Below are positions 1 through 64,000 of a stretch of DNA of 64,000 nt, in pieces. The stretch's first letter is position 1. Every line of letters starts with the position of its first letter. Under the pieces are notes generated by a model that saw nothing but the letters and a program-made list of their open reading frames with translations, did no database searches and was not told where the DNA came from. The position numbers were made by a program, and so were the translations under genes. This stretch comes from Limnoglobus sp. Lineage in GTDB: Bacteria; Planctomycetota; Planctomycetia; Gemmatales; Gemmataceae. The stretch is from positions 6,722-70,721 of the forward strand of contig JBGSJI010000048.1 of the NCBI GenBank assembly GCA_041742055.1, written 5' to 3'.

Positions 1-1
1 G

Positions 2-733
2 CCTCGATTGAATCAGCACTCACAGTTTGCCGGGTCTTTTCGTGTCATTGAAGACAAGGGAACTGAGATTAATCAACGATCGGTGACGTTTCGTTACTCT
101 CTCAGGCTTCGAGCGGAATCCAGAGACGCGATTCCTGAACTGGAAATTGCCTACTTCGTTCCCGGTCTCGATCGGGTGGCGACGAAGTATCTTGAAGCGA
201 TTCCGCTTGCGGTCGATCCAACCACGAAACCGGTGAAAAGTTCGCAGCCATTGGATCTGCCTGATCGATTTCTTACTCCTGTTATGCGGGCATCTCACGG
301 GAATCAGGTTGATTTCCAGTATTGGATTGCATTATTGGTTTCGGTGATTGTTGCGCCCGTGATCGGGATCATAATCTGGCGATATCGAAATCCGGATGGT
401 GTGAGTCTTGCGCGATTGAAACAAAATGATGCCGCTCGAAATGCCATCACGGGGTTCCGGCAGGCGCAGGTTTCAGACGAACCACTCAAACAGACCGTAA
501 GCGTCCTTTGTGTCTATTTGAGGGACCGCTTTCATTTGGATATTCCCTCGCCGATACCGAGTGAAATCGGGCAGGCGATGGAGCAGTGCGGAATGGAACG
601 CGAGCGAATTCAACAAGTTGTCGATCTGATCCGATCGTGCGATGAGAAGCGTTTCTCTGAAGAACAGTCGAATCAATTTGCACTGCTGAGTCGCTTTCGA
701 GAATTGATCTTTGACTGGGAGGAGCGGATGTGA
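2..733 (+). CDS. BatD-like membrane protein, C-terminal part (5' end outside the window)
   Basis: The frame is open to the left window edge. There is one TM helix (WIALLVSVIVAPVIGIIIW) followed by a cytoplasmic tail. The stop overlaps the GTG start of the next TPR/SH3 gene (GTGA at 730-733), as at the distal end of bat (aerotolerance) operons. Confidence 0.4.
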   Translation, partial: PRLNQHSQFAGSFRVIEDKGTEINQRSVTFRYSLRLRAESRDAIPELEIAYFVPGLDRVATKYLEAIPLAVDPTTKPVKSSQPLDLPDRFLTPVMRASHGNQVDFQYWIALLVSVIVAPVIGIIIWRYRNPDGVSLARLKQNDAARNAITGFRQAQVSDEPLKQTVSVLCVYLRDRFHLDIPSPIPSEIGQAMEQCGMERERIQQVVDLIRSCDEKRFSEEQSNQFALLSRFRELIFDWEERM

Positions 734-1467
734 TTTCCTCCTGCATAGTTCTTGCGTTCATGACCGTTTCGCCCGTTTCCTCAAGAGAGAGAACCGCGGA
801 CGAGTGGTACGCTCAAGGTCTAGAACTGCGACATGATGCCGGCGCAGCGCGAACAGCGTTTTCTCACGCCGCCCGTTTGTACACGGAAGATACCATTGAA
901 TCGTTACACGCCGGCGCTAGGGCTTGGTATCTCGCCGGAGATCCATCGCGGGCACTGGCAAAATTGCATCTTGCACTGTCCCGGTCACCGACGGATCGCG
1001 AACTGCAAGCCGATCTCGAAACAATACGCGATTCCATCAGCTATCCCACTTCACCAATATCAGGAATGCTCAGACCCAAACGGCTGAGCGGCTTCTGGTA
1101 TCGCATTTCACCATTCGAAATTTTTCTGTTCGCGTCCGCTTGCGGTCTCTGCGGTTCCATTGCACTCATTCTGAATCGAACTCAACAAGTGCGATACTCG
1201 CTGTTCATCGCGATCCTGGGCTATGGGATGATGGTGTTATGCCTGTTAATGGAAACCGTTGCGCGAGACACCCACCCGCTTCCCACAATCCTCGCAAAGC
1301 CCACCGAACTGAAAAACGGAAACGGTTCCCTTTATTCATCAGTACTGCCCTCGCCATTACCGTCCGGAATGGAAGTGAAACAATTGGCACGACGTGGCGG
1401 ATGGGTCCGAGTGCAGTTGCCTGATGATAGCACGGGTTGGCTGCCGGAATCGGTTCTCTTGAAGTGA
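730..1467 (+). CDS. BatE-like protein: TPR region, two TM helices, C-terminal SH3b domain
   Basis: N-terminal TPR-like helices (AEWYAQGLELRHD...AWYLAGDPSRALAKLHLAL). The C-terminus GGWVRVQLPDDSTGWLPESVLLK is typical of a bacterial SH3 domain. The gene is translationally coupled to the upstream ORF. Confidence 0.5.
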   Translation: MISSCIVLAFMTVSPVSSRERTADEWYAQGLELRHDAGAARTAFSHAARLYTEDTIESLHAGARAWYLAGDPSRALAKLHLALSRSPTDRELQADLETIRDSISYPTSPISGMLRPKRLSGFWYRISPFEIFLFASACGLCGSIALILNRTQQVRYSLFIAILGYGMMVLCLLMETVARDTHPLPTILAKPTELKNGNGSLYSSVLPSPLPSGMEVKQLARRGGWVRVQLPDDSTGWLPESVLLK

Positions 1468-1474
1468 CTGTTCT

Positions 1475-2377
1475 CTACGATCGAATGTCCGGGGGCAGTC
1501 CCCGCTTGATCATCGTGATCTCGTTGCCGCTTTTGCTGTGCAGAACCTGATCAAAAAAGGTTCGGATCAATAACATTCCGCGTCCGCATCCCAGTTCGAG
1601 ATTTTTCACATCGGTTGGATCGGGAAGCTTGTGCGGATCGTACCCCGGACCTTCATCACGCACCCGAACACTCAACAGCGGCTCGCGAGTCGCCCGGACG
1701 GTTATGGTGACATGGCGATTCTGATACGGATCGGATTGGCTCCGTTTTGAGATTGACGAATGATAGATGTTCCAATCTCCGTCCTTGAGATCGGATGAGA
1801 TTTCCAGATTACCATGAACGATGGCGTTCAATACGGCTTCATGTACCGCAACACCGACCTGAACACGCTCCGATTCCGTGAACAATTTCATCTGCGTCAT
1901 CATGGACTCAACATGCGAAACGACATGTCCCACAAGATCTGGTGAATTCTCGATGACGAACTCATTTTCGACAGCGGTCATTCGCCCCAAAAAAACTGCC
2001 TGCTGCGTCTGAGATTGCGAAACTGATAACAGTTCGTCGAGCACTTGCAGCATGTCTCGAGTGATGTTGCGTTTGGGAAGATAATTCGAGGCTCCTGCTC
2101 GCAACGCCTTAACCGCAAGCTCTTCGCTCCCAAATATGGCAGTCACCAGGACGGGAACCGTAGGGACCTCCGTGCGCAAAGATGAGACAAGATCCAATCC
2201 GTCCTTTTCAGAACCGTGGATGTCGCATACGATCGCATCCGGCGTCTGGGTTTTGACAACCTCCATCGCCTCGCGGCCATTCGACGCTTCGAGCACCTCC
2301 ATTTCCGCTTTGATGAGCAACTGCGCAAGATGGCGGCGTTCCACTGTGTTGTCATCAACAAGGAGAATTTTTGCCAT
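1475..2377 (-). CDS. Response regulator receiver domain fused to an RsbW/SpoIIAB-like ATP-binding (anti-sigma Ser kinase type) domain
   Basis: REC motifs are present: ILLVDDN, phospho-acceptor context IVCDIHG, and YLPK. The C-terminal half has HEAVLNAIVHGN, RDEGPGYD and GCGRGMLLIRTFFDQV, which resemble the GHKL N, G1 and G2 boxes. Confidence 0.8.
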   Translation of the reverse strand: MAKILLVDDNTVERRHLAQLLIKAEMEVLEASNGREAMEVVKTQTPDAIVCDIHGSEKDGLDLVSSLRTEVPTVPVLVTAIFGSEELAVKALRAGASNYLPKRNITRDMLQVLDELLSVSQSQTQQAVFLGRMTAVENEFVIENSPDLVGHVVSHVESMMTQMKLFTESERVQVGVAVHEAVLNAIVHGNLEISSDLKDGDWNIYHSSISKRSQSDPYQNRHVTITVRATREPLLSVRVRDEGPGYDPHKLPDPTDVKNLELGCGRGMLLIRTFFDQVLHSKSGNEITMIKRGLPPDIRS

Positions 2378-2475
2378 CTGAAGTGGTGCTCCCGGAATCG
2401 GATACGACCAGTATTCTAGTCAGGGACTTTGATAAGTGAAAACGGGAACTCGCACGAGCGCTGAAGAGTTTATCC

Positions 2476-2874
2476 ATGAAACAATTCCAGATTGCAACTC
2501 AGAAGTCGTCTCAGTTGATCGAGATCACCGATCCGGTCAGTCAGATCGTTGCACAGTCCGGTGTACCCAGTGGCATTTGCGTGGTTTGTGTCCCGCACAC
2601 CACGGCCGGAATCACGATTCAGGAAAATGCCGATCCGGATGTCGTCCACGATATTCTTCTGTGGCTGAATCGGTTCGTACCGCGAGCGCAATCAGGCTTT
2701 CGACATGCCGAAGGAAACAGTGATTCTCACATCAAAACCTGTCTCATGGGGAACAGTGTAAGCGTCGTGATTCAAGATGGTCGGCTGATCTTTGGAACTT
2801 GGCAGGGGATTTATCTGTGTGAATTTGACGGGCCACGAACACGGTCAGTTCAGGTTCAAATTCAGGCAGGTTGA
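2476..2874 (+). CDS. YjbQ/UPF0047 family protein (secondary thiamine-phosphate synthase family)
   Basis: 132 aa. Family signatures are present: CVPHTTAGITIQENADPDV, HAEGNSDSHIK and TWQGIYLCEFDGPR. Confidence 0.88.
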   Translation: MKQFQIATQKSSQLIEITDPVSQIVAQSGVPSGICVVCVPHTTAGITIQENADPDVVHDILLWLNRFVPRAQSGFRHAEGNSDSHIKTCLMGNSVSVVIQDGRLIFGTWQGIYLCEFDGPRTRSVQVQIQAG

Positions 2875-3020
2875 CGGATAACTCGACACAATCATGATAA
2901 ATTCTGTTGATTCGATTTCTGGTGTTCCACAAATCCTTGAAAGGGGTTTATCGAGTTCGTTTACTTCTGTTATATCTGAAAAATAGCGATATCAATTGAA
3001 CTTGCCACAACGGTTTTAAG

Positions 3021-3689
3021 ATGAGTTTGATCTCGCCCGATGTGATTGCAGAACTCAACGGCCTGTCGATCGGCGCCGGCGGATTTCTCGTACTCATCGG
3101 CTTCTTGCTGTGGGGCTTTGGTTGGCGTTGGCATCGATTCTGGGTCGTCTTCGGATTCACAGCGACTGCAGGCATCATGGGGATGGCTTCCGGTCAAGCG
3201 GCCGGTGGCCATATTCTGGTGATGGGATTACTTCTGGCTTTCGCAGGTGGAATCCTGGCGATTGAATTGGCTAAGATTTTCGCATTTCTGGTTGGGGGCA
3301 TTGTTTTCTGGTTTTCGGTTCAAACCATCTTTCCCCAAGGTCAGGAACTCTGGGCTGTGTTTCTTTCGGGTGGCCTGTTCGGAGTGCTTCTCTACCGCCT
3401 TTGGACCATGATCCTGTTCAGCCTGCTCGGAATCGTCATTTCCTGGCATGCGGCATTTGCTTTGGCAATGTCGACTGGGACCTATGACTCGGTCAAATGG
3501 GTTTCCGATAACACAATCGCGGTCAATGGTGCGGTGATCCTCACGTCAGTGCTGGGAGTATTGATGCAGGTTGTGACTTCAGAAAAGCCTAAGCAGGAAG
3601 CGAAACCGACGAGCGATGAGGGTGGCATCGAGTTGTTGGATGAATCCGAATCGGGATGGTGGAAAAAGATGAGCATCAAGGCTGCGTAA
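3021..3689 (+). CDS. Polytopic membrane protein of unknown function (about 6 TM helices, acidic C-tail)
   Basis: Repeated hydrophobic Gly-rich helices. No recognisable catalytic motif. Confidence 0.6.
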   Translation: MSLISPDVIAELNGLSIGAGGFLVLIGFLLWGFGWRWHRFWVVFGFTATAGIMGMASGQAAGGHILVMGLLLAFAGGILAIELAKIFAFLVGGIVFWFSVQTIFPQGQELWAVFLSGGLFGVLLYRLWTMILFSLLGIVISWHAAFALAMSTGTYDSVKWVSDNTIAVNGAVILTSVLGVLMQVVTSEKPKQEAKPTSDEGGIELLDESESGWWKKMSIKAA

Positions 3690-3842
3690 GACTGCGTAAT
3701 TCCCACCGCTCATTCGCAAAAATACTCACTTCGAAGAATGAAAAGCCGAGTAGAATTCTCTTGGATGATCATGGGTTCGCGATTAAATTAGCTTTCTGGA
3801 ATTATTGTTCACCCTACCGATTCTGCTCTTTCAGGTTTACGA

Positions 3843-6398
3843 ATGATAATGCGATTCATACTTACGTGCGCTTTAGTCTTGACCTCGACGGATTGGTTGG
3901 TTGCTGAAATACCTGATAAAAAGTTCACGTCGGAACAAGTGGCATTTTACGAGAAGGATGTCAAACCGCTTCTTCAGAAACACTGCTTCAAATGTCATGG
4001 TGCCGGAGAAAAAATCAAAGGCGGGCTTAGCCTGGCGACTCGTTTTGCTGCCATAATGGGCGGCGATACCGGGCCCGTGGTGAATCTGAAAGAACACGAT
4101 AAAAGCTTGATTTTGCTAGCGCTTGCGAACAAGCGGCCAGACGGCGGCGATGTCATGCCTCCCAGTGGCAAATTGCCGGACGCGGATATCGCCATCTTGA
4201 CCAAATGGGTTCAGTCGGGTTTGCCCTACTCTGACAGCGATCTGGGTGCGACCGAAGTCAAGGGTTCGGAAAAATCCATTCTGACCGAGGAGGCAAGACG
4301 TTACTGGGCTTATCAGAGTGTCAAACGTCCTCCTTTTCCCAAGAGTGATGATGCAAAGAATCCCATCGATTCATTCTTGCGAGAAAAACTGCTCAAAAAT
4401 AATCTGAAGCCAAACGGTCCCGCTGATCGACTCACGCTTGTTCGGCGATTGTATTACGATCTCATCGGCCTGCCGCCGACGCCTGAGCAGGTTGATGAGT
4501 TTGTCAACGACGAATCGCCGAATGCTTACGAGAGATTGGTTGACAAATTGCTTGCGTCGCCACATTACGGCGAAAAATGGGGTCGACATTGGCTCGATGT
4601 GGTTCGCTATGCGGAGAGCAATGGTTACGAACGCGATGGTCCCAAACCGTTTGCGTGGCGCTATCGCGATTACGTCATACGCAGTTTCAATTCTGATAAG
4701 CCGTATGACCAGTTCATCCGTGAACAACTGGCGGGTGATGAGTTGCCGAGCGGATCAGCGGATGCGGTGATTGCAACCGGATATTATCGGCTGGGCTTAT
4801 GGGATGACGAACCCGCGGATCAGCAGCAGGCTCTTTATGATGGTTACGATGACCTCGTGACAGTTACCGCACAAGGGTTCCTGGCCATGACCGTCAATTG
4901 TGCGCGTTGCCACGATCACAAAAAAGACCCCATTCTCCAATCGGACTATTATCGGCTAATGGCCTTTTTCCGCGACATCCGGCCGTACAGCAACAACCGG
5001 GATGTGCGATCCAGTGCCAACATGACCGATATCACCCCGTTCGAACAACGACGACTTTACGAAAGCGAACTCAACGAGCGCAAGAAAAAGATCGAGAGCC
5101 TGACCGCAGAGATGGTCCAGATTGAAAACGAAGCAATCAAGAAAATGCCTGAGGAAGATCAGCGGGCGTCGGAAGGCATCGATCGCCCGCAGGTCGTCGC
5201 GAAACTCGGAAAGTACTTCACCGAAATGCAGAGACGTGATTACAACCGGTTGAAGCGCGAGCGTGGCGAACTGGATCGCAAGCCGCTGCCTAATCAGGAG
5301 TTCGCACTCTCGGTCAACAACTGCGATCCGAAACCGCCGGCTGTCTATGTTCTGGCCCGCGGCAATCCGCACTCGCCCAAGGAAAACGAACCATGCCCTC
5401 CCGGGTTCCCCGCTGTTTTCTCATTACCCGACCCGGAAATTCCGCCACCCGGAAAAACGAGCAATCGAAGAACGGTTCTGGCGAACTGGATCGCATCCAA
5501 AACGAATCCCCTTACAAGCCGTGTGCTGGTCAACAGGCTTTGGCAGCATCACTTCGGCCGCGGGATCGTTGCATCTCCGAGTGACTTCGGAAAACTTGGT
5601 GATCCTAATACCCATCCCGAATTGCTGGACTGGTTGGCCAGCGAATTGGTCGATCCCACTCCGGGGCAACCGTGGAGTGTGTCAGGATCTGCCTGGACGA
5701 TCAAGCGAATCCACAAACTGATTCTGCTCTCTGATAGCTATCGAATGTCATCGAGCGGAAATAAAAAGAATCTCGCGGCGGATCCGGCCAATTTGCTTTA
5801 CTGGCGATTCAACATGCGTCGGCTGACAGCTGAGGAAGTACGTGACTCGCTGCTGGCGATCAGCGGGAAGTTGAAAAAGGAACTCTACGGGCCAAGTGTT
5901 TATCCGAAGATCCCTGACGAGGTTCTTGCCGGTCAATCGGTTCCCGGTCAGAACTGGTTGAGTTCGCGGGGTGGCGGGTATGATCCGAACGATCATGATG
6001 CGGGAAATCGCAGAAGTATCTACGTGACGGTGAAGCGTTCCCTTCAGGTACCGATCCTGATTCAGCACGATCAGGCCGATACGGATTCGAGCTGCCCCGT
6101 TCGTTACACGACGACGGTTCCCACGCAGGCGTTGGGAATGATCAATGGCGAATTCACGAATGAAATGGCGCAGGCGATGGCACGCCGCTTGATGTCAGAG
6201 CATCCAGAATCCCTGAGGGAACAAGTGAAACGGGCTTTTCAAATGACAACCGGACGCGTGCCTGCGGAAAAAGACATTCAAAAGGAAGTTGCATTTATTG
6301 ATCGGTTAAAACGCGAGTTTTCCTTGAGTGATGAAGAAGCCCTGTCCCGATCCGCACTTGTCTTGATGAACACGAACGAGTTCATCTATCTCGATTGA
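3843..6398 (+). CDS. PSCyt1 + PSCyt2 (DUF1549) + PSD1 (DUF1553) domain protein
   Basis: Signal peptide. Planctomycete cytochrome c motif CFKCHGAGEKIKGGLSL. DUF1549 block NPIDSFLREKL...YYDLIGLPPTPEQVDEF...LLASPHYGEKWGRHWLDVVRYAESNGYE. DUF1553 block CARCHDHKKDPI and C-terminal NTNEFIYLD. Confidence 0.93.
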   Translation: MIMRFILTCALVLTSTDWLVAEIPDKKFTSEQVAFYEKDVKPLLQKHCFKCHGAGEKIKGGLSLATRFAAIMGGDTGPVVNLKEHDKSLILLALANKRPDGGDVMPPSGKLPDADIAILTKWVQSGLPYSDSDLGATEVKGSEKSILTEEARRYWAYQSVKRPPFPKSDDAKNPIDSFLREKLLKNNLKPNGPADRLTLVRRLYYDLIGLPPTPEQVDEFVNDESPNAYERLVDKLLASPHYGEKWGRHWLDVVRYAESNGYERDGPKPFAWRYRDYVIRSFNSDKPYDQFIREQLAGDELPSGSADAVIATGYYRLGLWDDEPADQQQALYDGYDDLVTVTAQGFLAMTVNCARCHDHKKDPILQSDYYRLMAFFRDIRPYSNNRDVRSSANMTDITPFEQRRLYESELNERKKKIESLTAEMVQIENEAIKKMPEEDQRASEGIDRPQVVAKLGKYFTEMQRRDYNRLKRERGELDRKPLPNQEFALSVNNCDPKPPAVYVLARGNPHSPKENEPCPPGFPAVFSLPDPEIPPPGKTSNRRTVLANWIASKTNPLTSRVLVNRLWQHHFGRGIVASPSDFGKLGDPNTHPELLDWLASELVDPTPGQPWSVSGSAWTIKRIHKLILLSDSYRMSSSGNKKNLAADPANLLYWRFNMRRLTAEEVRDSLLAISGKLKKELYGPSVYPKIPDEVLAGQSVPGQNWLSSRGGGYDPNDHDAGNRRSIYVTVKRSLQVPILIQHDQADTDSSCPVRYTTTVPTQALGMINGEFTNEMAQAMARRLMSEHPESLREQVKRAFQMTTGRVPAEKDIQKEVAFIDRLKREFSLSDEEALSRSALVLMNTNEFIYLD

Positions 6399-6446
6399 CG
6401 GGGATGCTTGTCAGGATCTCTATGGGGTCGTAGAATTCTTGTTCGC

Positions 6447-6519
6447 GGCGGGGTAGCTCAGTGGTTAGAGCAATCGCTTCATAAGCGATGGGTCGCCGGT
6501 TCAAACCCGGCCCCCGCTA
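6447..6519 (+). tRNA. tRNA with anticodon CAT (elongator Met, or Ile2 if lysidine-modified)
   Basis: Hand-folded cloverleaf. Acceptor GGCGGGG/CCCCGCT (G1-U72 wobble). D arm GCTC-AGTGGTTA-GAGC. Anticodon arm ATCGC-TTCATAA-GCGAT. Variable loop GGGTC. T arm GCCGG-TTCAAAC-CCGGC. Discriminator A. CCA is not encoded. There is no GGG/CCC run in the anticodon stem, so it is not an initiator tRNA. Confidence 0.9.
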
Positions 6520-6749
6520 CTGGTTTTCCAACCACTTCAAAAATATCATTTAGATCCTCTGATCAATTTTTTTCTTTCAGTTTATGATCCTTGACGGAAA
6601 TTCAAATTCATGTCATCGCAATTTCAGATTCAAATTAATCCCTTTCTGTGGACTTGAACCTTTTCCCGGTCCTCTCCTGAATTCTTGATGTCAGTCTTTA
6701 CTGGGCAAGGGTGCTTCTGAAAATCGATTGAAATGGAAAATCGACGAAA

Positions 6750-6815
6750 GTGCTTACGGCGCATAGATGGTTCCGAAATTCGGGAAGGGTGGCGCAGCGG
6801 CGCCGGAGGCATGAG
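6750..6815 (+). repeat. R2 repeat family, divergent copy a
   Basis: GTGCTTACGGCGCATAGATGGTTCCGAAATTCGGG...GGTGGCGCAGCGG resembles the 5' two-thirds of the copies at 6941 and 46762. Confidence 0.5.
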
Positions 6816-6940
6816 GCAAACTCAGTCGACTCCGCCTCGAGCGTGCGCATCAGGTGGCGGAGTCCTGGTGAGTGGTTTGGCGGTTGTCAAATAGATTTGA
6901 ACTTATTATCAGTAACTGTTCAAAAGTAACGTAAACCATT

Positions 6941-7028
6941 GCGGCGCATCGGCGCTTCCGAAAATTGGGTGTCTTTCCACAAAGGTGTGGCGCGCTAGCG
7001 GTGGAAAGACCGGGCAAAGAGTCTGAAC
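6941..7028 (+). repeat. R2 repeat family, copy b (ends 111 nt upstream of the start of CDS 7139)
   Basis: GGCGCTTCCGAAAATTGGGTGTCTTTCCAC-N5-GGTGTGGC-N8-CGGTGGAAAGAC...GTCTGAA is nearly identical to 46762-46853. It has an internal inverted repeat TCTTTCCAC/GTGGAAAGA. Confidence 0.7.
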
Positions 7029-7138
7029 AGAGCTCAAAAGTGGCATTTTTGAAAATCGTACTGTTTCAGCGCTTCACAATTCCGTTAGAATACTATTCCC
7101 ACCTGCATGCCGACATCGGTGTCCTCTGAGGCTCTACC

Positions 7139-8605
7139 ATGTTGAAATCGTATCGGTTTTGTGTGCTGTGCGCGTTCGCAGCTGCGGTTCTGACGATCGT
7201 GTTTTCTTCGGCAAGTAGTCGTGCGGCGGATCGGCCCATCAGTTTTATTTCGGATGTGGCTCCGATTCTGAAGGAGAATTGTTTTGCCTGTCATGACGCC
7301 AAAAAGCGTTCGGGTAAGTACGACATGACAACGGTAGAGAAACTCCTCGCTGGCGGGAACGATGGCGAGCCGATTCTGGCGGGTAAACCGTCCGATAGCG
7401 AATTTTTCGATCTGATGGTCACAAAGGATGATCGACGCATGCCTCCCCGTGATAAAGGGGAAGCGGTTCCCGCGGAGAAAGCTGAAATCATCCGCAAGTG
7501 GATCGCGGAAGGTGCAAAAATTGACACGGGTCTCGACCCCAAAGCTGATTTGGTCAAGGAACTTCGAATTCGTTGGAAGCCTCCAACACCACCGGAAAAG
7601 TACAAGTTTCCGAGTATCGTGAACGCATTAGTTTTTTCTGCCAATGGAAAGCAACTGGTCGTAGGCGCACATCATGAATTGACGGTTTGGAACGTCGAAG
7701 ATGCGAAACTTTTGAAGCGAGTTTACACTCGCGCAGAGCGTGCTTATTCGATGCTTTTTTTGAAGGATGGGAAATTGGCCGTTGCAGGTGGAAGACCGGG
7801 TCAGGAAGGCGATGTTCGAATTTACGATTTGAATGCGAAGCCAAAGGAAACCAAGGTCGGTGTTGCGATTCTGGATGGAGTAAATGACCCTAAAGTAATG
7901 GTCAAACAATTGCTGGATGTTGAGGACTCGGTGCTGAGTCTTGCGTTGTCGGTGGATGGGAAACTTCTCGCAGCCGGAGGTTGTGATCGAGCGGTACGGA
8001 TTTGGGACCTTTCCAGCGGACTGGAAAAAATCAAACTGATTCAAACGGTTGAGAATCATGCCGATTGGGTGTTGGGTGTTTCTCTTTCAACAGATGGCAA
8101 ATACCTATTGACCGCAGGCCGAGACAAGACGGCCAAGGTCTGGGATCTCAAGGCGAAAGAATCGGTTCTGACCTTTCCCGGGCATCAGAACATCGTCTAC
8201 GATGTCGCGATCAGCAAAGATGCGGCTGTCGGCTATTCAGTTGGAGCCGACCGTCAGATTCGGTCATGGAAACCTTCGGGCGATGGAAAACAGATCAAGG
8301 CAACGAGCGGACATGGCGATGAAGTTTTCAAGATCATCGTTCACCCGAACCAACCGCTTTTGATCACCGCTTCTGCCGATAAATCGGTACGCAGCTGGAA
8401 TAGCGATAAGTTGTCCAATTTGAAAACCTATCAGGGATTGAATGATTTCGTTTACGCACTTGCGATTGATGATTCAGGAAAGATTGTGGCTGCCGGATCT
8501 TATGACGGTGAAATTCGAGTTTGGAACATCGAGGACGCAAAACTCTTGAAAGCATTTAACGCGTCGCCTGGCATCGATTCGAAATCGATTGCCGCAGGAA
8601 AATAA
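7139..8605 (+). CDS. Planctomycete cytochrome c (PSCyt1) domain fused to a WD40 beta-propeller
   Basis: Signal peptide. ISDVAPILKENCFACHDAKKRSGKYDM heme-binding motif. Multiple WD repeats follow (VRIWDL, AKVWDL, IRSW, VRSWN, IRVWNI). Confidence 0.9.
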   Translation: MLKSYRFCVLCAFAAAVLTIVFSSASSRAADRPISFISDVAPILKENCFACHDAKKRSGKYDMTTVEKLLAGGNDGEPILAGKPSDSEFFDLMVTKDDRRMPPRDKGEAVPAEKAEIIRKWIAEGAKIDTGLDPKADLVKELRIRWKPPTPPEKYKFPSIVNALVFSANGKQLVVGAHHELTVWNVEDAKLLKRVYTRAERAYSMLFLKDGKLAVAGGRPGQEGDVRIYDLNAKPKETKVGVAILDGVNDPKVMVKQLLDVEDSVLSLALSVDGKLLAAGGCDRAVRIWDLSSGLEKIKLIQTVENHADWVLGVSLSTDGKYLLTAGRDKTAKVWDLKAKESVLTFPGHQNIVYDVAISKDAAVGYSVGADRQIRSWKPSGDGKQIKATSGHGDEVFKIIVHPNQPLLITASADKSVRSWNSDKLSNLKTYQGLNDFVYALAIDDSGKIVAAGSYDGEIRVWNIEDAKLLKAFNASPGIDSKSIAAGK

Positions 8606-8627
8606 TGGTTAGACCTGATTGGTTGAT

Positions 8628-8658
8628 CGCACCCGAATGCGGGTGCGTTTATTATTTC
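8628..8658 (+). terminator. Intrinsic terminator after the cytochrome c-WD40 gene
   Basis: Stem CGCACCCG/CGGGTGCG with loop AATG, followed by TTTATTATTTC. Confidence 0.6.
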
Positions 8659-8846
8659 AGCATATCTCTAAGCATCGATCAAATCATTGTTTCACGTGTG
8701 AGACGCCGATTGATTGGAAACGTCGGAACATCTGACGCTTCTGACTTCAGGTACGAAATGAGACTCTCTTTTTTTTGCGTGAGAAGAATTGCAGACTATG
8801 TTTCTGCAAAGTGCTTATTTCTCTATTCCTTCGATCCTGTGAAGAC

Positions 8847-10400
8847 ATGGCAGCACCGAATTCTACTGCAGATCTTGTTGAACTGATTCGTAAGAGTCAA
8901 TTGGTTGATTCGGATCATCTGGACATGCTTGTAAAGGATCCATCGGCAATCGATCCGGGAACTGTTGTTCGTCAATTACAAGCGGATGGAGCACTCACGG
9001 CATTTCAGGCTGAGCAACTTCTCAAAGGTCGTCACAAAGGATTTGTCCTGGGAAAATATCGCTTGTTGGACAGGATTGGAATGGGCGGGATGGGTCAGGT
9101 TTATCTGGCGGAACACTCGACCATGAAACGTCGTGTGGCAATCAAAGTGCTTCCGCCAGACCGGAGCAAAAATGAATTTGCCCGCGAGAGATTTCAACGA
9201 GAAGCCAAAGCCGCTGCCGCTGTCGAACATCCCAATATCGTACGCGCATTCGATCTTGAAATGGAAGGCGATGTCTCGTTTCTGGTGATGGAGTACATTG
9301 ATGGTGTGACGCTGCACGATCTGATACTCCGCCGTGGCGGGATCGAGAGCGGCCGAGCTGCGCACTTCATAGGACAAATTGCCAGCGGCCTCGAAGCGAT
9401 TCATTCCTATCAATTGGTCCATCGTGACATTAAACCTGCCAATCTACTGCTCGATCGCGCTGGCGTTGTGCGCATTTTAGATCTTGGTCTGGTTCGTTCT
9501 GAACTTGATGACGATGCTCTGACGCGTGGTGAAGGTGCCAAAATGCTGGGGACAGCGGATTATCTTGCACCCGAGCAGGCCATTGAATGTTCCAAAGTGG
9601 ATAGCCGTGCTGATCTCTACAGTTTAGGCTGCACAGCATACTTTTTGCTAACGGGACAGCCTCCGTTTCCCGCGGACAAAGTCTCGCAAAAACTGATCGC
9701 ACACCAGACCAAGGCTCCTCAGCCTATTCAGGAACTTTGCCCTGCAATACCAGAAGGATTTGCACAGATCATTCATCGATTGCTTGCAAAGAAACCGGCA
9801 GATCGCTTTCAGACAGCTAGAGAGTTACTGGATGCCCTGATCCCATTCGTAAACCCCGTTCCTCCAAAGGAGGAGGATTTCCCCACTCCCGGGTCGGCGA
9901 ATTGTGTCCGATCGGGAATCAGTCTCAATGGCTGGGTCAGCATGAATATTGTCGATCGAACTGGATCTCAGTCTTCGCAATCTTCATCGAATGGTTCCGC
10001 GATCCGGTATCACGCAGATACCAATCCCAAAATCCCGGCTGCGGTTGCAGAACAACAAACAAAAGCGAATTCCGCTCAGGAGACATTGCCCATTCGTCCG
10101 GGACTTCCGTTGAGTGTTCCCGCAACACCTGTCCCTGTCGCAAATCAACAGAACAAAGCCAAAGGATCGCATGACGCGCAAGTCGTGGAACTCACTTTGG
10201 CAACTCAAGCTCATGAAGAACAATCCCAGCCAGCGAATCAACGCGGTCTGAGCACGGCTTTCAAGGCTGACCGATTGTTCCGCGATCCGTATCGTAAAGA
10301 TTTCGAGGGACAAAAAGGACTGATGAATGGCTGGAAATTGGTTGTAATTACAGCTCTGATCACGTTCGTCCTTCTCGTCGTTCTCTCGAGAATTATTTGA
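8847..10400 (+). CDS. Ser/Thr protein kinase (Hanks type) with low-complexity linker and C-terminal TM anchor
   Basis: GMGGMGQVYLAEH...VAIKVL, HRDIKPANLLL, DLG and GTADYLAPEQ. C-terminal TM helix WKLVVITALITFVLLVVL. The first ATG at 8847 is preferred over the TTG at 8775 in the track. Confidence 0.93.
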   Translation: MAAPNSTADLVELIRKSQLVDSDHLDMLVKDPSAIDPGTVVRQLQADGALTAFQAEQLLKGRHKGFVLGKYRLLDRIGMGGMGQVYLAEHSTMKRRVAIKVLPPDRSKNEFARERFQREAKAAAAVEHPNIVRAFDLEMEGDVSFLVMEYIDGVTLHDLILRRGGIESGRAAHFIGQIASGLEAIHSYQLVHRDIKPANLLLDRAGVVRILDLGLVRSELDDDALTRGEGAKMLGTADYLAPEQAIECSKVDSRADLYSLGCTAYFLLTGQPPFPADKVSQKLIAHQTKAPQPIQELCPAIPEGFAQIIHRLLAKKPADRFQTARELLDALIPFVNPVPPKEEDFPTPGSANCVRSGISLNGWVSMNIVDRTGSQSSQSSSNGSAIRYHADTNPKIPAAVAEQQTKANSAQETLPIRPGLPLSVPATPVPVANQQNKAKGSHDAQVVELTLATQAHEEQSQPANQRGLSTAFKADRLFRDPYRKDFEGQKGLMNGWKLVVITALITFVLLVVLSRII

Positions 10401-10448
10401 CCTCCTCCATGGCTTGACCGTCGTCTCGCACATTCCGAAAATCAGAGA

Positions 10449-11663
10449 ATGAAGGATATACATTCGAATGAGTTCAGGCCGACTCGGTGGCCCTGGCTTC
10501 AATCTGCAACAGAAGCCAATCACTTTTGGCTCTTCGATCCCCGACGGATTGCAGGGCCACCAGTACCGCTTTCACTCCCAGAACTAGCCGCAGTTAACCT
10601 GAGCGATGGCAAGCACACGATCGTTGAAATCCATTCTTTGATTTCAATTCGATTTGGTCGGTACTGTCCGACATTGAATGCCTTGGTTGAATTGTTTGGT
10701 AAACTTGATCAAGGCCATTTTTTCAACAGCTTGACGTTTCGCGACTACGTCAACGGTCCGCTCCGTCGTCCGTCTTGCATCGGTTGTTATCCAGAAGAAC
10801 CAGAGGCGATTCATAAGAGCATGGATGAACTCTTTACAGGATCCGATGGACCGGGGTTGCCGGACAAAAAACTGTCGAACAGTTCTCACATACGTGGGAT
10901 TATTACGCCACATATCGACTACGCTCGCGGGGGTGTCACATATGGCCATGCATTCAAGCCGCTTGCGGAGCAAACCGATGCGAATCTCTTCGTGATCATT
11001 GGCACATCGCACTATTCATCGTCCCGTTTCACTCTGTCACGAATGAATTTTGAGACTCCTCTGGGAGTTGTCGAAACGGATCAAGTCTACATCGATCGAC
11101 TAGTCGAGTACTACGGAACCGGTTTATTCGATGATCCTCTTGCGCATCTTCCTGAGCATTCGATCGAGTTGGAAGTCGTAATACTTCAGCATCTGTTTGC
11201 CGATCGTCAGTTTCGAATCGTTCCACTTCTGGTCGGTTCGTTTGTCGATTGTATATCTTCACACATTTATCCGAAACATGTTGATGAGATAGCACGGATG
11301 ATCGCAGCTCTTCAACAAGCGGAACATGATGCCGGAGAAACGATCTGCTACATCATCAGCGGAGACCTTGCACACATTGGCCCGAAATTTGGTGATGAAT
11401 CAATACTCGATGCGAATACCTTGAAGTTCAGTCGTGATCGTGACAAGTTGCTGCTTCAAGCAATTGAAACTGCAAGCCCTGACTTGTATTTCCAGGCAAT
11501 TCAACAGGAACAAGATGTCCGGCGTGTGTGCGGTTTCCCGCCAGCTTATCTTGCCATGTCCACGCTACGGCCTTCCTCAGGTCAGGTACTTCATTATCAG
11601 CAATACGCTGATGAACAGGGTCATGAAAGCGTGAGTTTCGCTGCTGCGGCTTTTTATGATTAG
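10449..11663 (+). CDS. MEMO1 / AmmeMemoRadiSam system protein B (AmrB)-like protein with an N-terminal extension of about 120 aa
   Basis: The core (from about residue 145) has IITPHIDYARGG, IIGTSH and ISGDLAHIGPKFGD, which are MEMO family metal and active-site blocks. The N-terminal stretch LSLPELAAVNLSDGKHTIVEIHSLISIRFG...LVELFGKLDQGHFF has a PqqD-like pattern. Confidence 0.8.
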   Translation: MKDIHSNEFRPTRWPWLQSATEANHFWLFDPRRIAGPPVPLSLPELAAVNLSDGKHTIVEIHSLISIRFGRYCPTLNALVELFGKLDQGHFFNSLTFRDYVNGPLRRPSCIGCYPEEPEAIHKSMDELFTGSDGPGLPDKKLSNSSHIRGIITPHIDYARGGVTYGHAFKPLAEQTDANLFVIIGTSHYSSSRFTLSRMNFETPLGVVETDQVYIDRLVEYYGTGLFDDPLAHLPEHSIELEVVILQHLFADRQFRIVPLLVGSFVDCISSHIYPKHVDEIARMIAALQQAEHDAGETICYIISGDLAHIGPKFGDESILDANTLKFSRDRDKLLLQAIETASPDLYFQAIQQEQDVRRVCGFPPAYLAMSTLRPSSGQVLHYQQYADEQGHESVSFAAAAFYD

Positions 11664-11726
11664 ATTCCGTTGGATTTCAAAGGATTACAACTTACACAGA
11701 CGGCTTGCAATTGTCAACGCTCACCG

Positions 11727-13634
11727 TCACTCTGTTCCCTGGAAGAAGACTACTGCGAGCGGAGGTATTCGTAAATTAATCGAATATGGCTGATTATGCT
11801 GAGGCAGATACTCGGCATGGACTCCGCCATCATTTCCGACATTTGATCCGCCGTAAAAACTGGCATCGGTGTTCAGTAATTCCTTCCAGTACCCCGGACA
11901 TGGTACACCTACTCGATAGTCGATTCGCGGCGTCGGTGTCATGTTCGCCACAATGACTATCCGTTCATTCGTTGTTTTCCCTTTGCGAAGGTAGCTGAAG
12001 ACACTGGCATCAGAATCGGAACAATCAATCCACTCAAAGCCGCCGGGCTGATTATCCAGTTCATGCAATGAGGGATGCGATCGATACAACCGATTGAGAT
12101 CACTGATGAGTTGAAGAATTCCCCCATGAAGCGGGTGCTCAAGAAGATGCCAGTCTACGCTGGAATCATGTCGCCACTCGGCCCGCTGTGCAATCTCTCC
12201 GCCCATGAAGAGCAGTTTCTTGCCCGTCATTGACCATTGAAAGGCATAGAGAGATCGCAAGCCGGCGAACTTCTGCCATTCATCGCCGGCCATCTTGTCC
12301 CAAAGTGCTCCTTTACCGTGGACCACCTCATCGTGAGAAAGCGGCAAAACAAAATTCTCGTGATAAGCGTAGAGCATACGGAACGTGAGGTCGTTCTGAT
12401 GATACTTGCGATGGATCGGATCCTTGGCAAAGTATTTCAGGGTATCATGCATCCACCCCATGTCCCACTTGTAACCAAAGCCCAGTCCACCCAGATACGT
12501 TGGCCGTGAGACCATTCCCCAACTGGTCGATTCCTCTGCGTAAGTCTGGACATCGGGAAATTTTTCGTAAACCGTTTGATTGAATCGCCGGAGGAATTCA
12601 ATCGCTTCGATGTTTTCCTTTCCGCCATACTTGTTTGGAATCCATTCGCCTTCTTTACGGGAATAATCGAGATACAGCATGCTAGCAACAGCATCGACTC
12701 TCAACCCATCAATGTGATACTTATCCAACCAGAACATCGCCGAGGACAGAAGAAAACTTCGGACTTCGTGGCGACCGTAGTTGAAGATGTAACTGCCCCA
12801 ATCCGGGTGATAGCCTTGCTTGGGTTCTGAGTGTTCGTACAAGTGGGTGCCATCGAAATAACACAACCCATGGCCGTCCGTTGCAAAGTGCGATGGCACC
12901 CAATCGAGGATCACTCCGATGTCGTTCTGATGAAGTTGGTCAATCAGATACATCAGATCCTGCGGAGTACCAAATCGACTGCTGGCCGCGAAATAACCTG
13001 TCGTCTGATAGCCCCAGGAACCAAAGAACGGGTGTTCCGTGATGGGCATCAATTCCACATGTGTAAACCCGCATTTTTTGACATGTTCGACCAGCTTCGG
13101 TGCCATCTCACGATAGCTCAGTGAGAAATACGGCGCTGCGTCAGAACGCATCCAGGACCCGATATGGAGTTCGTAAATGCTGACGGGCGCATCTTGTGTT
13201 TGCTTGCTTTTGCGATGCTTCATGTAGGAAGCATCATTCCACTGGTAATCCAGATCCCAGATTACGCTGGCGGACTTAGGTGCAATCTCCGCCGCAAAGC
13301 CATACGGATCCGCTTTGTCAACGCTGAAGCCATCATGCGGTGTCGCAATGTGATACTTGTAGCACTGCCCATTGCGTGAACCTGGTACGAATCCGCACCA
13401 AATGCCCGAATTTCCCTGCGCAGAAAGCGGGTTGCTACCTTGATCCCAGTTGTTGAAATCCCCCACAACCGAGACATACCGCGCTGACGGAGCCCACACC
13501 GCAAAGTGCGTTCCGCTCACGCCATCGCGGGTCACGGCATGTGCACCGAACTTTTCATATCCGTTGAGGTAGTTCCCCTCATTGAACAGGAAAAGATCAA
13601 GTTCGCCGAACCAAGGTTTTTGAGTGCTGATCAT
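11727..13634 (-). CDS. glgB: 1,4-alpha-glucan branching enzyme (short form, CBM48 + GH13 catalytic + C-terminal domain)
   Basis: THFAVWAPSARYVSVVGDFNNW (CBM48). GH13 blocks VILDWVPSHF, GLRVDAVASMLY, YAEESTSW and LPLSHDEV. Start moved to the internal ATG at 13634 (MISTQKPWFGELDLFLF), which matches the usual GlgB N-terminus. The 48 codons upstream of it have no homology signal. Confidence 0.93.
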   Translation of the reverse strand: MISTQKPWFGELDLFLFNEGNYLNGYEKFGAHAVTRDGVSGTHFAVWAPSARYVSVVGDFNNWDQGSNPLSAQGNSGIWCGFVPGSRNGQCYKYHIATPHDGFSVDKADPYGFAAEIAPKSASVIWDLDYQWNDASYMKHRKSKQTQDAPVSIYELHIGSWMRSDAAPYFSLSYREMAPKLVEHVKKCGFTHVELMPITEHPFFGSWGYQTTGYFAASSRFGTPQDLMYLIDQLHQNDIGVILDWVPSHFATDGHGLCYFDGTHLYEHSEPKQGYHPDWGSYIFNYGRHEVRSFLLSSAMFWLDKYHIDGLRVDAVASMLYLDYSRKEGEWIPNKYGGKENIEAIEFLRRFNQTVYEKFPDVQTYAEESTSWGMVSRPTYLGGLGFGYKWDMGWMHDTLKYFAKDPIHRKYHQNDLTFRMLYAYHENFVLPLSHDEVVHGKGALWDKMAGDEWQKFAGLRSLYAFQWSMTGKKLLFMGGEIAQRAEWRHDSSVDWHLLEHPLHGGILQLISDLNRLYRSHPSLHELDNQPGGFEWIDCSDSDASVFSYLRKGKTTNERIVIVANMTPTPRIDYRVGVPCPGYWKELLNTDASFYGGSNVGNDGGVHAEYLPQHNQPYSINLRIPPLAVVFFQGTE

Positions 13635-13889
13635 AAGAATTACAGTATTCTTGAACGCAATAAAACCAACGGTTCGGATGATCAGAATTCTTACGGGAAG
13701 CGCATCTTGGAACTCATTTTCCATTCGGGGCATGACAGAATACGGTCTCATCTCCATCACGATATTACGAATTGTCAAAATCGTAATACGCCTCCGCCTC
13801 CGTCCTGCGCAGGCTCGTGGCGGAATCCTCCTGACAGGACCGATGAACTCAGAAATTCCTTTTTTGTGTAAAAATGTTCAGTTGATAGA

Positions 13890-14016
13890 AAATGTTCATT
13901 TTCCAGAGCAATTTCACATTCGCTGCCAATCTGGCAGGCGAGTTCGCCAACTTCGCCAACTCAAACACACACCTCTTGGCGAAGAGACACTTGACGTCCC
14001 GGTATAATGAACATTT
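13890..14016 (+). repeat. R1 MITE-like element, copy A (127 bp, two 9-nt units)
   Basis: Perfect 10-bp terminal inverted repeat AAATGTTCAT (13890-13899) / ATGAACATTT (14007-14016). Internal hairpins CTGCCA-ATC-TGGCAG and CTTCGCCAA-N16-TTGGCGAAG. The sequence is homologous to 54671-54824. Confidence 0.7.
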
Positions 14017-14168
14017 GTATCAAATCGGCAGTCGGCATCCTCGCTCGGCGAAGGTCTCCACCGCAACCTTCGCGGGTCTCCTGACGTCTCCTCACCCTGA
14101 CGTAAGAACGGAACAGGATCAGAATTTCTATCTCAATCGAGTGGATCGATCCATGTTCATGGGGAATT

Positions 14169-15146
14169 TCAATCCAAATTGTTGACGATTTCACCCCGGT
14201 TGTACGTCAGGATTTTCAGGAGGTTGTCAAGTGATATCGTGGCCTTCAAAAACCGGACCGATCCATCGCCCATCGCTGCCATCGCTCCGCCTGTGTGGAA
14301 TGAGTAAATCTCTTTGGAGTTTACGCAATTGATCGCGCACGGTCCTGTGGTCGAACCGGGATTCGCGATGGCAACTCCGGGCGTATAGGTTGAGGGATCG
14401 AATCCCCCGATGTTGATCCGGGCGTCGGGATTGGCCCACGGCCCGGCGGACCAAGTCTGGCTGTTGTCTTCGCGACCCATCACGTACCGCAGGTTCCGTC
14501 CTGCGCACTCCGCAAGCATCATCGTGTTGGATGTTCCGTCCAGAATGTTCACAAGCGTTCGCCGGCTTTTGTCTTCAACGCCGTTCGTGACTTTGTCATG
14601 GGGAAGCATGCCGATGTAATAGGGATCGGCTTGACTGACGAACTGCGCCTGACCATTGGTTCCGGTTGAAACGTAGGCATTGGGCCATGTGCGTTCGGTC
14701 GTGGCGGCGTAGTCGGTGACTCCGCGATTGGCATGCCGACCGGAAGAGGGAGCCGAAGGGCACAGGAATGTGGAGATCGTATTTCGAATCGGTCCACCGG
14801 CGGCGGTGTTCGCACCTTCATCCCAGTTCAAATTGAAATTGTACTGTTTGAAAATGTTTTCCTGTTCAATGTACGGCAGGGTCCGGATGGTCCAAGAATG
14901 GACTTTGTTCGCGGTTCCCACCCGCAGGACTTCCCGCGATGCCGGGAGCCGATTGTTGACGTCGTGATAATTGTGGACCGCGAGCGCCAGCTGCTTCAGA
15001 TTGTTGCTGCATTTCATGCGGGCGGCGGCTTCGCGTACTTTTTGAACAGCGGGAAGCAGCAATCCAATAAGGATCGCGATGATCGCAATGACCACCAGAA
15101 GTTCGATCAGGGTAAACCCCGAACGTAAACGAGAAAAACGAGACAT
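14169..15146 (-). CDS. DUF1559 protein with prepilin-type N-terminal cleavage/methylation domain
   Basis: N-terminus [53 protein letters not shown] is the canonical planctomycete DUF1559 signature. A C-terminal H-X9-DG-type motif is present ([15 protein letters not shown]). Confidence 0.92.
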
Positions 15147-15181
15147 GAAACACCCTTGAAAAATGAAATGAAAAAAAAAAC

Positions 15182-15622
15182 TTACTTCGCTTTTTGTGTC
15201 AATCGGAACGGTTCGAGTTTGTTGGTCTCAGGTCTGATGGTGACTTGCAAACCGGACTGAGCGGGATCAGAATAACGCACAGGTAATCGGTTGCGTGCGG
15301 GTTGTCCTTCCGCCTTTCCATCTTCGAGCCATGTCGCGATTACTATGTAATCGCCTTCGGGAGCACCTGCTCCATGCGGATAAGTATTGAGCGTAAACGT
15401 GCCATCAGGTTGAACGGTTGCTCCCGGTTTGGGCGTGTCTCCCGAGCCGCCTTTGAGATGAAAAACAACCGTCGCGCCGGAAGCCGGTTGATCTTCAAAA
15501 AAGATCTGGCCTGTTACGGGAAACAGTTTGGGTCCTTTGGACTGGCATGACGTCAAAAGGAAACTCATCACGATCGCGCAGCTGAGTTTCCAGGAGCGCA
15601 TTCCGCGAATAAACGAGTGCAT
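15182..15622 (-). CDS. Small lipoprotein (carboxypeptidase-regulatory/transthyretin-like fold), the usual partner of DUF1559 genes
   Basis: Lipobox [25 protein letters not shown] beta-sandwich pattern. Lies 35 nt upstream of the DUF1559 gene on the same strand. Confidence 0.6.
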
Positions 15623-15789
15623 AGAAATCCAAGAAGGGAGAGAAAGACAAAAGCTAATCTAAGCGTTTTTGTCTTCGCTGCTGATTATGAGCTTTCCATT
15701 AGTGACAGTCAAGAAAAATCCGATTGGCTATTTAATTAGGTTTCCTGACATATAAATAATGGACTACCGATCCCTTCAGAGGCTGACTT

Positions 15790-18700
15790 ATGAAGAACCT
15801 CTCTCTTCTGCTTCTGCTCGTTGTGACTCATTGTGCCGTTGCCGCACCGCAACCCGAGTCACTCCAGGTTTTATTTCTCGGTGACAATGCGGGTCACCAG
15901 CCGAAATCCCGCTTCCGCTTGCTCCAACCCGAGCTTGCCAAAAGAAACATCGTTCTGACCTACACGGATGAAGTCTCAGATCTGAATCCGGAAACGCTGA
16001 ACAAGTACGATGGTCTGATGATTTACGCCAATCACACGGAATGGAAGCCGGAGAACGAAAAAGCGTTGCTTGAATATGTCGCATCCGGCCGCGGATTTAT
16101 TCCGCTTCACTGTGCGAGTTACTGCTTCATTCGCAGCCAACCCTACATCGATCTCGTCGGTGCTCAATTCCGCAGCCACACGACCGGTGTTTTCCGTGCG
16201 AAAACCACGGCTCCAGACCATCCCATCATGAAAGGTCTGGAATCGTTCGCATCGTGGGATGAGACCTATCTCCACACGAAACACAATTCGAAAGACCGCA
16301 CGGTTCTGGAAGTTCGAGTTGATGGTGCGATTGAAGAACCCTGGACCTGGGTGCGGACTCACGGCAAGGGTCGCGTTTTCTATACCGCCTGGGGTCACGA
16401 TGCACGGACCTGGACGCACCCGGGTTTCATCACGCTCGTTGAGCGTGGAACCCGCTGGGCCTGCGACAAGGGATTAAACGATGCGTCGGTTTATGTTGAT
16501 CGGCCGAAGATGACGGAGTTCGCGAAGGACGCGAAGCCGTTCGAGTTCGTGGAAGCGACGCTGCCGTACTACCCGGCCGGCGAACGGTGGGGCACGCTTC
16601 GCGAGCCGATCAAGAAGATGCAGAAACCGCTCTCGGCCGAAGAGTCGATCAAGCACTACGTCACACCGGTCGACTTCGAGATGAAGCCATTCGTCACGGA
16701 AGAGAAACTCGGTGGCGGCAAGCCGATCTGCATGACCTGGGACGAACGCGGCCGGCTCTGGCTCGCTCTCAGCTACGACTACCCCAATGAACTGCAAAAG
16801 GACGGCGAGGGCCGCGACAAGATCGTCGTCTGCGAAGATGCCGATGGTGATGGCGTTTGCGACACCATCACCACATTCGCCGAGAAGCTCAGCATTCCCA
16901 CGAGCATCCTCAACGTTCACGGCGGTCTGCTCGTTCTCTCCGCCCCGCACACGCTCTTCTTGAAAGACACCGATGGCGACGGCAAGGCCGACGTCCGTAA
17001 AGCCCTCTTCACCGGTTGGGGCACCCGCGACACGCATGCCGGACCGAGCAACCTCCGCTACGGTTTCGACAACTGGATCTACGGCATGTGCGGTTACAGC
17101 GGATTCGTCGGCACCGTCGGCACCGAGTCCGTTCGATTCGGGCAAGGCCTCTTCCGCTTCAAGCTCGAAAAGGATCTCAAGGTCTCGAAACTCGAATTCC
17201 TCCGGAGTACGAACAACAATAGTTGGGGTGTCGCCTTCAACGAAAACGGCGAACTCTTCGGCAGCACCGCCAACGGTTGCCCGCTCGTCCACCTCACGAT
17301 CCCGAACCGCTACTTCGAAAAGGTCCGCGGTCTGACGCCGAGCGCATTGCCGAATATCGTCTTCGATAATCACGTCGAACCGGTTGTGAAAGAATATCGG
17401 CAAGTGGACTGGCACGGCGGCTTCACCGCCGGTGCGGGCTGCGAAATCTACACCGCACGCACCTATCCCGAAGAGTACTGGAACAAAGTCGCATTTGTCA
17501 GCGAGCCGACCGCGCACCTGACCGCGGCGCTGGTGCTTCACCCGAACGGCAGCAGTTACACCGCCCGATACGGATGGAATCTCGTGGCGTCGCGTGATGA
17601 CTGGGCGGCGCCGATCGATGCCCGTGTCGGACCGGACGGGCATATGTGGGTGATGGACTGGTACAACATCATCGTGCAGCACAACCCGACTCCTCAGGGC
17701 TACCGCACTGGCAAGGGGAACGCGTACGAGATTCCGTATCGCGACAAGAAGTTCGGCCGCGTCTACCGCGTCGTTTACACGAAGGCGAAGCCGGAACCGC
17801 GGACGAACCTGAAGGACGCCGACGAAGCGAAGCTGCTCGACACGCTCAGGAACCATCACAACCTCGCCTGGCGGTTGCACGCCCAACGGTTGCTCGTCGA
17901 GAAGGGCAAGACTGTCGAGAACCTGAAAGTGATGGACGGCAAAGTGGCCGTCGATGCCGCGCGGGTGAAGAGCAATTCGCTGCCCGAGCGGCTGCAAGCC
18001 TTCCTGCGGATCGCGGATGAACCGTCGTCGGCCGAATACGGGAAGATCCTTTCGACCTGCCTCGCGGACGCCACGACCTACGGCGATCAAGCCCTGACGC
18101 AGGCGTTCACCATCGCGGCGTCCGTCCACGACGTCCACTTCCTCGCGGCCGTCACGGCCAAGCCCGCGCTCGGCCGGCAGGATTTGCAGATCGTCGAGTT
18201 CGTCGCGAAGCACTACGCCTCGACTTCGAAGGGCAAGGGGCTGAGCGAGTTGCTCGTCGCATTGGATTCGGCCGCGTCGAATGAAGTCGCCGGCGCCATC
18301 GTCGACGGGATTTCGAGCGGCTCGGGCGGTAAGTCCGATACGCAACTGACACCGGAAGCGCAGAAGGCTTTCGGCAACCTGCTCGGCAAAGTTTCGGCCA
18401 CGTCGCGTGGGCGCCTGCTGCGGTTGTCCGCCGCGTGGGGCGTGAAGGGCCTCGACGCGCAGTTCGCCGAGCTGACGAAGGGCCTATTCGTCACGCTCGC
18501 CGACGACTCGTTCAGCGATACTCGTCGGCTCGAAGCGGTCCGGCAGATCGTCGAATTCCAACCCGACAGCGACGAGGCCGCCGCAAAGATCGTCGCGGCC
18601 GTGAACGCGAAGTCGAGCGCGACCTTCTCGGCCGGCGTCTTCGAGGCGCTCGCGAACAGCAAGGCCAAGTCCGCCGGCGCCGCCGTCGTCGCCAAGATCA

Positions 18701-19938
18701 AGGACCTGCCGCCGACCGTGCGACCGATCGCCCTGCGCGTCGTGCTGTCCCGACCCGAATCGGCGAAGGCATTCCTCGACGCCGTCGAGAAGGGCGACCT
18801 CCGCTTCGACATGCTCGACCTCGATCGCAAGACCGCCCTGGCGACTCACCCGAACAAAGAGATCGCGGCCCGCGCCACGAAGCTCCTCGCGATGGGCGGC
18901 GGCCTGCCGGACGCCAACCGGCAGAAAGTCATCGAGGAACTCAAGCCCGTCCTCGCCAAGACCGGCGATGTCGGCAACGGCAAGAAGGCGTTCGCGACGC
19001 ACTGCGCCAAGTGCCACAAGCACTCCGGCGAGGGGAACACCATCGGCCCGGACCTCACCGGCTTCGCCGTGCATCCGAAGGAGGAAATCCTCATCCACGT
19101 CTTCGATCCGTCCCGCAGCGTGGAGGGGAACTACAAGGCCTACACGGCGAACCTGCTCGACGGCCGCACCCTCATCGGCCTGCTCGCCTCCGAGACACGC
19201 ACGAGCGTCGAATTGATCGACGCCGAGAACAAGCGGCACGCCATCGCCCGCGACGACCTGGATTCGCTCAAGGAATCGCCGAAGTCGCTGATGCCCGAGG
19301 GCTTCGAGAAGACGATGAAGCCCGAGGAGATCGTCGACCTGATGGAGTTCCTCACGCAAAAGGGCAAGTACGTGCCGATCCCGCTGGACAAGTACGCCAC
19401 GATCGTGAGCACGAAGGGGATGTTCTTCACCGAAGAGGACACGAACAGCCGGATGGTGTTCCGCGATTGGAAGCCGAAGGAGTTCAACAAGGTGCCGTTC
19501 TACCTCGTCGATCCAAACGGCGACAAGCAGAAGAACGTGATCCTGCTCTATAGCCCGAACGGCAACATCCCGCCGAAGATGCCGAAAGCGGTGACGCTGC
19601 CGTGCAACACGGCCGCGAAAGCGATCCACTTCCTCAGCGGTGTCGGCGGCTGGGCGGCCCCCTACGACACGACGAAGAGCGTGAGCATGATCGTGCGATT
19701 GAACTACGCCGACGGGAAGTCGGAGGATCACGAGTGGAAGAACGGCGTCCACTTCGCCGACTACATCCGCCGCGTGGAGGTGCCGGAGAGCCAATTTGCG
19801 TTCGCCCTGCGGGGGCAGCAGATCCGCTACCTGAGCGTGACGCCGAAACGGACGGACGCGATCAAGAGCATCGAGTTGGTAAAGGGCCCGGACGCCGTGG
19901 CACCGATCGTAATGGCCGTGACGATCGAGACGCCGTAA
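15790..19938 (+). CDS. ThuA domain + PVC-type membrane-bound-dehydrogenase beta-propeller + HEAT-like region + cytochrome c domain protein
   Basis: Signal peptide. ThuA-like N-terminal 220 aa (VLFLGDNAGH...GFIPLHCAS...FYTAWGHD). Dehydrogenase-domain blocks DERGRLWLA and DTDGDGKADV. Heme motif CAKCHKHSGEGNTIGPDLTG with LMPEGFE downstream. Confidence 0.88.
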   Translation: MKNLSLLLLLVVTHCAVAAPQPESLQVLFLGDNAGHQPKSRFRLLQPELAKRNIVLTYTDEVSDLNPETLNKYDGLMIYANHTEWKPENEKALLEYVASGRGFIPLHCASYCFIRSQPYIDLVGAQFRSHTTGVFRAKTTAPDHPIMKGLESFASWDETYLHTKHNSKDRTVLEVRVDGAIEEPWTWVRTHGKGRVFYTAWGHDARTWTHPGFITLVERGTRWACDKGLNDASVYVDRPKMTEFAKDAKPFEFVEATLPYYPAGERWGTLREPIKKMQKPLSAEESIKHYVTPVDFEMKPFVTEEKLGGGKPICMTWDERGRLWLALSYDYPNELQKDGEGRDKIVVCEDADGDGVCDTITTFAEKLSIPTSILNVHGGLLVLSAPHTLFLKDTDGDGKADVRKALFTGWGTRDTHAGPSNLRYGFDNWIYGMCGYSGFVGTVGTESVRFGQGLFRFKLEKDLKVSKLEFLRSTNNNSWGVAFNENGELFGSTANGCPLVHLTIPNRYFEKVRGLTPSALPNIVFDNHVEPVVKEYRQVDWHGGFTAGAGCEIYTARTYPEEYWNKVAFVSEPTAHLTAALVLHPNGSSYTARYGWNLVASRDDWAAPIDARVGPDGHMWVMDWYNIIVQHNPTPQGYRTGKGNAYEIPYRDKKFGRVYRVVYTKAKPEPRTNLKDADEAKLLDTLRNHHNLAWRLHAQRLLVEKGKTVENLKVMDGKVAVDAARVKSNSLPERLQAFLRIADEPSSAEYGKILSTCLADATTYGDQALTQAFTIAASVHDVHFLAAVTAKPALGRQDLQIVEFVAKHYASTSKGKGLSELLVALDSAASNEVAGAIVDGISSGSGGKSDTQLTPEAQKAFGNLLGKVSATSRGRLLRLSAAWGVKGLDAQFAELTKGLFVTLADDSFSDTRRLEAVRQIVEFQPDSDEAAAKIVAAVNAKSSATFSAGVFEALANSKAKSAGAAVVAKIKDLPPTVRPIALRVVLSRPESAKAFLDAVEKGDLRFDMLDLDRKTALATHPNKEIAARATKLLAMGGGLPDANRQKVIEELKPVLAKTGDVGNGKKAFATHCAKCHKHSGEGNTIGPDLTGFAVHPKEEILIHVFDPSRSVEGNYKAYTANLLDGRTLIGLLASETRTSVELIDAENKRHAIARDDLDSLKESPKSLMPEGFEKTMKPEEIVDLMEFLTQKGKYVPIPLDKYATIVSTKGMFFTEEDTNSRMVFRDWKPKEFNKVPFYLVDPNGDKQKNVILLYSPNGNIPPKMPKAVTLPCNTAAKAIHFLSGVGGWAAPYDTTKSVSMIVRLNYADGKSEDHEWKNGVHFADYIRRVEVPESQFAFALRGQQIRYLSVTPKRTDAIKSIELVKGPDAVAPIVMAVTIETP

Positions 19939-19947
19939 GATCTTCGG

Positions 19948-20012
19948 GCGTATGAAAAGGGGTCGGGAGTCGATTCCGTCGCGGCATCGACTCCCGACCC
20001 CTTTTCATACGC
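19948..20012. terminator. Bidirectional hairpin between convergent genes (27-bp perfect stem)
   Basis: GCGTATGAAAAGGGGTCGGGAGTCGAT (19948-19974) pairs perfectly with ATCGACTCCCGACCCCTTTTCATACGC (19986-20012) around an 11-nt loop. A T-run flanks the GC core on both strands. It sits 10 nt after one stop codon and 3 nt after the other. Confidence 0.75.
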
Positions 20013-20015
20013 GAT

Positions 20016-20582
20016 TCACGGAAACCCCGGCGGCGCGTCCTCTTGATTGCCGCCTTCCGGCGAGAAGAACTTCACCGTTTTCACGCGATACTGGCCGTCG
20101 GGGTCGCGCACGAACCGCGCCTTCATCCGGTAGATCTTCATGCCCTGCGCGGCCTCGCCCTTCACGTAGAAGCCCACTTCGATCTCGTTGTCGCCGTGCT
20201 CGGTGTAGTCGGCATTGCTCAAGTCCCAGACCACGACGCGGGCGTTGTAATTGCGGAGGACGTTCCAAATGTCCGCCGTTCGCATCTGCTGCTTGTTCGC
20301 CCCCCGGTAGTTGAACGAGTCCGAGAGTTGCTCGACGAACCGCTCCGGGTCGCGCGCCGTGGCGGCGTCGGCCATCGCGAGTACGCGGCGGTTCGCCTGC
20401 TCGCGCGGGCTCTCGAACGTCACGTCCACGAGATAGAGGCCGAGCAGCAACAGGCCGAAGCCGAGCGCGGCGAGGAGGGAGTTCCGGCCGCGCTTACGAG
20501 ACCAGATGGCCGCGGCGACGATGAACGCCACCGCGAAGACGAGGTACAGCGACAGCGACGGATCGGAGAGGAACGTCGGCAT
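20016..20582 (-). CDS. Membrane-anchored hypothetical protein (two N-terminal TM helices plus soluble domain of about 120 aa)
   Basis: Lies 4 nt downstream of eno on the same strand. Has the same extreme GC3 codon usage as eno. No motif recognised. Confidence 0.6.
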   Translation of the reverse strand: MPTFLSDPSLSLYLVFAVAFIVAAAIWSRKRGRNSLLAALGFGLLLLGLYLVDVTFESPREQANRRVLAMADAATARDPERFVEQLSDSFNYRGANKQQMRTADIWNVLRNYNARVVVWDLSNADYTEHGDNEIEVGFYVKGEAAQGMKIYRMKARFVRDPDGQYRVKTVKFFSPEGGNQEDAPPGFP

Positions 20583-20586
20583 GGCG

Positions 20587-21936
<1,350 letters not shown>

Positions 21937-22232
21937 TCAAACGCGAAAATGCAAGCGAAAGGGGAATTGCAAAAGGAAACCCTACGGCCGCGGGAAGGTC
22001 CGGGACTGCACTCTGTCGGGGGCCAGCTGCGATCAACCGGTTTGCATCACGATCGCGTCACTCAGGTGAGTCGGAACGTTCTCGCCTGGTTCGCTGATCG
22101 TCTGCCCTTCCCGCGGTCTGAGGTAACGCCGGCGGGGCGTTTCATCGGCGGGTCCATTCCATGTCGATTGGACAAAACAGTTATCGGCGTTCGTTCCAAT
22201 GGACTTGACAAATGGAAATGAGGTTATCCTGA

Positions 22233-23093
22233 TTATCGATTTTCGAGAAAACCTCTCAAGATCGAAAGGTTGACGGGATCCATTTCGGTGCCATCATCGG
22301 CTTCCTTGGGTGTTTCGAGAATCATCGGCGTTTTGATGAATCGTGAATCGCAGATCAGGCGCCGGAACGCTGGGAGACCAATCTTTCCCAGTCCAATACC
22401 CGCATGCCGGTCGACGCGACTCCCCAGAGGTTTGACACTATCGTTGACGTGAACGAGTTTCAGATGCTTGAGGCCAACGATGTCATCAAAGGAATCAAAC
22501 GTTGCATTCCACTCGTCGTCCGTTCCCAGCGGATATCCCGCAGCAAAAATGTGGCAGGTATCGAGACAGACACCCATCCGTTTGGGCCGGTTGACGGTCT
22601 TGAGCAGATAGGACAGGTGTTCGAATTTTGCTCCCAGACTGCTCCCTTGTCCTGCCGTGGTTTCGATCAGAACTTTGACACGGGCATCGGGGCGGGCGTC
22701 AAAAACTTCAACAAGTGCCGCTGCAACACGCTCAAGCCCCACCTCCTCGCCGGTGCCCATGTGCGCACCGGGGTGCGTAACCAGATATGATAAGCCAAGC
22801 GCCTCCGCACGATCGATTTCGTCGATGAACGTGAGAATCGATTTCCGGTAGAGTTCTTCGTCGGGTGCCGCCAGATTGATCAGGTAGGAATCGTGTGCCG
22901 TCGGAAATTTGAGTTTGGCGGATTTGATCGCCTGCGAAAAGAGAGCGATCTCATCGGAAGTAATGGGCTTTCGCTTCCATTGGGACGGGCTGGATGTGAA
23001 AATCTGGACAGTATCCATTTTCAGACCGGCGGCGGCCTCGACTGCTTTGTGGTATCCGCCTGAAATGGAAAGATGAGCACCGAAGAGTGGCAT
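22233..23093 (-). CDS. nfo: Deoxyribonuclease IV (endonuclease IV, AP endonuclease family 2)
   Basis: MPLFGAHLSISGG, HDSYLINLA, SYLVTHPG, IETTAGQGSSLG, CLDTCHIFAAGY and HVNDS. Confidence 0.93.
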   Translation of the reverse strand: MPLFGAHLSISGGYHKAVEAAAGLKMDTVQIFTSSPSQWKRKPITSDEIALFSQAIKSAKLKFPTAHDSYLINLAAPDEELYRKSILTFIDEIDRAEALGLSYLVTHPGAHMGTGEEVGLERVAAALVEVFDARPDARVKVLIETTAGQGSSLGAKFEHLSYLLKTVNRPKRMGVCLDTCHIFAAGYPLGTDDEWNATFDSFDDIVGLKHLKLVHVNDSVKPLGSRVDRHAGIGLGKIGLPAFRRLICDSRFIKTPMILETPKEADDGTEMDPVNLSILRGFLENR

Positions 23094-23221
23094 GGGAACT
23101 CGCAGGAAGACAATAAACGGACCGTTGTTGCGATGATATTGAGAATTCCCGTTATTCGATGAAATAAGTGCGAACCTTTGCGGTAGTTATTGATCAGGTT
23201 CAAGTGATCGTATCGAACTCA

Positions 23222-24532
23222 ATGAAAGTGAAAATCATGTCAAGTGCTGAGGAGCCGAATCCCCGAAGAAAAATGTCGCGGAGCGAACGGAACCTCATCT
23301 TCGTGCTCGCAGCAATCAACTTCACACACATCCTGGATTTTGTGATTGTCATGCCGCTGGGTGATCAACTCAGGCAACAGCTGAGTATCACACCCGGACA
23401 ATTCGGAATGGTTGTCTCGTCTTATGGTCTGTCGGCGGTGATCGCAGGAATTCTCGCATCGACCGTTGTGGATCGCTATGACCGGAAGAACGTTCTGTTG
23501 AGTGCGTTTGTGGGTTTTACTCTGGCGACGGTCTACTGTGGACTGGCTCCCAATTATTCCCATTTGCTGATTGCTCGTGCGCTGGCGGGGTTGTTTGGCG
23601 GGCTTGCGTCATCGATGATCATGGCCATCGTTGGGGATGTGTTTCCGGATCAGAAGCGTGGTAAGGCGATTGGAGCGGTGACCTCGGCATTTGCCGTGGC
23701 GTCGATCATCGGCTTGCCGATCGGGCTTTCGCTCGCCAATGCCTTTCAGGATTGGGGCGTACCGTTTTTGGCCATTGCGATTCTGTGCCTTCCCGTGATC
23801 GGACTGGCGATCTGGCAACTTCCGTCGTTGACGCGGCATCGGCAGGAACACCATGCCCCTCCGCTGAAGCAGTTCGCCGCCGTGATCCGGCAGCCCAATC
23901 ATTTGCGGTCCTTCGCGTTCATGCTCGCGATGGTGTTTTCCACGTTCATCATCATTCCGTTCATCGCACCGTATTTTCAGGCGAATTGCGGTGTGCGAGC
24001 GGAGCATCTGCCGATCATCTATGCAATTTCGGGAGTGGCAGCACTGATCATGATGAACGTGATCGGACATCTGACCGACCGATTCGGACCGCAGCGAATG
24101 TTCCTGATTACGGCCGGTGGCGCGATCCTCATGACAATCGTTATCACGAATCTTCCGCCGGTCGGATTGCCGATTGCTGTATTGGTCACCTGCGGGTTCA
24201 TGGTTCTGGCATCGGGTCGTGTTGTGCCGGCGCAGACGATGATGCTTCGCTCGGCCGATCCGAAATTGCGGGGTGCGTTCACCAACTTGAATACGGCGGT
24301 ATCGCATGTGGCGACCGGAACCGGGCCATTGATTGCTGGCTTGATCATTGGTGAAGAGTTCCCCGGCGGACCGTTGACGTATTACTGGCTAGCTGGAATT
24401 GTGGCTGTCTGCTTCGGGATCGTGGCCCTCGTTCTCTCGCGTAGACTCCGACCCGCGACGCAGCCGGAACAAAACTCGATCTCATCGCAGGCGATTCCCA
24501 TGATTCAGGTCCCGGTATCGGTCCAGAAGTGA
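23222..24532 (+). CDS. MFS transporter (12 TM)
   Basis: MFS motif A-like DRYDRKNVLL after TM2 and 12 hydrophobic segments. The ATG at 23222 is preferred to the upstream alternative start in the track. Confidence 0.85.
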   Translation: MKVKIMSSAEEPNPRRKMSRSERNLIFVLAAINFTHILDFVIVMPLGDQLRQQLSITPGQFGMVVSSYGLSAVIAGILASTVVDRYDRKNVLLSAFVGFTLATVYCGLAPNYSHLLIARALAGLFGGLASSMIMAIVGDVFPDQKRGKAIGAVTSAFAVASIIGLPIGLSLANAFQDWGVPFLAIAILCLPVIGLAIWQLPSLTRHRQEHHAPPLKQFAAVIRQPNHLRSFAFMLAMVFSTFIIIPFIAPYFQANCGVRAEHLPIIYAISGVAALIMMNVIGHLTDRFGPQRMFLITAGGAILMTIVITNLPPVGLPIAVLVTCGFMVLASGRVVPAQTMMLRSADPKLRGAFTNLNTAVSHVATGTGPLIAGLIIGEEFPGGPLTYYWLAGIVAVCFGIVALVLSRRLRPATQPEQNSISSQAIPMIQVPVSVQK

Positions 24533-24546
24533 TACGAAAAAAGAAT

Positions 24547-24568
24547 CGCCTCTCCGTTCGGAGAGGCG
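24547..24568. terminator. Bidirectional intrinsic terminator between the MFS gene and rpoC
   Basis: CGCCTCTCC-GTTC-GGAGAGGCG. On the minus strand (rpoC sense) it is followed by ATTCTTTTTT. On the plus strand it is followed by TTGGAATTTT. Confidence 0.8.
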
Positions 24569-24593
24569 TTGGAATTTTCAGGTCCTCTTTACA

Positions 24594-27500
24594 TCATGTC
24601 GTGACGATCGGTTCTTCGACTTCTTGCTGATTACCCTGATCATATTGCGGGAAGTGTTCGGCATTGATCCGAACTTCGGCTTCCTGGTGGATCTTGAAGC
24701 CTGTTCCGGCAGGAATCAAGTGGCCGAGGATCACGTTTTCCTTCAGACCGACAAGGTGGTCGACCTTGCTGGCGAGAGCGGCTTCCGTGAGGACCTTGGT
24801 CGTTTCCTGGAACGACGCAGCGCTGATGAAGCTATCGGATTGTACGGCAGCCTTCGTGATCCCGAGCAATTGGACTTCGCTCGTGGCCGGCGTCGGAACT
24901 TCGTAGGTCGGGAGTTTCTTCTTTTTAGCGCCGGCCGCTTCCAGTGCCGCACGTTCTTCCTCGAACGCGTCCTTGCTGTAGATGCGACCCGGGACTAGAG
25001 TGGAGTCTCCCGCATCAACCACTTTGACGCACTCGTTCATCAGGCGGTCGTTGACTTCCTGGAATGTGAACTTGTCCATGACGGAGCCGGGAAGCAGACC
25101 CGTATCGCCGGTGGTGATGACCTTCACCTTGCGAAGCATCTGCGCGACGATGACTTCAATGTGCTTATCGTCGATATCGACACGTTGGCTGCGATAGACC
25201 GATTGCACTTCTCGGACCAGATATTCCTGTACCGCTTCCAGACTGGAGATGCGGAGAATATCGTGCGGTGCGAGAGGACCGCTGACAAGCGGGTCCGCCG
25301 CCTTGACATAGTCACCGGTATGCACGGCCAGCGGCGCGCCTGCCGGAACCTGGTGCTCGCGTTCCTCGCCGATCGACTTGCCATCGTCGGTTTCTCGCTG
25401 AACCCAGATCAGCTTTTTGCCACGCTTCTTGTCCCCGATCCGGACGCGGCCGGCGACCTCCGCCATGACGGCCGGGTTGCGGGGGCGACGGGCTTCGAAC
25501 AGTTCCGTGACCCGCGGTAGACCACCGGTGATGTCGTGCGTCTTGGCCGCTTCGCGTGTCGTCTTGGCGAGGATCGTACCCGCCGTCACTCGCTCGCCGT
25601 CCTTGACCAGCACGTTGGCCTTTTCCGGAAGAGTATACGCTTTGAGAATGTTGCCGCGTTCGTCCTCGATCTGGATGGTCGGGTGAAGTTCACCCTTGTG
25701 CTCCATGATCGTGTATTGGTCGATCCCCGTCGCACCGGATTTCTCACGGCGAAGCGTGACACCTTCCTTGACGTCGACCCATTTGACCCGGCCGCCTTCG
25801 TCGCAGATGATCGGGGTCGCGTGCGGGTCCCACTTACAGAGCGGGGTGCCCGTTGCCACTTCCTGACCGTCTTTCACGTAAAGTTCCGCACCGTTCGGGA
25901 CGGCGTAGCGGTCGATGATCGTGCCACCCTTCTTGTTGAGGATGGTGATTTCACCGGTCCGGGCGAGGGCGATATCCTGGCCATCGGAATTCGTGACCAC
26001 GTTGATACGCTCGAGGACGACGAATCCGCCCTTCTTGGCTTTGAAATCGCTCGTGACAGCGTCCTTGGACGTCGCCACGCCACCAATATGGAAGGTCCGC
26101 ATGGTCAGCTGCGTGCCGGGTTCGCCGATGGACTGAGCTGCGATGATCCCGATGGCCATGCCGTCTTCGACCATGGCACCTGTTGCGAGATCCATGCCGT
26201 AGCAAAGGCGGCACAAGCCGAGCGGTGCCTGGCAAGTCATCGGACTGCGGACGGCAACTTTGTCGAAGTTCAGGCGTTCGAGCAATCGTGCCTGATCCGA
26301 TGTAATCATTTCGTTTTCATCGACGATCACCTGATTCTTCTCGGGGTGTTTGATGCGGACGCGACTGATTCGGCCTCGAATCGCATCGAACAGGGGTCGA
26401 TCGACTTCGTCGCCCTTGTACATGATCCCCTTGGTCACGCTGCCTGTGCTGCCGCAATCATGCATGGTGATGACGACGTTCTGTGCGACGTCCGCGAGTT
26501 TCCGTGTGAGGTAACCGGAGTCGGCTGTTTTGAGAGCCGTATCGGCCAAGCCCTTACGGGCACCGTGGGTACTCGAGAAATACTCCAAGACCTTGAGACC
26601 TTCGCGGAAGTTACTCTTGATCGGAGTCTCAATGATTTCGCCCGATGGTTTGGCCATCAGACCCCGCAAACCGGCGAGCTGACGGATTTGTTCCTGCCCA
26701 CCCCGAGCACCTGATGTGGCCATGAGATAGATCGGATTCAGGTACGGCTTGCCATCGCGTCGATCATTGGCGAGGTCCTTCATGAGGGCCTTGGTGATCG
26801 TCTCGCGGGCTTCGTTCCATTGCTCGATCGTCTTGATGTACCGTTCTTTCTGCGTCATCAGACCGCGTTCGTATTGTTTGCGGAATCGCTCGACTTCCTT
26901 GTCCTTGTCCTTGAGTACTTGTTCCTTGACGGCCGGTGTGCGAAGGTCGGACGCAGCAAAGCTGAGTCCGGATCGTGTGGATTCTCGGAAACCAATTTCC
27001 TTCATTCGATCGAGTAGCGTGATCGTCTCGCGCCGCCCCAAGATCAGGTAGCAATCCGCGATGATGCGCGAGAGGTGCTTGCCGGAGAGCGGGAGATCAT
27101 AGAAGGGCATTTGGCGGTGCAAAATATCGTTGAAAATGACCCGGCCGACTGTGGTGTTGACCAGACCATTGGGTTTGCGAGGGAGTTCCTCGACCTTGGT
27201 ACCACCACGCTCATCCTTGACTTCACTGATGACCTTTTTGGACTGTTCCATGCGAACGCGGATTCGGGCGTGAATGCCCAGTTTGCCTTCGGCATAGGCC
27301 ATGAAAACTTCGGTCGGGTGATGGAACACCATTCCATCACCTGCTTCGACCTTTTCGCCTTCCTCACCGCGACTCGCCGTCAGCCAGTAACAACCCATGA
27401 CGATGTCCTGGGACGGCGAAATGATCGGGTTGCCGTTGGCGGGGCTGAAGATATTATTTGTGGACATCATGAGCACGGTCGCTTCGACCTGAGCTTCGAT

Positions 27501-28952
27501 CGAGAGCGGAAGGTGGACAGCCATCTGGTCGCCGTCGAAGTCGGCATTGAAACCCCGGCAAACGAGCGGGTGAATACGGATGGCGTTCCCTTCGATCAGA
27601 ACCGGCTCGAATGCCTGAATCCCCATCCGGTGCAACGTCGGTGCACGATTGAGCAAGCAGGGGTGGTTCTTGGTCACTTCTTCGAGGATGTCCCATACCA
27701 CATCATCCTTACGCTCGAGCATCTTCTTGGCCGACTTGATCGTGTCGGCGTGTCCGAGCTCCTTAAGCCGGCGAATGATGAACGGCTGGAACAATTCGAG
27801 GGCGATCTTCTTCGGGAGACCGCACTGGTGTAGTTTGAGTTCCGGACCGACGACGATGACCGACCGGGCGGAGTAATCGACCCGTTTGCCCAGAAGGTTC
27901 TCGCGGAAGCGGCCCTGTTTGCCCTTGATCATGTCCGTGAGCGACTTGAGAGGCCGGTTGGACGAGCCCAGCACCGGCCGCTTGGAGCGGTTGTTATCGA
28001 AGAGCGCGTCCACCGATTGTTGGAGCATGCGCTTTTCATTCTTAATGATGACTTCCGGAGCGTTCAGGTCGACGAGTTTTTTCAACCGGTTGTTTCGGTT
28101 GATGATCCGGCGATAGAGATCGTTCAGGTCCGAGGTCGCGAAGTTTCCGCTGTCAAGGAGAACGAGCGGGCGAAGATCTGGCGGAATGACCGGGATGCAC
28201 TCGAGCACCATCCACTCGCACTTGTTCGATGAATCGCGCAGCGCTTCAATCGTCTTCAATCGCTTGACGAGATCCTTCTCGCGCTGCTTGGACTTCTTCT
28301 CGCCGCGGGCCATTTCTTTGTCCAGGCGGTCGCGCAGATCCTGCGCGAGTGTAACGAGGTTCAGCTTTTCCAGAAGCTTCTTGATGGCGTCAGCGCCCAT
28401 GCCGACTTCGAACGTGTCACCATATTGCTGATGAGCTTCCTTGTACTCGTCTTCGGTTAGCAGTTGGCGTTCCTTCAGCGGAGTTTCGCCCGGATCGACG
28501 ACGACATAATCCTGGAAATAGATCACCTTCTCGAGGCTGCTGGTCTTCATGTCGAGCAGCGTGCCCAGACGTGAAGGCATGGCCTTGAAGAACCAGATGT
28601 GCACGACCGGCGCCGCCAGTTCGATATGCCCCATGCGTTTGCGGCGCACGCGGCTGTGCGTGACCTTCACGCCGCAGCGATCGCAGATCATTCCCTTGTA
28701 CTTCATGCCGCGGTATTTGCCGCAAGTACATTCCCAGTCCTTTTCCGGCCCGAAAATGCGCTCGCAGAACAGGCCGTCTTTTTCCGGCCGGTAGGTCCGG
28801 TAATTGATCGTCTCAGGTTTCTTGACTTCGCCGAAAGACCAGCTGCGGATATCGTGCGGGCTGGCGAGGCTGATGCGAACCGCTCCATAGTCATTGATGC
28901 GATCGTAGTTCGAAGCTTCAGAAACTGCGGCAGCCGGAATACCAGTACTCAT
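24594..28952 (-). CDS. rpoC: DNA-directed RNA polymerase subunit beta'
   Basis: Zn finger [21 protein letters not shown]. Catalytic [12 protein letters not shown]. Bridge helix and trigger-loop blocks are present. The ATG at 28952 is preceded by GGGGAG 8 nt upstream, whereas the track start is a TTG five codons earlier. Confidence 0.99.
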
Positions 28953-29051
28953 TGAAAAACTCCCCAAAGAGAGTGAAAGTTCGATTGAATTTTGAAACCA
29001 ATAACAACGGGGAAGCCCATGGTGATTTCATGGGCGATGATCGTCCGGATC

Positions 29052-32810
<3,759 letters not shown>

Positions 32811-33524
32811 CGTGAAGCTCCTATTTTCAACGTGGTGACGGTCCGACAAGCGCCCTGTCTCTGGACAAATGGGCCTTGCGTCGGAAGCCGTAAGTCGTTA
32901 TTTCTGAGGGAACGGTCTACAGGTGCTGGCCACAAATGCAGGAACCCCACTCCCGGACACCCGGATTTCATTCGGGGTTCGAGGAACAGGGTAATACTGG
33001 GCCAAGGTGTCTGTCTGGAAGTCAAGTGATCGCAGGAGCCAGTGGGCCGCGTGCATGTTCACCACTGCTTTTGCGTTGGTTAGCGAAGTTAGGTACGATC
33101 CCAAAACAACGCAGACCGGGAAAAAAAGCCAACCTCACACCATTTCCAATGATATTCTGATTCTGCAAGTCCGTCGAGATCTCACGGCACATTTTTTGCG
33201 TCATGTTCATAAGTTGCTTGAAAAAGCAAGTGAAATTTCATGCCATTTTATTCATTTTTTTCTTTTTTCTTCGGATTCAAGGTCGCATTTCCTACCCTGA
33301 AAATACACTAAACGGCACCGTGGCTCCCCCGGAACGTATGGGTAACGAGTTCAGACTGAATGGGAACAATCCGCTCGCTCAAGAACGATCCAGCGGGGTC
33401 CTAGCGGTAATATCGATTTGGTAGTTTGAAACGATTTTGTCATTTCGTTGAATTTTGACACTTCATTTTCCCGATTTAGCGAGTAACGACCGGCCTGCAT
33501 GCCGAGTGTTCGGGGGAAGTGCAC

Positions 33525-36203
33525 ATGAAACGGTATCGTTGGAAGATCGCTGCGGGATGCCTCGCATCGGTTGTGCTCAGTTCAAACTCGTCCGTTGCAC
33601 AATTGCCCTCGGATCTTCCGAAAGCCCCGCCGGCGGGTCTGGAACTCTCGACTTCGCCCATCCCGGCCGAGTTGCCCGTCGTTCCGACCGATGAAAACAT
33701 TCGATTGGCGCAGGGGCCGGATCTTCCCACGCCAGTCCAACCGACCACCATTCCTACACCAACCCCAACACCCACGCCGGTTCCGACTCCGCAGCCGGAA
33801 CAAGCGAAACCTTCCGCTGGCGGGTCCAGCAGTACCGTTTCGGTGAATCCCGATACGGGGACGGGACAACCCCAGGCGGTGCAAGCCGGCGGTCAACAAC
33901 CCGCACAGGCACTGAACGCCCCGGATCTCGGCGGGCTTTTGAGTAAGTCGGATCAGGCGACGGGTGTCGAAGTTCAGCGGCGGAACGCCATCAGCAGCGA
34001 CCCCCGCCTACGCGGTTTACGAAACGGTCAGTATCTCGCGCTTGGCGATGGTGTACCCTATTTCCCTGGCCGGCTCGATCTCGATACTCCGGTTTCGAAG
34101 TTTTACCCTGCCATGGTTCGTGACGTGCAGGTGGTTCGCGGGCCGTTCACAACACTCCTCGGGCCCGGATTCGGTTTCATCAATATCGGTACCGTTAACT
34201 CGCCCCGTTCCCAGGATCGATGCGGTGGCGTCGAATATCACGGGATTTCGTCACTCGGTTATCAGACCAACGGCGAACAATACAACGCCCTGCAGGTCGT
34301 CTCCGCTGCCGGATCCAACTGGGGCTTCCGTGGGAGTTACAATATCCTGCAGGGGAACGATTTCTCGGACGGCAACGGAAACAAGATCCCCGCCAGCTAC
34401 CTCTCGAATAACTTCAACGTCGCTCTCGGTTACGATCTCACCGATAACCTGTCGATCGAATTCAAGGGGCTGCGAACGTTCCAGAGCAACCTGGAGTTTC
34501 CCGGTCTGTACTTCGACGTCGATGCCTCCGATACCGAAGCGTACAACATCCGGCTGACCGCCAAAGACTTCGGCCCCTTCGATATCTTCACCACGGATCT
34601 GTGGTACAACGTCTCGACGACGAGCGGCAGCACGAGGGGCGGAGCGAAACAGCAGTTCGTGAATACCCTGCTCCAGTTCGCATTCGAAGAACCGTTCCTT
34701 CCGCGCGATGCGTCGGGCCAGCCGATCGTCCGAGGCGCAACGCTTCGGGGTTATGAATTCGCTGATATGTCCACCACCCGCTTCGCCGAGCGCTCCATCG
34801 GTTACCGGTTCACGGGCCAATGGGGCAACCTGATGGATGAACTGACGATCACCATGGGGACGGATCTCAATCTGTTCGGTCAGGGCCTTGTGGAAAATAT
34901 CAAGATCGCACAACTCGGCGGGCCGGCTATTCCCGCAATTGACCCGAATACGAATATGCCAACGAATATCTTACAACAGACACAGGGCATCCCCAACTCC
35001 AACAGTTTCAATCCGGGGTTGTTCCTGGAAGCCATGCTACCGGTTGGCGAAACTTTGAAATTCAAATCCGGCGGTCGAATCGATTACGTCCGCACGAGCA
35101 GCAATCCGCGCCTGATCACCGGTAACGTGGACCTCTTCGGAAACCCGCAGAATCCGCTTCCATTCGGACAACCTCGCTTCACACTCGATCCCAGTATTTA
35201 CTCAGTTGATCCTTCACCCATCAGCATGAGGCCGGGAGATGTCAACCCGGTGACACGGCAGTTGGATCGCGATTTCTCGCTTCTGGCGGGATTCGCGACG
35301 GCCGAATACAAGATCACGGATGCGACGACCTTGTTCATGGGATACGGATATGCGGAACGTGCACCGAACCTGACGGAACTCTATGCGACCGGTCCCTTCA
35401 TCGGCGTGCTCCAGACGGGAACGAGCCGTCTGATCGGTGATCCGAATCTTTCCAAGGAGCGGATGAATCAGTTCGATGTGGGCCTGCGATACGACACCGA
35501 TTATCTCAAATTCGGCATCAGCGGTTTCTATGCCATGATCAATGATTACATCACCTACGATGCCAATCGCTTGTCGTCACTCGGTCTCTCACAGGTGGTC
35601 TTCACCAATACGGATCTGGCGACCCTCGCCGGTACGGAAGTGTACTTACAGGCGAATGTGACCAAGTGGCTCTCGCCCTTCGCCACTCTCAGCTATGTCC
35701 AGGGGATCGATCAGACTCACGTGGACAACCGCCGCGGTACCGTCTTCACGACGGTGGATGCCAACGGCACTGTGCTTACGAATCGGCTGGACAGCAGCCG
35801 CCGTCGCGATCCCGCCAGCGGAGCCTTCGCAACCGATACCGAACCGCTGCCGCAGATTCCTCCCATGGAAACGAGACTCGGCTTCCGCATCCACGGCACG
35901 CAGGATGTCCCTAAGTGGCAGATCGAAGTCGCTACACGGATCGTAAGCGGTCAAAACGCCATCGCAACCAGCCTCGGTGAAATTGTCACACCCGGATTCA
36001 CGACCATCGACATCCGCGGGTTCTATCAGGTCAACAAGAACCTGCTGATCACCGCCGGTGTGGAAAACCTGGGAGACCGGTTCTACCGAGAACACCTCGA
36101 TCCGGTCGCGTCCAACCTGCTCCAGAACGCCACCGGGGTGAGCGTGCCGCTGCTCTTCCGTCCGGGTACGAACTTCTTCTTCAATACGCAATACACGTAT
36201 TGA
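33525..36203 (+). CDS. TonB-dependent-receptor-like outer-membrane protein (plug + beta-barrel) with a Pro/Thr-rich N-terminal linker
   Basis: Signal peptide. PTPTPTPTPVPTP linker. Plug blocks VEVQRRNAISSDPRLRGLRNGQYLALGDGVP and VRDVQVVRGPFTTLLGPG. Barrel ending FFFNTQYTY. The ATG at 33525 is preceded by GGGGGAAG. Confidence 0.8.
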   Translation: MKRYRWKIAAGCLASVVLSSNSSVAQLPSDLPKAPPAGLELSTSPIPAELPVVPTDENIRLAQGPDLPTPVQPTTIPTPTPTPTPVPTPQPEQAKPSAGGSSSTVSVNPDTGTGQPQAVQAGGQQPAQALNAPDLGGLLSKSDQATGVEVQRRNAISSDPRLRGLRNGQYLALGDGVPYFPGRLDLDTPVSKFYPAMVRDVQVVRGPFTTLLGPGFGFINIGTVNSPRSQDRCGGVEYHGISSLGYQTNGEQYNALQVVSAAGSNWGFRGSYNILQGNDFSDGNGNKIPASYLSNNFNVALGYDLTDNLSIEFKGLRTFQSNLEFPGLYFDVDASDTEAYNIRLTAKDFGPFDIFTTDLWYNVSTTSGSTRGGAKQQFVNTLLQFAFEEPFLPRDASGQPIVRGATLRGYEFADMSTTRFAERSIGYRFTGQWGNLMDELTITMGTDLNLFGQGLVENIKIAQLGGPAIPAIDPNTNMPTNILQQTQGIPNSNSFNPGLFLEAMLPVGETLKFKSGGRIDYVRTSSNPRLITGNVDLFGNPQNPLPFGQPRFTLDPSIYSVDPSPISMRPGDVNPVTRQLDRDFSLLAGFATAEYKITDATTLFMGYGYAERAPNLTELYATGPFIGVLQTGTSRLIGDPNLSKERMNQFDVGLRYDTDYLKFGISGFYAMINDYITYDANRLSSLGLSQVVFTNTDLATLAGTEVYLQANVTKWLSPFATLSYVQGIDQTHVDNRRGTVFTTVDANGTVLTNRLDSSRRRDPASGAFATDTEPLPQIPPMETRLGFRIHGTQDVPKWQIEVATRIVSGQNAIATSLGEIVTPGFTTIDIRGFYQVNKNLLITAGVENLGDRFYREHLDPVASNLLQNATGVSVPLLFRPGTNFFFNTQYTY

Positions 36204-36225
36204 GAATTGCCGATTCAAACTCGAA

Positions 36226-36249
36226 GCCGATGGGCATCTGCCCATCGGC
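36226..36249. terminator. Bidirectional hairpin between the OMP gene and the tssM-like gene
   Basis: GCCGATGGGCA-TC-TGCCCATCGGC followed by TTTCAGATTTT. It lies between convergent stops at 36203 and 36252. Confidence 0.7.
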
Positions 36250-36251
36250 TT

Positions 36252-37913
36252 TCAGATTTTGACACCTTTGAAGAATTGCAGATAAACAATGCCGCCGCAG
36301 ATGGCCAGTAACAGGATCGCTGCGATGTACAGCAAGCCCGACCATTGAGAATACGATTTGTCCTCTATGATCGCTTCAGTGGACCAACTCACTGCATTCT
36401 GCGATTCGGTCAGCCGCTGGAAGACACCGGCAACGAACGCCTGATGCTTATCATCGCGTCCGGTGGCGGAAAGGTAGCAACCCGCAACGAGAGGATAACT
36501 GGCAAGTTGATCACTGTAGGCTGTCGTCGCTTCGACAGGAAGACCACGTGAGAGGATCCGGCCCAGCCTCGGACCACGAACGAACATTTCATGAAGAAAC
36601 GCAAAGAGCTTCTGATTCGTGGCCGGGACGAAGGCCCCGGTGTTGCGTTGTTCCGGCGGCCAGTCCAGAGTGAGATACTTGATGACCCAGGTCGCCAGCA
36701 CATTCATCCGGATCCAATCGGCCGCCACTTCCATGATGGTCGGGATTTCTTCAGGCGGACGATCGGGAACCAGAGGGAGCCGCTGGCCGATCCGTTGTTT
36801 GAGCATTTCTTTGGGAAACTTCCGGCGGAATTCTTCGAATCCCGTGGCCTGTTCGAGATCGCAGATCATGACAACATGCGCGAATCGCTGCCGGAGGGCG
36901 GAACGGGCCGTCGCCAGATCCGTCGCGAGGACGCCGACCGCGTTCCGGCAGAGTTCGTCGGATTCCAGTGCCGCCCAGGGCAGCAGCACCATCATTCCGT
37001 TGATCGGGCAATACGGCCTTCGATCTCGCGTGATCAGGTGGCAGAGATAGGCCAGACGGCGGGGGCCCATCATCAGCACATCGCTGGAAAGATTGATCCT
37101 CCGCATTCCGCCAGCCGCTTTCGTCGATTGAATCAGTTCGCCCAGTTCGCGGAGTCGAGCATCTTCTTCCGGTGTCAGTACGCGATCGCTCTGGATCTGC
37201 AGCAGCCGATAGAATTCGTCTTGCACTTTTTCATCGACCCCTTTGAGCGCCTGTCCGGGAGTAATGGTCTTGCCGATAGCAGACTCTCCAGTGGATTCGA
37301 ACCCTCCTCCGATTTCCGGGTTGGCGAGCGCATCGGCGAAGCTTCCCCAGGTCGAGGCTCCCGAACAGCAGACGAAGATGCCTTCCGGTCCTGCGAAAAT
37401 TCGGATGGGAGAATCGACAGCGAGGGGTGTCCGTAGTTTGATGGGCAGACCGGACGCCAGAAAGAGCGCATCGTCACCGGTTGAAGGTTTTCCCAGCACC
37501 AGAAAGAGCGGCAGGTCGCCGAGCCGGTATCCGTTCTGGGCGAGCTTGCGGATGGCCTCGTCCCATGCGGCTTCGATGTCCGGGAATTCGGCGGCATCTC
37601 CGCGATTGAACAGTTTCCACCAGTAATAACCAAGCCAGCTGATGACATAAATCAAAGCGAAGATCAGCGGGAGATAGATCTCCTTGATTTCTTTTGTCGC
37701 TTTCGAAATGAGCAGATCCTGAACGAACTTCTGCTTGTTGAGATACCACAAACCCCAGAAGATGAGCATCAGAATGATGACATGGACGAGATAGCGAAAC
37801 CACTTTGGCCAGGATCGAAAATCCGCCGCTTCGGAAAAGACCGGAATGATGAGGCCGACGATTCCGCGGATCCACATCAACAGTGAGGATCCAAACATGA
37901 CAAGAGCTTGCAT
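36252..37913 (-). CDS. tssM: TssM/IcmF N-terminal-domain protein (truncated type: no periplasmic C-terminal domain, degenerate Walker A)
   Basis: Three N-terminal hydrophobic helices. LPLFLVLGKPSTGDDALF aligns to the TssM LPWYLxIGxxGxGKT box but lacks GK[ST]. PINGMMVLLPWAAL matches the conserved TssM PLNGVxxxxS block. The last TM helix (LLYIAAILLLAICGGIVYL) is followed by only 8 residues and a stop. Lies 19 nt downstream of the dotU-like gene. Confidence 0.7.
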   Translation of the reverse strand: MQALVMFGSSLLMWIRGIVGLIIPVFSEAADFRSWPKWFRYLVHVIILMLIFWGLWYLNKQKFVQDLLISKATKEIKEIYLPLIFALIYVISWLGYYWWKLFNRGDAAEFPDIEAAWDEAIRKLAQNGYRLGDLPLFLVLGKPSTGDDALFLASGLPIKLRTPLAVDSPIRIFAGPEGIFVCCSGASTWGSFADALANPEIGGGFESTGESAIGKTITPGQALKGVDEKVQDEFYRLLQIQSDRVLTPEEDARLRELGELIQSTKAAGGMRRINLSSDVLMMGPRRLAYLCHLITRDRRPYCPINGMMVLLPWAALESDELCRNAVGVLATDLATARSALRQRFAHVVMICDLEQATGFEEFRRKFPKEMLKQRIGQRLPLVPDRPPEEIPTIMEVAADWIRMNVLATWVIKYLTLDWPPEQRNTGAFVPATNQKLFAFLHEMFVRGPRLGRILSRGLPVEATTAYSDQLASYPLVAGCYLSATGRDDKHQAFVAGVFQRLTESQNAVSWSTEAIIEDKSYSQWSGLLYIAAILLLAICGGIVYLQFFKGVKI

Positions 37914-37932
37914 GACGATCCGTTGTTAAGTG

Positions 37933-38616
37933 TCAATCGTATTGCGACAGATACCGCGCCAGGACGGCGGCGCCGGCGAACAGCCCCGCGGCGGCCACAA
38001 CCATCAGAACCCGGCCCGCCGTGCGAAATCGATCGCGCCCGCGGAGTGGAGCGACGTTCATCTTCATTCCAAGATCGGCCGGCATGCGGAATTCCTGCTG
38101 ATGGGAATCCATCACACGGCGCTTGACCCGGTCAACCCATTCCGGTGGATTGATGATACCAGGATCTCCCCGGAAGCCGAGCATGACACACCAGAGATAC
38201 GCTTCGACCGCTTCCGCACCGGGCCGCTTCTCCGCAAGATCCGCCTGAAGCCAGAACCGCCACGCACGCTCCTGACCCCCGCCGTAGAGTTCGGACTCCA
38301 GGGATTTCTCTTTCCAGGACCGTGCCCAGTTCCGATTGGATTCCGAAACATCGTTGATGAAGATTTCATCGAGCCAACTCGCGAGTGCGTAGCGAACACC
38401 GAGGAAGTCGGTCGAAGTGGGTTGCACCGGCCGCGGGACGTTATCGCCGTAGTCCGGGTGCGCGCGTACCGCGCCATCGGCCCAGAGCATCGACTTCAGT
38501 CGGGCATTTTCCGCATCGAGGAGCACGCTCTCGCCGCTCAGCACGCGCTCTTTCAGGTTCAGGCCGTAGGCCAGAACTTCGAGAACGTGACTGGTCAGTT
38601 CATGAGCTATCGGCAT
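37933..38616 (-). CDS. tssL: DotU/TssL family protein (cytoplasmic domain plus single C-terminal TM anchor)
   Basis: VRYALASWLDEIFIN..., SLESELYGGG, AVEAYLWCVMLGFRGD, then TM helix VLMVVAAAGLFAGAAVLA. Size and layout are typical of DotU without a peptidoglycan-binding extension. Confidence 0.8.
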   Translation of the reverse strand: MPIAHELTSHVLEVLAYGLNLKERVLSGESVLLDAENARLKSMLWADGAVRAHPDYGDNVPRPVQPTSTDFLGVRYALASWLDEIFINDVSESNRNWARSWKEKSLESELYGGGQERAWRFWLQADLAEKRPGAEAVEAYLWCVMLGFRGDPGIINPPEWVDRVKRRVMDSHQQEFRMPADLGMKMNVAPLRGRDRFRTAGRVLMVVAAAGLFAGAAVLARYLSQYD

Positions 38617-38633
38617 GAGGCGTGTCTCTCCCG

Positions 38634-40055
38634 TCAGGTTTTGGGCGGAATGACATAGAGCGTGAAGCGCAGAATCGGTTGCCGGTTGGGCTGCCCCTTG
38701 ATCATGACGTCGCGTTTGCCTTCGAGATCGCCGGAAAGCAACCGCTCATTGAGGCGGATCGCGACTTTGCGGGTCTTCTGAACAAACGGCCATTCTTCCT
38801 TGGTGGCTTCGATCGAGAAGTAAGTGTCTTTCTTGGTGATGGGCAGGACCCGTGGCGGCTGCGGTTCGTGGCGGAAGATCATGCCGCGATGCCCGCGGGC
38901 GTAGACTTCCTCGACCCGATCGGACGAGGCGATTTTCATGTTCATCTGTCCCGCGGTCAGCAGCGCGATGACTTCGGCGCTTGCGAGGTTCGACTCGACG
39001 CCGACGAACATTTGCCAGCCGGCCGCGAGCCATGGTTCCTCCATGTCCACCTGCATCTGCAACCCCTTGCCGCTGAACGGGCGTTGCTGAAATTTGCGAT
39101 CCGCCCCGATCATGTTGAGAAGTTGATCGAGGATTCGCTTGAGTTCGAAGAATCCCGTTCCGAGGTCGTCGTGATCGTAATCGACCAGTTCGGGGCAGAC
39201 GCGTTCGGTCCCGAAGATCGCCAGCTGACCGATCAGGCGGCAGAGTTCTGTGAAAGCGGTGAGCGGGTGGATGCCGTCGGTGCGTGCGAGTAGCCGCGTG
39301 ACGGAGGCAGCCTCGTTGAGGAGCCGGACCTGCTCGAACATGAGCCGCGCTTCCGGATCGGTATCCTGAAATGTGATTTCGCGGTCGCGGACCGTGGTGC
39401 CGAGATCGCGGACGAGCGTGCCGATCTTGTAGTAGATGGGCTGAAGGATATCGCTGCGGAGTTCGGGCCATGCCTCGCAGGCAAGCACGGGCGGGATGAT
39501 CGCGCGGTTGAGGATGGGAGCCGTGTCGCCTTGTGTGGAGCGTGTGAGTGTCGCGAGCGGGAGCGTTTCGTACCCTGCGGAGTCCTGGCCTGAGAGCAAA
39601 AGCGTCAGGCTGAGGCGGCGAAACTGGAGCGGCCGTTCATTTTTTCCATCGTTTTCATCGGGCACCCGTGGGTCGGATTCAATGCGGTAACGCTTCTCGT
39701 CGTCGTTTGCTCCTCCGACGTTCACGCGTCCGACTTCGAGTGTCGGAACCGCCAGAAAAACTTCGACCTGATCGTTCTGTTCGAATGCGAGGCGGAGGTC
39801 GAGTTCGCGCAGGTTGCAGTCCTGCGGCACGCGGACGATGGTGCCGTCGCGCATCCGCGCCTGCAGAGTGCCGACGACAAAACGGTAGTTTTTCAGGGCA
39901 TTTCGATCGATATCGATCCGGCGGATGCCCCAGTTGTAAGGGGAATCCCAGCGGCTGGATTGGCGCGTATAGTCCGCCCAGAATCGATCCGAGGCCTGAA
40001 AATGGTGCGGACGAAGGAACATCCCTTCGTGCCAGTACACCGGTAGCGTTCGCAT
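38634..40055 (-). CDS. tssK: Type VI secretion baseplate subunit TssK (VasE/ImpJ family)
   Basis: N-terminus MRTLPVYWHEGMFLRPHHFQASDRFW...GTLQARMRDGTIV matches the hallmark TssK shoulder-domain start (xVxWxEGMFLxPQHFQQxDRY). At 473 aa the length is typical. Start moved to the ATG at 40055. The 33 codons upstream in the track ORF have no homology signal. Confidence 0.85.
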   Translation of the reverse strand: MRTLPVYWHEGMFLRPHHFQASDRFWADYTRQSSRWDSPYNWGIRRIDIDRNALKNYRFVVGTLQARMRDGTIVRVPQDCNLRELDLRLAFEQNDQVEVFLAVPTLEVGRVNVGGANDDEKRYRIESDPRVPDENDGKNERPLQFRRLSLTLLLSGQDSAGYETLPLATLTRSTQGDTAPILNRAIIPPVLACEAWPELRSDILQPIYYKIGTLVRDLGTTVRDREITFQDTDPEARLMFEQVRLLNEAASVTRLLARTDGIHPLTAFTELCRLIGQLAIFGTERVCPELVDYDHDDLGTGFFELKRILDQLLNMIGADRKFQQRPFSGKGLQMQVDMEEPWLAAGWQMFVGVESNLASAEVIALLTAGQMNMKIASSDRVEEVYARGHRGMIFRHEPQPPRVLPITKKDTYFSIEATKEEWPFVQKTRKVAIRLNERLLSGDLEGKRDVMIKGQPNRQPILRFTLYVIPPKT

Positions 40056-40238
40056 GGTGGGTCCCGGAAATTCCGCGGAAATCGCACGGATCGTACTTTC
40101 GTAGGTATACCCGATGAACCGGTTCAGGTGAAGGGGCCAATGCCGCTTGTTCACCTGCCAATCATCAGATTCGGTTCGCTTTGTATCATGGTAACAATTG
40201 GTCGTACCATTTCAGGGTTGGCTTGAGTGGGTCCGAGT

Positions 40239-41258
40239 ATGAATGAGATCGACTGGTGGAAGGGGCATCGGCCAAACCAGATGCTCGATTTTGTTGAGAA
40301 TCGACTGACGCCACGCCGCTGGCGGTTGCTCAGTACCGCCTATCTCCGGCGCCGCTGGGACCTCGTTCCCGAAGGCGTCTTCCGCAACGCCGTCGAGTTT
40401 CTCGAGCGCAACGCCGAAGCGCCCCGAGCCTCGTTCGCCAAAGAGTGGATCGAGCGGCTCACCGTTGCGGTTGCGAAACTCGTCCAGCAAGCCATCGACG
40501 AAACCGAAAAACTCGTCCAGTCCGCCGCCATGGAACTGATCGAAACGCCTGCCACAACCGCGCCGGCGCTCCCGCTCTTCGTTGCCGCCGGCCAGTACGC
40601 CTCGCTGGCCGTTTCCCTCGCCGGCAGACCCGTCGAACTCGCCGTTCAAGCCGTGCAATGCCTCTTCGAACAGCCCGGACGCGATGCCACCCTGCGCACC
40701 GCACAACAAATCGAAGACGCACTCGTCGCCCGCGCGAACTGCGCCCGAGCCGTCTCAACCGCCCTCCGCCTCAAACTCCAGGGCGATGAAATCGCAGATG
40801 CCGCCGTCGGCGCGAAAAACAAACGCATCGAACTGGCAAAGGCGGAGGAGATCGTTCGCCGCACACGCGAGCAGGACGATAATCGCCTGATCGAAGACGA
40901 CCTTGCCGAACGCGCGGTCCGGAAAGCCCTCGCACGTTTCCTGCACGAACTCGTGGGCAATCCCCTGAGCGACTACGCGTTCAAAGATTCCTGGCGAACC
41001 GAGACGGTGATCGGCTTGGCGCGGGGAATTGAAGAGGATCGGGCGTTCGACCGGATGCCGCTGCTTGCCGATGCGCTGCTCGATGCGGACTGCGATTCCG
41101 AGGCCGTCCTCCGGCACCTGAGAGGAACCGAAAAACACGCGACGGAAAAATCCATCCACGTGAGAGGATGCTGGGTTCTCGATCGCATTCTCAGACCGGA
41201 CGATCCGCTGTTCGGAACGGCAGTCCAACCGAAAGCCAAACGAAAAAAGAAAACCTAA
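40239..41258 (+). CDS. Hypothetical protein of the planctomycete/myxobacterial paralogous family ending in the ...HVRGCWVLD motif
   Basis: N-terminus DWWKG..P.QMLDFV...RRWRLLSTAYLRRRWDLVPE..FRNAVEFLERNAE. C-terminus LLADALLDADCDSEAVLRHLRG...HVRGCWVLDRIL. I recognise both as a recurrent uncharacterised family. Transcribed divergently from tssK. Confidence 0.55.
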   Translation: MNEIDWWKGHRPNQMLDFVENRLTPRRWRLLSTAYLRRRWDLVPEGVFRNAVEFLERNAEAPRASFAKEWIERLTVAVAKLVQQAIDETEKLVQSAAMELIETPATTAPALPLFVAAGQYASLAVSLAGRPVELAVQAVQCLFEQPGRDATLRTAQQIEDALVARANCARAVSTALRLKLQGDEIADAAVGAKNKRIELAKAEEIVRRTREQDDNRLIEDDLAERAVRKALARFLHELVGNPLSDYAFKDSWRTETVIGLARGIEEDRAFDRMPLLADALLDADCDSEAVLRHLRGTEKHATEKSIHVRGCWVLDRILRPDDPLFGTAVQPKAKRKKKT

Positions 41259-41277
41259 TCGAAGATCGTGTCAGATG

Positions 41278-43857
41278 TCAGTTGCGAGACAGTTCTTTTT
41301 TGGGAAGTCCCTGAATCCATTCGCTTTCCAGTTTCAATGCCCCACCCGGTGTCTTCGTCAGCCATTTCTTGAGCGCGTTCGGATCGACACCCGCCTCCAA
41401 CAGGCAGGCTGCGGTCCCCGCGACCACACCCGACGCCAGTTCCGGTGACTCTGTGCCGTTCACGATCACATTAGGTTTCTGTCCCAAAAGGATACCGGGC
41501 CCGGCTCCCGTCAGTCCCGTGTCGATTCCCACGGTCAGTGCGATCGTGGCATCGCCAGGAATCGCAACGCCCGACTCCGCCGGCGCGTACGAATCAAGGA
41601 CCAACCGGTTCGCCGCCGCGCGATTGACCAGCGATGCATACAGCCGCGGACGGATCTCGTACTTGTTTCGATTCGTCACTGCCAACGTCTCGCTTGCGAA
41701 CCTGCCCGTGACACGCACGGCGTACACGCCATCCGCCGGAATCGTCGCCTCCAGCGTCTGCTCAAAAATCGAAGCCGTCAGATACCGCTGGATTCTCACC
41801 GGTGGGCTTTTCGCTTCAGCCACGATGCTCAGAACATCAGAACTCGTCTGTTTGCCTTCCGGGTCAATCTGTCGGAGGAGTTGGATCGTCATCGGGAACG
41901 ACGCAGCCTCGCTCAGTTCGAGATCGGGGTCGCGCGGCTCGCGCCACTGGATGCTAATGTGAACTTTTGTACCGGATGGGATTGTGCGTGTCGATTTCCC
42001 GTCCGCTGTCGCCAGCGCCAGAAAATTCAGTTCGCGTGCCCACTCATTCTGAGCGGTTTGATCGCTGATATACTCCATCGCGCCATTGCCATCACGATCC
42101 AAATAGGGTCCCGCCCACACCGCTCCGTGCGAAGTGCTCGCCGCCTGAACCCAAACCGGCGGAAGCGTCGCCCGCGAGGCGTGGATTCCGGTGCGGGTCG
42201 GCGCAACGGATAGTTTCTTCTCGATCAACTGGCTTACCGTGCTCAATCCGTCGTGAGCATATCCATCTTCCCAGACCAGCGTGTTCACGATCAGATCAGC
42301 ACCCTTGAGGCTTTGCAATTGACTTTTGAGAATCTGAAGCCGGTCAAATTTGCCTTTATAATTCGCCTCATCAGCCTTCAGGCTCTTGAATGCTTCCGCC
42401 GCATCCGTGCGCCGCTTGGCCGGCTTCGGATCATCGCTCAGATCGCTGAACGCCTTGCGATACTCTTCCTCGACCAAATCGCGGCGATTATTCAAGTACG
42501 CGCTCTCGGCCAGCAATTCATTGCCGCGGGAGATCATCGCGACTGACAAAGAGGCGTCACCCGATGCCATATTCATGGCCGAGATTAACTGGTGAATCGC
42601 AATCGGATTGATCCGGACCAGAATCAGTTCCGCACCCGGAGCAATCACGCTGATCGCTTTGGCCGTGGCGGTACCCGATCCTCGGCCCGCGGGTGCCGGC
42701 TCAATAGTTTGAGACAACTCGGCCGTCAGGTCGATCAATCGGGCATTCTTCGGAAGTTCGCCCGGGAACTCCGTTGCCAGTACGATCACGCGCTTCCCGT
42801 CTCCGCGATAGCCGGCTTTCTGCAGCAAAGCGATATTGCTTGACTCAATGCCGACCGGCTTCGTGTTCTCGCCGGCTCCCGGTTGGAGCGAAGCCAATCG
42901 CGGAAGCCGAACGGAATGGATATCCGGCAACGCCGCGATCTTGGCCAATTCGGCAGCATTCGGAACTGACACCACCGCGAATCGTCCGAAGACTCCCTCG
43001 ATCGCCGCCTTCGGCACGCGCATCCGGAGCATCTGCCGGAATGACAACGCCCCTTCAGGAATCGGCGCGCCCGTCAGGAGTTCCACCGTCATCGGCTGCA
43101 TGGCTTTGGCCGGGTCGGTGAGATGGCTCACGAGATTCGCTTCGTACTTCGGCGAGGCGATGGCGGGAGGCAAGGGTTGAAGGTCGGGTACTGCCGGGCC
43201 GGGATCGACGGGTTTGAGCACCTCAACCAGCCGGATCGGAAGTATGTCACGCATCGGCAGATTCAGTTCGTCTCGCGGGATCTCGCTGAAGAACCAGCCG
43301 GATGGCAGATCGCGCAGGTCGCGGAGCAGTTCCGGAACTTCGCCGGACGGGAGCGTCCCGCGAATGATGCTGTACCCCTTGTGGGCGTATCCCACATATT
43401 CCTGGAATCCCAGACGAGTCAACTGAGCGACGACCTGCTCGTGAAAGGTTCGCTGTTCAATCAGGTTCAGTCCTGAGGGGATCAGAATCCGCAAATGGGA
43501 AAGCGCCTTCGCATCATCGGGCAGCGGCGTCGCCGAGTCGCGAATGAGAGAGGTCTTCACGGCATCGATTTTGAGCACCGCATCTATCGCGGAGGAAGGG
43601 ATCGTACCCGCCAGGCGCTCGGCGGTCGGATCGAACTTGTCGAGGTCCGCATCCTCTCGCGGATCCTGGACGAAGCCGAGTTTCGTCAACTGATCCATGA
43701 GCGCTGTGTACGCGCGCACGCGCTGATTCAATTCCTTCGAGATGCGGTAGCGCAAATCCAGATGATACTGTGCGGGCGGTTGCGGTTCCACCACCTGTGC
43801 CGAGATCGGAGCACAGAGGAGATTCAACGCAGCGAAGACAGAAAGGCAAACCCGCAT
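41278..43857 (-). CDS. Secreted 859-aa protein, subtilase (S8)-like scaffold with substituted catalytic positions and a coiled-coil insertion (tentative)
   Basis: Signal peptide MRVCLSVFAALNLLCAPISAQ. VIVLATEF, GSGTATAKAISVIAPGAELILVRI and NGTESPELASGVVAGTAACLLEAG resemble the S8 Asp, His and Ser boxes but carry A/T, G and E at the catalytic residues. A charged helical stretch lies between them. Confidence 0.4.
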   Translation of the reverse strand: MRVCLSVFAALNLLCAPISAQVVEPQPPAQYHLDLRYRISKELNQRVRAYTALMDQLTKLGFVQDPREDADLDKFDPTAERLAGTIPSSAIDAVLKIDAVKTSLIRDSATPLPDDAKALSHLRILIPSGLNLIEQRTFHEQVVAQLTRLGFQEYVGYAHKGYSIIRGTLPSGEVPELLRDLRDLPSGWFFSEIPRDELNLPMRDILPIRLVEVLKPVDPGPAVPDLQPLPPAIASPKYEANLVSHLTDPAKAMQPMTVELLTGAPIPEGALSFRQMLRMRVPKAAIEGVFGRFAVVSVPNAAELAKIAALPDIHSVRLPRLASLQPGAGENTKPVGIESSNIALLQKAGYRGDGKRVIVLATEFPGELPKNARLIDLTAELSQTIEPAPAGRGSGTATAKAISVIAPGAELILVRINPIAIHQLISAMNMASGDASLSVAMISRGNELLAESAYLNNRRDLVEEEYRKAFSDLSDDPKPAKRRTDAAEAFKSLKADEANYKGKFDRLQILKSQLQSLKGADLIVNTLVWEDGYAHDGLSTVSQLIEKKLSVAPTRTGIHASRATLPPVWVQAASTSHGAVWAGPYLDRDGNGAMEYISDQTAQNEWARELNFLALATADGKSTRTIPSGTKVHISIQWREPRDPDLELSEAASFPMTIQLLRQIDPEGKQTSSDVLSIVAEAKSPPVRIQRYLTASIFEQTLEATIPADGVYAVRVTGRFASETLAVTNRNKYEIRPRLYASLVNRAAANRLVLDSYAPAESGVAIPGDATIALTVGIDTGLTGAGPGILLGQKPNVIVNGTESPELASGVVAGTAACLLEAGVDPNALKKWLTKTPGGALKLESEWIQGLPKKELSRN

Positions 43858-44173
43858 GGCGGTCTCGCGGTGAGGGACGGAATCATTCAATTACCAGTAT
43901 GCCCTCTCAAGCCGGTTCTGGGAAGCACCCAGCATCCTGCCGGCGGAGTTTCTCGCATCCGCGATAGACCCATGACGATTGGCGCGAATGTACGAATTGC
44001 AGCGATTGAAGATTGTTCCGAATCGAATCTGAGAGTTGTGAGAATCAGGGAGTGACAGCTCTTTATGAAATTGAGAGATGAGTTGTGTGTTGTGAGTTTT
44101 TGAGTCAGGAGATCGGTGATCGAATCGAGAACGTCGGTGATCGATTCATTTCAGGACTCGTAACTCACGGCTT

Positions 44174-44385
44174 TTCCGACCTGAAGGGTCGGTTCTGTCA
44201 GCCCGGGGCAAGGTCCGAAGGACCGCAGCCCCGGGTCCAGCACATAAAAAACGCGCGTGGAGTGCGGGTCATTTTCTTGGAAAATGACCCGCACTCCACG
44301 CGCGAAATGCACTTTGATCGTAACCCAGGGCATCGCCGCTTCGCGTCTCGCCCTGGGCTGACAGAATCGGCCCGTCAGGCCGGAA
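44174..44385. repeat. Nested palindromic element 1 (about 212 bp, MITE-like)
   Basis: Imperfect 35-bp terminal inverted repeats TTCCGACCTGAAGGGTCGGTTCTGTCAGCCCGGGG (44174-44208) and CCCTGGGCTGACAGAATCGGCCCGTCAGGCCGGAA (44351-44385). They enclose a perfect 24-bp hairpin (44252-44275 / 44281-44304) and a smaller one at 44202-44235. Confidence 0.75.
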
Positions 44386-44505
44386 AACAAAAATCCGTTC
44401 TCGTTCGAATCTCTACTGGGCTGATCGTTCTCAGTGATAATCGGTGCGTTCTATCTCAAGAATGGGGGGGTAAATATTTTTGGCTCCGGAGGAGCCAGGG
44501 AATGG

Positions 44506-44695
44506 AGCCACGGGTTAGCGAGACCGGTGAAGTCGGTCGCAGCGCAGCCCGTGGAAAGCAAAAAGCAATGATTTTTGGAACTGCCCCGGAGAGGGTCCGA
44601 GGAAAAATTCCTCGGACCCTCTCCGGGGCAGTTCAAGAATTTAAGGGGGATCTACTACCACGGGTTACGCTCGCTTCGCTCGCTCACCCGTGGCT
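44506..44695. repeat. Nested palindromic element 2 (about 190 bp)
   Basis: Outer inverted repeat AGCCACGGGTTAGCGAG (44506-44522) / CTCGCTCACCCGTGGCT (44679-44695), matching 16 of 17. It encloses a perfect 26-bp hairpin GAACTGCCCCGGAGAGGGTCCGAGGA (44578-44603) / TCCTCGGACCCTCTCCGGGGCAGTTC (44609-44634). Confidence 0.75.
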
Positions 44696-44701
44696 ACATT
44701 C

Positions 44702-44977
44702 GAGTGCCCCATCCGGGGCACAAAGACCACTCGAATCACAAACGCATGATTCAGACCACAATGTCAGATCGAGGAGTGCCCCGTCCGGGGCACAAAGACA
44801 CTCGAATCACAAACGCATGATTCAGACCACAATGTCAGATTGAGGAGTGACCCATCCGGGGCACAAAGACACTCGAGTCCACGTCCGGGGAACAAAGACA
44901 AACGAAACTCGAGTGCTCCTTCAAGTGAAAAAAGGCAGCCGGAACTCAAGTGTCCCTTCCGCGGGACAAATGCAGAC
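44702..44977. repeat. Tandem repeat array, 72/71-bp unit, about 2.5 clean copies then degenerate copies
   Basis: Units start at 44702, 44774 and 44845. The core GTGCCCC-N-TCCGGGGCACAAAGAC (a small hairpin) recurs at 44704, 44776, 44847, 44877 and 44950. Confidence 0.85.
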
Positions 44978-45060
44978 GAATCGACAAATCGCCTAAATGG
45001 GTCAAGAAATCAATACAGCGTTCGTCCCCTATCTCGCAACACCGCCATCATCCATCCCAC

Positions 45061-46467
45061 TCAGCCCTTGACTTCCTTGCTCTTCAGCTTGCCGAGATTG
45101 CCGAACAGATGAACCAGTGAGGCCATCAGTTTCTTGAAGTCGCCTTCGTGGAGGCTTTCATTCGGCGCGTGGGCGTTGCTGGCGGGGTCTTCGATTCCCA
45201 CAAGAAGCGCCGGCGCTCCGCCGAACAGTTCCGCCAGCGGACCCACAAAGCCGATGCTGCCCCCGCAGCCAATCCCGACCGGATCGCGATCAAAACCCGC
45301 TCGCAGAGCTGTCAGCGCCGCCTCAAAGGCCGGGCCGTTCGGGTCGGTCATCCACCAATTGCAATCCGCACCGTGCTGCGTCACCTTGACATCGCAGCCA
45401 TACGGCGGATTGGCCGAGAGGTACGCCTGCATCTGGGCGACGACATCCGCCGGTTGCTGGTCCGGAACGATCCGGCAACTGACGATGGCGGAAGCTTTGG
45501 GCAGAACCTGGTTGGAAGCCCCTTTGATGCTGCTGGCTTCCTGTGCGATCACGGTGGCGGAGGGGCGACGCCACGTCTGTTCGTACACGCTCAGCCCGTC
45601 TTCCATCGCGAACTGACAGCCGGGCAGCACTCCCAACTCCTGACGGAACTTGGCGTCGTCCCAGGGGAGCTTTCGGAAGGCGGATTTTTCCTTGTCGGTC
45701 AGCGGGCGAACCTGATCGTAAAGGCCGGGAACCGGCAAGGGTTGATTGGGTGCAAAGAGTCTCGCAAGAACCGTGTTCAAGGCCAGCGCCGCATCCGGCA
45801 CCGCTCCGCCGGCCATGCCGGAGTGCACGGGAATCCGCGCGGTGGTCACTTCCACCATGAGCGCGACGATCCCGCGAAGCGAATACGTGATGCAGGGCAG
45901 ACCGACTTCGATATTCTCGGTATCGCAGACAACGATCACGTCGGATTGCAATTTCTGTTTGTGGACATCGAAGAACTTCATCAGATTCTTCGATCCGATT
46001 TCTTCTTCACCTTCGACCACCATTTTGATGTTGACGGGAAGCTGATTGCCGGTCTTGCGGTAGGCGGCGATGGCGCCGAGGAAGGCGGAGATGGCGCCTT
46101 TGTCGTCAGCGGAACCGCGTGCGAACAATCGGCCGTCGCGGCGGGTGAGTTTCCAGGGATCGGAGAGCCATTGATCGATGTAATTGACGGGCTGTACGTC
46201 GTGGTGGGCGTAGAGGAAGACGGTCGGCTTGTCCGGACCGGCTTCGAGCCATTCACCGTAGGCGTAGGGCAGGGAGTTGCCGACTTTCAGGATCTCGACA
46301 TTGAGTAGCCCGGCGTCCCGCATGAGATCGCAGGTCAGCGAGGCGGTGCGTTCAATCTCCGTTCCATGTTCGCCATCGGTTGAGATGCTCTGCACCGCAA
46401 CGAGGTCGGCGAGCCCGCGAATGATGTCTTCATGATGTTTCTGCAGCCAGTCGAGCGCAACGTTCAC
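45061..46467 (-). CDS. M20 family metallopeptidase (dipeptidase, DUG1/CNDP-like subgroup)
   Basis: FLYAHHDVQP, RGSADDKG, VEGEEEIGS and NAHAPNE. The GTG start at 46467 is preceded by GGAGG 7 nt upstream. Confidence 0.88.
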   Translation of the reverse strand: MNVALDWLQKHHEDIIRGLADLVAVQSISTDGEHGTEIERTASLTCDLMRDAGLLNVEILKVGNSLPYAYGEWLEAGPDKPTVFLYAHHDVQPVNYIDQWLSDPWKLTRRDGRLFARGSADDKGAISAFLGAIAAYRKTGNQLPVNIKMVVEGEEEIGSKNLMKFFDVHKQKLQSDVIVVCDTENIEVGLPCITYSLRGIVALMVEVTTARIPVHSGMAGGAVPDAALALNTVLARLFAPNQPLPVPGLYDQVRPLTDKEKSAFRKLPWDDAKFRQELGVLPGCQFAMEDGLSVYEQTWRRPSATVIAQEASSIKGASNQVLPKASAIVSCRIVPDQQPADVVAQMQAYLSANPPYGCDVKVTQHGADCNWWMTDPNGPAFEAALTALRAGFDRDPVGIGCGGSIGFVGPLAELFGGAPALLVGIEDPASNAHAPNESLHEGDFKKLMASLVHLFGNLGKLKSKEVKG

Positions 46468-46761
46468 GTTCAGTCCTCCACGTGTGTGCTGTTACTCTAC
46501 CCCAGTGGGAGCATAGGGTAAACGGGTTGGTTCAATGATGAATGGCAAGAATCGGTGGTTACTTCAGGATAGACGATCGGGAGAGCGGGAAATCCATCAG
46601 GAAATGCAGGAATGAAAATCGAGGAATGAAATCTGAGCATGACTGAGATTTTGAATTCTTACTTGATCGATTCTTTTGGTCATGAAAAGTGTCGAAATTG
46701 CGAGCGCGAGCGATTCGAAGAGCGAATGACTTGGGTCATTGAGAGAGTGAATTCGACGTAA

Positions 46762-46853
46762 GTGCTTATCGGGCATAGGCGCTTCCGAAATTTTGGTGTC
46801 TTTCCACGGTAGGGTGTGGCAGTGTCGGTGGAAAGACGAGCCAGGGTTTGAAT
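46762..46853 (+). repeat. R2 repeat family, copy c (ends 108 nt upstream of the start of CDS 46961)
   Basis: GGCGCTTCCGAAATTTTGGTGTCTTTCCAC-N4-GGGTGTGGC-N7-CGGTGGAAAGAC...GTTTGAA has the same architecture as 6941-7028. Confidence 0.7.
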
Positions 46854-46960
46854 GTCCTCGCCACGAGGTTGCGCAGCGGGTAGCGGAGGGCGAGTTTCGA
46901 TAGATGACTCTTCGAATTCATAAAATACCGGCCGATTCCATTGACGTGAAAGGGACAGCA

Positions 46961-48094
46961 ATGAAAGTGCGATTGTTTACTCCGGGGCCGACCCCGGTGC
47001 CCGAGGAGACATTGCTTGAGCTTGCGAAGCCGGTGGGTTATCACCGTTCGGCGGAGGCGAAGGCGGTTCTCGGCGAGATGACTGAGGATCTGAAGTATGT
47101 CTTTCAGACGACGAACACGGTGCTGACGCTGACGAGTTCCGGGACCGGCGGGATGGATGCGGCGGTCTCGAGTAGCCTGGCGGCGGGTGAGAAGGCGATC
47201 TTGCTGACGGCAGGACGTTGGGGCGAGCGCTGGCGCGGGGTGCTGAAGGCGTACGGGATCGATATCGTTGCGGTGGAAGTTCCGTACGGCAAGGCGGTAA
47301 CGCCAGAGATGCTTGATGCGGCGTTGAAGGCGCACCCGGATGCGAAGGCGGTGCTTGCGACGCTGAGCGAGACTTCGACGGGCGTGGGACATGACCTCGA
47401 GGCGTTCGGCAAGCTGGTCTCGAAGACGGACGCGATTCTGATTGTTGATGCGATTTCCGGCCTGGGTGCGATGGAATGCCACACCGACAAGTGGCATCTG
47501 GATATCGTGGTGACCGGTTCACAGAAGGCACTGATGCTGCCTCCGGGACTGGCCTTCGTGAGCGTGAGCGAGAAGGCGTGGAAGAAGATCGACGCGACGC
47601 CGGTGCGCAATTTCTATCTGGATCTGCGTCGGTATCGGAAGTCGATCGCGGAGAACGATACACCGTTCACGCCAGCGAATACGCTGATCAAGGCGCAGCG
47701 AGCGAGTTTGAAGCGAATCCGCGCAGAGGGGATCGAGAACCTGTGGGCCCGCCACGCGCGAATGGCAGCGGCTGCGCAGGCGGCTGTGAAAGCGATGGGG
47801 TTGCAACTGTTCGCGGAGCGGCCGAACAACGGGTTGACGGTGATCACCGTGCCCGCTGGCGTGGATGGGACGGCGACATTGAAGGGGATGGAGAAGAAGT
47901 ACGGTTACAAGCTGGCGGACGGTCAGGACAATATGAAAGGGAAAATCTGGCGGCTCTCGCACATGGGATATACGGATGCGTTCGAGGTGCTGGGTGCGTT
48001 TGCGGCGATGGAACTGGTATTGATTGAATCCGGATTTCCGTTGCAACCGGGTTCAGGAGTAGCGGCGTTTCAGAAATCGCTTATCGGTTCGTAG
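46961..48094 (+). CDS. Class V pyridoxal-phosphate aminotransferase (serine-pyruvate/alanine-glyoxylate type)
   Basis: MKVRLFTPGPTPVPEE start and PLP-lysine block VTGSQKALMLPPG. The ATG at 46961 is preferred over the track start at 46904. Confidence 0.9.
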   Translation: MKVRLFTPGPTPVPEETLLELAKPVGYHRSAEAKAVLGEMTEDLKYVFQTTNTVLTLTSSGTGGMDAAVSSSLAAGEKAILLTAGRWGERWRGVLKAYGIDIVAVEVPYGKAVTPEMLDAALKAHPDAKAVLATLSETSTGVGHDLEAFGKLVSKTDAILIVDAISGLGAMECHTDKWHLDIVVTGSQKALMLPPGLAFVSVSEKAWKKIDATPVRNFYLDLRRYRKSIAENDTPFTPANTLIKAQRASLKRIRAEGIENLWARHARMAAAAQAAVKAMGLQLFAERPNNGLTVITVPAGVDGTATLKGMEKKYGYKLADGQDNMKGKIWRLSHMGYTDAFEVLGAFAAMELVLIESGFPLQPGSGVAAFQKSLIGS

Positions 48095-48252
48095 TTCAAA
48101 CCTCACGCAATTTAATTCCTACCACCGGTCCGATCGGGCCGGTGTGTTGCGCCTTTTCCGCAAACTCATCGCATCTTTTGCATACGGGCATGTACACTGA
48201 ATTGATAGTTCACACGGTCTGTCGTGTCGTTTTACTCATTGGGTAGCCTGTC

Positions 48253-51057
48253 ATGGTAGCTCGAAGTCTTTCACTTTTGGCTCTTGGTATTGGTCTCACC
48301 TGCCTGTGCTCACATTCCGTAACCGCACAAAACACGGGTGGCGTATCTGTTACCGCGAAACAACCGGATAAAAAATTCCCGGATTTTGAAAGCGTCGTGA
48401 AGGATGCGAAGGTCTACGAAGGCCTCTTCACGGTATATCATAAAGACGAAAACGCCTATTTAGAATTGCAGATTAGTCATCTTGGGAAACCGTATCTGTT
48501 ACCCATTTCCGTTGTTCGAGGAGCAGGAATTGGTGGAAGCACGTTGAACTTTGATGAGCAATGGGTTGTGATGTTCAAACGTGTCGGCGATAAGGTGCAC
48601 CTCGTTCGAAGGAATGTCCGTTTCAAGGCGCAGCCGAATACAGCGGAAGCAAAAGCGGTGGAAACCACGTATTCCGACAGCGTATTGCTTGCGTTGCCAA
48701 TCAAGTCTGTCAATCCAATCAAAGCGTCCATACTGATCGATCTAAATACCATTTTCTTTTCCGATCTGGGTCAGTTCGGATTGGGTGTGCTCGATCCGAC
48801 TCGGACGACCTGGGGAAAGATCAAATCGTTCAAGAAGAATCTCGAACTCCAGGTTCAGGCGACGTTCACAGGCATCCGTGGCAGAGGAATGGCAACATCA
48901 GGTGATGACGTTATTGATTCCCGTGGGGTGACAGTTGTCGTTCAATACGGTCTCTGTGAATTACCAACTTCGGGATATCAGCCCCGCTTGGCGGATAATC
49001 GAATTGGGCACTTCCTCACGGCAGTGAAAGATTTCTCGCAGGACAACCCGGACACGAGTTTTGTCCGAATGATCAACCGCTGGCGTTTGGAACGTCCAGC
49101 CAGCGCTCCGCCTTGGAAAGAGGGCGGAAAACTGGTTCCGCCGGTGAAACCGATTGTTTACTGGATCGAGAATTCGGTACCCGATGAATACCGCACCGCC
49201 GTCCGCGAGGGCATTCTGGAATGGAACAAAGCGTTCGAAAAGATCGGTTTCAAGAACGCAATAGAAGTTCGTCAGCAGGAAGCGGGTGAGTTCGATCCGG
49301 AAGATTTGTCTTACAGCACCTTCCGCTGGATCGCGTCCGATGTTCCCTTTGCAATCGGACCCAGTCGTGCGAATCCGTTCACGGGCGAGATCCTCGACGC
49401 GGATATTCTCTTTGATGCGAGCTACATCAAGTATTACAAGCAGGAACAAAGAATGTTCCGCGATGATAAAGGGCGACTTATCGAGCCAGCCAGCGATATT
49501 CGTGCATCTCAGAAAGGCTGGGACATTCCTCTTCACCCGCTCGCGTTTCGCGGAAGCTCAATCGACTGGAATGATCATCAAAAGTCTTTGCCCTTAAGCC
49601 GTGAAGAGCGGATGATTCAGCGCCAGCACGCGATTCGTAATGGGTATTGTCAATGCGCCGCTCACAAGCGCGGCGAACTGGCGCTCGCAGCCTTCGGCCT
49701 CGCCACGCAAGTGGGACTGAAGGAAGGCGAAACGATTCCCGACGAATTGCTTCAGCAAGCAGTGAAAGAGACTGTCATGCACGAAGTGGGGCATACACTG
49801 GGACTTCGACACAATTTCAAATCAAGCACGATGTTGCCGAACGACAAGCTTCACGATACCTCCATCACACGGAAACGAGGTCTTGTCGGCAGTGTGATGG
49901 ATTACAACCCGGCCAACATTGCTCCTCCCGGAGTCAAGCAAGGCGACTACTTTACCACAACCATTGGCCCTTACGATTATTGGGCGATTGAGTACGCTTA
50001 TGCCCCGATTGCCGGTGGTACTGAAGGAGAGAAAGCAGAACTCAAGAAAATTGCCAGTCGAGTGGCCGATCCGAATCTGGTCTTCGGAACCGATGAGGAT
50101 GTGTTCGGAAGTTCGGATCCTTACATCAATCGTTGGGACATGGGAGCGGATCCGATCCAATTCGGGAAAGATCGGATCAAGATCGCCCAAGGGCTTCTCG
50201 GTAAGTTGTCTGAAAACGCGGTCAATAATGGCGAGAGCTTCTCCCGGCTTCGACTGGCGTTTGGACAGGTTTTGCGAAGTTATGGGAACGCGGCATATCT
50301 GACCTCGCGTCACGTCGGCGGCATCGTTGTGAACCGTGACTTCAAGGGCGATCCGAATGGCCGCGATCCACTCGTTCCCGTCAAATCGGATAAGCAACGT
50401 GAAGCACTCACATTTCTGAAAGAGAACATCCTCACCGATAAGCCGTTTCAGTTTCCGCCAGAACTTCTCCGAAAACTCTCGATGGAAAAGTGGAGTCACT
50501 GGGGTTCCGGGCTCTCCTTCGGTGGCGGGGAATATCCCGTCAATGAACGAGTTTTGGCCATTCAGGAAAGCGTTCTGGACGAACTTCTTAGCCCGGAAAC
50601 GTTGAATCGAATTCAAAATACGGAGCGGTTGGTCAAGCCTGAGGATAAGCCACTTGCGATCTCCGAAGTCTTTCGAATTTTGACTGACTCGATATTTGTG
50701 AGCCTTCCCGCTGGACAGAATCAGGTGACAGGGCCGTCATCGATCGTGATGCGAAATCTGCAGCGTGCCTATCTGAAACGGCTATCGAGCATGATCATTG
50801 GTTCGGAAAACGATCTTGGAGGATTGTTCATCCTGCTTGGTGGTTCGAGCGATGTTCCTCCAGACGCTAAGAGCCTCGCTCGAAAGCATCTCGGAGATAT
50901 TGCCAAGCGAATGGAAGAAGCATTGAAGCGAGATGATGTTGCCACCAAAAAAGTCGGTGAAAAGCCGATGGATGATGTCTCACGAGCATTCATTGAGGAA
51001 TCGCGGGATCGTATCACCAAGATTCTCAATGCCACCGTGACAACAAACAACCCATGA
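48253..51057 (+). CDS. Secreted zinc metalloprotease (DUF5117/DUF4953-type, HExxH)
   Basis: Signal peptide. HEVGHTLGLRHNF followed by GSVMDYNP. Confidence 0.88.
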   Translation: MVARSLSLLALGIGLTCLCSHSVTAQNTGGVSVTAKQPDKKFPDFESVVKDAKVYEGLFTVYHKDENAYLELQISHLGKPYLLPISVVRGAGIGGSTLNFDEQWVVMFKRVGDKVHLVRRNVRFKAQPNTAEAKAVETTYSDSVLLALPIKSVNPIKASILIDLNTIFFSDLGQFGLGVLDPTRTTWGKIKSFKKNLELQVQATFTGIRGRGMATSGDDVIDSRGVTVVVQYGLCELPTSGYQPRLADNRIGHFLTAVKDFSQDNPDTSFVRMINRWRLERPASAPPWKEGGKLVPPVKPIVYWIENSVPDEYRTAVREGILEWNKAFEKIGFKNAIEVRQQEAGEFDPEDLSYSTFRWIASDVPFAIGPSRANPFTGEILDADILFDASYIKYYKQEQRMFRDDKGRLIEPASDIRASQKGWDIPLHPLAFRGSSIDWNDHQKSLPLSREERMIQRQHAIRNGYCQCAAHKRGELALAAFGLATQVGLKEGETIPDELLQQAVKETVMHEVGHTLGLRHNFKSSTMLPNDKLHDTSITRKRGLVGSVMDYNPANIAPPGVKQGDYFTTTIGPYDYWAIEYAYAPIAGGTEGEKAELKKIASRVADPNLVFGTDEDVFGSSDPYINRWDMGADPIQFGKDRIKIAQGLLGKLSENAVNNGESFSRLRLAFGQVLRSYGNAAYLTSRHVGGIVVNRDFKGDPNGRDPLVPVKSDKQREALTFLKENILTDKPFQFPPELLRKLSMEKWSHWGSGLSFGGGEYPVNERVLAIQESVLDELLSPETLNRIQNTERLVKPEDKPLAISEVFRILTDSIFVSLPAGQNQVTGPSSIVMRNLQRAYLKRLSSMIIGSENDLGGLFILLGGSSDVPPDAKSLARKHLGDIAKRMEEALKRDDVATKKVGEKPMDDVSRAFIEESRDRITKILNATVTTNNP

Positions 51058-51404
51058 ACGGAATCCTTCTGAGTGACGATCTGATATTTATCAGTCGCAT
51101 CTCTGCGACTGGTAAAGCACATGGCTTGACTGTTATTGCTGTAAAGACTGCAGAATCCTTGCTTAAAAAGGTAAAGGAAGATCAACCTGGAGGAGTCATT
51201 TTGGATTTGCAGAATCCAACACTCGAGTTACCCGCTTTGATCGAGGAGTTGAGATTGCTGGGATCTTTGAATGTGGTGGCTTATGGTTCTCATGTTGATG
51301 TCGATCGATTGAAAGCCGCTCGGGAAGCGGGAATCGATCAGGTCATGCCACGAAGCCAGTTTGTGGAAAAGCTTGAGAGCGAACTCGCAAGCTGGCTTTC
51401 ATAA
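51054..51404 (+). CDS. Stand-alone receiver (REC)-like domain protein, possibly atypical
   Basis: LLSDDL acidic pair and VILDLQNP phospho-acceptor context are present. The conserved Lys position reads MPRS. The start overlaps the protease stop (ATGA). Confidence 0.55.
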   Translation: MNGILLSDDLIFISRISATGKAHGLTVIAVKTAESLLKKVKEDQPGGVILDLQNPTLELPALIEELRLLGSLNVVAYGSHVDVDRLKAAREAGIDQVMPRSQFVEKLESELASWLS

Positions 51405-51471
51405 CTTTCGTTAACTTTGAAACAACTGATAATAACAATGAGTACTGCAAGTATTGAAGGGATCCTTTGAG

Positions 51472-53280
51472 ATGAATGCCTTGCTTTACTTGCCGCGATT
51501 GTTCTATCGCTTCCTGAAATTGCTGGTCAAAGCCTTACTGACAATGTTTGTGCTCGGTCTCTCGCTGCTTCCACTTTCCGTCTTACTGCTGGCAGTGCCC
51601 GCATTCATTTCGCAGGAATCGGTTCTGGAAGATACGACTTCCGGGAGGCGGTCCCACCTGCGTGCATTGTTCAAACGCATCTTTGCTTTACTCACCGGCA
51701 TGATCGTCCTGATCACGCTGATCGCCGTTTCCGTCGAAGCCGTCAGCCGCCTTCCACTGCCCGAGCGTGGATCCTTCGGCGTCATTGCGCGTTCCTTCAC
51801 GCCCCCAATTAGTGATTTCATGGGGAAAACACAGCGCGATCGCGATGCCGCGCTCGCGAAAATGCCGCCCGATGTCCAAAAGTTCCTTAAGACTCCACTG
51901 CATGAACGACTGCCCCCCGCGATGATCGAACACTGGCCATTTGTGATCCTCGGCATCTACATGGCCGATCTGCTGATTCTGGTGTTCATCGGAAAGGTGC
52001 CGCTAGCCTACAACCTGAGAAATGTCCGCGTTCGGTGGAAGACGAACGCCATGACGGCGATCGCGTTCATGGCCGTCATCGGACTCCTCACGTTCCTGCT
52101 TGCATTCGTCAATGGTATGAACAACCTTACTGAGAATAGCGGAGTGCCCGGCAACGTCTTCGTGCTCTCCGACGGTTCAACGGACGAAATCTTCAGCAAT
52201 CTCGGATACGGCGACATTGACAATGTTGAGCGTGTCGTTGTGGAATTAGATGAAAACGATCGCGTGCTCAAATCGCCCATCACAGTTAAAAAAATCGAAC
52301 GTGACGGCAAACAGATCGCTCTGGCGAGCAAGGAAACCTACTACGCCATCAACATGCCCGTGCCCAATTCGGATCCGCCTCGCCGCCGATTCGTTCAGGT
52401 CCGAAGCCTCGCCGATTCCGAAATCGCCGCCGCCGTCCACAACGTTCAACTTTATCCTGGCGGCAAATGGTTCCGTTCCGCCGGCGTGAACAACCAGAGT
52501 CAGATCGAGTGCGTACTCGGCGAGGGCGTCGCCGGCGTGCTCGGTGAAGATACCGCCACCAAACAACCGCTACGACCCGGCGATGTGTTCACGCTCGGCG
52601 AGATGGAATGGGTCGCGACCGGCATCATGAAAAGCGAAGGAACTACGTTCGGCAGCGAAATCTGGGTCCAGCGATTTAGCCTGATCTACAAACCATTTGG
52701 AAAAGAAAACTTTACGACGCTCGTCCTGCGCACGGAACAGGACACCCGCGAAGCGTCCAAAGCCATGGCCTATCACCTCAGCAAGCGCTATACGCAGCAA
52801 AAGTTGAAGGCGTTCTCCGAACCCGACTATTACGCCGAACTCACCAAAACGAATAACTTCTTTCTCACCGCCGTTATCGTCGTCGCCGTCGTCATGGCCA
52901 TTGGCGGCGTCTTCGGAATGATGACTACCATGTTCGCGAGCATCGCACAACGCATCAAAGATATTGGTGTCCTTCGCCTGCTCGGCTTCAAACGTTGGCA
53001 AGTCATGGTCTCGTTCATGCTCGAGTCGCTCACGATCGCCATCATCGGCGGCGCACTCGGTTGCCTGCTCGCATGGCTCCTCGCCGACGGCCGCGCGAGC
53101 ACCAGCACGCTCTCAAGTGGCGGGGGCGGGCCCGGAGGCAAAAGCATCGCACTCACCATCAACGTCGACGCCCAGGTTATGGCCATGGGCATGCTCTTCA
53201 CGCTCGTCATGGGTCGCCTCGGCGGACTCGTCCCCGCACTCTCCGCCATGCGGATGAAAGTGCTGGATTCTCTTCGCTGA
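51472..53280 (+). CDS. FtsX/MacB-type ABC transporter permease with extra N-terminal TM helices
   Basis: C-terminal FtsX block IGVLRLLGFKRWQVMVSFMLESLTIAIIGGALGCLLAW plus two more helices. An extracytoplasmic domain of about 250 aa follows the helix TNAMTAIAFMAVIGLLTFLLAFV. No ATPase gene is adjacent. Confidence 0.8.
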   Translation: MNALLYLPRLFYRFLKLLVKALLTMFVLGLSLLPLSVLLLAVPAFISQESVLEDTTSGRRSHLRALFKRIFALLTGMIVLITLIAVSVEAVSRLPLPERGSFGVIARSFTPPISDFMGKTQRDRDAALAKMPPDVQKFLKTPLHERLPPAMIEHWPFVILGIYMADLLILVFIGKVPLAYNLRNVRVRWKTNAMTAIAFMAVIGLLTFLLAFVNGMNNLTENSGVPGNVFVLSDGSTDEIFSNLGYGDIDNVERVVVELDENDRVLKSPITVKKIERDGKQIALASKETYYAINMPVPNSDPPRRRFVQVRSLADSEIAAAVHNVQLYPGGKWFRSAGVNNQSQIECVLGEGVAGVLGEDTATKQPLRPGDVFTLGEMEWVATGIMKSEGTTFGSEIWVQRFSLIYKPFGKENFTTLVLRTEQDTREASKAMAYHLSKRYTQQKLKAFSEPDYYAELTKTNNFFLTAVIVVAVVMAIGGVFGMMTTMFASIAQRIKDIGVLRLLGFKRWQVMVSFMLESLTIAIIGGALGCLLAWLLADGRASTSTLSSGGGGPGGKSIALTINVDAQVMAMGMLFTLVMGRLGGLVPALSAMRMKVLDSLR

Positions 53281-53296
53281 CGACTACACTAGCTGA

Positions 53297-54565
53297 ATGA
53301 ATACGAACCAACACATCCGGGCCGGAATGGTCGGTCTCGGCATGATTTTCGACGAAACCTACCGCCCGTTCTTTGAAACAGTCCACAAAGAGGGCCTCTT
53401 TCGCCGCGATTTTGGTCTCGTCGAAGTCGAACTCGCCGCCGTCGCGACCCGCACCGGATCGCGTGCCGCGAAGTATCTGCCCTCCGCTCCCAAACCGTTC
53501 GTTAATCTGACCGGGTCCAACGCCGCGGAACAGCTAGCACAAAGCGATGTCCATGTCGTCTGTGTCGCCACGCCGGACGATCGGCACTTCGCACCCGCCA
53601 AAGCCGCCCTGACAGCCGGGAAGCACGTCCTCATCGAGAAGCCGTCGGTCCTCTCTCTCGCGGAACTGGACGAACTGAATGCACTCGCGAAAGCCAACGG
53701 CGTACTCGCCAAAGTGGTCTACCACAAACTTCTCGACCCAGATCACAAGAAACTCCACACACATGTGGTCGAAGGTAATCTCAAGCATGTTAACAACGGC
53801 TACTGCTCTCTTCTCGAGCCGAAATCGATCTCGACCGGCCAATTCGCCGAGTGGCTTGCGGGCCGGAACCCCGGCACCTACGTCGCCTGTCATTACACCA
53901 AACTCATCGACTTCAGCTTCGGTCCGGACTGGAAACTCGCACGCGTCGGCGCCACCGGTCAGCGCGGGTTGGTCGGCGATGCCGGCGGAACCACCTGGGA
54001 CTCCACTCAGCTCCAAGTGACCTATCTCCATCTCGATGGCCGCGAGGCGGTGTTCGATATCCATACCAGCTGGGTCACGCCCGACAATTTTCCCGGCTAC
54101 GTGGATCAGGAAGTGCAATTTCGCTTCGATAACGGGGTCTGGATCGCGCATCAGCGGAAGCGAGGCGTGGAACTGACGATTGAAGACCGCTCGCCCGGCG
54201 AATTCAAGTACACGCCGAACTATCACTACAACGGGACATTTGTCGAGCCTTGGGGCGAGCGCTCACAGCGCGGTTATGGCGTGGAAGTGATCCGCCGGTT
54301 CTTCGAGGAAGTCGCGTTCGTCGAATTTGACGGTGCAGGCGATCAGCGTGAGGCCCGTCTCGAGGCGATGCGATCCCTGCGTTACAACGATCTCTCCGCC
54401 GATCGCAATTGTGTGGCGATCATTCAGGCCCTGGAAGCGATTCTGCAGGAACATGCCGCCGGTCGGCCGGGTTGTATCGTGACGGTGAACAGTGCGGACG
54501 GCGGGCTTGTCCTTTCCCGGCCCGGCGAACGCGAACCTCGCGTGCTCTATGCGCCTGCCGTTTAA
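53297..54565 (+). CDS. Gfo/Idh/MocA family oxidoreductase
   Basis: N-terminal Rossmann segment IRAGMVGLGMIF and the family EKP block AGKHVLIEKP. Confidence 0.85.
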   Translation: MNTNQHIRAGMVGLGMIFDETYRPFFETVHKEGLFRRDFGLVEVELAAVATRTGSRAAKYLPSAPKPFVNLTGSNAAEQLAQSDVHVVCVATPDDRHFAPAKAALTAGKHVLIEKPSVLSLAELDELNALAKANGVLAKVVYHKLLDPDHKKLHTHVVEGNLKHVNNGYCSLLEPKSISTGQFAEWLAGRNPGTYVACHYTKLIDFSFGPDWKLARVGATGQRGLVGDAGGTTWDSTQLQVTYLHLDGREAVFDIHTSWVTPDNFPGYVDQEVQFRFDNGVWIAHQRKRGVELTIEDRSPGEFKYTPNYHYNGTFVEPWGERSQRGYGVEVIRRFFEEVAFVEFDGAGDQREARLEAMRSLRYNDLSADRNCVAIIQALEAILQEHAAGRPGCIVTVNSADGGLVLSRPGEREPRVLYAPAV

Positions 54566-54670
54566 ATCATGAACAACAATCGTTTGTCCACTGTCAGCAG
54601 TCAAGCAAAGGGGGCGCAGGCGACTGAATCGTTTTTTTTCAAGTTTTTTGTTCAAATGATCACAAACGAA

Positions 54671-54824
54671 AAATGTTCACTTTCACGAGCATTTTCACGT
54701 CCGCTGCCATTCTGGCAGGCGAGTTCGCCAACTTCGCCAACTTCGCCAACTTCGCCAACTTCGCCAACTCAAACACACACCCCTTGGCGAAGAGACACTT
54801 GACGAGCCGATATAATGTCCATCT
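54671..54824 (+). repeat. R1 MITE-like element, copy B (154 bp, five 9-nt units)
   Basis: Collinear with 13890-14016 at roughly 85 percent identity by eye. (G/C)TTCGCCAA is repeated 5 times at 54723-54767, versus 2 times at 13942-13959. The partner arm TTGGCGAAG lies at 54784-54792. The terminal inverted repeat is decayed. Confidence 0.7.
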
Positions 54825-54918
54825 GTCCACTTTTTCTCGCGGACGTGACGGGCCAACATCCAAATGCCACGACGGCCGCTTCGTCTTCCTTTGCCCCTTC
54901 TGCCGCGAGATGCAAGTA

Positions 54919-54964
54919 GCCGATTGAACGTGGACACAGCGAGTTGCGTCCACGTTCAATCGGC
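54919..54964. terminator. 17-bp perfect hairpin between convergent genes (probable bidirectional terminator or REP-like element)
   Basis: GCCGATTGAACGTGGAC (54919-54935) / GTCCACGTTCAATCGGC (54948-54964) with a 12-nt loop. It lies 45 nt past the DUF1501 stop. No clear U-tract. Confidence 0.45.
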
Positions 54965-55008
54965 CACCTGGGAAATGAACTGTGTCCCGTACATCTTTCG
55001 TAAGACGA

Positions 55009-56448
55009 TTAACTGATGATCGCTTTCACCAGCGATCCGTGAACATCTGTTAACCGATAATACCGGCCCTGGAATTTGTAGGTCAGTCGTTCGTGATCGA
55101 TGCCGAGGCGGTTCAAGATCGTCGCCTGAACATCGTGCACATGGACCCCGTTCTCCGCGACGTTGTAGCCGTAGTCGTCGGTCGCACCATAGGTCGTGCC
55201 CGGTTTCATTCCGCTGCCCGCAAACCACATCGTGAAACACCGCGGATGATGATCGCGGCCGTAATTCCCCGCCGTCAGCTTGCCCTGACTGTAATTCGTG
55301 CGGCCGAACTCTCCACCCCAGACCACGAGCGTATCCTTCAGCATTCCCGTGCGCTTCAAATCCTGCACGAGGCCGAAACACGCACGGTCGATGTCTTTCG
55401 CCTGCCGTCGGATTCCACCGGGAAGTCCGCCGTGGTGATCCCAGCCGGGATGATAAAGCTGAATAAAGCGGACGTTTCGCTCTGCCAGTCGTCGTGCCAG
55501 CAGGCAGTTGGCGGCGAAGGTGCCGGGCTTGCGGGCGTCCTCGCCGTAAAGATCGAAAACATCCTTAGGCTCTTTGGAGAAGTCCATCACCTCCGGCACG
55601 CTGGTCTGCATGCGATAGGCCATCTCGTACTGGGCGACGCGGTCCGCAATCTCGGGATCGCGTTCACGTTCGCCCTGGATCGTGTTCAACTCCGCCAGCC
55701 GATCGAGCATCGTCCGGCGATTCTCCGCACTTACGCCCTCCGGATTCTGGAGGTACAGTACCGGATCCTTCCCACTGCGGAACTGCACGCCCTGATGCTG
55801 ACTGGGGAGAAATCCATTGCCCCAGAGGCGGGCGTAAAGGCCTTGTTCAGTGCGGTCCTTCGAGACGAGTACAACGAAGGCGGGGAGATTTTCGTTCGCG
55901 CTGCCGAGTCCGTAGCTGAGCCAGGCACCGAAGCTGGGGCGGCCGGCAATCTGGTGGCCAGTCTGGAAGAAGGTGATGGCGGGATCGTGATTGATCGCCT
56001 CGGTATAGCACGATTTGACGAAGCAGAGATCGTCCGCCATCGAGGCGATGTTCGGCAGGAGATCGCTGACGGTCGCACCGGACTTCCCATGTTGGGCGAA
56101 CTTGAAAATCGACCCCGCCAGCGGGAGCGTGGCCTGATTCCCAGACATGCCGGTGAGCCGTTGCCCTTTGCGAACGCTGTCGGGAAGATCGGTACCGTTC
56201 TTTTCGTTTAAGAGCGGCTTGTGATCGTAGAGGTCGAGCTGACTCGGTCCGCCGGACATGAAGAGGTAGATGATTCGTTTGGCTTTGGGTTCGAAGTGCG
56301 GTTTATCGAGTACGCCTTTCAAGGCAGGCGCGGCTGCGGCGGATTCGTTTGCGAGCAGGGACCCGAGTGCGATTCCGCCGAGGCAGAGTGCGGACTGTCG
56401 GAGGAAGAGCCGGCGGTTGGAGGGAGAGAGAATCGTATGATTCGGCAT
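55009..56448 (-). CDS. DUF1501 domain protein (sulfatase-fold, Tat signal)
   Basis: Tat-like NRRLFLRQSALCLGG. Family C-terminal blocks VVWGGEFGRT, GRDHHP and YRLTDVHGSLVKAII. Confidence 0.92.
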   Translation of the reverse strand: MPNHTILSPSNRRLFLRQSALCLGGIALGSLLANESAAAAPALKGVLDKPHFEPKAKRIIYLFMSGGPSQLDLYDHKPLLNEKNGTDLPDSVRKGQRLTGMSGNQATLPLAGSIFKFAQHGKSGATVSDLLPNIASMADDLCFVKSCYTEAINHDPAITFFQTGHQIAGRPSFGAWLSYGLGSANENLPAFVVLVSKDRTEQGLYARLWGNGFLPSQHQGVQFRSGKDPVLYLQNPEGVSAENRRTMLDRLAELNTIQGERERDPEIADRVAQYEMAYRMQTSVPEVMDFSKEPKDVFDLYGEDARKPGTFAANCLLARRLAERNVRFIQLYHPGWDHHGGLPGGIRRQAKDIDRACFGLVQDLKRTGMLKDTLVVWGGEFGRTNYSQGKLTAGNYGRDHHPRCFTMWFAGSGMKPGTTYGATDDYGYNVAENGVHVHDVQATILNRLGIDHERLTYKFQGRYYRLTDVHGSLVKAIIS

Positions 56449-56461
56449 GAGCGGTTCCTGA

Positions 56462-56977
56462 TCACGTGATGAACGATCGGACGGGAAAGTTCCGGAGTTT
56501 TGCGGTGCGGCGCAGGTATAGCGGATGGCGGGGCTGCTGGTTATCGGCGGGTCCGATCATCTCCAGACATTTTAGCAGAGTCCGGGCCGAGTGGAGCAGT
56601 TGAATCACCGAACGTACTCGTTGAGAATCGACAACGTATCCGCCCCAGCCGAGGACGGTCACGGGGCAGTGCTCGGCGGCTGAGCGGATGTAACGGTCGT
56701 TGTGCGGGCCGACCGGATCGGGGACTTGAGAGAGAAGAGTACGGTTTGGAGTGCGAAAGGCGAAGAGATTCACGACATGGATTCCGCCGAACCCTTCGCG
56801 CTGTGCGAGGCGGATGCAGCAGCGGATGGTCGGGTCGTCGATAGTGGCGTCGGCGCGTGACGGATTGAGCATGACGAACGCGAGTTCGGGCCGATCCCGG
56901 TCCCACTGCCGTTTGAGCCAATAGCGATAGTTGCCGCATGGGGAGATCAGCGCCTGCGACGTGTGAACATCCGGCAT
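56462..56977 (-). CDS. DUF1643 domain protein
   Basis: CGNYRYWLKRQWD...LAFVMLNPSRADATIDDPTIRCCIRLAQREGFGGIHVVNLFA is the DUF1643 signature. The ATG at 56977 is preferred over the track start. Confidence 0.8.
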   Translation of the reverse strand: MPDVHTSQALISPCGNYRYWLKRQWDRDRPELAFVMLNPSRADATIDDPTIRCCIRLAQREGFGGIHVVNLFAFRTPNRTLLSQVPDPVGPHNDRYIRSAAEHCPVTVLGWGGYVVDSQRVRSVIQLLHSARTLLKCLEMIGPADNQQPRHPLYLRRTAKLRNFPVRSFIT

Positions 56978-57033
56978 TGTAATCGATCTCCGTACGATGA
57001 CCTTGCTTCCCTGTTTATTGAGACACACGGATT

Positions 57034-57714
57034 ATGGGAATCATCCGAGCTGTTTACTTTGATGCGGTGGGCACGCTGATTCATCCGGCGATTCCGGCAC
57101 CGCGTAAGTATGCGGAGTTGGCGGCGGCGCGTGGGATCGCGCTTTCGGAGAGCGAGGTGCGCACGCGCTTCATCGAGGCGTTCCGCGAGCAGGAGGAGTT
57201 TGATCGCGATCGGAACTGGGAAACGTCCGAAGAGCGGGAGATCGAGCGATGGCGTGCGATCGTGACTGATACACTTGGCGACGGCGGATGTTTTGATGAG
57301 CTTTACCAGCATTATGCTCAACCGGTTGCGTGGACGGTTGATCCGGATGCGATCAACGTCTTCGAGGCGCTGAGTGCGATGGGGATGAAACTCGGGATGG
57401 CGTCCAATTATGATTCGCGTTTGGATCGTGTGGTCGAAGGTCATGATACGTTGAGAAGATTGAGGCCGAATATCGTGATCAGTTCTCAGGTGGGGATTCG
57501 CAAGCCGGCCGGCGGCTTTTTCGAAGCGGTCGCGCGATCGGCGGGGGTATCTGCAGAGGAAATTCTGTATCTGGGCGATGATCGGATGAATGATTTCGAG
57601 GGTGCACGGAGTGCAGGGTTTCGGGCGGTGCTTCTCGATGCGAAGAACCGGCATGACGATGTGAGCGAGCGGATCTCGTCGCTCATCGAATTGATCAACT
57701 CAAAATCTCTTTGA
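57034..57714 (+). CDS. HAD superfamily hydrolase, subfamily IA (REG-2-like)
   Basis: Motif I VYFDAVGTLI, motif II SNYD, and motif IV YLGDDRMNDFEGARSAG. Confidence 0.82.
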   Translation: MGIIRAVYFDAVGTLIHPAIPAPRKYAELAAARGIALSESEVRTRFIEAFREQEEFDRDRNWETSEEREIERWRAIVTDTLGDGGCFDELYQHYAQPVAWTVDPDAINVFEALSAMGMKLGMASNYDSRLDRVVEGHDTLRRLRPNIVISSQVGIRKPAGGFFEAVARSAGVSAEEILYLGDDRMNDFEGARSAGFRAVLLDAKNRHDDVSERISSLIELINSKSL

Positions 57715-59077
57715 TGACGTGGCCGTGGACATCGGTGAGGCGGCGGTCGATGCCGTCGTGCCGGACGGTGAGTTTTTCGTGATCGATGCCGAAGAGGTGA
57801 AGAATGGTGGCGTGGAGATCGTAGCAGTAGACTTTTCCTTCGGCGGCACGCCACGACCATTCATCGCTCGATCCGTAGGCGGTGCCGGGTTTGATCCCCG
57901 CGCCGGCGAACCAGGCAACGGACGTGCCCTGATTGTGATCGCGGCCGGTTGCGCCCTGCGTGAACGGTTGCCGGCCGAATTCCGTGCAGGTCATGAGGAG
58001 CGTATCATCGAGGAGTCCGCGTTGTTTCAGATCCATGAGGAGTGCGGCAGTGGGCTGATCCACCTGGCGTGCGATGGCGGGGAGTTCCCTGATGATGTCG
58101 TTGTGGTTATCCCAGTTGTTCGACGGCCCGCCCGCTCCGCTCCAAATTTGGACGAAGCGGACATCGCGTTCGACGAGCCGCCGCGCGAGCAGACAGCGCC
58201 GGCCGAAGTCCGCCGTGACCGGATTGTTCAGTCCGTAGGCGTCTTGAATGATTTTTGATTCGCGACTGAGATCGAGCACTTCGGGAGCGTGCTTTTGGAG
58301 GTTGGCGGCAAGTTCGTAACTGGCGATGCGTGCTTCGAGCCGCGAATCGTCGGGCCGCGCCTGCGCGTGCCGCCGGTTGATGCGGGCGAGGAGTTCGCGG
58401 CCTTCCGCATCCGCTTCCGGAGTCACGAGCGGAATACGGCCGGAGGGTTGGAGGTCGGCGATGGGCGGATTGGCGCTGGCGTTCAGGAGCGTCGCGCCGT
58501 GAGCGGCGGGGAGGAAGGCGTTGGCGAAGTTTCCCTTCTGATTGTAAGGCAATCCGCGGGAATCCGGGAGCACGACGAACGTGGGCAGGTTGTCGGTCAG
58601 TTTGCCAAGCCCGTATGAGAGCCATGAACCGAGCGATGGGAAACCGGGACGAACGAAACCGGTGTTGATCATGTAGCTGGCGGGTCCGTGCACGTTCGAT
58701 TTGCTGGCGACCGCCATGAGAAACGCGAGGTGATCGACGGTCTTCGCGACGTGCGGGAAGACAGAACTGACCCAGCGCCCGCACTGGCCGTGTTGCTTGA
58801 AGGCGAACGGCGATTTCATCAGCTTGCCGGGGACGCTTGTGACACCTTCCACCTTCTCACCGCTATCGGGTGCGAAGGGTTTATCGTGATGCTTTTCGAG
58901 TTCCGGCTTGTAATCGAACGTATCGGGCTGACTCATGCCGCCGTTCAGCACGATCTGGATCATCCGCTTCGCTTTGGGCGCATGATGCACCGCGCCGTCG
59001 CACAGCATGTGCGCAAGAGCGATCCCGCCCAACCCACCGCCGGCCTGCCTGAGAAAATCGCGACGAGAAAACATCAT
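57695..59077 (-). CDS. DUF1501 domain protein (Tat signal)
   Basis: MMFSRRDFLRQAGGGLGG. TCTEFGRQ, GRDHN and RRLTDVHGHVIKEIL. The ATG at 59077 lies 2 nt after the stop of the upstream DUF1549/1553 gene. The 45 extra codons in the track overlap that gene. Confidence 0.92.
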   Translation of the reverse strand: MMFSRRDFLRQAGGGLGGIALAHMLCDGAVHHAPKAKRMIQIVLNGGMSQPDTFDYKPELEKHHDKPFAPDSGEKVEGVTSVPGKLMKSPFAFKQHGQCGRWVSSVFPHVAKTVDHLAFLMAVASKSNVHGPASYMINTGFVRPGFPSLGSWLSYGLGKLTDNLPTFVVLPDSRGLPYNQKGNFANAFLPAAHGATLLNASANPPIADLQPSGRIPLVTPEADAEGRELLARINRRHAQARPDDSRLEARIASYELAANLQKHAPEVLDLSRESKIIQDAYGLNNPVTADFGRRCLLARRLVERDVRFVQIWSGAGGPSNNWDNHNDIIRELPAIARQVDQPTAALLMDLKQRGLLDDTLLMTCTEFGRQPFTQGATGRDHNQGTSVAWFAGAGIKPGTAYGSSDEWSWRAAEGKVYCYDLHATILHLFGIDHEKLTVRHDGIDRRLTDVHGHVIKEILS

Positions 59078-59079
59078 GA

Positions 59080-61725
59080 TCAATCCACAAACAGAAACTC
59101 GTTGGTGTTCATCAGAATCCGGCAGAGATTCGCGAGGCCGTGTCTGATGGCGTAGGAAGCGAACTCTTTGTGTTCCTCCAGAGTCGGCTTGCGCCCCCAG
59201 AGGCGGAGACACGCCTCGTCAATCGGATTCTGACATTTTTTGAGGTCCTTCGCCATCGCATGCGAGCAGGCGAGGATGAAGTCGTTGTTCAGAATCGCGA
59301 GCGATTGCGGAGCCGTGATGGAGGCATTTCGTTTCGGTGTCAGCTGCGAGGCGTCGGCGCCGTCGAGGCAATCGACGAGCGGATCGGGCAGCGTGCGGAA
59401 GACGAAGCGATAGACGCTGCGCCGATGCCCTTCCGGCCGCGCCCAGTCGTAACCGCTGTAATCGACGATCGGCGTGACGTGGATGCCGGGCTTCATCGAG
59501 AACTGCTGATCCGAAGGCCCGCCCTGTCGGCGGTCGAGCGTACCGCTTGTCAGCAAGATCGCATCGCGGACCTGCTCCGCGTCGAGCTTTGTGCGGGGCA
59601 TGCGCCAGAGCAGGCGATTCTCGCCGTCGATCGTCAATGGATCATTCGCTACGTTGATAGGTGTAATCGAACGTTGTTTGTAGGTTGCGCTCGTCACAAT
59701 GAGTTTGTGCAGCTTCTTCAGCGAACCTTTGGCGTCATCGCGGAACCACACCGCAAGCCAGTCGAGCAGTTCGGGGTGAGACGGCCGTCCGCCCATTTTG
59801 CCAAAGTCATTCGGCGTATCGACAATACCGCATCCGAAGTGTGACTGCCAGACGCGGTTCACGATCGAACGCCAGAATAGCCCGTTCCTATCGTCCGCGA
59901 TCCAGTTCGCCAGTGCCGCACGTCTCTCACCTTCCGAATGCCCCTCAGGTAATTGAAAGTGGCCTCTCAGTTCCGGAAGGCAATCGATCGTTCCGGGTTC
60001 CATTTCATCAACCGGCTTGTGGATATCGCCACGTCTGAGCAAATGAACAGTTCGCGGTTGGGCCAGCGGCTTGTGGCTACCATCCGTTTCGAAACGGGAA
60101 GAAGCGGCGTAGACGAGCATTCGAGGAGGCAGTGAATTCAGCTCAGTTCGCGTGATCTCAGTCAACGCAAAGAGGTTGATGGTCTTTTGCTGTTCAGACG
60201 TTCGTTTCTCCAGCGAGATCCGGATCAGACGAGCAATGCCGGGAGGAATTCGCTGGCCCAGTTTCGGTTGTTTGTCTGTTGTAACGCTGATGCGAAACCG
60301 GCCGATCAGATGGCCTCCGCCATGCAACTGATCGAGTCGTACTGTCAGGGTTCCGTCTTCAATCGGCTTCTCGAAGGGAAATATGGCTTCGTGCGGTTCG
60401 CCCACTTTGGGGTAGATCCCCCAGGCGGTCGCCGGGTTGTCATCAACAGCATGTTGAATCGTCCAGCCCTGCTGATCAAAATCGCTCACCGGGGCTTTGA
60501 TCGCGACCGGCTTATCATCGATAGTGATCGCAATTTCACTGAGGTGCAGATTGCCGTTGTCCTGCAGGCCGGGGCCCAGATGTGGAAAGGTGTCATCCGT
60601 GAGAAGTTCAAGCCTCAAGGCTGTGATCGGTTTGCGCTGAGTCTGGAATTTGACGGTGTATCGTTCTCGTTCCGGACGTTTCGTGTGCGACGAGCGAATG
60701 GAACCATCGGGAAGCACGGTCAAGGTTGAACCGTGTTCGGCCGCCGAGGAAATGACGGTCACATCGTGCCAGGATTGCGGTTTCGAACTCGATTCTTCTT
60801 CCCATTTCCGGATCGCCGATTGAATCGCTGGCTTTGAGATCAGCTTTTTCCATGTTTCGTCGTTCTTCTCCAGAACGTGCATTCGATTGGTCAATTCCGC
60901 TCGTCGGGCAGCAATCTTCGGATCGGAATCGTAGGCCACATTGCCGCGGCCGACACCGGCAAAGACGGCCTGGAGTTTGTAGATCTCCTCCGCCGTGATG
61001 GGATCGAACTTGTGATCATGACACCGCGCGCACCCCGCCGTCAGGCTGACGAACGTGTTCATGGTCGTTGATATCATGTCGTCGCGATCGAGGTAATGGC
61101 CGATCTGTCGATCAATGCTGTCTTCGCGGATATCACGCAGTGAACTTTCGTCCCACGGACCCGCCGCCAGAAACCCAAGCGCCGCAGTCAGCCCGGGTTC
61201 ATCGGGAAAGAGCACATCGGCGGCGAGCTGTTCGCGGGCAAAGCGTGGGTACGGTTTATCGTCGTTGAAGGATTGGATGAGGTAGTCACGGTAGCGCCAG
61301 GCATCCGGGCGCACGCGGTCCTGATCGTGGCCATGGGTTTCGGCGAAGTGAACGAGATCCATCCAATGCCGTGCCTGCCGTTCGCCATAGTGTGGCGAGG
61401 CGAGAAGACGATCGACGAGCTTTGCGTAAGCCTTCGGATCCTTGTCGTTCAGGAATGTCTCGATTTCTTCAGGAGACGGAGGAAGTCCAGTCAGGTCGAA
61501 GGTGAGGCGGCGAATGAGTGTCCGACGATCCGCCTCGGGCGACGGAGATAACTTGCGTTCGGCCAACTTCGCCCTGATGAATACATCGATCGGATGCGGA
61601 GATTGTGATGACGGTACCGGAGGCGATTTGAGCGATTGGAACGACCACCATCGCGCCGGCGCTTGCGCCATCAGGTGCGAAGTGTCGAGGAGGAACGCGA
61701 GGACGAGGAGAGGAATTCGCATCAA
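59080..61725 (-). CDS. PSCyt2 (DUF1549) + PSD1 (DUF1553) protein without the N-terminal cytochrome c module
   Basis: HPIDVFIRAKL...FDLTGLPPSPEEIETF...LLASPHYGERQARHWMDLVHFAETHG, CARCHDHKFDPI, and C-terminal NTNEFLFVD. Confidence 0.92.
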   Translation of the reverse strand: MMRIPLLVLAFLLDTSHLMAQAPARWWSFQSLKSPPVPSSQSPHPIDVFIRAKLAERKLSPSPEADRRTLIRRLTFDLTGLPPSPEEIETFLNDKDPKAYAKLVDRLLASPHYGERQARHWMDLVHFAETHGHDQDRVRPDAWRYRDYLIQSFNDDKPYPRFAREQLAADVLFPDEPGLTAALGFLAAGPWDESSLRDIREDSIDRQIGHYLDRDDMISTTMNTFVSLTAGCARCHDHKFDPITAEEIYKLQAVFAGVGRGNVAYDSDPKIAARRAELTNRMHVLEKNDETWKKLISKPAIQSAIRKWEEESSSKPQSWHDVTVISSAAEHGSTLTVLPDGSIRSSHTKRPERERYTVKFQTQRKPITALRLELLTDDTFPHLGPGLQDNGNLHLSEIAITIDDKPVAIKAPVSDFDQQGWTIQHAVDDNPATAWGIYPKVGEPHEAIFPFEKPIEDGTLTVRLDQLHGGGHLIGRFRISVTTDKQPKLGQRIPPGIARLIRISLEKRTSEQQKTINLFALTEITRTELNSLPPRMLVYAASSRFETDGSHKPLAQPRTVHLLRRGDIHKPVDEMEPGTIDCLPELRGHFQLPEGHSEGERRAALANWIADDRNGLFWRSIVNRVWQSHFGCGIVDTPNDFGKMGGRPSHPELLDWLAVWFRDDAKGSLKKLHKLIVTSATYKQRSITPINVANDPLTIDGENRLLWRMPRTKLDAEQVRDAILLTSGTLDRRQGGPSDQQFSMKPGIHVTPIVDYSGYDWARPEGHRRSVYRFVFRTLPDPLVDCLDGADASQLTPKRNASITAPQSLAILNNDFILACSHAMAKDLKKCQNPIDEACLRLWGRKPTLEEHKEFASYAIRHGLANLCRILMNTNEFLFVD

Positions 61726-61728
61726 TCG

Positions 61729-62622
61729 CTACTCCTTCCCATGCAGTCGCTGCCAGGCGAGCCCGGGCTTGTCCACGCGAAAAGTCACCACTCGGGAATG
61801 GTCCACTTCCGTTACATAGACGGTTCTGCCATCGGGTCCTCCAAAGCAGAGATTGCTGGGCTTGGTTCCAAGAACATCGATCTCCTTGAGGATCGTCCCA
61901 TCGGGTGTCATCTTGATGACCGTTCCTTTGCCATGCCGCGTGATGTAGAGATTGCCCTCCACATCCACACGCATACCGTCGAAACCGTGATCCTCGAATT
62001 TCCGAATCAGTTTCTTTTCACCCAGCGTCCTGTCCGCCTTGAGCGGGAACGCCCACACGTTGCGTTGCCGGGATTCGTTGACATAGAGCGTTTTTCCATC
62101 CGGGCTGAGATCAATGCCGTTTGTGGTGCCCATGTTCTCCGCCAGTTTTGTCGTGGTGCCGTTCGTGTCGATCCGCCAGAGTTGACCGGTGAGATTGTTC
62201 CAGTCCGGATCGCTGGCGAAGAGTGTGCCGTCGCCGGCGATGGCGAGATCGTTCGGCTGATTCATTTTCGGCTGATGGGCAAATATGGTTATCGCTTTGG
62301 TCTTCGGGTCCACCTTCAGGACGTTGTGCCCGACGTAATCGGCGATGTACATGAATCCAGATTTGTCGAACACGATGCCATTGCCCGTACTCGTGTTGGG
62401 AAGTGTCAGATAGACTTCGGCCTTGCCGTCCGGTGTCACGCGGCCAATCGTTTGTTGCTTGCGAAAGTTGACGACGAAAAGATCGCCGTTTTTGGCGCAG
62501 CACGGCCCTTCGATTCCGGGCGTGAATCCACCGACAAACGGCTTTGCGACAAAGAGCGATTCGCTGTCCTGAGCGCAGACGCCACAAGACATGATGAGGA
62601 TGAGAATCAGGCTGCGGATCAT
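61729..62622 (-). CDS. SMP-30/gluconolactonase/LRE family beta-propeller protein (secreted)
   Basis: Signal peptide. PNDLAIAGDGTLFASDP, TNGIDLSPDGKTLYV, FDGMRVDVEGNLYI and PSNLCFGGPDGRTVYVT. Confidence 0.85.
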   Translation of the reverse strand: MIRSLILILIMSCGVCAQDSESLFVAKPFVGGFTPGIEGPCCAKNGDLFVVNFRKQQTIGRVTPDGKAEVYLTLPNTSTGNGIVFDKSGFMYIADYVGHNVLKVDPKTKAITIFAHQPKMNQPNDLAIAGDGTLFASDPDWNNLTGQLWRIDTNGTTTKLAENMGTTNGIDLSPDGKTLYVNESRQRNVWAFPLKADRTLGEKKLIRKFEDHGFDGMRVDVEGNLYITRHGKGTVIKMTPDGTILKEIDVLGTKPSNLCFGGPDGRTVYVTEVDHSRVVTFRVDKPGLAWQRLHGKE

Positions 62623-62637
62623 GCACGATCCTCTGGG

Positions 62638-63993
62638 TTAGCGATTTTCGAACAGGATCTTCATCGGTTGGCCGATGTTGATGGCGGCGGGGCGGTTTTG
62701 CGGATCGCGGATTTCGCTGTCATGCGGTACGCCGAGTGCTTCGTAGATTGTCGCGCCAATATCAAACGGACTGTAGCTCGGGCTGTTGGGATAGGCTCCG
62801 GTTTTGTCGGATTGTCCGATGACACGGCCACCGACGACACCACCGCCCGCAAACAGGCCGGAGTAGACCTGCGCCCAGTGATCGCGGCCCGGAATGGTCT
62901 GTCCCGGAAGCGTGGAGATCTTGGGCGTGCGTCCGAATTCGCCGAGAATTGCGACGAGCGTATCGTCAAGCAATCCTTCCGTGGTAAGGTCGTCGACGAG
63001 GGCGGTGATGGCCTGATCGAGCCACGGAAGTAACCGGTTCTTCATGCGGCCCCAGTTGTCCACATGAGTATCCCAGCTTTGAACGATTCCCATATTCGCC
63101 TGTATGATCGGTACGCCGGCTTGAACCAATCGGCGTGCTAAGAGAAGCGATTGGCCGAATTGATTTCGTCCGTAGCGATCTCGAGTTGTGACCGGTTCCG
63201 CATCCATCTGGAATGCGCGGGTCACTTGTCCCGAGATCAGCAGCTCCATCGCACGATGCTGATGGCCGCGAAAATCGGGGTCGCCGGCGGATGAGGAATC
63301 CAGACTGTTGAGTAGCGATTGACGGTGCTCCAGTCGCGTCGTGTCGATCCCTTCAGGTAAGGAAAGCGAATCCATACGAAATTTTGGAGAGTTCGGATCC
63401 TGTTTCACCAGAAGGGGATCGTACTGCTGTCCGAGAAACCCCGCATGCTGACCCGGCCAGGTGAGCGGGCCTTCAATAAGGGAATGCGGCAGCGTGACGC
63501 CGTTGGGAATGCCGTCTGATCGCGGACGGAGGTAGTTCAGTCCCGCGGCATAGCAGGGCCAGTCGCGACGGGAAAGCACGTTGTCGAGATCGCTTCCGCG
63601 TTGCAGGGGCATGGTCATGCCCGTGAGCAATCGGTGCGTTCCTGGCAGGTGGCCATTCTCTTTGTGGGAGAGCGACCGTACCAGTGCAAACTGATGCATC
63701 CGTTGTGACAGCTTCGGCAGGTGTTCACAGACTTGAATTCCAGCGACGTTTGTCGCAATCGGTTTGAATTCGCCCCGAATCTCGATGGGGGTATCCGGCT
63801 TGAGATCGAGTGAATCGAGGTGGCTCATTCCACCGGTGAGATTCACGAGTATCACCGAACGGGAGGATCGCGATTTTCTCGGTGTGGCGGCCCGGCTGCG
63901 TGAGAAAAGTATTGTCGATAGACCCAAGCCTAAAGCGCTACTGGCTCCGATTTGGACAAACGCGCGACGATCAACTGTGTGCGAAAACGACAT
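62638..63993 (-). CDS. DUF1501 domain protein (Tat signal)
   Basis: DRRAFVQIGASSALGLG. ILGEFGRTP, GRDHW and family core blocks. Confidence 0.9.
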   Translation of the reverse strand: MSFSHTVDRRAFVQIGASSALGLGLSTILFSRSRAATPRKSRSSRSVILVNLTGGMSHLDSLDLKPDTPIEIRGEFKPIATNVAGIQVCEHLPKLSQRMHQFALVRSLSHKENGHLPGTHRLLTGMTMPLQRGSDLDNVLSRRDWPCYAAGLNYLRPRSDGIPNGVTLPHSLIEGPLTWPGQHAGFLGQQYDPLLVKQDPNSPKFRMDSLSLPEGIDTTRLEHRQSLLNSLDSSSAGDPDFRGHQHRAMELLISGQVTRAFQMDAEPVTTRDRYGRNQFGQSLLLARRLVQAGVPIIQANMGIVQSWDTHVDNWGRMKNRLLPWLDQAITALVDDLTTEGLLDDTLVAILGEFGRTPKISTLPGQTIPGRDHWAQVYSGLFAGGGVVGGRVIGQSDKTGAYPNSPSYSPFDIGATIYEALGVPHDSEIRDPQNRPAAINIGQPMKILFENR

Positions 63994-64000
63994 GGCGAGA

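Follow-up and report, generated by a model that had tools for sequence, protein, structure and literature searches.

What does a tssK-tssL-tssM operon do when no contractile apparatus lies beside it, and what does it mean that its tssM encodes only the N-terminal part of TssM? Such an operon occurs in Limnoglobus sp. (Gemmataceae), in a 64-kb stretch of contig JBGSJI010000048.1 (hereafter the window). The original prediction left two options: a T6SS split in an unusual way, or an inner-membrane platform that has been repurposed and might represent a new envelope system. Linkage of related operons to T6SS clusters and dispersed tssA genes in relatives favour the former and disfavour the latter. 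With a probability of roughly 0.8, these genes are the tssK-tssL-tssM part of a planctomycete-type T6SS that, in this Gemmataceae lineage, has its genes scattered around the chromosome.

The three co-directional ORFs lie on the minus strand (positions 36252-40055) with intergenic gaps of 17 and 19 nt, the same layout as first described, and contain all of the peptide motifs quoted in their support (Table 1). The tssK start at 40055 coincides with the conserved M..LPVYW start of its homologues, and the length of 473 aa is matched by an independent gene call. Upstream of tssK, the window and loci L004, L005, L021, L001 and L006 have TTCACC/TATACC elements at a conserved position, and related TTGAAC...TATACT elements precede tssK in L008 and L010. 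A consensus promoter scan makes no call upstream of tssK, the match being too weak. Judged from their sequence, the TTCACC-17-TATACC elements are a putative promoter, and the three genes would share one transcript. The hairpin terminator originally described holds in part: a perfect 12-bp hairpin sits directly 3' of the tssM stop codon (dG -28.2 kcal/mol, z -5.35), but it has no clean U-tract and a simple U-tract-based terminator scan gives no call. It is probably a bidirectional terminator.

Table 1. The tssK-tssL-short tssM operon and its flanking signals, in window coordinates
Feature	Position	Strand	Description
tssK	38634..40055	-	473 aa; T6SS baseplate/membrane-complex adaptor
tssL/DotU	37933..38616	-	227 aa; short tail-anchored form, without periplasmic peptidoglycan-binding domain
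short tssM	36252..37913	-	553 aa; N-terminal TMs, cytoplasmic degenerate-P-loop domain, C-terminal TM; without periplasmic domain
Hairpin, GC-rich, perfect	36224..36251	.	AAGCCGATGGGCAgaTGCCCATCGGCTT; between convergent short tssM and TonB-dependent-receptor-like gene
Sigma-70-like promoter elements, predicted	40104..40132	-	TTCACC, 17 nt, TATACC; end 48 nt upstream of tssK ATG

Profile searches bear out the identities first assigned to the three proteins. TssK scores 246.9 bits against PF05936 and 264.7 bits against TIGR03353 (cut-off 100), with residues 5-439 aligned to positions 2-419 of 429, passing the curated equivalog threshold across the full model length. TssL exceeds the gathering score of the DotU family (PF09850; 47.3 bits, gathering score 27), though it falls under the cut-off of TIGR03349 (36.9 bits against 89.95), and it matches a DotU-family protein of known structure (PDB 6y4r, E 1.5e-4). 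Its sole hydrophobic helix occupies residues 202-220 of 227, giving a cytoplasmic domain followed by a single C-terminal TM.

The third protein carries the cytoplasmic and membrane parts of TssM. It scores 31.4 bits against PF14331 (IcmF-related_N; gathering score 25) and 11.2 bits against the full-length TssM model TIGR03348, failing the cut-off of 388. With a profile of the short TssM family, hhalign places residues 301-508 on residues 224-423 of the 1158-aa Rhizobium TssM (probability 97.5%, E 6e-12). Hydrophobic helices span residues 5-29, 41-59, 76-97 and 527-545, the last three comparing with TMs 28-46, 55-79 and 435-461 of Rhizobium TssM. As first noted, the protein ends 8 residues past its last helix, at residue 553, and the periplasmic part of TssM is missing; neither PF06761 (IcmF-related) nor PF06744 (IcmF_C) is found in it or in the precomputed domain lists of its homologues. 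The NTP-binding loop is indeed degenerate: GKPSTGDD in short TssM and GRPxxGxD in the family consensus depart from the Walker A motif GxxxxGK[ST], which reads GAPGSGKT in Rhizobium TssM. Walker A is dispensable in some canonical TssMs. The AF2 model of short TssM (pLDDT 88) has no significant structural neighbour, and a search of PDB sequences with its profile finds no TssM.

The window itself offers no other T6SS gene. It holds 3 of the 13 T6SSi core genes; Pfam searches of every large ORF recover no other T6SS family, and planctomycete TssA/B/C/E/F/G used as tblastn queries find no match in the 64 kb, in agreement with the absence originally reported. Related loci are more informative. A genome scan recovers 56 tssK-tssL-short tssM loci, most of them under a Planctomycetota label (the label reads 'Alcaligenaceae' for 3 and just 'Bacterium' for 1), and the synteny comparison across Planctomycetota proposed with the original prediction finds the gene order retained in most of them. 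In Pirellulales-type and other genomes the triad lies within or next to full T6SS clusters (tssA/B/C/E/F/G), and in Gemmatales tssG or tssA still adjoins it in some loci. At L029, an incomplete ORF that weakly resembles TssA is followed by tssC...tssE-tssF-tssG-tssK-tssL-short tssM; L055 reads tssK-tssL-short tssM...sigma...tssA-tssB-tssC, and L045 and L058 also carry tssA/B/C/E/F. In three loci (L025, L034 and L039) tssG lies upstream of tssK, and in three others (L008, L010 and L011) tssA is divergent from it. Orthologues of the window tssK in L029, L025, L034 and L039 thus adjoin tssG or tssE-F-G; in the window, tssK adjoins tssL and short tssM, with tssE/F/G absent. In a neighbour-joining tree of short TssM, the window clade falls inside Gemmataceae, beside tssA-linked loci. 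The main planctomycete T6SS blocks (tssA-B-C-C2-tagJ-E-F-G-clpV-hcp-vgrG) contain no tssK/L/M.

Relatives carry T6SS genes besides the triad. MAG GCA_019636445.1 carries a triad (L021, short TssM 76% identical to that of the window) and a lone tssA on another contig, GCA_964453375.1 has a triad (L004) and a lone tssA elsewhere in the genome, and in the draft assembly of Fimbriiglobus ruber a single contig bears both the triad and tssA, ~690 kb from each other. The sequencing-run series that contains the short tssM of the window also contains a tssA with 65% identity to that of a close relative. The orphan triad and its flanking genes recur in Limnoglobus roseus PX52, and L. roseus appears with a 491-aa T6SS sheath protein in a published table (PMC9230969). 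No L. roseus TssA was retrieved, and among the matches listed in a TssC profile search, Pirellulales dominate and no Gemmataceae are named. A dispersed T6SS is favoured because orthologous triads lie within or beside complete clusters in other Planctomycetota, because the window clade nests among lineages in which tssA or tssG adjoins the triad, and because the closest relatives hold a lone tssA or, in L. roseus, a listed sheath protein. We infer that the window organism holds the remaining T6SS genes.

It is unlikely that the triad instead forms a self-sufficient inner-membrane platform, repurposed without a contractile tail to dock or localise another envelope machine. The absence of any T6SS gene within 36 kb on one side and 24 kb on the other would fit such a platform, as would the operon's own conserved promoter-like elements and hairpin, but orthologous triads sit inside or beside complete T6SS clusters and sister lineages retain tssA next to tssK. 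Of the OMP, secreted protein and palindromic tract pointed to in the original prediction, only the TonB-dependent-receptor-like OMP recurs near triad loci, which makes it a possible partner of the triad. Two triads (L014 and L039) occur together in a Gemmataceae MAG, and a change of role in some copies is therefore conceivable. The recurrent OMP and the doubled triad likewise count in favour of a platform. Against a tail-less platform, tssA, a component exclusive to T6SS, is kept under conservation in the relatives' genomes, L. roseus is credited with a sheath protein, and baseplate docking is the only known role of TssK.

That the operon is a relic, left over from a T6SS lost by the window lineage, is less probable again. 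The window has none of the other core genes and T6SS is patchily distributed in Planctomycetota (PMC5394234), but each of the three genes is intact and strong purifying selection acts on them, with dN/dS of 0.055-0.106 for TssK, 0.07-0.12 for TssL and 0.11-0.13 for short TssM (0.05-0.13 overall) at a synonymous divergence of ~1-2. TssK is 77-90% identical to its counterparts in the nearest Gemmataceae loci. The arrangement is conserved in several genera and tssA persists in relatives, which also argues against decay.

There is slighter reason still to regard the triad as the anchor of a different machine, whether an eCIS/T6SSiv-like particle or a T4BSS-like DotU-IcmF system such as Legionella Dot/Icm, which likewise pairs a DotU-family with an IcmF-family protein in an inner-membrane subcomplex. 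DotU/IcmF homologues are reported to serve this T4BSS in Legionella (bioRxiv 10.1101/315721). Across ~60 triad loci, however, no T4BSS or eCIS genes are found, and the sole recurrent machine genes near the triad are those of T6SS. To our knowledge, Dot/Icm systems do not employ TssK. Legionella IcmF retains its periplasmic part.

The shortness of TssM is not peculiar to the window. Nearly all of 153 homologues are 537-582 aa long, down to 32% identity. The family comprises 2504 cluster representatives at E<=1e-3, of which the best 150 are 380-630 aa and aligned to their last residues, and at least 918 representatives at E<=1e-30, of which the best 150 are all short. An identical 553-aa protein is encoded on 4-5 independently assembled contigs. 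Family-wide length conservation, this identity across assemblies and the low dN/dS indicate that short TssM is genuine. An artefact of frameshift, mis-assembly or contig break, raised at the outset as the case that might undo the prediction, is hardly credible and is refuted by the conserved length throughout the family, with the same end point in hundreds of homologues and the end of a conserved convergent gene only 48 nt beyond the tssM stop. On sequence grounds, short TssM is the native standard form across Planctomycetota, not a special feature of this locus. No description of it was found in the searched literature.

In a dispersed T6SS of this type, TssL would be anchored by its tail through a single TM, and short TssM would start with a membrane hairpin, continue into an NTPase-like cytoplasmic domain whose P-loop is dead, and end with a single C-terminal TM. 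Together they would form an inner-membrane platform. TssK would bind the cytoplasmic domains of both and recruit the TssE/F/G-VgrG baseplate, on which TssA would prime the Hcp tube and TssB/C sheath, the genes for TssA/B/C/E/F/G, Hcp and VgrG lying elsewhere. Binding of TssK to the cytoplasmic parts of TssL and TssM is known from T6SSi, where tssJKLM form a conserved gene group (PMC10781749).

With short TssM as its native form, this T6SS would have no TssM-TssJ conduit of the usual kind across periplasm and outer membrane. No TssJ was seen. Planctomycetota might possess an undescribed T6SS class, in which the tail and baseplate are mounted on an inner-membrane-only TssL/short-TssM complex without TssM periplasmic arches or TssJ, and the envelope is crossed via unrecognised components; this proposal is tentative, and we hold it at somewhat less than even odds. 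Candidate envelope-crossing parts are the recurrent TonB-dependent-receptor-like OMP and a conserved three-gene set, encoding a vWA protein and two bitopic membrane proteins, that adjoins short tssM in 11 loci. It is also conceivable that the spike just pierces the outer membrane and the large planctomycete periplasm without a dedicated channel. How the envelope is crossed is testable because cultured strains carry the triad, with closed genomes for Limnoglobus roseus PX52, Anatilimnocola sp. NA78 and Tundrisphaera sp. TA3.

Canonical T6SSi (the Rhizobium johnstonii pRL12 imp cluster and EAEC Sci-1) shares the gene order tssK-tssL-tssM with the window. Window TssK is full length and 29% identical to Rhizobium TssK, the DotU fold region and C-terminal TM are common to TssL, and canonical TssM has a homologous cytoplasmic domain within the same layout of TM hairpin, cytoplasmic domain and TM. 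The order tssB-tssC-tssC-tagJ-tssE-F-G is likewise common to Rhizobium and the main planctomycete block. In contrast to canonical TssM, short TssM lacks ~700 periplasmic residues (IcmF-related, IcmF_C and the TssJ-binding end) and its Walker A is degenerate. Window TssL is a short form (227 aa against 510 aa), and the operon lacks tssJ, fha and tagF and is separated from sheath and baseplate genes.

Other systems depart from TssJLM in different ways. The T6SSi of Acinetobacter baumannii is also missing TssJ, but it has a full-length TssM with a periplasmic domain, together with TsmK and other proteins (PMC10564176), whereas short TssM itself has no such domain. The TssNQOPR complex of Bacteroidota T6SSiii, in which TssR has a vWA-like domain, is a precedent for a phylum-specific membrane complex docking a conserved TssK baseplate (PMC10781749); TssL and TssM are wholly absent there, whereas Planctomycetota retain the cytoplasmic and membrane parts of both. 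The interrupted tssM of Citrobacter rodentium likewise yields a shortened product, but there a premature stop in one species is reported to be rescued by transcriptional frameshifting (PMC4256274), whereas with short TssM a large family has reached a conserved end state.

The orphan status of the window operon is ordinary by itself. T6SS detectors that need co-located genes or full-length TssM would under-call T6SS in Gemmataceae, where tssA and tssKLM stand isolated. The spike exits through the TssJ-TssL-TssM complex as its channel in all well-studied T6SSi. A phylum that has kept TssK and TssL but, of TssM, just the cytoplasmic and membrane parts would either have another envelope-spanning component or fire without a channel, and the replacement of TssJLM by TssNQOPR in Bacteroidota shows the interest of such phylum-specific membrane complexes.

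The gene layout and profile matches confirm the triad proposed in the original prediction: tssK, a DotU/TssL gene, and a short tssM (M') are separated by 17 and 19 nt (Table). The HMM check leaves TssK well above its cut-off. The DotU/TssL call stands at the Pfam level, but the protein scores under the NCBIfam cut-off; its match to the solved DotU-family protein 6y4r has an E value of 1.5e-4. M' passes as a TssM N-terminus, fails the full-length TssM model, and shows its TssM kinship through IcmF-related_N only. A longer, GTG-started ORF for tssK reaches 40154, but this start is not real, because tssK homologues begin at a conserved M..LPVYW methionine and because the extension contains promoter-like elements. 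An independent gene call likewise arrives at 473 aa.

Features of the triad and its surroundings, in window coordinates
Feature	Position	Strand	Match or remark
tssK, 473 aa	38634-40055	-	TIGR03353, 264.7 bits vs cut-off 100
DotU/TssL gene, 227 aa	37933-38616	-	PF09850, 47 bits vs 27
Short tssM (M'), 553 aa	36252-37913	-	IcmF-related_N PF14331, 31 bits vs 25
TonB-dependent-receptor-like OMP	33519-36203	+	Plug and 22-strand barrel families; adjoins triad
Divergent gene, 343 aa	40227-41258	+	No family match; opposite tssK
870-aa protein	41278-43890	-	Signal-peptide-like N-terminus; no Pfam or NCBIfam match
Conserved block TTGYTACCATGATAC	40183-40197		tssK/divergent-gene intergenic region; kept in six loci

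The triad operon appears to be transcribed as a unit of its own, as inferred from conserved elements upstream and a hairpin after the last stop, neither of which meets strict consensus scans. The upstream elements, TTCACC-17 nt-TATACC, lie 48 nt before the tssK ATG and are conserved in six loci. The M' stop lies only 48 nt from where the convergent gene ends, and this gap contains a perfect hairpin of 12 bp (dG -28 kcal/mol, z -5.4), leaving no space for a decayed tssM remainder. The second conserved block probably serves the divergent 343-aa gene as its promoter.

Helix positions, the Walker A site, and a profile alignment all point to M' as roughly the first 460 residues of TssM, its P-loop dead and its periplasmic part missing. 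Residues 301-508 of M' align to residues 224-423 of the 1158-aa TssM of Rhizobium johnstonii pRL12 (hhalign with the M' family profile; probability 97.5%, E 6e-12). N-terminal hydrophobic helices span M' 5-29, 41-59, and 76-97, against 28-46 and 55-79 in Rhizobium TssM, and the Walker A position reads GKPSTGDD in M' versus GAPGSGKT (at 143). Past the cytoplasmic domain, each protein has a TM helix (527-545 in M', 435-461 in Rhizobium), beyond which M' ends at 553, whereas Rhizobium TssM continues for ~700 periplasmic residues. The window TssL is likewise a short form, with a single TM at 202-220 followed by 7 residues, in contrast to the 510-aa long form of Rhizobium. An AlphaFold model of M' built with 67 homologues reaches pLDDT 88 and pTM 0.78. 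Fold and sequence searches of the PDB with M' returned no TssM and no significant neighbour, and only a weak TRAFAC-GTPase likeness (YsxC, Obg; E >= 0.19).

In T6SSi, the cytoplasmic domains of TssL and TssM are bound by TssK, which couples them to the TssEFG-VgrG baseplate; the genes tssJ-K-L-M make up a conserved group (PMC10781749). The parts kept in the window are exactly those needed for the TssK-TssL/TssM interaction. We put the probability at about 80% that the triad is the inner-membrane docking site of a T6SS with scattered tail genes, a dispersal often seen in planctomycete genomes.

The original prediction described the triad as an orphan. It is alone in the window: family searches found no other T6SS families elsewhere in the 64 kb, and tblastn of planctomycete TssA/B/C/E/F/G against the same stretch gave no match, in agreement with the predicted absence of further T6SS genes. 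A dispersed T6SS most likely accounts for that isolation. Scanning one genome per species returned 56 triad loci, most of them labelled Planctomycetota (Gemmataceae, Fimbriiglobus, Limnoglobus, Tundrisphaera, Pirellulaceae, Anatilimnocola, and Planctomycetaceae); three are labelled 'Alcaligenaceae' and one 'Bacterium' only. The three (L004, L012, L040) are typical planctomycete triads on contigs titled 'uncultured Alcaligenaceae bacterium', which looks like mis-binning or mislabelling of third-party MAGs. Most loci have K and L immediately before M'; four have K in inverted orientation.

Synteny across these loci does not bear out a stand-alone triad, since orthologous triads are linked, in varying degree, to tssA, tssG, or full clusters. 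In L029, tssE-tssF-tssG-K-L-M' is preceded by tssC and, before that, by a partial ORF weakly similar to TssA; in an Anatilimnocola locus (L055), K-L-M' is followed by a sigma factor and tssA-tssB-tssC; and tssA/B/C/E/F accompany the triad in L045 and L058. Three loci carry tssG upstream of K, directly adjacent in L034 and several kb off in L025 and L039. In three loci from Gemmataceae and Fimbriiglobus (L008, L010, L011), tssA is divergent from K, and M' is 53-57% identical to the window's. Two planctomycete main T6SS blocks read tssA-tssB-tssC-tssC-tagJ-tssE-tssF-tssG-clpV(-hcp-vgrG), with no tssK/L/M inside. Together with the locus survey, they indicate that K-L-M' is a separate module throughout the phylum, adjoining the main block in some cases only.

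A repurposed platform working independently of any tail is improbable, as the triad is orthologous to T6SS-embedded triads and tssA is retained. In a neighbour-joining tree of M', T6SS-linked Pirellulales-type clades are basal, and the window clade falls within Gemmataceae beside tssA-linked loci. This placement argues that the window triad is an orthologue of T6SS-embedded triads and not a separate paralogous line. The 'new envelope system' first proposed is not supported.

Close relatives show where tssA resides. The closest triad, in the L021 MAG, has the same flanking genes (K 90% and M' 76% identical), and a different contig of this MAG carries a lone tssA, surrounded by pheT, a NuoN-like gene, DUF1501, and a sigma-54 activator. 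Triad and lone tssA are also apart in a second close MAG (L004), and in Fimbriiglobus ruber a single contig carries the two as isolated units separated by ~690 kb. The sequencing-run series that holds the window's M' also contains a tssA, 65% identical to the close MAG's, which is probably this organism's own. Limnoglobus roseus PX52 has exactly the window's layout (a divergent 349-aa gene, K, L, M', and a convergent TonB-dependent-receptor-like gene) and is listed with a 491-aa T6SS sheath protein in a table of sheath proteins (PMC9230969). In a TssC profile search for Gemmataceae sheath genes, the best 120 matches listed were saturated by Pirellulales and Planctomycetales.

The orphan tssA of the window's closest relatives (L062, L068) has a conserved housekeeping context of pheT, a NuoN-like gene, and a fused MFS/spermidine-synthase-like gene, and lies two genes upstream of a sigma-54-dependent response regulator. 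Such regulators control some T6SSs. Compared by eye, the tssK and orphan tssA promoters share no special motif, only ordinary sigma-70-like -35/-10 elements; their spacing does not fit sigma-54 control, and the comparison gives no evidence of a regulon joining the two genes.

A relic is a still weaker explanation, contradicted by purifying selection: between the window and relatives at synonymous divergence of ~1-2, dN/dS is 0.055-0.106 for K, 0.07-0.12 for L, and 0.11-0.13 for M', values that mark all three as working genes. That the triad anchors some other machine is slightly less credible again, with no supporting genes in about 60 loci. An artefactual short tssM is excluded for practical purposes by length conservation across the whole M' family. 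Nearly all of 153 homologues from a word-indexed search measure 537-582 aa, at identities down to 32%, and each contains PF14331 alone. An exhaustive profile search returned 2504 cluster representatives at E<=1e-3 (918 at E<=1e-30), the best 150 of which are 380-630 aa long and match to their last residues. The identical 553-aa protein also occurs on several independently assembled contigs. The truncation first noticed is thus genuine, and these lengths indicate a family norm, no accident.

Neighbours of the triad were examined as replacements for the missing periplasmic part. A conserved three-gene set adjoins the triad in 11 loci (L013, L016, L017, L019, L020, L023, L027, L028, L037, L041, L049; for example L027:13263-21349) from Gemmataceae, Isosphaeraceae, and Planctomycetaceae, and is absent from the window. 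It encodes a vWA-domain protein (~1100-1700 aa), a bitopic protein of ~880 aa, and another of ~650 aa with a prealbumin-like C-terminus; it lies directly downstream of short tssM and convergent in most loci, and upstream of K in L019. The set has no detectable similarity to the TssM periplasmic domain. A split TssM, with the large membrane proteins c9a/c9b beside short tssM in some loci as its detached periplasmic half, is rejected at the sequence level (hhalign probability ~0.1% against the 1158-aa Rhizobium TssM). Pirellulales also have a small conserved ORF between short tssM and the sigma factor, but its product is acidic and lacks a signal peptide, which makes TssJ an unlikely identity.

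Eight Pirellulales-type loci (L042, L043, L045, L050, L051, L055, L056, L071) carry a ~240-aa sigma-70-family factor between short tssM and tssA, preceded in six of them by a small acidic ~130-aa protein. Ser/Thr kinases are frequent triad neighbours in other loci. These neighbours recall the ECF-sigma/kinase control of the Xanthomonas T6SS (PMC8999054). The Gemmataceae MAG STL-PLA23 holds two triads, one orphan-like (L014; M' 38% identical to the window's) and one with tssG ~6.5 kb upstream and K inverted (L039; M' 29% identical), a pairing that points to two T6SS membrane modules or to sub-functionalisation.

Eleven distinct loci (the window, L001, L004-L006, L008, L013, L014, L021, L029, L049) have the TonB-dependent-receptor-like OMP near the triad. 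In the window clade the OMP gene converges on short tssM, and in more distant loci it lies <10 kb from the triad, at varying positions. Among these is the distant L029 with its full T6SS cluster (32% identity, E 5e-120). Partial matches of the receptor-like OMP are best to copper and haem receptors, and none reaches its cut-off. The recurrence could be inherited synteny or a functional link, in which the OMP might be an outer-membrane partner or serve metal uptake tied to the T6SS. The divergent gene occupies the position held by tssA in sister lineages; as a degenerate TssA it is rejected (hhalign probability 0.04%). The 870-aa protein, earlier called a 'dead-protease-like exoprotein', is conserved beside the divergent gene only in L005 and L021, and no evidence ties it to the triad. 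The remaining genes are those of an ordinary planctomycete chromosome (rpoB, rpoC, enolase, PSCyt/PSD/DUF1501/DUF1559 proteins). GC content is uneven: the first 14 kb and the 48-52 kb stretch have ~0.49-0.52, against ~0.59-0.64 at 16-22 kb. A strong positive GC skew (~0.2) marks 46-48 kb and 56-58 kb.

Knowledge of T6SS in Planctomycetota has been at annotation level since 2009 (PMC2660368; PMC5394234; PMC6461901), and M'-type proteins already bear the NCBI name 'IcmF/TssM N-terminal domain-containing'. In the open-access full-text literature searched, neither a short planctomycete TssM nor the loss of its periplasmic domain across the phylum is described. Other membrane complexes are known to depart from TssJLM, but in different ways. 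In Acinetobacter TssJ is missing and TssM is full-length (PMC10564176), whereas planctomycete TssM itself is without its periplasmic domain; Bacteroidota replace the entire TssJLM complex (PMC10781749), whereas planctomycetes keep the cytoplasmic and membrane half of TssL/TssM. A T6SS with only that half would therefore be a new variant. The conserved short TssM is real and apparently undescribed, and it merits targeted work in cultured strains.
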